Origin: Anaeramoeba ignava BMAN
Taxonomy: Eukaryota; Protista; Anaeramoebae
NCBI GenBank assembly: GCA_028826165.1
Contig: JAPDFW010000125.1
Location: forward strand, 806,001-870,000
Length of the DNA stretch: 64,000 nucleotides
Reading direction: 5' to 3'
Shown here: piece after piece, positions 1 to 64,000 of the stretch
How positions within the stretch are numbered: the first letter of the stretch is position 1
How the letters are laid out: every line of letters starts with the position of its first letter
The notes under the pieces: model-generated
Database searches by the model: none
What the model saw: the letters and a program-made list of their open reading frames with translations, nothing else
Told to the model about the DNA's origin: nothing
Made by a program: the position numbers and the translations under genes

Positions 1-484
1 ATATTGAATTTTAATATTATTTAATTTAAATTTAATTTGAATTCAATTCTATTTTATGTATTTTATTAATTTTCTTTATTAAATTAATATTTTTGATTAT
101 TTATTAATTCAATTTTAATTATAATAAAATATATTGAAATTGAAATTTTAAATTGAAAAATTATTAAAATAATTTAATAAAAATATAAATTGAATTTTAA
201 TAATATTTAATAATAAATTATAATTAATTTTTTATTAATTTATATAATTAAAAAAAATTTAAATTTAATTATTATTAATTTATATTTTCAATTTTTATTT
301 TTGTTTATCATCTTCAAAAAACAATTTTTCATTTTCTTTTCCAAATTTTTAATCATATTTTTAAATTAATTTAAAATTATTTTAAATTAGATTTGTTTTT
401 TATTTATTAATTTGAAGAATTTAATTTGATTGAAAATAAATTAAAATAAAATTAGATTTTGGAAAGTAAATGAAAAAATATTTC

Positions 485-2140
485 TTAAATGAAATAAGTT
501 TCAAGTTCATCAACAACCCATGAACTAAAAGAACCAGCTAAATAACTTTGAGCTTCATTTGTATTATAAGTAATTCCATTAGGCAAATTATAACTATAAC
601 CAAAATTTGAATAACCAGGTTGTAAATTAGAATCTAAGCCAAAATCACAATTTCCTCCTTCATTTCCACCAAATCTTGGACCCCAACTTGAAAAATATTC
701 AATTCCACTCCCTTTTTTATATGTAAATTTCGCAGGTATTCTATCCCCTTTATCATTTCTTAATGAAAAAATAAATGCATTTGAATCCGAAATATAATTG
801 TTTGGAGTTCCTTTCCATCCAACTTCAGTGAATCCTCCAAAAATAAAATTATCTTTTGTTTTGATAATAACTAATGCTTTTCCTTTATTATCAACTGCTT
901 TATGCCAATTTTGAGAATCAAATCCATCTCTTTTTGCTGAAAATCCTTTTTTCATTTTAGAAAAAAAATCATTATCATTTATCCATTCTTGTAATTTCTT
1001 AACATATTCAATATCTTTAATAATTTCTGAAAATTGAGGAAAATTTTTTCTGATTTCTTCTAATTTTTTCTCAAGTTCCAAATCTTTTTGATATTGATCT
1101 CGATATTTATCAAAAATAGGTTTCATATCTTCAACTTCTTTCTTCCATTTCTCTTCAATTTCTTTGTTTTTCTCTTCAACTTCTTTCTTCCATTTCTCTT
1201 CAATTTCTTTCTCTTTGTTTTCAATTTCTTTGTTTTTATCTTCAATTTCAATTTTCATTTGTTGATTTTCTTTTTGATTATCTTGAATAACTTTGTTTTG
1301 AATATCAACTAAAATAGATTTGGGAAAAAAATCAAATTGTTTTAATTTATCAAAATCTTGTTTTGAAATTGAATCTTTATCAAATAATGAAAAAAAAGAA
1401 TGAAATAATCTTTTCTTTGCATTCATTTTGTGTTCATATTTCTTTAATTTTAATCTTTGATTTCTTTTTTCAATCCAATTATTTAAAAATTGAAAAAAAT
1501 CAAATTGAAAAATTTCTTTTTTTTCTTGTTTAAATTGAATAAATTTGATAATTTCTTCTTTAGTTAAATTGAATAAATTTTCATTATTCTGAATTTGGGA
1601 AAAATTTTGATTTATTAATTCAAAACATTTTATTTCAATTTCATTTGAATTTAAATTTCGATTTTGGAATAAAAATTGGAAAAAATTTGAATAATTAATT
1701 GAATTTGAAATTTTTTTTTGAATAATTTCTTTCAATAAATTTAATTTAAAATAAATTGAAATTTCCAATAATTGGAGAAGATTTTCTTGATTCTCAAAAG
1801 AAATATTTCCATAATAAATATAACTCAAAATTGATTCCATTTCTTTTTTATTAAATTGATTTAAAAAAATAGAAAGAGATTCTTGCCTTAATAATTCATT
1901 AAAAAAAGGAGATCTTGAAGATAAAATTGATTTATGAACTTTAATTTCAAAAGGATTTGATTTATTCTCAACAAAAATTGAAAAATCTTTAAATGAATTT
2001 CCATTTAAAAGGTTTGAATAATCTTTAATTAAATTTTTTGTTACTTTTTTTTCTAAATTTTTCATTTCATTTTGATTTTCATTTTGATTTTCATTTTGAT
2101 TTGCATTTTCAATTTGGTTATTATTATTATTATTATCCAT
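485..2140 (-). CDS. BTB/POZ + coiled-coil + TLDc domain protein
   Basis: Intronless 551-aa ORF. BTB motif FKDFSIFV...IKVHKSILSSRSPFF...ILSYIYYG; KEIEEKWKKEVE repeats; C-terminal TLDc motifs AKRDGFDSQNWHKAVDNKG, FIFGGFT, DSNAFIFSL, WGPRFG, VDELETY. Confidence 0.9.
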   Translation of the reverse strand: MDNNNNNNQIENANQNENQNENQNEMKNLEKKVTKNLIKDYSNLLNGNSFKDFSIFVENKSNPFEIKVHKSILSSRSPFFNELLRQESLSIFLNQFNKKEMESILSYIYYGNISFENQENLLQLLEISIYFKLNLLKEIIQKKISNSINYSNFFQFLFQNRNLNSNEIEIKCFELINQNFSQIQNNENLFNLTKEEIIKFIQFKQEKKEIFQFDFFQFLNNWIEKRNQRLKLKKYEHKMNAKKRLFHSFFSLFDKDSISKQDFDKLKQFDFFPKSILVDIQNKVIQDNQKENQQMKIEIEDKNKEIENKEKEIEEKWKKEVEEKNKEIEEKWKKEVEDMKPIFDKYRDQYQKDLELEKKLEEIRKNFPQFSEIIKDIEYVKKLQEWINDNDFFSKMKKGFSAKRDGFDSQNWHKAVDNKGKALVIIKTKDNFIFGGFTEVGWKGTPNNYISDSNAFIFSLRNDKGDRIPAKFTYKKGSGIEYFSSWGPRFGGNEGGNCDFGLDSNLQPGYSNFGYSYNLPNGITYNTNEAQSYLAGSFSSWVVDELETYFI

Positions 2141-2544
2141 TTTGTTTTTTGTTTTTGTGTTTTTTGTTTTTGTTTTTGTTTTTGTTTTTAAAAAAAAAAG
2201 GAAAAAAATGAAAAAAAAAATTTAAATAAAAAAAATAAATAAAAAAAGTGAATTTTGAAAATAAATAAAAATATAAAAAATAAGAATAAATTTAAATTAA
2301 TAATTAATTTAATTTTCTTTTTAATTTATTATTTTAAATTAATTTATTAATAAATTATTATTATTTTTTTATTATTTTTTATTATTAAAAAAAAAGGAAA
2401 ATTATTTTAATTTAATTTTTAATTTAATTTTTTTTTTTGGAATTTAAAAATTATTAATAAATTTAAATTTAAAAACAAATTTCCAAATTAATATTAATTC
2501 AATTTAATTCAAAAAGATAAAATTTTAATTTCAAAAATCAATTT

Positions 2545-3110
2545 TCAAAATATTTTTAAATAATAAAAATATTTAAATCTAAAACATTAAATTATTATTT
2601 TAATAATAAAATTAAATATTAAATTATATTTTTAAATTAATTTATAAATTAAATATTAAATTAAATCTATTCTTATTTTTTATATTTATATGTTAAATAT
2701 TTAAATAATAAAATATTTAAATCTAAAACATTAAATTATTATTTTAAACATAAAATTAAATATTAAATTATATTTTTAAATTAATTTATAAATTAAATAT
2801 TAAATTAAATCTATTTTAATTTTTCATTTTTATGTTAAATATTTAAATAATAAAATATTTAAATCTAAAACATTAAATTATTATTTTAATAATAAAATTA
2901 AATATTAAATTATATTTTTAAATTAATTTATAAATTAAATATTAAATTAAATCTATTCTTATTTTTTATATTTATATGTTAAATATTTAAATAATAAAAT
3001 ATTTAAATCTAAAACAATAAATTATTATTTTAAACATAAAATTAAATATTAAATTATATTTTTAAATTAATTTATAAATTGAATATTAAATTAAATCTAT
3101 TTTCATTTTT
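2545..3110. repeat. Intergenic tandem repeat, ~143-bp unit, ~4 copies
   Basis: Marker TAAATCT (followed by AAAACA) ends at 2580, 2724, 2866 and 3010. Confidence 0.9.
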
Positions 3111-3160
3111 TCATTTTTTCATTTTTTCATTTTTTCATTTTTTTATTTTTTCATTTTTTT
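3101..3160 (+). promoter_or_regulatory. Tandem TCATTTTT initiator-like motifs upstream of the transportin ATG
   Basis: About 6 copies of TCATTTTT ending ~20 nt before ATG 3180. The same strand-specific motif precedes most genes in the window. Confidence 0.55.
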
Positions 3161-3179
3161 TAATTTATAAAAAATAAAT

Positions 3180-6100
3180 ATGAGCACACCAACATGGGAA
3201 CCAAATCCACAAACCGTTCAAAAAATTATAGAATTTGCAGCTTATCCGGAACAAAATGATTTAGAATTAAATTATTTAAAACAACAACACGATATAAACA
3301 ATCATTTTGTATTTATTTTATGTCGTTCACTTGAAGCAACAGATTCATTAAGAGAAACAATGTCAAAACTTCTTATAGAAAATATTAATCTTGAATCTGC
3401 TTATCGTTCAATGACTCCTTATTTGAAAAGTGAACTTCTTTTAGCTCTTGGAAATGGAAACGCGATTACAAGAACAAAATCAGCTGAAGTTATTGCTCAT
3501 ATTGTTACAAATGTAATTTAATTTTATAAATGAATTTTAATTTTAATTTGAATTTAATTTTAATTTTAATTTTAATTTTAATTTTAATTTTAATTTTAAT
3601 TTTAATTTTAATTTTAATTTTAATTTTAATTTTAATTTTATAAATAATTTTATAAATAATTTTATAAATGAATTTTTAAATAATTTTTATATGAATTTTA
3701 ATTTTATTTTTAATTTCAATTTTAATTATAATTTTAATTTTAATTTTAATTTGAATTTTAATTTTAATTTTAATTTTAATTTTAATTTTAATATTAATTT
3801 TAATTTTAAATTTAATTTTGATTTTAATTTTGATTTTAATTTTAATTATAATTTTAATTTTAATTTTAATTTGAATTTTAATTTTAATTTTAATTTTATA
3901 AATGAATTTTAATTTTAATTTGAATTTAATTTTTAATTTTAATTTTAATTTTAATTTTAATTTTAATTTTAATTTTAATTTTAATTTTAATTTTATAAAT
4001 AATTTTATAAATAATTTTATAAATAATTTTTAAATAATTTTTATATGAATTTTAAATAAATTTTAAATAATTTTTAAATAATTTTATAAATAATTTTTAA
4101 ATAATTTTATAAATAATTTTTAAATAATTTTTATATTAATATTAATAATCTCCTCAAAAAGATTGGCTTGGAAAAATGGGATGACTTATTTAATAATCTC
4201 CTTTCTTTATTGAGTTCAATATCACCAGTCGCAATAGAAGGAAGCCTTTTTTGTTTTTCAAAAATTTTCCAAAAACCAACTCAACCATTTCCTCAATTAA
4301 TGGTTCTTTCGGTCGCAAAAAAAATAATCACGTTCTTTTCAAATCCAAAACCAAATTTAAGAGAAATATCACTTTCAACAATTTCTCAAATTGTTTTAAA
4401 ACATATTGATGTTGTTGATCAAATTTTTCGAGATTATTTTTCTGTAAAAAAAACACAAATTCTTCTTTTTTTCTTTTTAATTCAAAATTATTTGAAAAAT
4501 AAAAATAAAATAAAAAGGGTTTGATGAAACTAAAAAATGATCCAGTTGCTGCAATTCGATTGAAATTATGCGAATCACTTTCTTTTTTGGTTCAAAATTG
4601 GCCTGAATTATTAATTCCAGAATTAAATCGAGTAACACCTTATATTTTCCATGTTTTAGAAAAAGACGAAGAAGAAATTGCAATTGAAGCTTGTCATTTT
4701 TTACATTTTCTTTCGCATCTTCCGAATTCATCAACTTATTTTAAAACCAATTTAGCAAAGTTTGGATTTTTCTTTTTAAAAAAAAAGTGTCATTTTTTGG
4801 ATTGAAAAAAAAAATTTTTTTTTTTCGTTTCGGGAAAAAAAATAGTCTTCTCTCAGTTCTTTCAGAAAGAATGAAAATTCAGAACGAAAGCACAAAATCA
4901 AGGTTGAGAACAATGGCCTCGAAAGTATTTGAGTTCATTGCGTCAATTTATCAAGACGGATTGCTTGAAATTCTTCTTCCTGAACTTCAAACAAGACTGT
5001 CAAGTCCGGAATGGACCAACAAAGAAGTAGCCATCTTTATCATAGGGTTGATCATGCCGTTCTGCTTCAAAGGGATATCGGCTCATCTCCCGCATCTTCT
5101 CCAATTACTAATTGCTTTTCTTTCTGATCAAAATGCGCAAATAATCCATTCAACCTGCTGGACAATATCAAAGTACTCCTCATGGATAATTCAGCAGCCA
5201 GAAAAGAAATTGTATTTCGAGCCCGTTTTAATCGCGCTACTGAATAATATGAAGGATCAATCAAACAGAGAGACTCTGAATTATCTCAGTTTTGCTGCGG
5301 CAAAATTGACTGAGATTGCTCAATCTGAGATGATTTCGTATATTGGCCCAATTACACAAGCAATATCTAATGTTCTCCAAAACATGAAGACCCAAGAAGA
5401 CGGAAAAATCCCTTTTTTTTGGGATTTCGTCACTTGCTTTTCAGAGGCTGCTGGCTCAAATTTAGCGCAAAATGAATATGTTGATGCAATCTTTGGGCCG
5501 TTGTCAAATTTTTTGGAAAATTTCGATTTGGATTTTGAAAAAGAGCAGTTAAATCAACAGAATTTAGAAAACGAATTGCAAAACAAGGCGAACACAATAT
5601 ATGACGAGCTTTCCAATCCGGAAAAAAACGGCGAAAATTTTTCAACAGAAAATCCAAATGCAAAAAACCGAAATGGGATTTTTTGGAACCACCAAGAAAT
5701 ACCGTCGATGCTGAAAGCGCTTGATTCGCTGATTGTAGCCATTTCCAATCATGAATTTAACGAGAATTTGGCGCAGTGTGTTGTGCAGATGATCAACATG
5801 GGGTTCAAAATTCTTCAAGGGAAAAATCATCTTCCGAATTGCGACGAAAAAATAGAATGGATTTCAAACACACTTCACACTTTGAATTCCGTTATTTTGC
5901 TTGCCGACCGCATCTCATCAATCAAGGATTTGGTGTTTGAAAAATTGTTTGTGACGCTGCTGAACGATTTGATGAATGAAACAAGTATGGAAATCAAAAT
6001 AGCCGCGCTTGCCTTGTTTCAAACGGCATTCATTTCCTTTGTGGATAAATCGGAAGAATATATTGTTGATTTCATCCCCATTTTGATCTCCAATTTGGAT

Positions 6101-6553
6101 CCGAATTACCCGTCAATTTGCAATAATACTTGTTCCGTTATTTGCCAAATTTTGATCAATTTTCGCAATGAAATTGAGCCCTATTTCGATGAAATGATGG
6201 AAAAAGTGATTCAAATACTTGATTTATGCAATGAAAACAATTCGACGTTTTATTTGTTCCAAACGGTTTCTGTTCTTGTTGGATATTCGTGTGTGATTTT
6301 CCCATCAATCGCATCAAAGCGTTTGGATCTTTTTCTTGATAAATGGTGCTTGATTTTAACAACAATTTGGGAAACAAAGGATAAAGAGTGGTGTTTTAAA
6401 GGATTGTGCAATATTATTTATACCAATATTGATAAAATTAAAGATCGAAAGGATATCATTCTTAAAACTATTGAATCTTATGCTTCTCCAACTGATGAAC
6501 TTACTCAAACTTTTCAGCAAATTTTACTTCTTTTAAGAGAATCAGAGAATTAA
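3180..6553 (+). CDS. TNPO1: Transportin / importin-beta2-like HEAT-repeat karyopherin (4 exons)
   Basis: Exons 3180-3512, 4162-4443, 4518-4759, 4846-6553 join in frame through GT-AG introns. N-terminal WEPNPQ and motifs IAIEACHF, WTNKEVAIFIIG, STCWTISKYSSW, SICNNTC resemble transportin-1. Confidence 0.8.
3530..4135. repeat. Intronic (TTTTAA)n and (TAATTTTATAAA)n simple repeats
   Basis: Fill intron 1 of transportin and explain spurious ORF 3691-3912. Confidence 0.9.
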
Positions 6554-6589
6554 TAAAAGCAAACAATTTTCTCAATCATTTTAGATATA

Positions 6590-9500
6590 AAATTAAATAA
6601 AATTAAATTTAAAAATTAATATAAAAATGGAATAAAATTTAATTATAAAATTAAATAGAATTAAATTTAAAAATAAATTATAAATAAATATTAAATTAAA
6701 ATAAATTTAAAAATTAAAATAAAAATGGAATAAAATTTAATTAAATTTTTAATAATAAAATTAAATAGAATTAAATTAATATTTAATTATAAAATTAAAT
6801 AGAATTAAATAAATATTTAATTTAAAAATAAATTATAAATAAATTATAAAATAAAATAAATTATAAATAAATAATAAATTAAAATAAATTTAAAAATTAA
6901 TATAAAAATGGAATAAAATTTAATTAAATTTTTAATAATAAAATTAAATAGAATTAAATAAATATTTAATTATAAAATTAAATAAAATTAAATTTAAAAA
7001 TAAATTATAAATAAATAATAAATTAAATAAATTTAAAAATTAATATAAAAATGGAATAAAATTTAATTAAATTTTTAATAATAAATTTAAATAGAATTAA
7101 ATAAATATTTAATTATAAAATTAAATAAAATTAAATTTAAAAATAAATTAAAAATAAATAATAAATTAAAATAAATTTAAAAATTAATATAAAAATGGAA
7201 TAAAATTTAATTAAATTTTTAATTATAAAATTAAATAGATTTAAATAAATATTTAATTATAAAATTAAATAAAATTAAATTTAAAAATAAATTATAAATA
7301 AATAATAAATTAAAATAAATTTAAAAATTGAAATAAAAATGGAATAAAATTTAATTAAATTTTTAATAATAAATTTAAATAAAATTAAATAAATATTTAA
7401 TTATAAAATTAAATAAAATTAAATTTAAAAATAAATTATAAATAAATAATAAATTAAAATAAATTTAAAAATTAATATAAAAATGGAATAAAATTTAATT
7501 AAATTTTTAATTATAAAATTAAATAGATTTAAATAAATATTTAATTATAGAAATTAAATAAAATTAAATTTAAAAATAAATTATAAATAAATAATAAATT
7601 AAAATAAATTTAAAAATTAATATAAAAATGGAATAAAATTTAATTAAATTTTTAATAATAAAAATTAAATAAATTTAAATTAATATTTAATTATAAAATT
7701 AAATAAAATTAAATTTAAAAATAAATTATAAATAAATAATAAAATAAAATAAATTTAAAAATTAATATAAAAATGGAATAAAAATTTAATTAAATTTTTA
7801 ATAATAAAATTAAATAAAATTAAATAAATATTTAATTATAAAATTAAATAAAATTAAATTTAAAATAAATTATAAATAAATAATAAATTAAAATAAATTT
7901 AAAAATTAATATAAAAATGTAATAAAATTTAATTAAATTTTTAATTATAAAATTAAATAGAATTAAATAAATATTTAATTATAAAATTAAATAAAATTAA
8001 ATTTAAAAATAAATTATAAATAAATAATAAATTAAAATAAATTTAAAAATTGAAATAAAAATGGAATAAAATTTAATTAATTTTTAATAATAAAATTAAA
8101 TAGAATTAAATAAATATTTAATTATAAAATTGTATAAAATTAAATTTAAAAATAAATTATAAATAAATAATAAATTAAAATAAATTTAAAAATTAATATA
8201 AAAATGTAATAAAATTTATTCAAATTTTTAATAATAAAATTAAATAGAATTAAATTAATATTAAATTATAAAATTAAATAAAATTAAATTTAAAAATAAA
8301 TTATAAATAAACAATAAATTAAAATAAATTTAAAAATTAAAATAAAAATGGAATAAAAATTTAATTAAATTTTTAATAATAGAATTAAATAGAATTAAAT
8401 TAATATTTAATTATAAAATTAAATAAAATTAAATTTAAAAATAAATTATAAATAAATAATAAATTAAAATAAATTTAAAAATTGAAATAAAAATGGAATA
8501 AAAATTTAATTAATTTTTAATAATAAAATTAAATAGAATTAAATAAATATTTAATTATAAAATTGTATAAAATTAAATTTAAAAATAAATTATAAATAAA
8601 TAATAAATTAAAATAAATTTAAAAATTAATATAAAAATGTGTAATAAAATTTATTCAAATTTTTAATAATAAAATTAAATAGAATTAAATTAATATTAAA
8701 TTATAAAATTAAATAAAATTAAATTTAAAAATAAATTATAAATAAATAATAAAAATAAAATAAATTTAAAAATTAATATAAAAATGTAATAAAATTTAAT
8801 TAAATTTTTAATAATAAAATTAAATAGAATTAAATTAATATTTAATTATAAAATTAATATAAAATTAAATTTAAAAATAAATTATAAATAAATTATAAAT
8901 TAAAATAAATTCAAAAATTAATATAAAAATGGAATAAAATTTAATTAAATTTTTAATAATAAAATTAAATATAATTAAATAAATATTTAATTATAAAATT
9001 AAATAAAATTAAATTTAAAAATAAATTATAAATAAATAAAAATAAAAATAAATTTAAAAATTGAAATAAAAATGTAATAAAAATTTAATTAAATTTTTAA
9101 TAATAAAATTAAATAAAATTAAATTAATACTTAATTATAAAATTAAATAAAATTAAATTTAAAAATAAATTATAAATAAAAATAATAAATTAAAATAAAT
9201 TTAAAAATTAATATAAAAATGTAATAAAATTTAATTAAATTTTTAATAATAAAATTGAATAGATTTAAATTAATATTTAATTATAAAATTAAATAAAATT
9301 AAATTTAAAAATAAATTATAAATAAATTATAAATTAAAATAAATTTAAAAATTAATATAAATTGAATAAAATTTAATTAAATTTTTAATAATAAAATTAA
9401 ATAGAATTAAATAAATATTTAATTATAAAATTAAATAAAAATTAAATTTAAAAATAAATTATAAATAAATAATAAATTAAAATAAATTTAAAAATTAATA

Positions 9501-11940
9501 TAAAAATGGAATAAAATTTAATTAAATTTTTAATAATAAAATTAAATAGAATTAAATAAATATTTAATTATAAAATTAAATAAAATTAAATTTAAAAATA
9601 ATTTATAAATAAATAATAAAATAAAATAAATTTAAAAATGGAATAAAAATGTAATAAAATTGAAATAAAAATGTAATAAAATTTAATTAAATTTTTAATA
9701 ATAAAATTAAATAAAATTAAATAAAATTAAATTTAAAAATAAATTATAAATAAATTATAAAATAAAATAAATTTAAAAATTAATATAAAAATGGAATAAA
9801 ATTTAATTAAATTTTTAATAATAAAATTAAATAAAATTAAATAAATATTTAATTATAAAATTAAATAAAATTAAATTTAAAAATAAATTATAAATAAATA
9901 AATAATTTAAATAAATTTAAAAATTAAAATAAAAATGTAATAAAAATTAATTAAATTTTTAATAATAAAATTAAATAAAATTAAATAAATATTTAATTAT
10001 AAAATTGAATAAAATTAAATTTAAAAATAAATTATAAATAAATAATAAATTAAAATAAATTTAAAAATTAAAATAAAAATGGAATAAAAATTAATTAAAT
10101 TTTTAATAATAAAATTAAATAGAATTAAATAAATATTTAATTATAAAATTAAATAAAATTAAATATAAAAATAATTTATAAATAAATAATAAATTAAAAT
10201 AAATTTAAAAATTAATATAAAAATGTAATAAAATTTAATTAAATTTTTAATAATAAAATTGAATAGATTTAAATTAATATTTAATTATAAAATTAAATAA
10301 AATTAAATTTAAAAATAAATTATAAATAAATTATAAATTAAAATAAATTTAAAAATTAATATAAATTGAATAAAATTTAATTAAATTTTTAATAATAAAA
10401 ATTAAATAGAATTAAATTAATATTTAATTATAAAATTAAATAAAATTAAATTTAAAAATAAATTATAAATAAATAATAAAATAAAATAAATTTAAAAATT
10501 AATATAAAAATGGAATAAAATTTAATTAAATTTTTAATTATAAAATTAAATAGAATTAAATAAATATTTAATTATAAAATTAAATAAAATTAAATATAAA
10601 AAAAATAAATTATAAATAAATTATAAATTAAAATAAATTTAAAAATTAAAAATAAAAATGGAATAAAATTTAATTAAATTTTTAATAATAAAATTAAATA
10701 AAATTAAATAAATATTTAATTTAGAATTAAATAAAATTAAATATAAAAATAAATTATAAATAAATTATAAAATAAAATAAATTTAAAAATTGAAATAAAA
10801 ATGGAATAAAATTTAATTAAATTTTTAATAATAAAATTAAATAAAATTAAATAAATATTTAATTATAAAATTAAATAGAATTAAATTTAAAAATAAATTA
10901 TAAATAAATTATAAATTAAAATCATTTTAAAAATTAATATAAAAATTGAATAAAATTTAATTAAATTTTTAATAATAAAATTAAATAAAATTAAATAAAT
11001 ATTTAATTATAAAATTAAATAAAATTAAATTTAAAAATAAATTATAAATAAATAATAAATTAAAATAAATTTAAAAATTAATATAAAAATGTAATAAAAT
11101 TTAATTAAATTTTTAATAATAAAATTAAATAAAATTAAATAAATATTTAATTATAAAATTAAATAAAAATTAAATTTAAAAATAAATTATAAATAAATTA
11201 TAAAATAAAAATAAATTTAAAAATTAATATAAAAATGGAATAAAATTTAATTAAATTTTTAATAATAAAAATTAAAATAAAATTAAATAAATATTTAATT
11301 ATAAAATTAAATAAAATTAAATTTAAAAATAAATTATAAATAAATTATAAATTAAAATAAATTTAAAAATTAATATAAAAATGTAATAAAATTTAATTAA
11401 ATTTTTAATAATAAAATTAAATAGAATTAAATAAATATTTAATTATAAAATTAAATAAAATTAAATTTAAAAATAAATTATAAATAAATAATAAATTAAA
11501 ATAATTTTAAAAATTAATATAAAAATGGAATAAAATTTAATTAAAATTTTAATAATAAAATTAAATAGAATTAAATAAATATTTAATTATAAAATTGAAT
11601 AAAATTAAATTTAAAAATAAATTATAAATAAATAATAAAAATAAAATAAATTTAAAAATTAATATAAAAATGTAATAAAAATTTAATTAAATTTTTAATA
11701 ATAAAAATTAAATAGAATTAAATAAATATTTAATTATAAAATTAAATAAAATTAAATATAAAAATAAAATTATAAATAAATTAATAATTTAAAATAAATT
11801 TAAAAATTAATATAAAAATGGAATAAAATTTAATTAAATTTTTAATTATAAAATTAAATAAATTAAATAAATATTTAATTATAAAATTGAATAAAATTAA
11901 ATTTAAAAATAAATTATAAATAAATTAATAAATTAAATAA
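6590..11940. repeat. 5.3-kb satellite-like tandem array, ~144-bp unit, ~37 copies
   Basis: Marker ATGGAATAAAA/ATGTAATAAAA at 6908, 7051, 7195, 7339, 7483, 7628 ... 11818; almost pure A/T. Confidence 0.95.
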
Positions 11941-12393
11941 TAAAATTAGTAATTTTTACTTTTATTAAAAAAAATAAATAAAAAAATTTTTTTTTGTTTT
12001 TATTTTTATTTTTCTTTTATTTTTATTTATTTATTTATTTCTTTATTTTGCTTTTTTTTTCTTTATTTTCTTTTCAAAATTAAATTATAAAAATTTTATT
12101 ATATTAAAATTAAATGAAAGAAAAGAATAAAAAAATAAAAGAAAAAGTAAAAGAAAATTTAATTTAAAAAAAAAAAATTAAAAAAATTTTTTTTTTCATT
12201 TTTCTTCTTTTTTTATTATTTTTAAATTTTATTAATTAATTAATTATAAAATTAAAATAAAAATAATTTGCATTTTTCTCTTTTTAATTTAATTTCCTAT
12301 TTCTTAATTAAAATAAATTAAAATTAAATAAATTAAATTCTTTAACACTTTATCGTTAAAAAAAATAATAAAATAAAATAAATAAACACAAAA

Positions 12394-15300
12394 ATGAATC
12401 CAAAAAATCAAATACAAACAAACACAGAAAAAAACAATCAATACAAAGAATTAAATTTAAAACAAGAAGAAACAATAAACCAAACATATCAAACTTATTA
12501 TCCACAAGAAAATACAAATGAAAAAATAACACAAAATTTACCAGTTCAAGAAAATATAAAACAAATAAATGGGAATTATAATAATAATATTAATAATATT
12601 AATAATAATCAATATCAAGAAAATTCATGGAGTCATAAAGAAAATGTTTATTCAAAAAAGTTTTGGAAAAAAAAGCATTTTGGAATGGAAAGACAAAATC
12701 AAAATCAAAATCAAAATCAAAATCAAAATCAAAATCAAAATCAAAATCAAAGACAAATTCAAATTCAAAATCAAAATTATCAATATAATATTAATAATCA
12801 AAATAATCCAAGAAATTTCAATCAAGAATATTTTAATCCAAATATTGATAATCAAAATATCGAAAACCAAAATATTGAAAATCCAAATATTGAAAATCCA
12901 AATATTGATAACCAAAATATTGAAGAACATTATATTTTTGCAAATAATGAAATTCCAGAAAATTCTAATATAAATCAATATCCAAATGAAAGAAATCAAA
13001 TGGAACCATATTCATATCAACAACAAATACATAATCAAGAATATATACATTCTGTTTCACCTTCACAAATAGAAATGAGACAAAATCAAGTTGAAATTAA
13101 CCCACAAAACCAAATGGAAATGATTCAACAAAATCCACAAATTTATCGACCAGATGATCCGCCATATATTCATCATCATCAACAAGAAGAAGAACATAAC
13201 TTCCAACAATATAATAATGATTCTTTAATCACTCACCAATCACCTAAAAGTATAAGGAAAAGAAGAATGGAATTCCAAGACTTCCCTCAACAACATGATC
13301 TTCAATTACCTTCTTATGAAGAAAATCCAATGCTCAAAAACATAAATGAAGAAGTTATTGATGATAGAAAAAGTAATGATGACAATTCATCTTTATCAAA
13401 TGAAAATGAAAATGAAAATGAAAATGATTCAAATGATAATAATTCAAATGAAGATGATTCAAATGATAACGAGTCAAATGATAATGATTCAAATGATAAT
13501 GAATCAAATGAAAATGAATCAAATGAATCAAACGAAGAATCAAACAATGAAGATGATTTAAGTGATCATGAACATGAACATGAACATGAACGTCATAGAC
13601 ATCGCAATCGAAATCAAAACAGAAATTACAACAGAAATCACGATAGAAGTCATGAAGATGAAGATGATAATATTGAACATAAACATGCAAATGAAAATTT
13701 GAATGAAAATCATCCAAATTCAAAACGATATGATAAATTCCGTGATTTTCATAATTATTCAAGATTTCGTTATAGAGATTCTGATCGATACGATAGAGGC
13801 AGAAGATATCATCACGAAAAATCATATCAAGGAGGAAGATTTAACAGATATAACAATTACAACCGTTACAATAGATATCCCACATCAGATCGTTATGTTA
13901 AGCATGATAGATATTATAATACTCCAAGAAAATACGAAGAATATCCTCGTTATAAAAGAATTACTGAAGAGAAACAGCAAGTCAATGAAGAAATTGAACA
14001 AGAATTTTTATCCAAAAGAAGTAAAACAGATTCCAAAAAATCTGCTGAAGCTGCAAAAAATTTTTTTAAAGAACATAAAAACGAAGCTTGGTTTAAAGAA
14101 AAATACTCGCCAATAGAAATTGGAAAAAGAATTCAACGCAAAAAAATAAACGCGTTAAAAAATTTGAAAATTTTCAGTGAAGAATTAAAAAACGGAAATT
14201 ACAATGATGTTTCTCACGAATTGCAATTAAGCCAAGAAGAAATAGATCGATCAATATTAGACAAAGAGGGGCGACCAGAACTTATTGAATTGCAAAAAGG
14301 AGAACATCGAGTGTTTGCAAGTAATATTCATCCCAACTGTTCAAGAGAGGAATTATTCGATGTTTTTGGACATATTGGAGGATTAACAAATCTTGTAATT
14401 TCAGAACCTCAATTAACCAGAAAATTGGTTCGTTTTGCTTGGGTTGACTATGAAAATGAAGAAAAGAAACAAGAGGCTTTACAAGTTCTTAGAAATTACA
14501 AAATGAAGGATTTCGAATTGAGAGTAAATTCTCATCGTCCAAGTTCAAGAAAAAGAAATATTACTCCTCCTCAACTTTCTTTACTTTCAAGAATCAAACA
14601 CGATATTAAGCAAATTATTCAAGTTATGAAGCATCTTGATTCTGAAAAGGAAATCTCTCAAGATGACAATCCTTTATATAATTATATATTTGCAAAATTT
14701 GAACAAATTCACATGATTTTATTCAATTCAGAAAAAAATCAAAATCAAAATCCAAAAAATTTATTCAAAAATATTAATCCAAAAGATATTCGAAATGTTA
14801 TTAGAATTATTAATTCTTTTAATTTTAATGATGAAAAAAAAGAAGATCTTGTTTATCATTTATTTTCTCATATTTTGGATATTCAAATTCTTTATTTAAG
14901 AAAAGTTCATGCTTTTTGTTATTATTCATGTAAAGATTTTGAAGATGAAGCTGAACTTGAATCTCGAGTAGGAATTTTCCATCGAGCACCAAAAGTTTTA
15001 TTACAAAAATTGAAAACAGATGAATCATTAAATCAAAGTAAAAAAAATCAATTTATAAAAAGATTATAAAAAAAAAATATTAATTTTAAAATTTAAAAAA
15101 ATTTTTTTTTAGATAATTTTAATTTATCAAATCAACTCACTTATAAAATACCTCAACCTGATATTATTGATGAAGATGGAATTGAAGAAGGTGAAATCAA
15201 ATCAAGTCCTTCTAATTCTATTAAAAAAAAAGATCGAAAAGATTTTAAAAATATTGAAGAAAATAGTGATAATGAATCAGAAGATTCAAGTGATTTAGAA

Positions 15301-16056
15301 AAAAAATCACATAAAAAAATTAATAAAAATGAATTTGGAATTGATGAAGAAGAAAAAGAAAAAGAAAATTATAATGAAAATTACATTCGAAGTTATTATG
15401 AAAATTACATTCAAAATCAAAATGAAAATCCAAATGAAAATTCAAATGAAAATATAAATCAAAATATAAATCAAAATATAAATCAAAATTCAAATCAAAA
15501 TATAAATTTAAATTTAAATTTCAATTTAAATCCTCCAAAATTTACTGAATGGGAAGAACAATTAGATAAACAATTAAGAGAAAGAATTCAACAAAAAATT
15601 GATGAAGATCAATTTACAGCAAAAAAACAAATTTCTCATCAAGAAAAAAAATTTTTTCGAAGATATATTCTTGAGCTCAATGATGATAGATATTGTTGTA
15701 GAAGTTGCGAAAAACAATTTGTTGGAGTTGATTTTGTTAAGAAACATATTGCATTTAAACATCCTGATTTAATAAAATCAAAAGTGATTGAAAGAGCAGA
15801 AGAAAAACAATTTTTCTTGAATTATTTTAATGATGAAAATAAAATTACTGCTAATGATCTTGAAAATGCTATTGATTGGGCTAATAAAACTAAAAGACAA
15901 CAAATTGAAAAACAACAAGAACAATTTTTCCTTCAAACAGCTTTTTTACAAAATTTCCCTCCTTTTCATCCTGATAGAGAAATTCAATCTTATAAAGATT
16001 TAGATGCTCCAAATCAAACAGATTCAGAAAATTTATATAATTCATTTCAAAATTAA
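12394..16056 (+). CDS. SRRT: SERRATE/Ars2 RNA effector homolog (2 exons)
   Basis: Exons 12394-15037 and 15113-16056 (phase-1 intron). Motifs FFKEHKNEAWFKEKYSP, RRM (RFAWVDY), YLRKVHAFCYY, C2H2 finger CCRSCEKQFVGVDFVKKHIAFKH, terminal SYKDLDAP. Confidence 0.9.
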
Positions 16057-16139
16057 AAAAAAACAAAAATAAAAACAAAAAATTTAAATAAAAAAAATAA
16101 ATAAAAACAATTTTAATTTTTAAAATAAAAATAAATTAA

Positions 16140-16211
16140 TTGGTCACTTGGGAATCGAACCCAAATTTCTCGCGTGTGAAGCGAATGTACTAACCATTAT
16201 ACGAGTGACCA
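16140..16211 (-). tRNA. tRNA-Val(CAC)
   Basis: Folds as TGGTCAC-TC-GTAT/AATGGTTA/GTAC-A-TTCGC/TTCACAC/GCGAG-AAAT-TTGGG/TTCGATT/CCCAA-GTGACCA-A; T-runs follow downstream. Confidence 0.9.
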
Positions 16212-16326
16212 TTTATTTTAATTTAATTTTAATTTTTATTTCAATTTAAATAATTCAAATTTTTTTTTTAAAATTTACTTCTTTTATATTAAAATTTTTA
16301 TTTTATTTTTTTATTTATTTTTTTAA

Positions 16327-16905
16327 TTAATTTTCAAATTCAAATCCAATTGAATCAAAAAGAAAAAAATCAAAAGAAGAAATTTTACAACAAATTTCAA
16401 TATAAGAAATTAATTGTGAAAAAACTTCTTGATCTAAAATTAAATTTTGATTTAAATTTTCTTTTAAACCGTTAATATGAAATAAAGGAATTCTAAAATA
16501 ATTTGTTATTCTAATTAATTCTTCTATTTGAAATGCTTTTGAAACTTGATTTTTTGTTTGTATTAAAACTACACTTGATTTACCAATAAATTCTTTAATA
16601 TTTAAAGTTAATAAATGTTGTAAAAATAATTCAAAACTTGATGAATCTGATATTTCAATTAAAAATATTAAAAAATCTTCATTTAATTCTTGTAATTCTT
16701 CTGTTATTTCTTTTGCAAATATTGGAATTATTTGAAATTTTTTTGTTTTGGAAACTAATTGATATCCAAATTCAAATTTTAATTCCTTGTTTGTTCCTGT
16801 TATCTATTTATTAAATTAATTCATTTTTTTTGTTTTAATTTTGATTTTAATTGATTTTATTTTCTTTATTTTTTTTACTAATATTTTTTTGTTTTCTTCA
16901 TTCAT
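16327..16905 (-). CDS. CENPM: CENP-M-like pseudo-GTPase (167 aa, 2 exons; not in ORF track)
   Basis: Exon 16905-16879 (MNEENKKIL) plus exon 16803-16327, open throughout. KILITGTNKEL, EDFLIFLIEISDSSSF, EFIGKSSVVL, YFRIPLFHIN and LISYIEICC align by eye and in order with CENP-M blocks. Confidence 0.6.
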
Positions 16906-16946
16906 TTTCTTTTTTTAAATTTATAAAAAAATGAAAAATGATTTTA

Positions 16947-18587
16947 TAAAATTATTTATTTAGATTATTTTAAATAAATTTATTAATTAATTATTAAATT
17001 AATATTATTTAATTTTATTTATATTTATTTATTAAAATATTTTTATTTTTTAATTTAATATTTAATAATAAAAATTAATATAAATTTATTAAATTTAATA
17101 TAAAATTATTTATTTAGATTATTTTAAATAAATTTATTAATTAATTATTAAATTAATATTATTTAATTTAATTTATATTTATTTATTAAAATATTTTTAC
17201 TTTTTTAATTTAATATTTAATAATTAAAATTAATATAAATTTATTAAATTTAATATAAAATTATTTATTTAGATTATTTTAAATAAATTTATTAATTAAT
17301 TATTAAATTAATATTATTTAATTTTATTTATATTTATTTATTAAAATATTTTTACTTTTATTAATTAAATATTTAATAATAAAAATTAATATAAATTTAT
17401 TAAATTTAAATTAATATTATTTATTTAGATTATTTTAAATAAATTTATTAATTAATTATTAAATTAATATTATTTAATTATTATTTATATTTATTTATTA
17501 AAATATTTTTATTTTTTAATTAAATATTTAATAATCAAAAATTAATATAAATTTATTAAATTTAATTTATATTTGTTTATTTAGATTATTTTAAATAAAT
17601 TTATTAATTAATTATTAAATTAATATTATTTAATTTTATTTATATTTATTTATTAAAATATTTTTATTTTTAATTTTAATATTTAATAATAAAAATTAAT
17701 ATAAATTTATTTAAATTTAATTTAAAATTATTTATTTAGATTATTTTTAAATAAAATTTATTAATTAATTATTAAATTAATATTTTATTTAATTTTTTAA
17801 TTATTTATTTATTTATTTATTTAAAAATATTTTTATTTTTAATTTTTAATATTTAATAATAAAAATTAATATTAAATTTATTAAATTTAAATTAATATTT
17901 ATTTATTTAGATTATTTTAAATAAATTTATTAATTAATTATTAAATTAATATTATTTAATATTATTTATATTTTTATTTATTAAAAATTAATTTTTAATT
18001 TAATATTTAATTTTAATCAAAATTAATATAAATTTATTAAATTTTAATTTAGATTTGTTTTTTTTTATATGATTTATTTTGAATAAATTTATTAATTAAT
18101 TATTAAATTAATTATTTAATATTATTTATATTTTTATTTAATTTTAAATTAAAATATTTTTATTTATTAATTAAATATTTAATAATAAAAATTAATATAA
18201 ATTTATTAAATTTAAATTAATATTATTTATTTAGATTATTTTAAATAAATTTATTAATTAATTATTAAATTAATATTATTTAATATTATATTTATTTATT
18301 AAAATATTTTTATTTTTAATTAAATATTTAATAATTAAAATTAATATAAATTTATTAAATTTAATTTATATTTATTTATTTAGATTATTTTAAATAAATT
18401 TATTAATTAATTATTAAATTAATATTATTTAATTTTATTTATATTTATTTATTAAAATATTTTTACTTTTTAATTTAATATTTAATAATTAAAATTAATA
18501 TAAATTTATTAAATTTAATATAAAATTATTTATTTAGATTATTTTAAATAATTTTATTAATAATTATTAAATTAATATTATTTAATT
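16947..18587. repeat. Tandem array, ~155-bp unit, ~10 copies (same family as 22337-22830)
   Basis: Marker TAGATTATTTT at 16961, 17115, 17270, 17426, 17582 and onward. Confidence 0.9.
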
Positions 18588-18670
18588 CATTCCAATTAAA
18601 AAACTAAATTTCAATTTGAATTTGTTTATTGAGAAAAGAACAAAAAAAAAAGAATTGAAACTATTTTCTG

Positions 18671-21600
18671 TTACTTTTCAATTAAAACTTTTTCACAGAA
18701 CGCATAATCAAAAGGATTTATTTGGTTTAAATGTTGACCATTAACCAAAATAACTGGATCTTGAGAATATTGAGAAGATTTGAGAAAATTTGATGTGGAA
18801 GTAATATAAACATAATATTGATTTGGTGGAAGAATATATGAGTTTTTCCTTATTTCTTGTTTTTCTTCTTTTGGAGAGATTTCTTCTTTTTTTTTCTTTT
18901 GATTTTGTTTGGATAATCTTTCGATAAATTGGGAAGTATTTTCATCTAATTTTATCCCAGATAATTTTGAATAATATTCTAAAATTGATGTTTTTTTTTG
19001 TTTAGTTGGTTTGAAATCTCTTTTGAATAAACTATCTACTTTTTTATCGTGATGAGCATAATCTAATATTGAAACCTGAAAATAAAAGAGTTCTTTTTCT
19101 TGATTCTCATTTTTAGATAAACAAACGAAATCAACAACAGAATGACCTTTATAACAAACAATCAAATCTCCTATTGAAATATCTTCTAATGATTTTTGTT
19201 GATCTTGATAAACAATTCTTTTTATCGAAATTTGGAATGTTTCAGGATTTTCTTGTTTCTTTCCTTTCAGATTTCGATTTGATAAAGTTAATTTCTGTTT
19301 TGAAGTACTAGAAAAATTTTGAAATCCATTCAAAACAAATAATTCTAATGCCTTCCATTTTATATCATAACTACATAGAAAATTAACCGAATTGACTCCA
19401 TCATTTCGAAAAATTTCTAGAATTGCAGATGTTACCCATGAACAAATGGGAACAACTTGCTTTTCGATTGGCTGAGAAGGTTGTTTTTGATTCAATTTAC
19501 GATCATTTTCATTCTCTTTTTGTTGAAAATTCGAATTCCTTGAGGAAAATTGTGTTTCAAATAAACCTGATAATTCCCAAAATTCAGGTAAAGAAGTAAT
19601 ATTTTCATTTAGGCAAATAAGAGTTGGAAGTTGGATATCTTGTTTGATTGTTTCAGGATTTTTGATTTCTTTGATTTTCTGCAAAACATACCTAACTCTT
19701 TTTTTATAATGATCAATGCAATCTATTCCACAATTTAGTAAAAAAGTGGATTCATCAAAAGATTCGTTTTTCGAGGTTCGATATCTTCGTGACACCATAT
19801 ATAATACTCTTGGGACTGCGTTTGTAAACTGTTGCCAATAATCTCTTGTTAGATATTGTGGGATTGTTCCTTCTTTTCTTTTCCATTCGAAAATTGATTC
19901 AAATTCTGATTCAGTAAACCTTTTTGTTTTCACTCCAAATTCTTGGAAATCAATATATGGAATCTTGTCCTGATCAAAACTTGAACTCACAGCTGTTATC
20001 ATCAATCCATTTCTGATATTTCTTAAATCTTTGAAAATATTTAAAATGTGTTTTGGATCTGGAAATTTTTCTCGATAAAGAATATTGTATTCATCAATTG
20101 CAATCATAAATTTAAATTCTTCAACATTTAATTCAAAGAGATTCTCAAAAAAGTTTTTGCAATTCTTAATCATTTGTCTTTTATCCTTTGACTTGGGTTT
20201 TTTTTTATTCCATAATTGTTCATCATAATCAAAATTACATTTTTCAAATAATTTGATTCCATATCTCGCAAAAAGATATGTCATTATTTGTTTGGAAACA
20301 ACATGACTTTCCAATCTCGATAACCGAAGCAAATCATTCAAATAAAGAACAACCCATTTTTGATTTTGATTTTGATTTTTTTGTTTGTGAATTGTATTAT
20401 CTTCAATTTGTATATTAAGAGAGGAATCTTTTTTTTTTCTTGAATTGTTTTTCAAAGAATTTGAATTGGTCGATTTTGCGAAAAGATGCTATCTTTCTAA
20501 ATTTGAGAGTTATTGATAATATATGAAATAATTTCCTTTGTTATCGATTATTTTTCTGATAAAAACAAAGAAGAGATTTTTTGACTAAAAATGAAATAAC
20601 CAAATTCAAAATTTTTTATTGTTTTTTTCATTCTTTATTAAAATTTTCTTTTTCTTTTTCTTCATATTTTGAATCGATTTTGTCAATTTGAATCAATAAT
20701 TTCTTTTCTCATCTAATCTCTCAATTCAATTCAATTTCTCTTCTTGATTCTTTCTCTTCTTTGACAAATGATTTTGGATTTTTTATTCTAACAAATGAAT
20801 TAAGAGAATATAATAATCTTTTCATTAGATTTTGAAAATAAATTGTCTCTTCAGATTATTCTTTCTTCATTGTATGAAAGGATCTTTGTTTTTAATTTCA
20901 TTACAATGACAAAATATTTCAAAAAGTTATCAACAATTCTTTATTGATTTCTTTTAGATGTCAATTACATACAATGGAAATTTTCTTGTTCATTTTTTAT
21001 TTGAGTATTTTAGACATCTTCTCCCATTTGCTTAGTGAAAAGAATATCTTTTTCAACAATAAAATATAATTTGAAACTTTTTGCATAGAGTGATTTTACT
21101 AAGCAAATGGGAGAACATATAAATTTTAATAGTTTTGAAAAAGAACTCCTTATATCTCAACTATAAATTAATTTGATTCAAATTTAAAAACAAAAAACAA
21201 ATATAAAACTTATTGACAATAAAATGGTTATTTCAGAATTGCAAGAAGTTATTCAAATAAAAGAAAAAAAAAGCAAAATAAATTTGAGAAGTTTTATTTT
21301 TGTTATCAATATTATAAACTTTCTCGACCCCTTTCTTCTCAACAATAAACAAAAGAAATGGCTTGAAAAGATGTGTTATTAAAGAAAATGATTTTTGGCC
21401 AATTTTTCGATCATCTATTCGCAAAATCGACCATTGGTTTTTTCTTGGATTGTTAAATTTTCAAAATTTAAATCATTTTCATTAGTTAATCTTAAATTTG
21501 AATTTAAATTTTCTTTATTGGATTCTTTCTTTTTCTGGATATTCCAAGGCTTTTAATTTGATTTTAAATGAATTTTCAATTCCAAATTATTTTATAAGAA

Positions 21601-22157
21601 CAAAAACAAGAATATAAATATAAATATAAATTTAAATATAAATATAAATATTAATATAAATAGAAATATAAATATAAATATAAATATAAATATAAATATC
21701 AATATAAATATAAATATCAATATAAATATAAATATAAATATAAATATAAATATAAATATAAATCTAAATATCAATATCAATATCAATATCAATATCAATA
21801 TAAATATATAGAAGTTTTTACATGAAAAGAAGAGAAATAGCAAGCTAAATGAAAAAGTGTGTAAGATTTTCCTGTTCCATTTCCTCCATACAAAACGAGA
21901 TTTTTTTTTCTTGAACCTTCTTGTATTTCATTCATTAAAGATTGTGTTTGTTTTCTTATCAAAATTGGTGATAAATTTTCATGCTTTTGGTTTATAATTT
22001 CAATTGGAGAATCAAGAAAAATATTATAAGGAATCCCACTAATTTTATTACAATGTTTTGATTTTGAATGTTCTTCAATTCTAATTTTTGAAAGTTCATT
22101 TTGAATTTCTATAGTCGTTAAAATTGTTTGATTTTGTTGATCAAATTTTTTTGACAT
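18671..22157 (-). CDS. Crinkler/RHS-type P-loop NTPase + restriction-endonuclease-fold protein, interrupted by a TIR element
   Basis: Exon 1 (22157-21822) carries Walker [11 protein letters not shown]. Exon 2 starts at 21549 and, with 20468-21432 plus one TSD removed, reads in frame into the 594-aa ORF. That ORF has Walker [17 protein letters not shown], and nuclease-like KALELFV...VVDFVCL...LFYFQVS. Confidence 0.7.
20468..21432. mobile_element. Non-autonomous DNA transposon (MITE-like), 965 bp, 21-bp TIRs, 3-bp ATT TSD
   Basis: Left end GGTCGATTTTGCGAAAAGATG; right end reverse complement GGTCGATTTTGCGAATAGATG (20/21). ATT at 20465-20467 and 21433-21435. Removal restores the host reading frame. 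No intact ORF inside. Confidence 0.85.
21019..21115. repeat. Internal 22-bp inverted repeat (hairpin or nested mini-element)
   Basis: TTCTCCCATTTGCTTAGTGAAA (21019-21040) pairs with TTTTACTAAGCAAATGGGAGAA (21094-21115), 21/22 match. Confidence 0.85.
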
Positions 22158-22336
22158 AAATTAAAATTTGATGAAAAAAAAAAGAAGAAGAAAAATGGAA
22201 ATCAAAAAAATAAAATTTTGTTTAAAATCTCTTTAACAACGGTTAGTTGACTTTGATTTTTTTCTTTTTTTTTTGAAAAACAAATTGAAATTGAAGAACA
22301 AGAAAAAAAGACAGAATTTTAAAAATATAAATATAC

Positions 22337-22830
22337 AATTATTTATTTAGATTATTTTAAATAAATTTATTAATTAATTATTAAATTAATATTATTTAAT
22401 TTTATTTATATTTATTTATTAAAATATTTTTATTTTTTAATTTAATATTTAATAATTAAAATTAATATAAATTTATTAAATTTAATTTAATATTATTTAT
22501 TTAGATTATTTTAAATAAATTTATTAATTAATTATTAAATTAATATTATTTAATTTTATTTATATTTATTTATTAAAATATTTTTATTTTTTAATTAAAT
22601 ATTTAATAATTAAAATTAATATAAATTTATTAAATTTAATTTAGATTTATTTATTTAGATTATTTTAAATAAATTTATTAATTAATTATTAAATTAATAT
22701 TATTTAATTTAATTTATATTTATTTATTAAAATATTTTTATTTTTTAATTAAATATTTAATAATAAAAATTAATATAAATTTATTAAATTTAATTTAAAT
22801 TTGTTTATTTAGATTATTTTAAATAAATTT
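22337..22830. repeat. Tandem array, 154-bp unit, ~3 copies (same family and orientation as 16947-18587)
   Basis: Marker TAGATTATTTT at 22348, 22502, 22656, 22810. Confidence 0.9.
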
Positions 22831-22909
22831 AATAATAAAATTTAATTTAAAATTATTTTTCCGAATTTATTTGAAATTCATTTTTTCTTTCTTTTTTTGG
22901 TTTTTTAAA

Positions 22910-24520
22910 ATGAAAAATTTAAATAAAGAAAATCAACTTCTTATTGATATAAAAAAACTTTACACACAATCAATATTATCAGATTTTACAATTATAACAG
23001 AAAAGAATAAGAAATTTTTCTGTCACAAAAATATTCTTGCATGTCGTTCTTCTTATTTCAGAACTTACTTTTGTGAATCAACAGAAAATGAAATAATTTT
23101 TTCTAATATTAAACCTAAAATTGTTGATATTATTCTCAACTATATATATACAAATGAACTTGATTTATCAGATCTTACTTTTATTGATCGTTTCAATTTA
23201 TCTCAATTTGGTTCAAAATTAATTCCTTCCTTAAATTGGAAGTTTGAAATCAAACAAAATTTAAAGAAACTAAATGATTCTTTTTTAATTGATTTAAAAA
23301 ATTTAAATTTCAAAGATTTTTTACAAATTATCCAATTTTTCCTCAATGAAATTTATTTGAGTTTTCCAGATTTTTTTGATTCTGTAAACTTTGGGAAATT
23401 ATCTATTGAGAAGATTATTGAAATTATAAATATTGGGTACGAAAATCCAAAATTCACCAAAAATATAGAAATTATCAAATATTTTGCAAATTTTAATTTT
23501 GAAAAATTTAAATTAGATGATTTACAATTTAGACTTATTGGATATGATGTGAATCAATTAAAAACCAAAATCCAAAAAATAACAGACTTCATTTTCAAAG
23601 ATCCAGAATTTATTTTATATTATCTTAATGAAGATTTTGTGAAGAATGAAATTTGGAATAAATCAGATAATTTTTCAGAAAATTTAAAATTTTTAATCCA
23701 AAAATTTCAATATACAATTTATGAATCATTTGAAGAGAAATCGGAAGATTTTGAATTTTTAAGACAAAAAGTTGTTCCTTTTGATAAACAAGTTGAAATA
23801 TTGAATAAAAATTCCAATCTACAAATCAAGAAAAAAATTAATCAAGAAGAAAAAACAAAATATATTGATAATCAAAAAACAAAAGAAGTAACAAGTAGTA
23901 AGGAAATTGATCAAAAAAGAAAATCTCAAAATTTTCCAAAACAAATTTTTGCAAATCTTAATCAAATTTTTGAAAAAAAAAGGAAAACAAAAATTGGATG
24001 GAATTTAATATTTGAAACAAAAATTTCAACTCTTTCATCTTTTCATGAAAATTGTGATAATAAACCAAATTTAATAGCAATAATTGAAACAAATTCACAG
24101 GATATTTTTGGGGGTTATACTTCAGTTGGATGGAATTTCAAGAACAAAAACAAACAAGATTTTTCAAATAATATTTCCAAATTTTTAATTAAAGATCCAA
24201 ATGCTTTTTTATTCATTTTGCAAATTGAAGGCAAAATTCAAGAAAACCCTTTAATTTTCAATATCAAAGATTCTCATGTTGATAGTTCTATTGGTTATAA
24301 CAAAGATATTTCAATATTTTTCGCTTTTGATCTTCTTATTCCAATTGATCAATCAAATTCTAGTTTTATTTCTTTATTTAATGATAAAAATTCTCGAAAA
24401 TATGAATCATTAAATCAAAAAGAGAATGAAAAAGGATTAAAATTTTTTGGAAAATTAAATAATCAAAAATTGAAAAAGATGAAAATTTTTCAACTTGAAT
24501 TTAAAGAAAATAATTTTTAA
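22910..24520 (+). CDS. BTB/POZ + TLDc domain protein
   Basis: First ATG at 22910. BTB motif LSDFTII...FFCHKNILACRSSYF...ILNYIYT; TLDc motifs FHENCDNKP, DIFGGYTSVGW, DPNAFLF. Confidence 0.85.
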   Translation: MKNLNKENQLLIDIKKLYTQSILSDFTIITEKNKKFFCHKNILACRSSYFRTYFCESTENEIIFSNIKPKIVDIILNYIYTNELDLSDLTFIDRFNLSQFGSKLIPSLNWKFEIKQNLKKLNDSFLIDLKNLNFKDFLQIIQFFLNEIYLSFPDFFDSVNFGKLSIEKIIEIINIGYENPKFTKNIEIIKYFANFNFEKFKLDDLQFRLIGYDVNQLKTKIQKITDFIFKDPEFILYYLNEDFVKNEIWNKSDNFSENLKFLIQKFQYTIYESFEEKSEDFEFLRQKVVPFDKQVEILNKNSNLQIKKKINQEEKTKYIDNQKTKEVTSSKEIDQKRKSQNFPKQIFANLNQIFEKKRKTKIGWNLIFETKISTLSSFHENCDNKPNLIAIIETNSQDIFGGYTSVGWNFKNKNKQDFSNNISKFLIKDPNAFLFILQIEGKIQENPLIFNIKDSHVDSSIGYNKDISIFFAFDLLIPIDQSNSSFISLFNDKNSRKYESLNQKENEKGLKFFGKLNNQKLKKMKIFQLEFKENNF

Positions 24521-24565
24521 AAAATAAAAATTTTTCATTTTTTTCTTTTCATTTTTTTTAAAAAA

Positions 24566-25507
24566 ATGAATTTTGTTTTAAATTCAAATTCAAATTTAAA
24601 TTTAATTAACTTTAAATCTTCAACAAAATATTTGCTATCATCATTATCTTCATTATTTACAAAAAGATATTTTGTTTTTAGACCAAAAAATATTTTATGG
24701 AAAAAAATGGTTAATGAAGAAAAATTAAAAGAAATTGAAAAAAAACGAATGAAAAATGAAAACTTTTTAAAATATTCAGAAGAAATTAAAAAATTTCCAA
24801 AAAACTGGAAAAGAATATGTCCAGTTTGCAAAAAACCAAATCAATCAATATCATATCGATGTTCATTATGTGGATTTCAATTAGAAAAAGAAGATATTGA
24901 AAAATATGATCCAAATCTTTTTGGGAAAATAGCAAATCAAAAAGCAGAATATGATAAAAATCGATTGATTTTATATCAAGATTCAGAAATTGTTTGTTTG
25001 GAAGATGCTTTTAAAATTAGTGAAATACATTTTTTAGTGATTCCAAAAACAAAAATTGAAACAGTAAATCAATTGAAAGCAAATCATTGCGGAATGGTCA
25101 AGAAAATGTATAGAATTGGATTTGAAATTGCAGTTGCTTATGCAAGATCTTTAAATAATGAAACTGGAAAAATTTATCGAAAAATGGATTTTCATGAATT
25201 ATCAAAAAGATTTGTTTGTGGATTCAATTTGCCTGTTTCTATTGATTGGCTTCATCTTCATGCTTCTTTTCCTCCGTTTAAACTCTCTAATTGTTTTCGT
25301 TATCCTAGATTTAATCCTATTGAAAATGTTATTTTTGATTTGGAACATTTTCAAAAAGTTAATCCTTTTATTTTAAATTTTAAAGAAAATGAAAGTGAAT
25401 TAGCAAATCCAGATTATAAGATGAATATTTATTGGAGAGATAAAATAAGAGATAATCAAAAAGATATTTTAGAAAAAATAGAAAAAGAAAAAAATAAAAA
25501 ATTTTGA
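24566..25507 (+). CDS. Zinc-ribbon + HIT-family (HINT3/aprataxin/DcpS-C-like) hydrolase
   Basis: CPVC...CSLCG zinc ribbon; HFLVIPK and GFNLPVSIDWLHLHA HIT motifs. The start could alternatively be ATG 24707. Confidence 0.7.
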   Translation: MNFVLNSNSNLNLINFKSSTKYLLSSLSSLFTKRYFVFRPKNILWKKMVNEEKLKEIEKKRMKNENFLKYSEEIKKFPKNWKRICPVCKKPNQSISYRCSLCGFQLEKEDIEKYDPNLFGKIANQKAEYDKNRLILYQDSEIVCLEDAFKISEIHFLVIPKTKIETVNQLKANHCGMVKKMYRIGFEIAVAYARSLNNETGKIYRKMDFHELSKRFVCGFNLPVSIDWLHLHASFPPFKLSNCFRYPRFNPIENVIFDLEHFQKVNPFILNFKENESELANPDYKMNIYWRDKIRDNQKDILEKIEKEKNKKF

Positions 25508-25647
25508 ATTTAATAAAATTCAAAAAAAGAAATCAAATCAAGAAATTAAGAAAGAAAACATCCTTAAAAGAAAAAAGAAACAAGAAATAAAATTGAAAAT
25601 AAAGAGATTAAATAATTTCTTATATTTTTTTTCTGTTTTAAATTTAA

Positions 25648-28600
25648 TTAATCAGTTTTGCTTTTTTCTTGTTCTTGAGAATCTTCACCTTGACTTTCAC
25701 TTAAATCAACTTCTTTAGGAGATTTATCATAAATAAGAGAATAAGGAGAATTTGGATTATCACGTTCATCAACAGAATCATTAGCAATATGAATTGAATG
25801 AATTGTATTCCAATCATTATTCAAAATTAATTCATAATCAATTGAAATTGAAATAGGTTGAATTCCTTTATTGTTTTTTGCATTTCCTTCAATGAATTTT
25901 TTCTTCATTGATTTTAAATCCTTTTTGATATTTTGAGATTCTTTTTTATTCGCTGATGATTTAAACCTATTAAAATCATTTTTAGGCCAGCGAACATCAA
26001 ATAAATTAGGATTAGAATCAAAAGCCCAAATAAAATCTTGAAGAGAAACAATATTAGTATTATTTTCATCAAAAATCAATGTTTGAATTTGACAGTTTGA
26101 TTGAGAAATCATTGTTGCTAATGCTTTCAATGGTTTTTCTCCCAAATGATTTCCCGAAATATCAAGAGCAATTAGATTTGTTCTTCCTGTTGAATTTTGG
26201 AAAACTTTCTCAATTTCAGGTCCAAGAAAATTTTTATCATTTCCTTTAATTCTTAGATATTGAAGATTTGCCTTTTGGAATAATTTTGAAAGAGGCTCTA
26301 AAATTTTAACTGTGTTTTTTGCTTTAACAATATTTCTTGATAAAGAGACTTTTTTAAGCAAAACCAGTTTGGAAAGAGATTCAGAAACTAAAGCCAAACC
26401 TTCAGCTTTGAATTTATTATCATCAAGAATAATTTCATCCAAAGAATCTGAATCAGGATGAGAATCAATTACTTTTGCAAGACATTTAGCTCCTTGGAAA
26501 CCAATATCGTTTCCTCCAAGTTTGAGTGAGAAATTTTTGATTGATTTATTAGAGAGAATTTCGTTTAAAATATCAGCACAATTTTCACTTGAAATTTTAG
26601 TTCTTGTCAAATCAAGTTCTTTAAGAGTTTTAGTTTCTTTAAGCATTGTTGCAACTGAAATATAAGTTCTTTTTTCAAATCGATTTTCAGACAAATTAAG
26701 GAATTGAAGAGATAGTCCAGAACAGTTTTTTGCGATTGATAACGCTGCTACTCCAATATCAAGCGAGCAATTAGAAAGATTTAATGTTGCCAAAACACTT
26801 TCCATTTGAGTTGATTGCATCCATTTGTTAAATCCTTCTGTCCCAATTTTGCCGAAGTTATTATGCGAGAGATTCAAATAAGAAATTGTTCTGTGTCTGT
26901 GATTTTTTGTAAGAGCCTCAAATAACATGGAAATTGATTTACCACTAAGTTGACAAAATGAGAGATCGAGATAAACCAATCCTGTTTGCATTGAACGGAT
27001 TCCATTAGTAAATGATTCCATTTTGTTTTCGGGTATTTTGTTTATTGAAAGATCCAAGTGAGTCAAAGGTAGTTTCTTGTTTTGTTGAAGAGATTCACCA
27101 AATTTTTCAAAACCTTCTGAAGTATTTGTTCCACTTAAAGTTATTTTAGTTAAATTGCAATTCCATGAAATTGTCATGCTTGCAAGTGAAATGATATCCC
27201 TTTTGGCTACGTTTCTTACTATTAATTGATTGAAGAAAGGGTTATATCTTAGTGCAGCAAATATTGCTGCTATGCTGTTATTTTGTTCTTGTGCAAATTT
27301 GTCTAGATTTTTCAATCCTGTTAAATCAAATATTCTTTTTTTTTCTTCATCATTTCCTGATAGTATTTCTTTTTGTACAAAATTAATGAATTCGGAATTT
27401 GGTGGTGTTGAATAATAGTTAGACCAAGCATTATAAGCATCTAAAAATCCATCTGCTTGACTTGTTTCTTTTTTTTTTATTTATTTATTTTAATATTTTA
27501 AAAAATATATTTATATTTATATTTATATTTTTTTTTTACCAATATCAAATGGTCCTAATCTAAAACAAATTTAAAAATAATTTATTTAAGAATTTTATTT
27601 AAGAATTTTATTTAAGAATTTTATAAATAATTTTATAAATAATTTTATAAATAATTTTATATTTAAGTTTATATTTAATTTTATAAATAATTTTATATTT
27701 AATTTTATATTTAATTTTATAAATAATTTTATATTTAATTTTATAAATAATTTTATAAATAATTTTATAAATAATTTTATAAATAATTTTATAAATAATT
27801 TTATAAATAATTTTATATTTAATTTTATAAATAATTTAATAATTAATTTTTATAATTAATTTTATATTTAATTTTATAAATAATTTTATAAATAATTTTA
27901 TTAATAATTTTATAAATAATTTTATATTTAATTTTATAAATAATTTTATATTTAATTTTATAAATAATTTTTATATTTAATTTTTATAAATAATTTTTAT
28001 AAATAATTTTATTAATAATTTTATAAATAATTTTATAAATAATTTTATATTTAATTTTATATTTAATTTTGTAAATAATTTTATAATTAATTTTATAAAT
28101 AATTTTATATTTAATTTTATATTTAATTTTATATATAATTTTATAAATAATTTTTATTTTATTTTATAATAATTTTATAAATAATTTTATAAATAATTTT
28201 ATATATAATTTTATAAATAATTTTATTAATAATTTTATAAATAATTTTATAAATAATTTTATAAATAATTTTATATTTAATTTTATAAATAATTTTTATA
28301 TTTAATTTTATAATTAATTTTTATAAATAATTTTATAATTAATTTTTATAATTAATTTTATAATTAATTTTATAATTAATTATATATTTAATTTTATAAA
28401 TAATTTTATAAATAATTTTATAAATAATTTTATAAATATTTTTTTTAATTTTATAATAATTTTTTATAAATAATTTTTTATAAATAATTTTATAAATAAT
28501 TTTATAAATAATTTTATAAATAATTTTATAAATAATTTTATAAATAATTTTATAATTAATTTTATAAATAATTTTATAAATAATTTTATAAATAATTTTA

Positions 28601-29342
28601 TAATTAATTTTATAATTAATTTTATATATAATTTTATAAATAATTTTATAAATAATTTTATATATAATTTTATAAATAATTTTATATATAATTTTATATA
28701 TAATTTTATAAATAATTTTATAATTAATTTAATATATAATTTTATATTTAATTTTATATTTAATTTTATATTTAATTTTATATTTAATTTTAAATTTACC
28801 TTCCTTCAGGAATACATGAAAATTTTAAATAATGTTCTTCTGGTATTCCAAGACTTATTTTTAAATAATTCTTTAAAATTGTTTCTGTAATTTCATTTGC
28901 TTTTTCAGAAGTAATTTCAAGTTCAAAATCTTTAAAAACTGCTTTTAACTAAAAAAATAAAAAAAATTTATTTTAAAAAAATTATTTAAAAATTGAATTA
29001 AAGTTCTTTTACTTTTTTATCATCAAAACTTGTTAATTCTTTTAAATCAAAAAGATGGCCATTTCGACAAATCTAAAAAAAAATTTTTTTTTAAGAAAAT
29101 GAATTGGAAAAAAAAATTCAAATTGTTTTTTTTTTTAATTTTTTTTTTACTTTTGCTTTTATTGAAGTTTTTCTTTTTCCAAACGTTATAACTCTATATG
29201 AAGTTAAAACAACTAATCTATCTTCAACTTTGTTTTTTGCTTTTTGTTTTGTAATCCATTCAAGAAATTGTATTTTTTCTCCTGGTAAAAGATTTGAAAT
29301 TGTTGATTTAATTTTATCTGTAACTTCTTTTTTATCACTCAT
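25648..29342 (-). CDS. CARMIL/LRRC16-like PH + leucine-rich repeat protein (5 exons)
   Basis: Exons 29342-29151, 29072-29013, 28948-28800, 27559-27540 (20-nt microexon) and 27467-25648 join in frame. Motifs VEDRLVVLTSYRV, GHLFDL, ALRYNPFF, RI-type LRRs, LDISGNHLG. Confidence 0.8.
27580..28790. repeat. Intronic (TAATTTTATAAA/TAATTTTATATT)n 12-mer array
   Basis: Fills the 1.24-kb intron of the CARMIL-like gene. Confidence 0.9.
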
Positions 29343-29361
29343 TTTAAAATTTTAAATATAA

Positions 29362-29440
29362 AAAAAATGGAAAAAAAAAATGAAAAAAATGAAAAAATTT
29401 TTTTTTGCTTTTTTTTTTCATTTTTTTTTTCATTTTTTTT
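29362..29440. promoter_or_regulatory. Compact bidirectional promoter with outward-facing TCATTTTT motifs
   Basis: 183 bp separate divergent ATGs 29342 and 29526. AAAAATGA copies lie on the left and TCATTTTT copies on the right. Confidence 0.5.
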
Positions 29441-29525
29441 TTCTTGTAATTTCTTAATTTCTTTTTCTATTTTTTGTTAGTTTGTGATATTTACATTTTT
29501 TTATAAAAGATTTTTTTAAAAAAAC

Positions 29526-31217
29526 ATGTCAAAAAATTTTGAAAAATTTCAAAAAAATCAAGAAAAAGTAAAAATTAAAAAATTAAATTATAGAAAAAAA
29601 ATTTAATTTAAAAATAAAAATTTAAATTATTAAAATAAATAGAAAAATAAAGAAGAAACTAATTTAAACGAAGAAAAAGAAAATCATAAAGAAAATGAAA
29701 ATGAAAATGAAAAAGAAAAAAAAGTTTCAAATATGAAAACAAAAATACAAAATTTTAAAGAGAAAAATAAACAATTAGAAGAAAAAGAAATTGCATTAAA
29801 AGATAGATTAGAAAGTGTGCTTAAAGATTGCAAAATTCTAAGAAAACAAAATTCAGAATCACAAGAAGAAAATGAAAAATTAAATGAAGAAATTGATAAT
29901 TTAAAAATTCAACTTGAAAATGAAACTCATTATTTTGAACAAATACAAAAGAAACTGGATAAAAATGCATCACAAATGAAAGAACTCAAAAAACAATTAA
30001 CAATTCTTGAGCAATATCAACATAATCTTAATATTTCTTATAGTGATTATGATAGATTAAAAAAAGAAAATGAAAAAAAAAATGCAATAATTGATACTTT
30101 GAAATGTAACATTGAAGAACAAAATGAGGAACTAGGAAAAGTTATTCAAAACAAAGAAACAGAAATTATACAAAAACAGGAAGAAATTCAGCAATTAAAT
30201 ACCCAATTACAATCATCAAAAAAAGAGTTATTTTCTTTACAAACAACTTTTGCTCAAACAACTAAAGAATTGGAAAAAATTTTTTCACAACTTGAAACTG
30301 CAAGCAAAGTTATTGAAAATTTAACTAAATCAAATGATATCTTTAAGAAAAAAATTGTTCATCTTGAAAAACAATTACATTTGATTAATATTGTTAAGAG
30401 TAAAATGAATCAAGAATTAATTGAAAAGGAAAATATTTCAAAACAATTAAGAGAAAGAATTAATTCTTTAGAAGGTTTTCTTAAAAATAAATCCCATCAA
30501 AATACAATTTTGTTAGAAAAAAATGATCATTTAGAAAAAGTTATCATTTCTTTAAAGAAAATAATTGAACAAAAAGATCAAGAAATTGAAGAATATAATA
30601 CAAAAATAATGTTTCTTTCAAAAAATTCAAATCAAAATTCATTTAAAAATTCAAATCAAAATCCAATTAAAAATCCAATTAAAAATCCAAATCAAAATCC
30701 AATTAAAAATCAAAAAATTTCTCCTAATTTTTTAAAAAGAAAATCTCCTTTAAATGCTGAAGAATTTCAAGAAATTATTAAAAATAAAAATCAAAAAATT
30801 AATCTTTTAACAGATTCAAATTCAAAATTAAATCAAGATCTTCAAAAAAAAGATCAAAATATAAGATCTATTAATGAAAAATTAGATAAAATTAAAAATG
30901 AAAATTCAAAATTTACAAATCAAATTAATCAATTAAAAGAAAAAAATCGAGATTTAATTCAAAGAAAACAAATTCAAACTCAAAATCAAAAAGAAATTAT
31001 TTCAAAATTAACAGAAAAATTAAAATTAATTGAAAATGGAATTTTAAAAGAAAATCAAAATTTAATTAATTCTGAATTAAATGAAATTAGAATTTTATTA
31101 AATAGAATTACACCTAAAACACCAACAAAACAAGAAACAAATATAAATCCAAATCCAAAATCCAAATCCAAATCAAAATCAAAATATAAAGAAGAATTAA
31201 TTTTTAAAATTAAGTAA
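29526..31217 (+). CDS. Long coiled-coil protein of unknown function (2 exons)
   Basis: Exon 29526-29567 splices in frame to 29643-31217; K/E/Q/L heptads throughout. Confidence 0.75.
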
Positions 31218-31285
31218 AATTAATTTAATAAGAAAAAATTTTTTTCTAAAATTTTTTTTTTCATTTTTTTCTTTTTTTTTAAAAA

Positions 31286-32666
31286 ATGGAATTCTTAACT
31301 AAAATAATTCTTCCTCAAATTGAAGAAATAAATAAAAGTTAAAATTTTTTCTTTTAAATCAAAAAATTTTTAAAAAATTTAAAAACAAAAAAAAAATTTA
31401 TTAATTTAAAAAAAAAAAAAAATGAATTATATATATTAATAATAGATGCAATTGATTGTGGAGATCAAAAACTCATTGCTTTTGCATCTAATTCAACCAT
31501 TTTTATATTCGATCCTTTTAATATGGTTATTATCCAACAATTTGAAACCAACATTCATTCAATTACTCATCTTTGTTGGTAAAAAAACAGGAATTGATTT
31601 ATTTTATAAAACAGCATAAATGAAGAATTAAATAATAATTCCAAAAAAAAATATAAATAACAATTTTAATATAAAGGTGTCCTATTACGATCCACTGTGA
31701 GATTAAAAAACCATCCGATCTAATTTTAATTGGAAATTCATCAGGAGATTTATCAATTTGGGAATCAAGAAGAGGAAAATTATGGCAACAATTACCACAT
31801 ACAAAAAAATCAAAGCAAAGATTATTGCTAGACCTTAAATGGATCAAATTTAAATCATGTTTATTTATTGTTGCATTATTTAATCCTTTTTTGATTGTTT
31901 TTTATTCAATTTCTGATTATCAAAATTCACCTTTTCTTCAAGAAATTGATTTAACAGAAAATTTCCAGCCAAATGATAAACTTCAATCTTTTGAATTTCA
32001 TCCTGAAAAACCAGGTTTAGTTGCTGTATTTTCGGATAAAGGAGATTTTATGATTTCATTAAGTAATATTAATTTACTCAAGAAAATTAAGAAGAAAATT
32101 CAAATTCAAAAATTTTAATTAGAATTCAATTATTCACAACCTCAATTTGATGATGGAAAAGTGGAAAAAATGAGTGAAATTCTTTCACTTTTTTCAACGG
32201 AATTTGAAGATCCTTTAGATTCAATAATTTTCAACCATGCAATTTTTAATCCAAGAAAAAAACATTTAATTCATCTTATTTTCAATCGACTTGTTATTGT
32301 TTTTGATATTTTTCACAAGAAAATTGTTGGACATTTTTTTATCAAAGATTCAAAACCTCCAATTATTCAAGCGCAATATTTTTCTTCAGGAAATTATTGG
32401 TTGTTTTTTCATGAAGATTGTTCAATTTCAATTATTGGCGAAACTCTGAAAAATAATTATTATCATTTTAATCTCATTTCTTTTATTCGAATTGCTGATT
32501 CTTTTGAGCATCTTGCTTATTATCCAATTTCAAAATTAATTTTAACACGTGAAGAATCAAATCAATGTTTATTTTTTGCTGGAAACAAAATGTTTGATTA
32601 TTTTAAAAATTTAAATTAATTTGATTGGAAAATTATATCAAGAAATTCATTTTTCAAATTTGAAAT

Positions 32667-32701
<35 letters not shown>

Positions 32702-35700
32702 CTTTTCTTATTGTTAAATTTAATAGTTGGAAATGGAAATTTAAATTTGATGATCGTTTTAAATTTAGATCAACTTTATCAGGATTTTATGAAATGATTG
32801 GAAATGAAATTAATTGCTTATCAGTTTATTCCAGAAGAAGATCAAAAATCAAATATATTGCTCTTGGCTCAACAAATGGTTCTATTCAAGTATTTATTTT
32901 TTTTGGGAGGAATAAAACAACAATATTATTAATGAATTATTTTTTTTATTTATCTTTTGGATTTATTTAGATTGTGGATAGTTTAACAGGGATTCTTTAT
33001 AAAAAATTTGAATTAATGGAAATGTGTATTTCTGGAATTGATTGGATTGATTCACATACATTAATTTGTTTGGGAGCTCAACAGTATTTTTTTCTTCCAA
33101 AACAAAAATATAATTTTTGAATTTTTTGAAACAAAATAATTTTTTTTTTTCATTTGAAGATTTGAAAAAAAATCTATCAATCAAATTGTTATGTTAGATA
33201 TTAATACAGGAATATCCAAAAACATTATTCAATTAGAGCTTTTAAATGATTCTATTAACAAAATATGTGTTTCAGTTGATGGTCAATATTTAGCAATAAT
33301 TTATAACCAATTGTAAATTTCCAGTTAAATTTATTTAAAACTTCATTTAAAACTTCATTTAAAACTTCATTTAAAACTTCATTTAAAACTTTATTTAAAA
33401 CTTCATTTAAAACTTTATTTAAAAATTGATTTAAAACTTAATTTAAAAAATTATTTAAAAATTGATTATAAAATTGATTATAAAATTTATTTAAAAATTT
33501 ATTTAAAAATTTATTTAAAACTTGATTTAAAAATTGATTTAAAAATTGTTTTAAAAATTTATTTAAAAATTGATTTAAAACTTCAAATTAAATTGATTTA
33601 AAACTTAATTTAAAAATTGATTTAAAAATTTATTTAAAATTTGATTTAAAAATTGATTATAAAATTGATTATAAAATTTATTTAAAAATTGATTTAAAAA
33701 TTCATTTAAAAATTCATTTAAAATTCATTTAAATTTCTTTTTCAAAGATCTTTTGAAATTTGGGATCTTCATAAAATACGAAAATTAGATAAAATTTTAT
33801 ATCCAAAAATTATTGATTTAGAATGGGGTGCAATTCTTTTAAATCAGAAATTAATTTCCTTTATTATTATTAAGAAACATGAAAGTAACAACATAAAACA
33901 ACATAAAACAAAAAAATAACAAAATAATTTCTTTAATTCAATTTGAAAATTTTGGATTAGTTTTTCTTTGTTCCTTTTCTGAACAAAAAATAATTGAAAA
34001 TAAATTTGTGAATTTTCCAAAATCTTTAGGAACTTTAACATGTGTTGCTTTTCATCGAAAGTATTGATTAAATTCAAATTAAAATTAATTAAAATTAAAA
34101 TAATTTCAAATTAAAATTAATTAAAATTAAAATAATTTCAAATTAAAATAATTTCAAATTAAAATAAATTCAAATAAAATAATTTTAAAGAGCATTTGCA
34201 GTTTCTAATTTAAGTGGAGTTATTCATCTTGTTAAATTTGTTCCAAAATCTGAAGTTAGTAGTAGTTCTATTGATATTTCGTTTTACAAAATGATATTTA
34301 GTCCAAGTCAAGAATTATATTTACTTGGAATTTCATCAGAAGGATTTGTTTATTTAATTGATTTTAATCAATCAAAACCTAATTTAATTAGAATGTCTGA
34401 AAATTCAAAAGAAATTGAAGTTAAAGATATTGCTTGGGTTGATGAAAAACATCCAATAATTTGTGAGAATAGTCAAATCAAATATTTTTATTATATCCTT
34501 TTTGTATATTAATCAAGAATATCTAATTATAGTGTGTTATGATGGATTTATTAGGATATTTAATCTCAATCTTGCAATTCAAAATGAAACCATTTCTTTC
34601 CAAAAATTCCCTTTTATTTGCAGAACACCTTATTTTCTTTCTTTTAAAAAACAAGAAATTTTAAGAACACTTTTACAAATTAGACATTCGTTTCCAAAAC
34701 CAAATCCAATTGAAAGTGAAGATGAAAATTTATTTGAAAAATCAAATTCAACTGACAATTTAATTGGAAATGAAAATTTAATTGAAAGTGAAGATGAAAA
34801 TTTTAATGAAAATGAAAATGAAAATGAAAATGAAAATTCATTTGAAAGTGAAGATGAAAAAATAATTGAAAAGCCAAAATCAATTTCAAATTCAAATTCC
34901 AAAAATTTACTTCAAAATCAATTTAATAATATTGAATTTTATCGAATTTCAAGAGATGACACTATTCATCAAATGGTTAAATTTACAGACAAAATGAAAT
35001 TAAACACGAAAAAAAAAATTTTGAGAATTCAATCAATTCCAAAAACTTTTCTTGAAATTGCGAAATTTTTTGGAGATCAAGAAGAGTTGAGATTTTGGAA
35101 ATTAGCACTTTATTATTTACAATTATTTTCATCAAAAAAAACAGAAGAAAAAGAAAAAGAAAAAGAAAAAGAAAATAATGAAGATAAATCAACAAAAATT
35201 GGAACTGAAATAAATGTTTATGAAAAAGAAAGTTTGAATACAAAAAATTTTCATTTTCCAAAAACTAAATCTTCAAATGTTTATGAATTAACAAATGATA
35301 ATTTGCAAAAATACAATCATCCAAATCATTCATTGTCACCAAAATATCGAGTATTGCAAACTAACGAAACAATTCGAAATGAAATATTTGAGGAATCCAA
35401 AATTAGATTAAACAATTCCACAACAGAAAATGAATTAAAATTAGACGAAATTGGAAAATTAATATTCACTAAGAAAAATGAATATGCGCTTCCTATTCTT
35501 CTTGGAACAGGAGGTTCAAACAATGATTCATGTGCCAATTTAATCAAAGCAGCAGTGATTTCATCACAAATATCAACAGAATCATTTATATCAACAATTA
35601 GTTCTATTGGAAGATTTTTTATTCAAAATAATAATTTTTGGGATGGAATTCAAATTCTTTGCGCTCTTGGATTGCATATGGAAGCTTGTCAGCATCTTAT

Positions 35701-36188
35701 TCTTTCAGGGTTTTGGAAAACTGCAAGTTTGATTGCCAAATTAAATCTCAATACAGAAAAAAGTCTTTCTATTTTTCGTCGATATGGAAATCATTTGATT
35801 CAAAAAAAACATAAAGTTAAAGCAATTGAAATTTTTCTTTGTGCTGGTGATTTTGAAAAAGTTATTGAACTTTTGTTTGAAATTAATCATATTGATACTG
35901 CTTTTTTCTTTTTTCAAGCTTGTATTCAATATTCTGTTATTTCTGATTATCAAGAAAATTTAAATGAAAATCAAAATTCAAATCAAAATCAAAATCAAAA
36001 TCAAAATTCAAAATCAAAATCAAAATCAAAATCAAACTTTATCTCTTTCAAATCTTGTTAAAATTGGTTTTAGTTCTCGCTTAATTGAACTTGGTTTTTC
36101 TCAACTTGCTATTCAAATTTTGGAATCTTGTGGTGATGAAGGTCAACAAATTATTCATACTTATTTAGAATCTCAAATTGATTTTTAA
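31286..36188 (+). CDS. WDR11: WD repeat-containing protein 11 homolog (~11 exons)
   Basis: N-terminal AIDCGDQKLIAFASNSTIFIFD and C-terminal FWDGIQILCALGLHMEACQHLILSGFWKTASLIAKLNL match WDR11 blocks. GT-AG introns can be traced. One frameshift inside the (CAAAAT)n tract near 36010 is assumed to be an error. Confidence 0.8.
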
Positions 36189-36443
36189 AGAAAAAAAAAT
36201 ATAAGAAAATTATTGTTTCTTTTCTTTTCTTTTCTTTTCGTTTCTTTTCTTTTCTTTTCTTTTCTTTTCTTTTTTCTTGTGATTTAATCTTTTTCTTATT
36301 TTTTTTAATAACAAAAATTAAAAAAAATAAAAATAAAATTTTTAATTTTGATAAAATAATTTTTTTAATCACAATTCTTCATAAAAAAAAAAAGATTAAA
36401 AAAGATAACAAAAATAATTTTCAATTTCCTTTTTTTTTAAAAA

Positions 36444-39245
36444 TCATTTTCGTTTTCTTCTGTTTCTATTATTTGAGGAAGATCTTATTAAATTTGAATT
36501 TTTATCATTTTCAAAATGAGATCTTTTTGAATTTTTATATTTAGAATTTTGGGAATTATAACCATCTTTATAATCAAGATTATTATAATCATAATCAGAA
36601 TCAGAATCAGAATCAGAAAGAGAATCAGAAAGAGAATCATAATTATAATTATGATTATAACTATAATGACGATGACTACGATGATTATAATTATGACTAC
36701 GATAATTATGACTATGATTATGATAATTATGATTATTACTATCAACAGAATTTTGAACAGAATTTTGAACAGAATTTTGATTTTGATTTTGATTTTGATT
36801 TAAATTTTGATTTTGATTTTGATTTTGATTTTGATTTTGATTTTGATTTTGATTTTGAATAGAATTTAAATCATCTTTATCGTGAATATGATGATGAGGT
36901 GATTTTCTTAGATCTTGATTTCTGTTTTTTGAATTTCTCTTCCTTTGATATGAATATCGATGATAATTTTGTGATTTATATTGATTGTAATATTGATGAT
37001 AATCTTTATCATGTCTTTTCCAATTTTGATATGATTTATGATAAGAGTTTTTTGAGGATTGAAATTTTCGAGGATATTCTCTGTTTTCATCATTTGGATA
37101 ATTGCGATTTCTATATTTTGATCGTTCTTTTTGTTGTCTGAACCTGTATTCATCTTCTCGTTGATAAAATTGGTTTTGATAATCTGTTCTTCTTGGGAAA
37201 AAATTTTGTTTTGAAATTTCTTGATTTGATGTTTTGATTGAGTTTTGGTGTGTTTTTGTATCTTGTGGATTTTGTCTTTGTGAGATTATTGAGTATTCTG
37301 ATTTTTTGGGTTGATTTTGATTTTCATTCAAATTTTGATTTTCATTCAAATTTTGATTTTGAATTGAATTTTCATTTTCATTTTCATTTAAATTTTGAAT
37401 TGAATTTTGATTTTCATTTGGATTTTCATTTAAATTCTCATATTCATCTCGTTGTATTTCTTCTTCGTTTGTTGGATAATAATAATAATCTTGAACAGGC
37501 TTTTCAGGATATTCATAATATCTTCTTGAGTCTTGAACATAAACAGGATTCAATTCATCTTGATAATGATAATGAATATTCTGTTTTTCTGAATTTGAAT
37601 GGATTTGGAATTGTTTTTCTCTTTGTAAAGAGTATTGAGGATTAATTTGAGAACGATAAAATTGATGAGAAGAATTGGGGTTATTTTGAGCGGAATTGGT
37701 TTGAATTGGGTAATTTGTGTTTGTGTGTCTGAAATCTTGATATGCTTGGGAATCTCTTTGTTGCAAAGTTGGATGATAATGATTTTCTTGGTTGGTTGGA
37801 TTATATGAATCTCTTGGATGCTTTCTTTGAAGAGATTGGGATGTTTGGTGTGGAAGGTTTGCAAAAAAAGCTTCTTTGGATTTTGATTCCATTTCGTAGT
37901 GGAAATACTGGTTATTTGGATGAACGAAATGATTCTTTTGGTCAAATTTTTCAAAATGTGGATTCTTTTGGTCAAATTTTTCAAAATGTGAATTCTTTTG
38001 ATCAAACTTTTCAAAATGTGGATTCTTTTGATCAAACTTTTCAAAATGTGGATTCTTTTGATCAAATTTTTCAAAATGTGGATTCTTTTGATCAAACTTT
38101 TCAAAATGTGGATTCTTTTGATCAAAATTCGCAAAATGAGGAGGAATTTTAGGATTTTCTGAAATATTTTCTAAGGCAATATCGTGAGGTAAAATATGAT
38201 TTTTCTTTTCTGAACGAAGCTTTCTTCTGAGGATTTTTGTGCCTAGTTCATGAGAAGAAGGATAAACAGGCAAATCATTTAAAGGAGAAGGATGGGGTTG
38301 CAAAAGAAAAAAATCATGATTCAACGCCTCCTGTGCAGTTGGGCGTTTTGCAGGATCCAATTGGAGAAGATTATCGAGAAGATCAATGCTGTAAATATCC
38401 AAGAAATGGAAATGCTCTCTGAGTCTTCTTGGATATGAATTTCTCAATTGAAAATCCTGGAAAAAGGGGAAGTCATAAGATTCCGTCCACTCATTAGAAT
38501 CTGGGGATCCACAAAGCTTGAATATAAGGTCTAACTGGTCATGGACTTGGTCACCAGGAAACAAGTGTTTTCTAGTAAACATCTCAGCAAGAATGCAGCC
38601 TGCAGACCACATGTCAACAGCAGATGTGTACTGGGTCGCTCCCAGAAGCAATTCTGGAGGACGATACCACATCGTGATTACATTTGTTGTGTATCTCTGA
38701 GTCTCTTGAGTGATAATCTTTGCAAGACCGAAATCGGCTAGCTTCAGTTCACCTCTGTTGTTGATCAACAAATTCGCCCCTTTGATATCTCTATGTAAAA
38801 TGTGTTTTGAGTGACAGTAAGCCAAACCTTCAAACAGCTGCTTCATATAGCACTTGATCTGCGGGAGATCAAAAGGCTCGATTTCTGGTGATTGAATCAG
38901 TCCGGCTAGATCGTGATCCATGTATTCAAGAACAACATAAATTCCCGCGTCGTAATTATTCATTAAGGATGTGCTAGTTGTCACAACTTCTTTAAGCTTC
39001 ACAATGTTCTTGTGGTTTAATTGCTCAAGTAGTTTTATTTCTCTTAACGCACTGATTGGAAATCCCCATCGATTGTTCTCTAATCGAACCTTTTTTAATG
39101 CTACTATCTCGTTCGTTTTCTTGTTTTTTGCTCTATAAACTGCTCCATATGCTCCTCTTCCAATTTTTTCTTCAATTTCAAATTCTTCAATGCTTCGTGA
39201 ACAATATTTTTTCAGTTTTGTTTCATTTTTAATTTGTCTATCCAT
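36444..39245 (-). CDS. CDK12/CDK9(CDKC)-type RNA polymerase II CTD kinase with long low-complexity tail
   Basis: IGRGAYGAVY, GFPISALREIK, EYMDHDLAGL, HRDIKGANLL, DFGLA, YTTNVITMWYRPPELLLG; intronless, 933 aa. Confidence 0.9.
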   Translation of the reverse strand: MDRQIKNETKLKKYCSRSIEEFEIEEKIGRGAYGAVYRAKNKKTNEIVALKKVRLENNRWGFPISALREIKLLEQLNHKNIVKLKEVVTTSTSLMNNYDAGIYVVLEYMDHDLAGLIQSPEIEPFDLPQIKCYMKQLFEGLAYCHSKHILHRDIKGANLLINNRGELKLADFGLAKIITQETQRYTTNVITMWYRPPELLLGATQYTSAVDMWSAGCILAEMFTRKHLFPGDQVHDQLDLIFKLCGSPDSNEWTESYDFPFFQDFQLRNSYPRRLREHFHFLDIYSIDLLDNLLQLDPAKRPTAQEALNHDFFLLQPHPSPLNDLPVYPSSHELGTKILRRKLRSEKKNHILPHDIALENISENPKIPPHFANFDQKNPHFEKFDQKNPHFEKFDQKNPHFEKFDQKNPHFEKFDQKNSHFEKFDQKNPHFEKFDQKNHFVHPNNQYFHYEMESKSKEAFFANLPHQTSQSLQRKHPRDSYNPTNQENHYHPTLQQRDSQAYQDFRHTNTNYPIQTNSAQNNPNSSHQFYRSQINPQYSLQREKQFQIHSNSEKQNIHYHYQDELNPVYVQDSRRYYEYPEKPVQDYYYYPTNEEEIQRDEYENLNENPNENQNSIQNLNENENENSIQNQNLNENQNLNENQNQPKKSEYSIISQRQNPQDTKTHQNSIKTSNQEISKQNFFPRRTDYQNQFYQREDEYRFRQQKERSKYRNRNYPNDENREYPRKFQSSKNSYHKSYQNWKRHDKDYHQYYNQYKSQNYHRYSYQRKRNSKNRNQDLRKSPHHHIHDKDDLNSIQNQNQNQNQNQNQNQNQNLNQNQNQNQNSVQNSVQNSVDSNNHNYHNHSHNYRSHNYNHRSHRHYSYNHNYNYDSLSDSLSDSDSDSDYDYNNLDYKDGYNSQNSKYKNSKRSHFENDKNSNLIRSSSNNRNRRKRK
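37931..38139 (-). repeat. Coding 30-bp tandem repeat (FDQKNPHFEK) x ~7
   Basis: Near-identical GATTCTTTTGATCAAA(C/T)TTTTCAAAATGTG units. Confidence 0.95.
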
Positions 39246-39359
39246 TTTTGTTTTTTTAAAAAAAAATTTTGTAAAATGAAAAATGAAAAAATGAAAAAAA
39301 TGAAAAAAAATGAAAAAATGAAAAAAATGAAAAAAATTAAAAACAAAACATTTTTTTTT

Positions 39360-40632
39360 AACAGAAATTGAATCAAAATTAAATTAAAATTGAACAGAAA
39401 TTAAACAGAAATGAATCAAAATTGAATTAAAATCAAATTCAATTCAAATTAAATTAAATTAAAATTAAATCAAATTCAAATTAAAATTGAATTAAAATTG
39501 AATTAAAATTGAATTAAAATTGATTTAAAATTAAATTTAAAATTGATTTAAAATTGATTTAAAACTGATTTAAAATTAAACAGAAATTAAACAGAAATGA
39601 ATCAAAATTGAATTAAAATCAAATTCAATTCAAATTAAATTAAATCAAAATTAAACAGAAATTCAACAGAAATAAATCAAAACTGATTTAAAATTGATTT
39701 AAAATCAAATTAAAACTGATTTAAAATTAAATTAAAATTGAATTAAAATTGAATTAAAATTGAATTAAAATTAAATTAAAACTGAATTAAAATTAAATTA
39801 AAATTGAATTAAAATTGAATTAAAATTGAATTAAAATTGAATCAAAATTAAAATTAAAATTGAATTAAAATTGAATTAAAACTGAATTAAAATTGAATCA
39901 AAATTAAATCAAAATCAAAATTAAAATTGAATTAAAATTAAATCAAATTGAATTAAAATTGATTTAAAATTAAATTAAAATTGAATTAAAATTGATTTAA
40001 AATTGATTTAAAATTGATTTAAAATTAAATCAAAATTGAATTAAAATTGAATTAAAATTGATTTAAAATTGATTTAAAATTAGATTTAAAATTGATTTAA
40101 AATTAAATCAAATTGAATTAAAATTGATTTAAAATTAAATTAAAATTGAATTAAAATTGATTTAAAATTGATTTAAAATTGATTTAAAATTAAATTTAAA
40201 ATTAAACAGAAATTAAACAGAAATTCAACAGAAATGATTTAAAACTGATTTAAAATTGATTTAAAATTAAATCAAAATTAATTTAAAATTGATTTAAAAT
40301 TGAATTAAAATTGATTTAAAATTGAATTAAAATCAAATTCAATTCAAATTGAATTAAATCAAAATTAAATTAAAATTAAACAGAAATTGAATCAAAATTG
40401 ATTTAAAATTGATTTAAAACTGATTTAAAATTAAACAGAAATTCAACAGAAATGAATCAAAATTGAATTAAAATCAAATTCAATTCAAATTAAATTAAAT
40501 TAAAATTAAATCAAAATTAAATTAAAATTGAACAGAAATTGATTTAAAATTAAATTAAAATTGAATCAAAATTAATTTAAAATTGATTTAAAATTGATTT
40601 AAAATTGATTTAAAATTAATTTAAAATTAAAT
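39360..40632. repeat. Intergenic 11-bp repeat (AAAATTGAATT/AAAATTGATTT)n with AACAGAAAT-containing higher-order blocks
   Basis: Lies between the divergent CDK and HECT genes. Confidence 0.85.
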
Positions 40633-40858
40633 TCTTGTTCAATCTACTTGCAAATTTAAAAAAAAAAAATGAAAAAAATGAAAATTAAAAAAATTAAAAA
40701 AAAATAATTTAATTAAAAAAAAAATAAACAAATGACGTTTTGTTTTCCAAAAATTAAAACAATTTTTTAAATAAAAAAAATTTGATCTTTGTTGTTTTTT
40801 TTTTTTCAAATTTCATTTTTTTTCATTTTTCATTTTAAAAAATAATTAAAAAAAACAA

Positions 40859-43800
40859 ATGAATCGTTTATTACGTTTTTTAAAAAGTTCAAATAAAACA
40901 ACAGTTCTAACAACACTTAATCAATTAAATGAAAAACTTTCACTTGCAACAGAAGATACATTACAAGGTTTTTCTATTGATCAATTTGTTCCTTTACTTG
41001 TTCAACTTATAAATGAAGAAAATGAACCAGATTTAAATGGTAAAATTGATTTAATTTTATATTTAATTTCTAAATTTAAATTTTAATTTTAATTTTAATT
41101 CTAAATTTAAATTTTAATATTAATTTTAATTTTAATTCTAAATTTAATTCTAATTTTAATTCTAAATTTAATTTTAATTCTAATTCTAAATTTAATTTTA
41201 ATTTTAATTTTAATTTTAATTTTAATTTTAATTTTAATTTTAAATTTAAATTTAAATTTAATTCTAATTCTAATTCTAATTTTAATTTTAAATTTTAATT
41301 TTAATCCTAATTTTTTATTAAATTTTTTAGTTCTTGCTTGCCGTACTTTATATAATTTAATTGTTGCTCTTCCTGAATCTTCTAATTTAATTTCAAATTT
41401 AGCAACTCCTACATTAATTACAAAATTGCTTACAATAGAATATATTGATTTAGCAGAACTTGCTTTAGAAGTAAAAATTTTATATTTTATATTTAATTTT
41501 AATTTATATTTAATTTTATATTTAATTTTATATTTAATTTTAAATTTAATTTTATATTTATTTTTTTATTTAATTTTATATTTAATTTTATATTTTTAAT
41601 TTATTTTATATTAAATTTTATATTTAATTTTATATTAAATTTTATATTTAATTTTATATTTAATTTTATATTAAATTTTATATTTAATTTTATATTTAAT
41701 TTATATTAAATTTTATATTTAATTTTATATTTAATTTTATATTAAATTTTATATTTAATTTTTATATTAAATTTTATATTTAATTTTATATTTAATTTTA
41801 TATTTAATTTTATATTTAATTTTATATTTAATTTTATATTAAATTTTTATTTATTTTATTTAAATTTATTTTAAATTTTATATTTAATTTTTTTATATTT
41901 AATTTTATTTAATTTTATATTTAATTTTATATTTTAATTTTATTTTATATTTAATTTTATATTTAATTTTATATTTAATTTTATATTTAATTTTATATTT
42001 AATTTTATATTTAATTTTTATATTTAATTTTATATTTAATTTTATATTTAATTTTATATTTAATTTTATATTTAATTTTATATTTAATTTTATATTTAAT
42101 TTTATATTTAATTTTATATTTAATTTTATATTTAATTTTATATTAAATTTTATATTTAATTTTATATTTAATTTTATATTAAAAAAAAAGGTTCTAGAAA
42201 GAATTTCAAGAGAACATCATAGATATGTTTTAAGACAAGGTGGTTTAATGGCAGTACTCGCTTATTGTGATTTCTTCTCTTCTCCTATTAAACAAAAAGC
42301 ACTTGAATCAGCTGCAAATATGACTCTTTCAATTCCTCCAAATTGTTTTCATTTAGTTTCAGATTCAATTCAACTTCTTATTAACCAATTAAATTCACAA
42401 AACAAAAAAAGTAAGAAAATTATCAAAAAAAAAAAGGAAAATTTTATTAACAAAATTTTCTTTTTCTTTTTAGCTCTTGATTACACTTGTTTATCAATCT
42501 TTCGAATTTCAAATCATTTTATTCAAGATCCAGAAAGAATAAATTCTCTTATCGATGAAAATTTATTTAAAAAACTCTTGAATTTAATTTCTCAAGAATC
42601 TAAAATTGGGAATATAATAAGTTCAACAACTTTGTCTTCGATAATTAGGCTATTTAAGGATTTATGCTTAATTAAATCTAAATCAGCAGAATTAATTCTC
42701 AAAAATGGAGGTTCAGATATTATTTCCCAATTTTTACTTGAACAATCAGGATTTTCAACTCCATTAAAATGTAATTTAATTTTATTTTAATTTTAAATTT
42801 AATTTTAAATTTATTTTTTTTAAAAAAAAAACAACAACAGCTAAAAATACCAATTTCGAAAGCCCAAATATGAAATCAAAATCAAGACATTCCAGTCAAT
42901 TATACCAATTTATATTACTTTTAGATTCTCTTTTACCAGATTTGTCTGAAGATATTTACCCAAAATTTTTAGTGATCCGAAACCAAACACAAGAAAAAAA
43001 ACAAGAAAAACCTCCTAAATTTGGATTTTATAAGGATGATTATAAACAAAATGATATTGGATATCAAAATATCGCACTTGAAAAACAGGAAAACCAACAA
43101 CATACTGAAATTCTTGAGAAAAATCAAACCCTTTTCCAAGATTTCTTTAAGAAAATATTCACACCATTACTGAACATTTACATTAACACACCATCACAAA
43201 AAATTCGAAGAACAACTCTCCAAATTCTTCTTAAAATGCTCTTTTTTTCCAACGATTTGACTAAATTGCTAGAAAGTTCAGAACTGAAAATTTCTTCAAT
43301 AATATCTGATCTTATTAGAAAGAAAGAGGGACTTATTGGAGCTGCTTATGGAATAATGTTTGCGTTTTTGTTGATGGAAAAAATGGAGGATACTTTTCGA
43401 GAAATATTTGATAGAGAGGGAATTTTTTCTGAAATAAAAAAAACTTTGGATTCCGCAAATGTTGCAAATGAAGACAATTCCTCTCCTTCAAAAAATATCG
43501 AAACAGAAATGTTGGAAATTTCCGATTTGCCAAAAGTTCCAAATCAAACAAGTGAATTTCAAGACAATATGGAACTTGTGGATGATAATATAATCATAAA
43601 TCCTCCAAAATACGAATTGGAATTAGAACCCATTGAGGAAGAGCCAAAAACAAAGGTTGAAAAGGAAACTGAAACTGAAACTGAAAAAAATGAAATTTTG
43701 GAAGATCAATTTTCTCCTCTTTATACTAATTTCCAGTTTAAAGATGAATTAGAAACGAAAGATGAATCAGAAACTAAAAATGAATCAGAAAATAAAAATG

Positions 43801-46800
43801 AATACAATAGTTATTATTCCCAATATTACAATCCACAACCTCCTACAACTGAAACAAACGAATCGCAATTCTACTTCAACTCACAAAAAACAGAACCCAC
43901 AAAGAAAAACGAAGATCAATACACTCCAAATTATAACCCTTATAGTTATTATTCCAATTATTATTCATACGGAAACTATCCTTATTACACACAAGACGAC
44001 GCAAAGCAAGAAACAGATGAACTTTCTCCCAATGATTCTCAAGATTTTACGTATAATGAATACGAAGACAGTAATGTTGATGAGACTCAACCAAATCCTA
44101 ATCCTTTCGAAACTGAGCATAAATCCAATTTCCGTTCATATTCAACAAGAGATTCCAATTCAAATCCCAATAGATATCCGAGTTATGGACGTTCTGAAAG
44201 ATTAGGAAAAACTGAGAAGCCTTTTTCTTACTCAAATTACCGCAGAGGAAGACATCAACATTCTTATTATTATCCTGAAGTTTCTGATAATATTTATGAA
44301 AATGAACTAAGTCCAACAGAGTCTCCATTCTCACCAAATCAAGATTTCGCAAAGGAATTAGAAGCAGATCCCCAATTAGAAGATTGGTATATTGAGAAAT
44401 TGAATATTTTTGTTGCTTGTTTTCTTGCAGAACAGAATTTAAATGGATCTTTATCAATGAAAACAATTGAAGAAATTCGAGAATATTGCGAAAAACTTAA
44501 AATTGATGAAAAGCAGCTAGAATCTTTACAGAAAATTGCAAAATACTTTGGTACACAAAACTCACTTTCTTCGTATGAAATTAATGAAAGCAACATTTTC
44601 TTATATTTGCGCAATTATTTCACAGATATAGAAAACAATGAGGAATATTTAAACACTTTAAATAATCGCATTTCGAGGTTTCTCAAATCATTTTCATCAA
44701 TTGATCTCAATAGCAAATTACAACAACCTTTGGTTATTCTTTTGATTGAAAAACTGCACGAAATTTTCAATCGAGTCGAGAATTTCGCTGTGAAAATTTA
44801 TCCACAAATTTCATTAGAAATGCTGAAAAAGCCTATTCAATTACAATTTTCTTTGGTGAATTCGGAGTATTCATTACAAAAACTACCCGAATCATCATTT
44901 TCTTTAATTTCTTCAGTGACATTAACAGATCTTGAATTTTTGGTTTGGGAAAAAGTAAGATTGGATTTTGATCACCAACTTTATGAAGATAACGAAGATG
45001 ATTTACTCAATAGAATTGTATCACAAGATCCACTTTCATTTTATCCATTTTTACGGAATAAAAAATACCACAGAAGAGGTAGATATGGTTATGGTTATGG
45101 ATACGGTTATGGTTATGGTTATGGAGAAAATAAATATCGAGATGAAAATTCTTATGGATATGGAAATTATCACGGTTATAGTTACAATTCAAATCGTTCC
45201 AAAAATATTTCTTCCCAAAATTCTCTTCCTTACAATTCAGCACAAACCCAAAAATCACCAAAATCAAGATCACATCGACATCATTCAAAAACTTCTCAAT
45301 CAAGAAATGCCAACTATAGTGTTGAAGATCAAGAAAGAAGGGAATTATTTGGTTTAAATCACGAAGATCAAGATCAAGATCAAGATCAAGATCAAAATGT
45401 AAAAATTTCCAAACATAAATTGCAGAAATCTCAAACTGAAGAACCAACTAATTTCAAATCAAAAATTCGGTTTAAACAACGAGAAATTTTGAAAAGAGAA
45501 ATGAAGAAGCAAAAATTTTCGATGGAAAAATATTCTCATTATCTTGAATTTTATTATCAAGGAACTAAACTTTCTTATAACAAACCGTTTTTCCACCAGA
45601 TATTTGAAATTTGGATGAAGAATTCCTTTACAAGATCAACAGAAGAAGTTGATCGAGTTTGGGAGGAAGTTCATGTTATTGAATATAAAAGAATAAGACC
45701 ACTTCCAAAGGAAGTTCTATCAATTCCGCAAGTGAAAGAGTTTATATCCGCAAATAAGCCAAAATCAAGCTATTACAATTACAATTATCATTATAATTTA
45801 TTTGATGCAGATGAGAGTGATATTCCCGAAAATTCTGATGTTTATTTAAACAGTCAAGAAATCAATTTGCCAATCACTGTTGAAACAACTTCAATTTCGA
45901 AGGAATTTCGGGAGATCAAAAAATATAAAGCAGAAGATTCCAATTCTAATAATATAGAAAAAACAACAGAAAATTCACTTCCAGAAGTGATTTTACATCT
46001 TTTAAAATGCATTTATTTGATCGTTTATTATGGATCAGTTAATTTAGAGGAAAAAATTATGATGAAAATTGATGAGGAAATTGAACTTGGAAATAAAGAA
46101 GAAAATAACAAGGAAATTAAAAATAACAAGGAAATCAAAATTGAAAAAGATAACAAGGAAATCAAAATTGAAAAAGAAAACAAGGAAATCAAAATGGAAA
46201 AAGAACAAGATCAGCCACAATCTCAAGAACCAAATCCAGAATCATTTGTTTCCCTGAAACTGGACTCGAAATTAAGATCCCATTTGGAAGATCCATTCAC
46301 AGTTTTCACAGGATCTTTCCCATCTTGGATCCCATCTTTAATGCAATCAGGATTCATGTTTCTTTTTACATTTGAATCACGACTTCTTTATTTCCGATCG
46401 ATTTGCATTGATCAAATAAGAGGTCTTCAGCAAATCCAAATGAACAATGCCAAGCATATTGAAAAACATAGAAACATTGATTTTGGAAGAATTCCTCGTT
46501 TTAAAGCAGAAATTTCACGAGATTCTGTACTTGAAAATGCAATTGAAATATTTGACAATCCAAGAGCACTTTCAAGTGAGATGCTTGAGATTACTTATCA
46601 AGGAGAAGTTGGATTTGGATCAGGTCCTTCGCAGGAATTTTATCATCTTGTCTCAAAAGAACTCAAGCACAAATCACTTAATTTATGGTGCAATTCAACC
46701 ACTTCAGAAAAATCTTCCGATTATGTTTATTCTTCATACGGGCTTTTTCCAAAACCTTTGAATACAATGAAAAAGAACGAAAATCTTTTCAATTTAAAAC

Positions 46801-47747
46801 TGAACCAAAAAAAATATCCTCGAAAAAAACGCAATATGAATTTAAGTGAGAATTTAAGTGAGAATTTAAGTGAAGATTTAAACGAAGAGAAAAAACAAAT
46901 GAAACTGTTTGAATTCACTGGGAAATTAGTTGCTCGCGCAATTTCTGACCAAAGACAACTAGATCTGCCATTTTCAGAACCATTTTTCAGAGCAATAACA
47001 GGATCCAAATTAACTTTCAACGATCTCGAAATATTAGAACCAGAAATATCAAAAACACTGAAAGAATTCAGCATTCTCACTCAAAAATACAACGAAACAA
47101 AAGACGAAAATTTAACTTACAAAGGAATAAAAATCGAAGATTTAGGACTAGTTTTTACACTTCCAGGAAACAACGAAATTGAACTTAAAAACGGCGGAAA
47201 AGAAACCGATTTAAAATTAGAAAACTTAGAAGAATGGATGAATTTAGTAATTGACAAAAAAATCGGGAGAGGAATTCAAAAGCAAGTTTCATCTTTCCAA
47301 AAAGGATTCAATCAAATTTTCCCGATTGATCATTTAAAAATTTTCACTTACGATGAATTTGACTTGTTAATTAACGGATGCGTTGAGCAATGGAATCAAG
47401 AATTGCTTTTCCAAAGCATTAAATGCGAACATGGCTATTCAAAAGATCATCAAATCATTTACAGTCTTATTGAATTCATGTGTGAACTTTCGCCTTCAGA
47501 ACAAAGAAAATTTATCAGATTTATTACTGGAAGTTCTCATTTACCAGTTGGTGGTATTTCTGCTTTGAAACCCCCTTTAACTGTTGTTAAAACTGATGTT
47601 TTTCCTTTTAATCCTGATGATTATCTTCCTACTGTTATGACTTGTGCAAATTATTTGAAATTACCTGAATATTCTTCAAAACAAGTTTTGGTTCAAAAAT
47701 TTAAAATTGCTATAAAAGAAGGTCAATCAAGTTTTCATTTATCTTAA
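40859..47747 (+). CDS. TRIP12: TRIP12/UFD4/UPL3-type HECT E3 ubiquitin ligase (5 exons)
   Basis: Exons 40859-41039, 41331-41470, 42191-42410, 42474-42770, 42841-47747. Motifs LSLATEDTLQGF, IEYIDLAELALEVLERIS, YQGEVGFGSGPSQEFY, LPTVMTCANYLKLPEY; ends SFHLS. Confidence 0.92.
41480..42180. repeat. Intronic (TAATTTTATATT)n 12-mer array
   Basis: Fills intron 2 of the HECT gene. Confidence 0.9.
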
Positions 47748-47880
47748 TTGATTAAAAACAGAAACAAAAACAACAAAAACAACAGAAAACAACAAAAACA
47801 AAAAACAAATTTTTTTTGAGAATTTTGTTCAAAAAAAAATAAAAAAGAAACTAATTAATTTTTTTAATTTTTTTAATTTT

Positions 47881-50470
47881 TTAATTTTTAGTCAAATAAA
47901 CATTCGTAAAAAGTTCTTTTGGTTCAGGTTTTTTTTGTTTTTCTTCTTTTGATCCAAAAATTGATTGATAAGCTTTACTATTTCTATCATAAATTTGATT
48001 TGAATTTGAATTTGAATTTGAATTTAAATTTGGATTTGAATTTAAATTTGAATTTGAATTTGAATTTTTGTTTGTTTTAGAATGTTTTGTAATTTGTTTT
48101 TCTTTTTGTTTTTCTTTTCTTTTCTTTTTTCTAATTTCTTTTTCTTTTTCTTTTTCTTTTTCTTTTTCTTTTTCTTTTTCATTATCATTTGTTTTTTTAT
48201 TTTTTCTTCTTGATTTTCTTTCTTGAATTAATTGTTTTCTTAAAACTTTTTGAATTTCTTTTGATGGATTAATTTCAATTAAATCATCTTCTTTAATAAT
48301 TTTATCACATAAATAACATTTTTTAGTTGGTACTTTTTTAAAAGCTTTTCTAGAAAAAACATGACCACAACCTTTTAAAACAACAAATCTAAAAACAAAA
48401 CAAAAAAAAAATCAATTATTAATTTTAATTTTTTTAATTTTTTTACGATTGAATTCCATTCATTTCTTGTGATGTAATTGGACAAATAAATTGTGGTTGG
48501 ATTTGTAAATTTGATTCTGAATTAATTGCTGGATTTGGAGTTAAATGAATATCCATTACATCCTATTAAAAATTATTTATAAAATTAAATATAAAATTAT
48601 TTATAAAATTATTTATAAAATTAAATATTAAATTAATTATAAAATTATTTATAAAATTATTTATTAAATTATATATAAAATTAAATATAAAATTATTTAT
48701 TAAATTATTTATAAAATTATTTATAAAATTATTTATAAAATTATTTATAAAATTAAATATAAAATTATTTATAAAATTATTTATAAAATTATTTATAAAA
48801 TTATTTATAAAATTAAATATAAAATTATTTATTAAATTATTTATAAAAATTAAATATAAAATTATTTATAAAATTAAATATAAAATTATTTATTAAAATT
48901 AATTATAAAATTAAATATAAAATTATTTATAAAATTAATTATAAAATTAATTATAAAATTAAATATAAAATTAAATATAAAATTATTTATAAAATTATTT
49001 ATAAAATTTAAATATTAAATTAATTTATAAAATTAAATATAAAATTATTTATAAAATTATTTATTAAATTATTTATAAAATTAAATATAAAATTATATAT
49101 AAAATTATTTATAAAATTATTTATTAAATTAAATATAAAATTATATATAAAATTATATATAAAATTATTTATTAAATTAATTATAAAATTATTTATTAAA
49201 TTATTTATAAAATTATTTATAAAATTATTTATAAAATTAAATATAAAAATTATATATAAAATTAAATATAAAATTATTTATAAAATTAAATATAATATTA
49301 TTTATAAAATTAAATATAAAATTAATTATAAAATTAATTATAAAATTAATTATAAAATTAATTATAAAATTATTTATAAAATTATTTATAAAATTAATTA
49401 TAAAATTATATATAAAATTATTTATAAAATTATATATAAAATTATATAAAATTAAATATAAAATTATTTATAAAATTATTTATAAAAAAAAATATTTTAT
49501 TTATAAAATTATTTATAAAATTATTTATAAAATTAATAATAAAAATAAAAATTATTTTAAAATTATTTTATAAAATTATTTATAAAAATTAAATATAAAA
49601 ATTATTTATAAAATTATTTATAAAATTATTTATAAAATTATTTATAAAATTATTAATTAAATTATTTATAAAATTATTAATAAAATTATTTATAAAATTA
49701 TTTATAAAATTATTTTAATTTTATATATAAAATAAAAATTATAAAAAAATAAAAATATGAAAAATTGAAAAATTATTTATAAAATTATTTATAAAATTAT
49801 TTATAAAATTATTTATAAAATTAATTATAAAATTATTTATAAAATTATTTATTAAATTAAATATAAAATTATATATAAAATTAAATATAAAATTATTTAT
49901 TAAATTATTTATAAAAATTATTTTAAAATTATTTTAAAATTATTTTATAAAACAAATTATAAAATTAATTATAAAATTATTTATAAAATTATATATAAAA
50001 TTATTTATAAAATTATTTATAAAATTATTTATAAAATTATATATAAAATTAAATATAAAATTAAATATAAAATTATTTATAAAATTATTTATAAAATTAA
50101 ATATAAAATTATTTATAAAATTATTTATAAAATTATTTATAAAATTATTTATTAAATTATATATAAAATTATATATAAAATTATTTATTAAATTAATTAT
50201 AAAATTATTTATAAAATTATTTACGGAAATTCTATGAATGTAATTGAGTTGTTTTGGTAATTTTTTTTGTAAAAGAGCTTTTAGTAAATCTTCTTTGTTA
50301 AATAAACGACCCAAAGGACAAATAACAATTGGTTGTTTTAATATTTTTTTTGTTAAAGCACAAAGAAGCCAAGTTGCTCTTCTTCTTTCTTCTTCATCAA
50401 CTTGTTCAGGTGGTTTTTTAGTTTTTACCATTTCAGTTCGTTTAGGAATTGAACCTCCATCACATCCCAT
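47881..50470 (-). CDS. RTF2: Replication termination factor 2 (Rtf2 RING-like; 3 exons)
   Basis: Diagnostic start MGCDGGSIPKR. Exons 50470-50225, 48562-48447, 48388-47881; FICPIT, GCGHVFS, CYLC. Confidence 0.92.
48570..50220. repeat. Intronic (AAATTATTTATA)n 12-mer array, ~1.65 kb
   Basis: Fills intron 1 of RTF2; reverse complement of the 12-mer family at 27580-28790. Confidence 0.9.
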
Positions 50471-50554
50471 TTTAATTTTTACTTAAAACAAAAATCAAAA
50501 AAATGAAAAAATGAAAAAATGAAAAATGAAAAAATGAAAAAATGAAAAAATTTA

Positions 50555-50785
50555 AATCAATTTTAAAAAATATTTGACATTAAATTTAATATAAAAAATG
50601 ATTTAAAATAAATTTATAATAATTTATTAAATATTTATTTAATTCATTTTTGAAATAAATTTATTAACAAATTTGAAATATTTTGATTAAATTTTTTAAA
50701 AGAATTAAATTAATTTTAAAAAACATTTAACATTAAATTTAATATAAAAAATAATTTTAAATAAATTTATAATAATTTATTAAAT

Positions 50786-50790
<5 letters not shown>
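50555..50790. repeat. ~153-bp tandem unit, ~1.5 copies (same family as 56790-57178), followed by (GATT)n
   Basis: TTTGACATTAAATTTAATATAAAAA...AAGAATTAAATTAATTTTAAAAAAC is shared with the right-hand array. Confidence 0.8.
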
Positions 50791-50826
<36 letters not shown>

Positions 50827-50953
50827 AATTGATTTTGGAAATTATTTTAAAATAAATCAAAATTGAAAATAATTTGAATTTGTTATTTGTTTTTTATTAA
50901 ATGTTTTTTTGATTTTGGAAAGAGAAAAAGAAATCAAAAGTAAAAAAATTAAT

Positions 50954-53900
50954 TCAATTTTTTTGTAATTTTTCTAAAACTAATTTTCCTTTTTCTTGAA
51001 TATCTTGATTATTTGGGAAATTATTCATTGCTTTAATAATAGGTTCAATTCCATTTAAATTTCTAATTTTAATTTTGTTTTCTATTTTGTTATTTTTTTG
51101 AGAGAAATAAATTAAAAATAATTAATTTTTTGGATTAATTTTTTGGAAATAAAATTGATTAAATATTTTTGATTAATAATAAATAATTAATAATTAATTA
51201 AATTAATTTTCTTATTTTATTTTATTTTATATTTTATTTACCTTCATTATTAGAAGCAATATTCCATAAAGCTCCACATCCATAATTTTGAATATCTTGA
51301 TTATTTGGGAAATTATTCATTGCTTTAATAATAGTTTCAATTCCATTTAAATTTCTAATTTCAATTTTGTTTTCTATTTTGTTATTTTTTTGAAAGAAAT
51401 AAATTGAAATTAAAAATAATTTTTTGGATTAATTTTTTGGAAATAAAATTGATTAAATATTTTTGATTAATAATTAATAATAAATAATTAATTAAATTAA
51501 TTTTCTTATTTTATTTTATATTTTATTTACCTTCATTATTAAAAGCAATATTCAATAAAGCTCCACATCCTTGATATTGAATATCTTGATTATTTGGGAA
51601 ATTATTCATTGCTTTAATAATAGATTCAATTCCTTTTAATTTTCTAATTTCAATTTGGTTTTCTATTTTGTTATTTTTTTGAGAGAAATAAATTTAAATT
51701 AAAAATAATTAATTTTTTGGATTAATTTTTTGGAAATAAAATTGATTAAATATTTTTGATTAATAATTAATAATTAATAATTAATAATTAATTAAATTAA
51801 TTTTCTTATTTTTATTTTATTTTTTATTTTATTTACCATTATTAAAAGCAGCAATATCCCATAAAGCCCAACATCCTTTATGTTGAATATCTTGATTATT
51901 TGGGAAATTATTCATTGCTTTAATAATAGGTTCAATTCCATTTAAATTTCTAATTTCAATTTTGTTTTCTATTTTGTTATTTTTTTGAGAGAAATAAATT
52001 AAAATTAAAAATAATTAATTTTTTGGATTAATTTTTTGGAAATAAAATTGATTAAATATTTTTGATTAATAATTAATAATTAATAATTAATAATTGATTA
52101 AATTAATTTTCTTATTTTATTTTATTTTTATTTTATTTACCATTATTAAAAGCAGCAATATTTCCTAAAGCTCCACATCCTTGATATTGGATATCTTGAT
52201 TATTTGGGAAACTATTCATTGCTTTAATAATAGTTTCAATTCCATTTAAATTTCTAATTTCAATTCTGTTTTCTATTTTATTATTTTATTGAAAGAAATA
52301 AATTTAAATTAATTAAAATTAATTTTTTGGATTAATTTTTTGGAAATAAAATTGATTAAATATTTTTGATTAATAATTAATAATTAATAATTGATTAAAT
52401 TAATTTTCTTATTTTTATTTTATTTTATTTTATTTTATTTACCTTCATTATTAGAAGCAATATTCCATAAAGCTCCACATCCATATTTTTGAATATCTTG
52501 ATTATTTGGGAAATTATTCATTGCTTTAATAATAGGTTCAATTCCTTTTAAATTTCTAATTTCAATTTTGTTTTCTATTTTGTTATTTTTTTGAGAGAAA
52601 TAAATTAAAATTAAAAATAATTAATTTTTTGGATTAATTTTTTGGAAATAAAATTGATTAAATATTTTTGATTAATAATGAATAATTAATAATTAATTAA
52701 ATTAATTTTCTTATTTTATTTTATTTTTTATTTTTATTTACCATTATTAGTAGAAATATTCTTTAAAGCTCCACATCCTTGATATTGAATATTTTGATTA
52801 TTTGGGAAATTATTCATTGCTTTAATAATAGGTTCAATTCCTTTTAAATTTCTAATTTCAATTTTGTTTTCTATTTTGTTATTTTTTTGAAAGAAATAAA
52901 TTGAAATTAAAAATAATTAATTTTTTGGATTAATTTTTTGGAAATAAAATTGATTAAATATTTTTGATTAATAATGAATAATTAATAATTGATTAAATTA
53001 ATTTTCTTATTTTATTTTATTTTTTATTTTTATTTACCATTATTAAAAGCAGCAATACTCCATAAAGCTCCACATCCTTGATATTGAATATCTTGATTAT
53101 TTGGGAAATTATTCATTGATTTAATAATAGGTTCAATTCCTTTTAAATTTCTAATTTCAATTTTGTTTTCTATTTTGTTATTTTATTGAGAGAAATAAAT
53201 TTAAATTTAAATTAATTAATTTTTTGGATTAATTTTTTGGAAATAAAATTGATTAAATATTTTTGATTAATAATTAATAATAAATAATTAATTAAATTAA
53301 TTTTCTTAATTTATTTATTTTTATTTTATTTACCATTATTAAAAGCAGCAATATCCCATAAAGCCCAACATCCTTTATATTGAATATCTTGATTATTTGG
53401 GAAATTATTCATTGCTTTAATAATAGGTTTAATTCCATTTAATTTTCTAATAGTATTTCGATTATCTTGAAGTTTTGAGTTTTGATATTTATTTTTAATT
53501 TTGTTTTGATAAATATAAATCAAATCAAATCCAAAAATAAATTAAATTAAAAATAAAATTAAATTAAATTTAAATTTTAGTTTTAATTTTAGTTTTAGAA
53601 AATAATGAAATAATAAATTTTACTTTTATTTTGTTTTGCAAATTTTTGTAAAATTAAACATCCATTTTCTTGAATTTTTTGATTAATTAGACATTGTTTC
53701 ATATATTTTATTGTTTCTTCAATAGATTCTTTTTTATTTGATTTATTTGATTTATTTAATTTATTTGATTTATTTGATTTATTTGATTTATTTGATTTAT
53801 TTGATTAATTTGATTAATTTGATTAAAAAATAATTTACTTTCATTTAAATTTGAAATTTGTTTTATAAAATTTTCTAAATATTGATGTGCTTTTCCAGAA

Positions 53901-55965
53901 ACATTTCTTTCTAATTCTATTTGAATTTGTGTGATTTTATTTTTTTGTTTTTGAATTTTGTTTTCTTTTTGTTGAATAGTTTGTTTAAATTGATTTATTT
54001 CTTTATCTTTTTGTTGAATATTTTGTTTAAATTGATTTATTTCTTTATCTTTTTGTTGAATATTTTGTTTAAATTGATTAATTTCTTTATCTTTTTGTTG
54101 AATAGTTTGTTTTAGTTGATTTATTTCTTGATCTTTTTGTTGAATATTTTGTTTTTGATTTATTTCTTGAAATTGATTTATTTCTTGATCTTTTTGTTGA
54201 ATATTTTGTTTAAATTGATTTATTTCTTGGTAGTTTTTGTTTTAAATTGATTTATTTCTTGATCTTTTGTTGAATATTTTGTTTTAAATTGATTTATTTC
54301 TTGATCTTTTTGTTGAATATTTTGTTTTTGTTTTTGTTTTAAGTTGATTTATTTCTTGATCTTTTTGTTGAATAGTTTGTTTAAATTGATTAATTTCTTG
54401 ATCTTTTTGTTGAATATTTTGTTTAAATTGATTTATTTCTTGATCTTTTTGTTGAATATTTTGTTTAAATTGATTTATTTCTTTATCTTTTTGTTGAATA
54501 TTTTGTTTAAATTGATTTATTTCTTTATCTTTTTGTTGAATAGTTTGTTTAAATTGATTAATTTCTTGATCTTTTTGTTGAATATTTTGTTTAAATTGAT
54601 TAATTTCTTTATCTTTTTGTTGAATTATTTTGTTTTGTTTTTTTGTTTTAGTTGATTTATTTCTTGATCTTTTTGTTGAATAGTTTGTTTAAATTGATTA
54701 ATTTCTTGATCTTTTTGTTGAATAGCTTGTTTTAGTTGATTTATTTCTTTATCTTTTTGTTGAATAGATTGTTTAAATTGATTTATTTCTTTATCTTTTT
54801 GTTGAATTATTTTGTTTTGTTTTTTTATTGTTTTTTTAAGTTTTTGATTTTTTTGATTTATTAATTGAAGTTGATCAGTTGAAGGTAAAATTAGATTATT
54901 TTCATTTCTGGAATCATTTGAAATAAATCCATCATTTTTAATAGTATCAATAATTAAATAAAAATTTTGAATTTCATTATTAATTTCTTGAATTTGAATT
55001 GGATCAATATATTTTTCTTTATTTATTAAATTTTTATTGCTTTTTTTAAATTTATTTTTCCAATCTTGTGATAATTTCCAAATTAAATCAATTTTGTTTT
55101 CTTTTGATGTTGATTGAATAATTTGAATAATTTCTTTTAATTCTTTATTATTAATTGATCCAATTTGTTTTTCTTCAATAATTTTATTAATATTTTCTTT
55201 AATAAAATTTTCACAAATATTTGAAAGATAATTTGATTCAATAGAAATACTTTTGAAATAAATTGGAATAACATTTTTTTCATTAATTTGTTCTGAAACT
55301 TCTTTTTCAATTTTGATTATTAAACTTGTTAATTTAAAATATTTTGAAAGTTGAAAATATTTTTCAAATTTATTTAAATCAAATTTAAATTCTGAATAAT
55401 AAATAAATGAAATGATTGATTTAACAATATCATATTCAAATTGTGGAAGATATAATTCTTCATTTTCTGTTTTTTCATGATTATTTTCATAAAAAAATCT
55501 TGATCTTGAATTAAGTATTGATTTATGACAAGGAATTTTTTGATTATTTTTTCCAGCATAAATTGTAAAATCACAATTTTCTTCATTTTCAAACATTATT
55601 TTATAATTTGAAAGAAGTTCACAAATTAAAAATTTATTAAGTTCTTGAGAAGGAAATTGATATAATTTTGATATTTGAATTTTTTGTGATTTTTCTTTTG
55701 AATAAATTTCTTTGAATGTAATTTTTTGATTTTGATTTTGATTTTGATTTATATTTTGATTTTGATTTTGATTTTGATTTTGATTTTGGATTTGATTTTG
55801 ATTTATATTTTGATTTTGATTTTGATTTTGATTTTGATTTTGATTTTGATTTTGATTTTGATTTTGCATTTGAATAATTTGATCTTGAACATTCATTTGA
55901 TTTTGATTTTGTAATAAAAGTTGAATTTGATTTTGCATTTGAATAATTTGATCTTGAACATTCAT
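50954..55965 (-). CDS. BTB/POZ + coiled-coil stalk + Armadillo-repeat protein, one ARM repeat per exon
   Basis: BTB motif CDFTIYAG...IPCHKSILNSRSRFF...IISFIY. Stalk runs to donor at 53838. Cap exon 53728-53624; ARM exons 53465-53334, 53169-53038, 52870-52742, 52574-52443, 52272-52141, 51968-51837, 51662-51531, 51373-51242; last exon 51081-50954. All these introns are GT-AG phase 1. Frameshifts occur in the 42-bp repeat (54100-54650), and the true start may lie upstream of 55965. Confidence 0.8.
51000..53465 (-). repeat. Tandem exon+intron cassettes, 289-306-bp period, 8 full units plus a terminal partial unit
   Basis: Exon starts are spaced 296, 299, 296, 302, 304, 306, 289 and 292 bp apart; introns are near-identical. 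Confidence 0.95.
53950..54830 (-). repeat. Coding 42-bp repeat (IQQKD[Q/K]EINQFKQ[N/T]), ~20 copies
   Basis: Units like TTGTTTAAATTGATTTATTTCTTGATCTTTTTGTTGAATATT; each unit is two heptads. Confidence 0.9.
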
Positions 55966-56004
55966 TTGATTTTGATTAGATTTTTGATTGGATTTGTGAT
56001 GAGA

Positions 56005-56170
56005 TTTTTCTTTGGATTTTTCTTTGGATTTTTCTTTGGATTTTTCTTTGGATTTTTCTTTGGATTTTTCTTTGGATTTTTCTTTGGATTTTTCTTTGGA
56101 TTTTTCTTTGGATTTTTCTTTGGATTTTTCTTTGGATTTTTCTTTGGATTTTTCTTTGGATTTTTCTTTG
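56005..56170 (-). repeat. 12-bp repeat (TTTTTCTTTGGA)n, probably coding (KSKE)n
   Basis: About 14 copies. The KSKE frame is continuous with the BTB ORF via HHKSNQKSNQNQM. Confidence 0.8.
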
Positions 56171-56789
56171 TTCTTTTTTTGGATTTTTCATTTTTGGATT
56201 TTTCTTTGATTTTTTTTTGAAGAATAGATTTTTCTTTGGATTTTTTTTTGTTATGGGATTTTTTTGATTTTTGATTCGATTTTTGATTTGATTTTTTTTT
56301 TTGTGGGATTTTGATTAAATAAAATATTTATTTTTGAAATTAATTTTTAATGAATTTCTTTAAAAAATAAAAATGATTTTCTTGTTATGTTTTTGTTGTT
56401 TTTGTTTTTAAATTTTTAAATATTTTTAATTTTAAATAAAAATAAATTTTAAATTTTTATTTTTAAATTAAATTTATTTTTCCTTTTTTTGTTTATTTAA
56501 ATAATATTGAAATAATATTAAATTAATAAGTAATTAATAATTATTTTGTTTCTATTATATTTTTATTTTATATTTTTATTATTATTTATTATTAAATTAT
56601 TTTTATTTTGTTTTTAAAAATTAATAAAAATATTTACTTAATTTAATTTAATTTAATTTTTGAAAAGAAAAAAATGAAAAAAAATAAAAAATGAAATAAA
56701 GAATATTAAATAAATAAATTGAAAATTAATTCTAAATTATATATTTTATCAATATTTCTTTATTTAAATTGATATAAAATTATTCTCAA

Positions 56790-57178
56790 TAATTTAATAA
56801 AATAATTGAAATATTTTAATTAATTTTTTAAAAGAATTAAATTAATTTTAAAAACATTTGACATTGAATTTAATATAAAAAATAATTTTAAATAAATTTA
56901 TAATAATTTATTAAATATTTATTTAATTCATTTTTGAAATAAATTTATTAAAATAATTGAAATATTTTGATTTAATTTTTTAAAAGAATTAAATTAATTT
57001 TAAAAACATTTGACATTGAATTTAATATAAAAAATAATTTTAAATAAATTTATAGTAATTTATTAAATATTTATTTAATTCATTTTTTAAATAAATTTAT
57101 TAAATTAATTGAAATATTTTAATTAATTTTTTTAAAAGAAATAAATTAATTTTAAAAAACATTTGACATTGAATTTAC
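56790..57178. repeat. ~153-bp tandem array, ~2.5 copies
   Basis: The G of marker TTTGACATTG falls at 56860, 57012, 57165. Confidence 0.85.
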
Positions 57179-57289
57179 TTTTAGATTTTAAAAAAAACAA
57201 TTTGAAAGGAATTTTGAAAAAAAGTGGATTTGAATTTAAAAAAAAAATTGATCAAAAATTGTTTTTCATTTTTTTCTTTTTTTTTCAAA

Positions 57290-59667
57290 ATGAAAAATAT
57301 TCCTTTTCAAAGAATTCAAAAAACGAATTCAAATAAGAAAATTAAATATAAAATCGAAGAAATTGCAGATGAAATAATTTCAAAAAAACATAAAAAACAA
57401 CCTTTTCAAGCAAAATTTGTTGGACTTTCTTTATCAAATTTTGAAGAAACAATTGAAACTTTTGATTCTAAAAAAAAAGTTGAAAAAAACAAAGAAATGG
57501 AAAAAAATGTTTATCAAACTGCTTTAAATATTAAAATTAGAAGAGAATTAATCAAAGAAATGCAAGAAAATTTGTTTAAAGTTATTTTTCAAGCAATTCA
57601 AAAAATTGGAAAAGAAGGAAAAATTGAAAAAAATTTTTTAAAAATTGATAATGAAAAAATTCATAAAATTCAAGAAAATAATTTAGAAAATGATTTAGAA
57701 AAAATCAAAGAATTGGAAATTCGAGCAAACAAAATCAAAACAAATTCAGAATCTTTAATTCTTAATTCAAATAATTCAAATAATTCAAATAATGATTTTT
57801 CTTTTTTTTCATCTTTTCTTCTTTCAGAAAAAGAAATTAATTTTGATTTTGATTCAAATTCAAATGAAAAAATCATTTTAATTGAAGAAATGGATAAATT
57901 TTTTGATTTTGATTCTGAAAATTGGATCAAAAAAGAAATTGAGTTTTTTTCTCAATTTGAATCAAGTTATTATGGAAATGGAATTAAAAAAATAAATGAG
58001 AAAGAAGAGAAGAATTTGAAGTTGATGATATTACCACTTACAAACAGTATTATAAAAGAGGAAAACAATGATGTATTTGAAAATCAAATTGAAAATGAAA
58101 ATGAAAATCAAAATCAAAATCAAATTGAAAATCAAATTGAAATTGAAATTGAAAATAAAAATGAAATTGAAAATGAAATTGAAATTGAAATGGAAAATGA
58201 AATTGAAAATAAAAATGAAAATAAAAATGAAAATAAAAATGAAATTGAAAATGAAATTGAAATTGAAATGGAAAATGAGATTGAAATTGATATTGAATCA
58301 TATTCTCAATCTTCTCAAGAAATGGAAATTATTGATCTAACAAATCAAAATAATCAATTAATTTTTCAAACTCAAATGGATAATCATCTTCAAAAACAAA
58401 TTCAAAAAGTGGAAGAAAATCGAAATAAAATTGAAATGGAAAAAAATGTAAATAAAATGATTGAAAAAGATTATGAAAAATTCGAGAAACAACAAAAAGA
58501 AAATAATTCAGAACAAATAAATTTATTATTTAATTTTGAAGAATCAATAACAAGAGAAAGAATTGATCCAAAATTTAAAATCAAAAATCTCATATTAAAA
58601 AAAAATGAAGAGCAATTATTAATTCCTTTATCAAATCCTTATAAATCAGCTTTTGAAATTTTGGAAAAAGATCAATTTGGATGTAAATTAAAAAAAAGAA
58701 TATTGAATGAAAATGAATTAATTTCAAGTTGGATTAAAAAAATGTTTTTTACTTTTGATTTGGAGAATTCAATTCAATCAATTAAAGAATTTTGTGAAAT
58801 GAAAAATAATGAAGAATTTAATTCATTTCCAGATGGATTTTATATATTTCATTCTATCAAACCTATTCAAGAAGAAATTGATTTAGAAGATGATAATTCT
58901 TTAAATGAAAGCTTTGAAGATTTTGAAGATTTTGAAGATTTTGAAAATGAAAATGAAAATCAAAATCAAAATCAAAATCAAAATCAAAATGAAAATGAAA
59001 ATGAAAATCAAAATCAAAATCAAAATCAAATTGAAAATCAAAATCAAAATCAAAATCAAAATCAAAATCAAAATCAAAATCAAAATCAAATGAAAAAAAT
59101 GAAAATCAAAATCAAAATCAAAATCAAATTCAAATTCAAATTCAAAATCAAAATCAATTTGAAAATCAAAATCAAAATCAAATTCAAATTCAAAATCAAA
59201 ATCAAAATCAATTTGAAAATCAAAATCAAAATCAAAATCAAAATCAAATTCAAATTGAAATGGAAAATGATTTATTCAATTCAATTCCAATTATAAATTC
59301 TCAACAAAATCAAACAGGATTCTCTAATTTAATTCAAAAAATTAAAAATAAGAAGAAAAAAACATCAAAATCATTATTTCAAACAGCTTCTCAAGTTTCT
59401 GAGATTTTAATTGATGAATTTTCTACTAAAAAACATTCATCACTTAATATAATCTTCAAATCAACAAAATTACATTCAGAACCAAATCAAAAAACTTCAA
59501 AAGCAAAAACTTTTCTTGCTTTGATTATGTTAGTTCATCATCATAATACAAAAAGTGAACTTTTCAAAGAATTTTCAAAAAATAATCTTTTTTCTGAAAA
59601 AGAAATCAAATTATCAAATAATTTTTTACAATCAGATGTAAATATTGACTTAATTGAAAAGAAATAA
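57290..59667 (+). CDS. Acidic low-complexity protein with possible kleisin-type C-terminal winged helix
   Basis: ATG 57290. A frameshift in the (CAAAAT)n tract near 59090 joins it to ORF 59260-59667. C-terminal SKAKTFLALIMLVHH...IKLSNNFLQSDVNI resembles kleisin C-termini, but the functional call is weak. Confidence 0.45.
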
Positions 59668-59727
59668 AAATGATTGGAAATTGAAAAAAAAAGTATTATT
59701 TTCATTTTAAATTTTCATTTTAGATTT

Positions 59728-61597
59728 TTAATTTTTTCTTTTGACATTCTTTTTTCGAATTTTTGGAACTTTTTGATTATTTGAAGTAATAATTTGTTCA
59801 ATTCTTTTAAATTCTAAAGGTTGAAAAGTAATTGGAGTAAATTTCATTTTTTTTGAATTTGAATTTGTTTTTGGTTTTTTAACTTCAATTTCATCAATAA
59901 TTTCCAATTTATTTTGATTTTGATTTTGATTTTCATTTTGATTTTGATTTTTGAATTTGAATTTGATTTTGATTTTGATTTTCATTTTCAATTTGATTTT
60001 GATTTTGATTTTGATTTTGATTTTGATTTTGATTTTGATTTTGATTTTGATTTGGATTTGAAATTTCTCTTAAAGAATCTTCAATCAAAATATTTGTTTC
60101 TGAAGAAAATAATAAAGGATTATAAACTTCTAATTTAGTAAATGAATCAAGACATTCTTCAATTTTTTTTGAATTTTTTGTTTGGGAATCCTCAATTAAA
60201 AAATCATTATCAATAACATTTTGAAAACCAATAATATTTTCTGAAGTTGCTATTTTTTTCCCAAATAAACAAGTTGAATTTGAATCAGAAATTAAAATGA
60301 AAAATTTCTTGATTTTTTTGTTTGAATCAATTTGAATTTTTTTGGAAATTAATAATCCACATTTTTTTTCATTAAGTTTTGCACATAAAAAATAAAAATC
60401 TCTAAATTGATTTTCCATTTCATTAACATCACTTATAAAATCACTATCTGGAGTTAAAATAAATGGAACTCCAAAAAGTAAAGATTGATTTATTCCTTGA
60501 ATTTCAACTAAATTTTCCATTTTGAAAATTATTTTTGGATTTTCTTTTTGAATTGAAGAATTATTAACAATTCCAAATGTTTCATGAATTTCCTGTTTTT
60601 TAGAATGATTTCCAAATTGAAAAGAATGAAAATATTCATTTTTGTTTAATTTTTTGTGTGATTGAGAACAATAAAGATTTGTATCATTTGGATTTTTTTC
60701 TAATACTTCTTTTAAATGACAAATACAAGTCTAAAAAAGGAAAAAAAAAGATTCAGAATAAATTCAAAATTTGGAAAGAAAATTTAATCCAATTTTCTCA
60801 CTTACTTTTGTTGAAGTAATTTTTGGATTTTTAATTAATTCCTTTTGTTTTAAACACTTCATTTTTTCCATTTCTAATTTTTTAGGAAATTTGATTTCAA
60901 TTTTGATAGAATTTTGCAAATTGATTTCTTGAGAAAATTGGGAGAAAATTTCTTGGAAAAAACTTGGGAAATTTTGGATAATTTGAAATTGACAATTTGG
61001 AAAACTTGAAATTATTTCTCCAATTTTTTTATCATTAAAAAGAGATAAATTTTGAATTTCATTTTGAATTTCATTTTGAATTTCATTTTCATTTTCATAA
61101 ATCAAATAATAAGAGAAAAATATATTTTTTTCTAATAATTTTTCCATTAATTTTTCCATTTCTTCTTTTTCTTCAAAAAATTTTGATGAAGTAAAAAATT
61201 TGATATAAGTTTGATAATTGGAATTTTTGGAACAATTTTTTTCAATTTCCATTAAAGTTTTCAATATTATTTCATTTTTTGTCATTTCTTCTTTTGAAAT
61301 CATTTGAAATTCTTGTTCTTTCATTAAAGAAAAAAGATTATTTAATTTTTCAATTAAAAAAAGATTAATTTCTGATTCAAATTGAATTAATTTGTTTTGA
61401 TTTTTTGATTTGATTAAATTAATTTGAATTTTAATTGATTTTTTTGTTTTTGAAGAAATTGTTAAAATGATAAATTTTTTTAAAGATTTAATTAAATTTT
61501 GAATCCAGAAATTGATAAACATTTGTTTTTTTTGATTTTGATTTTCTAAAATAAGGATTAAATTAATTTTAATTTCTTGAATATTTTCTTTATTCAT
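59728..61597 (-). CDS. M1AP: Meiosis 1 arrest protein (M1AP)-like (2 exons)
   Basis: Exons 61597-60806 and 60730-59728, with one frameshift in a microsatellite near 59950. GINQSLLFGVPFILTP, ENQFRDFYFLCAKL, FFILIS...KKIATSENII and IEECLDSFTKLEVYNPL match M1AP C-terminal blocks in order. Confidence 0.7.
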
Positions 61598-61789
61598 TTT
61601 AAAAAATGAAAAATGAAAAATGAAAAAATGAAAAATGAAAAAAAAATAAAAAACAAATTTGACATTGATTAAACAAGAAAAAAATAATAAAAATTATTTT
61701 TTTTAGGGATTTTTTATTTAATCAAAAAAATTTCAAAAAAAGAAGAAGAAAATGGAAAAATTTTGTTTTTTGAAAAGCAAAAAAATTTG

Positions 61790-64000
61790 TTAATTATTTG
61801 ATAAAAAAGAAAATCGATTATCATGTCTAAATTGATAAGGAACTTGAATTCTATCCCAATTTTCAATAGAAATTGAAGAAAAATCAATATTTAAAGGATA
61901 AACAAAACTTTGTTCTTTTTCTAAAGGAATTTCTTTTTCATTTTGTTTAGAATCAGCAAATTGAGAAAAAAGCTTTAATTTATCTTTAGAAATTTGTTCT
62001 GAATCAATTCTAAAAAAATAAATAAATTTTGAATATAAATTTTAAATAAATTTTAAATAAATTTTTAAATAAATTTTAAATAAATTTTGAATATAAATTT
62101 TAAATAAATTTTGAATATAAATTTTAAATAAATTTTAAATAAAAAAGTGGAATAAATTTTATATAAATTTTTAAATAAATTTTTAATAAATTTTTAAATA
62201 AATTTTGAATAAATTTTAAATAAATTTTAAATAAAAAAGTGGAATAAATTTTTAAATAAATTTTAAATAAATTTTAAATAAATTTTTGAATAAATAAATT
62301 TTGAATAAAAAAGTGGAATAAATTTTAAATAATTTTTGAATAAAATTTAAATAAATTTTGAATATAAATTTTAAATAAAAAAGTGGAATAAATTTTAAAT
62401 AAATTTTAAATAAAAAAGTGGAATAAAAAATTTTTTCTTTTATTTTATAATTTACTCATCTGGTGTGAAATTTGTTAATAATTCAGTAATTTGATGAAAT
62501 GTAAGATTTGGACAAATTGATTCACAAATTTCAAATTTTGGTTTATCTTCAATAATTGCTTTATTCATAACAAGACAATCAGCAGATTGTCTAATATGAG
62601 ATAATTGCTCTCTATTTTATAAATTATAATTTTGATTTTGATTTTGATTTTAATTTTGATTTTCAATTTTGATTTTTATTTTGATTTTGATTTTGATTTT
62701 GATTTTGATTTTGATTTTGATTTTGATTTTGATTTTGATTTTGATTTTGATTTTGATTTTGATTTTGATTTTAATTTGAATTTTAATTTTGGTTTTAATT
62801 TTGATTTGAATTTTAATTTTAATTTGAATTTTGATTTTATTTGAATTTTGATTTTATTTTGATTTTGATTTTAATTTTGATTTTCAATTTGATTTTGATT
62901 TTGATTTTAATTTTGATTTTCAATTTGATTTTGATTTTGGTTTTAATTTTGATTTGAATTTTAATTTTAATTTGAATTTTGATTTTATTTTGATTTTGAT
63001 TTTAATTTTGATTTTGATTTTGATTTTGATTTTGATTTTAAATTGGATTTTGATTTTGATTTTGATTTTGATTTTGATTTTGATTTTGATTTTAATTTTG
63101 ATTTTAATTTTGATTTTAATTTTAATTTTAATTTTAATTTTAATTTTAATTTTAAATTTTGATTTTGATTTTAATTTTGATTTTGATTTTGATTTTAATT
63201 TTGATTTGGATTTTAATTTTGATTTTCATTTTAAATTAAGTTTTAAATGATTTTTAAATTAATTTTAAATTGAATTGAAAAAAAAAAATACTTTTGAGAA
63301 TCAAAACCAGCAGTATCAATCCATTGCTCAAGTTGAGAAATTGCTATTTTAATTTCTAAAGCATTACTTAAAGTGCAAAGATCTTTTCTTGAAAGTAAAG
63401 TATTAAAAAGTAGAGTATCGATAAAATATAAAGTCTGTTTAAGAAGAGAAGTAATTAAATCATTAGGTAAATGAAAAGAACGAGGAAGAGAAAGAAGTCT
63501 ATAAAGTTCATGAATAACTTTCAAAGGCGTATTTTCAGAAACAGAAGTTTTTGGATTGCGAATTCCAAGATTTTTGTTTGAAGATTGTTCAAGAAAAGCT
63601 TTAACACAAATGGGTCGAATTTTTTCAGTTGTGAAATCAACAAGTAAAGTGAAAATATGAAGGAAAACGAGATTGAGTTGGTTGTAGAAATTTGATTTTA
63701 AATCTAAATTGGAATCATTTATAGAAATTTCATCGTTTGAATTATTTGAATTATTAGGTTCTTCAAGTTGATTTTCTGCTTTTGGATCAACTTTCTCAAT
63801 TTTAACCAATAAATTCATAATGAATAATATATTTGATATAAACCATAATAATTGATGAGGTTCTTCTCGATTTTTTTCAACAAGAAGATTAAACGAATTG
63901 ACGATATGCTCTAAAAGATAAGAGCGTTCAGGATCATCGAATGCCTTTTGGTACTTCAAAAACTTGAATATTAAACAAGCAGGAACAGGAGATGTGTTTG
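61790..64000 (-). CDS. Dilute (DIL) domain protein, 3' part (myosin V/XI-type cargo-binding tail); 5' end outside window
   Basis: Exons >64000-63292, 62611-62456, 62009-61790. Motifs PVPACLIFKFL, FIDTLLFNTLLSRKDLCTLSNALEIKIAISQLEQW, LSHIRQSADCLVMNK, ICPNLTFHQI, FTPDE. Confidence 0.85.
62630..63230. repeat. Intronic (GATTTT/AATTTT)n hexamer repeat
   Basis: Fills a DIL-gene intron and explains spurious ORFs 62632-62844 and 62954-63250. Confidence 0.9.

Follow-up and report, generated by a model that had tools for sequence, protein, structure and literature searches.

Organisation of the locus

The window (the whole 64-kb stretch of DNA that was analysed) carries on its minus strand a gene of Anaeramoeba ignava with the order BTB, coiled-coil stalk, N-cap exon, eight armadillo (ARM) repeat exons and C-cap (Table 1). 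A. ignava is a metamonad amoeba that lives anaerobically and with bacterial symbionts; its genome is 80.65% A+T (PMC11550330). The exon-intron structure consists of splice sites predicted from the sequence through their AG and GT flanks. The eight ARM exons lie where the original prediction had placed them; they are 129 or 132 nt long, stop-free and flanked by AG and GT, with introns in phase 1, and each encodes one complete H1-H2-H3 repeat of the Aardvark/LRRK2 type. The tandem structure of the array is also picked up by TRF (period 296, 8.2 copies). The helix-3 strings of the eight repeats and their multi-base codon alleles agree with the earlier list, and the introns between the ARM exons are, as had been claimed, near-identical. 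Synonymous differences are as rare as had been reported, with one plain case, ATT/ATC, in codons 2-40 of repeats 2-8. The repeats had also been described as sharing one scaffold; they are indeed near-identical, except that repeat 1 has a helix 1 of its own (NNRNTIRKLNG). The array is missed by the ORF track, as had been observed, no ORF of at least 80 aa overlapping the ARM exons. The predicted splice junctions are the same as those of the annotated paralogues P0006 and P0009, whose NCBI gene models are themselves predictions.

Table 1. Positions of the BTB-ARM gene parts and of neighbouring features in the window.
Feature	Position	Strand	Details
Large 5' exon	53839..55965	-	Q/N-rich head, BTB, helical region, coiled-coil stalk; predicted donor GT 53838, phase 1; start uncertain
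BTB/POZ domain	55291..55596	-	PF00651, E 2e-16
Coiled-coil-like stalk	53957..54817	-	42-nt (14-aa) tandem units
N-cap exon	53624..53728	-	105 nt, phase 1-1; at least 42 matches in the genome
ARM repeat 1 exon	53334..53465	-	132 nt; helix 3 YKGCWALWDIAAF; distinct helix 1
ARM repeat 2 exon	53038..53169	-	132 nt; helix 3 YQGCGALWSIAAF
ARM repeat 3 exon	52742..52870	-	129 nt; helix 3 YQGCGALKNIST
ARM repeat 4 exon	52443..52574	-	132 nt; helix 3 KYGCGALWNIAS
ARM repeat 5 exon	52141..52272	-	132 nt; helix 3 YQGCGALGNIAAF
ARM repeat 6 exon	51837..51968	-	132 nt; helix 3 HKGCWALWDIAAF
ARM repeat 7 exon	51531..51662	-	132 nt; helix 3 YQGCGALLNIAF
ARM repeat 8 exon	51242..51373	-	132 nt; helix 3 NYGCGALWNIAS
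C-cap exon	50954..51081	-	polar charged helix 3 and stop codon; the same cap ends paralogues and annotated P0006 and P0009
Eight introns	51082..53333	-	GT..AG, phase 1, 157-174 nt, 2.6% pairwise difference; alternate with ARM exons
152-bp AT-rich repeat	50545-50795		one side of the gene
152-bp AT-rich repeat	56791-57177		other side of the gene
RTF2 gene	50470-47884	-	PF04641
RTF2 first predicted intron	~50223-48563	-	GT..AG
HECT ubiquitin ligase	42870-47747	+	1625 aa, E 7e-72; 3 kb from the ARM gene
BTB-TLDc gene	485-2140	-	
BTB-TLDc gene	22871-24520	-	
AT-rich tandem arrays	6594-11937, 16947-18587, 22338-22858		435-bp unit x12.4; 154-155-bp unit at two separate places

The gene is flanked by a 152-bp AT-rich repeat in direct orientation, 93-95% identical; the segment between the two flanks may have been duplicated or inserted, with the repeat at its ends. 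At this identity the repeat was not seen in the 20 other loci, where only AT-rich matches of about 72% were found, which rules out a family-wide flanking element. Among the neighbours are an RTF2 gene, whose first predicted intron consists almost wholly of a 12-bp minisatellite in 138 copies, a HECT ubiquitin ligase and, further off, large AT-rich tandem arrays.

Reading frame of the stalk

On the minus strand as assembled, four units of the stalk (starts at 54681, 54373, 54318 and 54275) have lengths of 56, 55, 43 and 73 nt. None of these is divisible by 3, so the frame shifts and the BTB ORF runs into a stop at 54625-54627. Taken at face value this would make the copy in the window a recent pseudogene of a functional family, or one that yields only a truncated BTB-stalk protein, and the 42-nt units contain no GT donor by which the odd ones could be skipped. 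The breaks, however, fall in A/T runs within a tandem repeat that is beyond short-read polishing, and the A. ignava BMAN assembly was built from R9.4/R9.5 nanopore reads (PMC11550330). All ten exons downstream of the stalk are clean. In the paralogues L026, L031 and L035 the large 5' exon is a single open frame from the BTB as far as the same donor, and the stalk of L031 has 27 exact 42-nt units without a break. As the paralogues are intact, it would seem likely that the frameshifts are nanopore errors in the assembly, and rather unlikely that this copy is dead or truncated.

The gene family in A. ignava

A search for paralogues with the repeat cassette, which the original prediction had proposed, was carried out in the 42.8-Mb, 147-contig BMAN assembly and found a large family. 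The 301-bp cassette gave at least 399 matches and a single ARM exon at least 1374 first-look candidates; we put the size of the family at 42 genes or more. In the 21 loci studied the arrays have between about 3 and 26 repeats, 272 repeat units in all, with introns of 78-281 nt. The frame is well conserved: among the 221 internal exons that have both a donor and an AG in the expected place, 214 are divisible by 3 in length and 212 are free of stops as well. Broken exons are concentrated in the loci L025 and L029. L029 and L028, both on contig C61, are BTB-less arrays with near-identical starts, and the first 3 kb of L029 are full of single-base indels, which makes this copy either a stretch of unpolished assembly or a duplicate in decay.

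A BTB domain, of one of two subtypes, lies upstream of 16 of the fetched arrays, and in the annotated paralogues P0006 and P0009 the same ARM cassette stands behind a RING-kinase-SH3 module, so that the suggested tie to ubiquitin-ligase-type modules recurs beyond the window. No BTB was matched upstream in six loci within the DNA fetched, which shows that coupling to a ligase is not universal. Related repeats precede RCC1-BTB in P0004 and P0026, and both PF00514 and PF23744 score above cut-off in paralogues. The genome gives 3711 first-look BTB candidates and has several cullin genes. The ARM family therefore belongs to a BTB expansion that is very large, and its fusion to BTB may be opportunistic. 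BTB-TLDc genes, found twice in the window and also at L031 and L034, belong to the same expansion. The main text of the genome paper makes no mention of BTB or armadillo expansions (PMC11550330).

Structure of the repeats and of the BTB domain

An AF2 model of residues 500-847 of the paralogue P0006 (pLDDT 95) consists of regular three-helix repeats with an H1-H2-H3 period of 43, in keeping with the tandem repeats of about 42 aa that build the superhelix of armadillo proteins. The top PDB matches to this model in Foldseek are engineered ARM proteins, several of them peptide-bound, and beta-catenin. The best Pfam models for the repeats are ARM_LRRK2, ZER1-like and ARMC5. The ladder of helix-3 asparagines at ARM position 37, a hallmark of armadillo proteins, is present (167 of 207 exons).

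For the N-terminal part, the window gene has, by its predicted exons, the arrangement of Cullin-3 adaptors, in which the BTB is joined to a separate domain of the substrate-binding type. Of the 3-box/BACK helices of such adaptors, a BACK match came, weakly, from the older paralogue P0007 alone. The proteins matched by the BTB region of the window are all from A. ignava. The model of the window BTB is unusable (pLDDT 40), and the closest PDB sequences to this BTB are the BTBs of CP190 and not those of Cul3 adaptors. That the BTB binds Cul3 we infer from its domain family.

Variation is concentrated in the groove

Positions 29, 30, 33, 36, 37, 40 and 41 of an ARM repeat presumably line its concave peptide groove, as in importin-alpha and designed ARM proteins, and we take them to be the set that is randomised in designed ARM libraries. 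Alignment with the ARM consensus helix NEQILQEALWAL, for which PMC11228518 gives a coding primer, equates them with exon codons 30, 31, 34, 37, 38, 41 and 42. For 190 library repeats from 21 loci we compared pairwise pN and pS within loci. At ARM 29, 30, 33, 36 and 37, the helix-3 groove codons, the median within-locus pN is 0.311, against a pS of 0.056, an intron difference of 0.035 and a pN of 0.037 at other codons. In every one of 20 loci groove pN lies above pS, and the groove changes at about nine times the intron rate. Because the variable sites had been picked from the window, the test was repeated without it: first- and second-position diversity in the groove is then 0.308 and that of synonymous third positions 0.017, with 19 of 19 loci in agreement. 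The predicted excess of non-synonymous over synonymous and intron change, focused on the helix-3 groove, is thus borne out; it is an excess in pairwise pN over pS and introns, a tree-based codon model for the groove codons having failed to converge (omega 1.000). For comparison, pN/pS is 0.49 in the BTB and the helices that follow it (six close paralogues). Groove-codon pS is itself raised (0.22), in part through multi-base allele differences, as would be expected if old multi-base alleles were kept and remixed.

The list of variable sites in the original prediction is right for ARM 29, 30, 33, 36, 40 and 41; entropy is highest at ARM36, with 3.0 bits, followed by ARM40 with 2.7 bits. Position 37, also listed, is mostly the conserved asparagine (pN 0.10), while two further sites vary, ARM position 26 (pN 0.19) and exon codon 3 (pN 0.31). 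Codon 3 (K/Q/R/E/N), perhaps at the edge of the groove, lies outside helix 3 and is almost undifferentiated among loci; its sole linkage partner is codon 40.

Surface positions of any repeat protein are less constrained, and recombination homogenises introns and scaffold, so the pattern might be read as neutral concerted evolution of a tandem repeat whose groove is merely an unconstrained surface. Sites that were only relaxed would, however, be expected to differ at the intron level and not at some nine times that level. The exposed codons 17, 20, 21, 24 and 25 of helix 2 and the loop have a pN of at most 0.011, which shows that the groove variation is not a general relaxation of the surface. 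ARM36 is also informative. Its codons with a synonymous choice between A and G end in G in 116 cases and in A in one, while elsewhere in the same exons G-ending codons make up 56 of 3041. Single steps link the 16 codons found at this position into a network centred on TGG, 13 of the steps being non-synonymous and 2 synonymous. Third-position changes are seen when they alter the amino acid and hardly ever when they do not. In a genome with 80% A+T, the bias and the network together indicate that amino acid turnover has outpaced the decay of the synonymous G. Neutral drift of the surface is largely refuted by the groove-intron contrast, by the repeat of the test outside the window, by the low variation of the exposed codons and by the ARM36 pattern, and we reject the neutral explanation as highly improbable.

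How the diversity arises

The nearest neighbour of a repeat lies within its own locus in a proportion of 0.74 for the intron, 0.49 for the scaffold and 0.34 for the groove, where 0.07 is expected by chance. Only 4 identical exon pairs occur among the 190 exons, and the 190 repeats show 158 different strings at the seven groove positions. The common groove alleles are each found in 9-19 loci. In 6 of 18 loci, positions 29-30 form four-gamete patterns with position 33 that involve multi-base alleles. Strong linkage is mainly between codons 1-3 apart, as in the NNLSF block, with little beyond about 3 codons; since groove sites further apart than this are mostly unlinked, diversity must also be remixed inside the exons. 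The modular array that had been proposed is borne out, but shuffling of whole exons explains only part of its diversity, because helix-3 sites reassort within exons. Judged from the sequences, the groove data fit unequal crossing-over of cassettes combined with short intra-exon conversion tracts. Part of the mosaic look could come from recurrent mutation or from reads that were mis-mapped during polishing.

We consider it very unlikely that a dedicated diversifier, be it a targeted mutator, DGR-like mutagenesis, programmed somatic rearrangement or regulated exon skipping, makes new arrays within a cell lineage. The symmetric phase-1 cassettes would keep the frame after any skip, and the NNG pattern of ARM36 has a superficial resemblance to adenine mutagenesis of an AAG template. 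Yet ordinary recombination and selection explain the data, and synonymous adenines nearby are almost invariant (codon 5 is GAA in 200 cases and GAG in none, codon 29 is CAA in 206), which rules out DGR-like adenine-wide mutagenesis. The window ORFs scanned include neither a reverse transcriptase nor a recombinase.

Distant relatives

Apart from proteins that bear the name A. ignava, the strong matches are distant and for the most part less than 40% identical. Several distant Aardvark-type arrays likewise combine a conserved scaffold (difference 0.2-0.35) with a variable groove (difference 0.6-0.85). The non-ARM parts among the 129 distant matches, most of which have no Pfam match, include kinases (8), BTB (4), U-box (3), RING (2), caspase-like (2), MLKL N-terminal (2) and ADP-ribosyltransferase (2) domains. 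Though the counts are small, these partners are suggestive of a sensor-effector use. P0082, P0094, P0047, P0117, P0155, P0011 and P0144, from unrelated genomes and metagenomes, are groove-focused ARM arrays with caspase-like, MLKL-like, U-box, RING or BTB domains. In P0144, a relative from Hondaea, the variable array lies on one exon; groove variation does not need the exon-per-repeat layout, and such a requirement is ruled out.

Proposed function

Taken together, the dozens of genes in this family look like a previously undescribed library of protein binders that diversifies fast. On balance we favour the interpretation that the family is a germline repertoire of variable ubiquitin-ligase substrate receptors, probably aimed at foreign proteins. 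In such a receptor a coiled-coil spacer would carry the N-terminal module, either a BTB that probably binds a Cullin-3-type scaffold or, in some paralogues, RING-kinase-SH3, and would be followed by the capped ARM solenoid. The Asn37 ladder would hold the backbone of an extended peptide, and its side chains would be read by ARM positions 26, 29, 30, 33, 36, 40 and 41. Unequal crossing-over of the near-identical phase-1 cassettes would alter the number of repeats within the range seen (about 3 to 26) with the frame kept, while short gene-conversion tracts would remix groove alleles within and between loci and homogenise introns and scaffold. Selection would favour amino acid change at the groove codons, and the pressure is likely to come from foreign proteins that change, those of a symbiont, an endoparasite or a virus; the receptors would bind these proteins and bring about their degradation.

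The binders might instead be diversified for host targets, self/non-self recognition or signalling, with the BTB serving for oligomerisation or as a scaffold in membrane traffic and not for Cul3. The existence of ARM-only loci, the kinase and SH3 partners, which suggest signalling, and the CP190 dimerisation BTBs as nearest solved BTBs are all in keeping with this. Lasting turnover of the groove in 20 loci is nevertheless hard to square with host partners that change slowly, and the RING, like the U-box of distant relatives, is a ligase module itself. We therefore think such a host-directed role unlikely, and prefer receptors for foreign proteins.

More speculatively, microbial eukaryotes could have in their Aardvark-type ARM arrays a class of variable intracellular sensors that has gone unrecognised, of which the A. 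ignava version would be an exon-cassette repertoire, actively re-assorted by exon skipping or rapid rearrangement, that polices proteins of bacterial symbionts or of parasites via ubiquitylation; this broader proposal is distinctly unlikely to hold in full. If the interpretation as receptors for foreign proteins is correct, the family would be nature's equivalent of the armadillo libraries made by design. It would also be a candidate repertoire for recognition in a protist that is free-living and keeps its bacterial symbionts under management in a symbiosome. Each repeat is a defined module in which a handful of residues vary, and this opens to direct test an old idea, the degradation of foreign proteins by cullin adaptors that evolve fast.

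Comparison with known systems

Repeats of high identity, concerted evolution and positive selection at ligand-facing positions are also known from the WD40 and TPR domains of fungal NLRs such as HET-E. Their repeats, however, are not exon cassettes, they need a NACHT or NB-ARC core, and their output is cell death rather than ubiquitylation.

ZYG11B and ZER1 are ARM-type ligase receptors and, like ARMC5, ABAP1/ARIA and Aardvark, they are conserved genes in few copies, with divergent, fixed repeats. The A. ignava family differs from receptors of this kind in its near-identical scaffolds, variable repeat number, hypervariable groove codons and dozens of genes. The joining of ARM repeats to a cullin adaptor is itself known, from ARMC5-CUL3 (PMC9462479) and the plant ARM-BTB proteins ABAP1/ARIA (PMC8121025), and the dictyostelid Aardvark (P0008) combines an F-box with ARM repeats. 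Designed armadillo repeat proteins (PMC11228518; PDB 5MFM, 6S9O) share with the A. ignava genes a capped array of consensus repeats with specificity from helix-3 residues; they are engineered and their modular reading of peptides has been demonstrated (PMC11228518), whereas in A. ignava such reading is a prediction. The literature searched, which misses most subscription journals, gave no prior description of ARM cassettes combined with ligase-type modules and groove diversification in a metamonad.

The F-box and MATH-BTB adaptors of nematodes have a conserved adaptor module, positive selection on the substrate-binding part, birth-death evolution and a hypothesis of foreign-protein degradation (summarised in PMC4334554). 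Their substrate domains do not come as tandem one-exon cassettes and so, unlike the A. ignava repeats, do not make a combinatorial repeat library.

The ROCO (LRR) and NB-ARC-TPR genes of brown algae have one repeat per exon, shuffling, diversifying selection, birth and death of genes and a proposed role in immunity, and alternative splicing of their repeat exons has been demonstrated (PMC3341825; PMC11378527). They and the A. ignava genes both place one repeat on each symmetric-phase exon (phase 1 from predicted sites in A. ignava) and both diversify at ligand-facing residues. The algal genes combine ROC-COR or NB-ARC with LRR or TPR repeats, while those of A. ignava, a metamonad, carry ARM repeats on BTB or RING-kinase-SH3 and are remixed inside exons as well. 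The A. ignava family works like the brown-algal repeat genes and the nematode adaptors and is a member of neither; the exon-per-repeat LRR and TPR genes of brown algae are its closest precedent.
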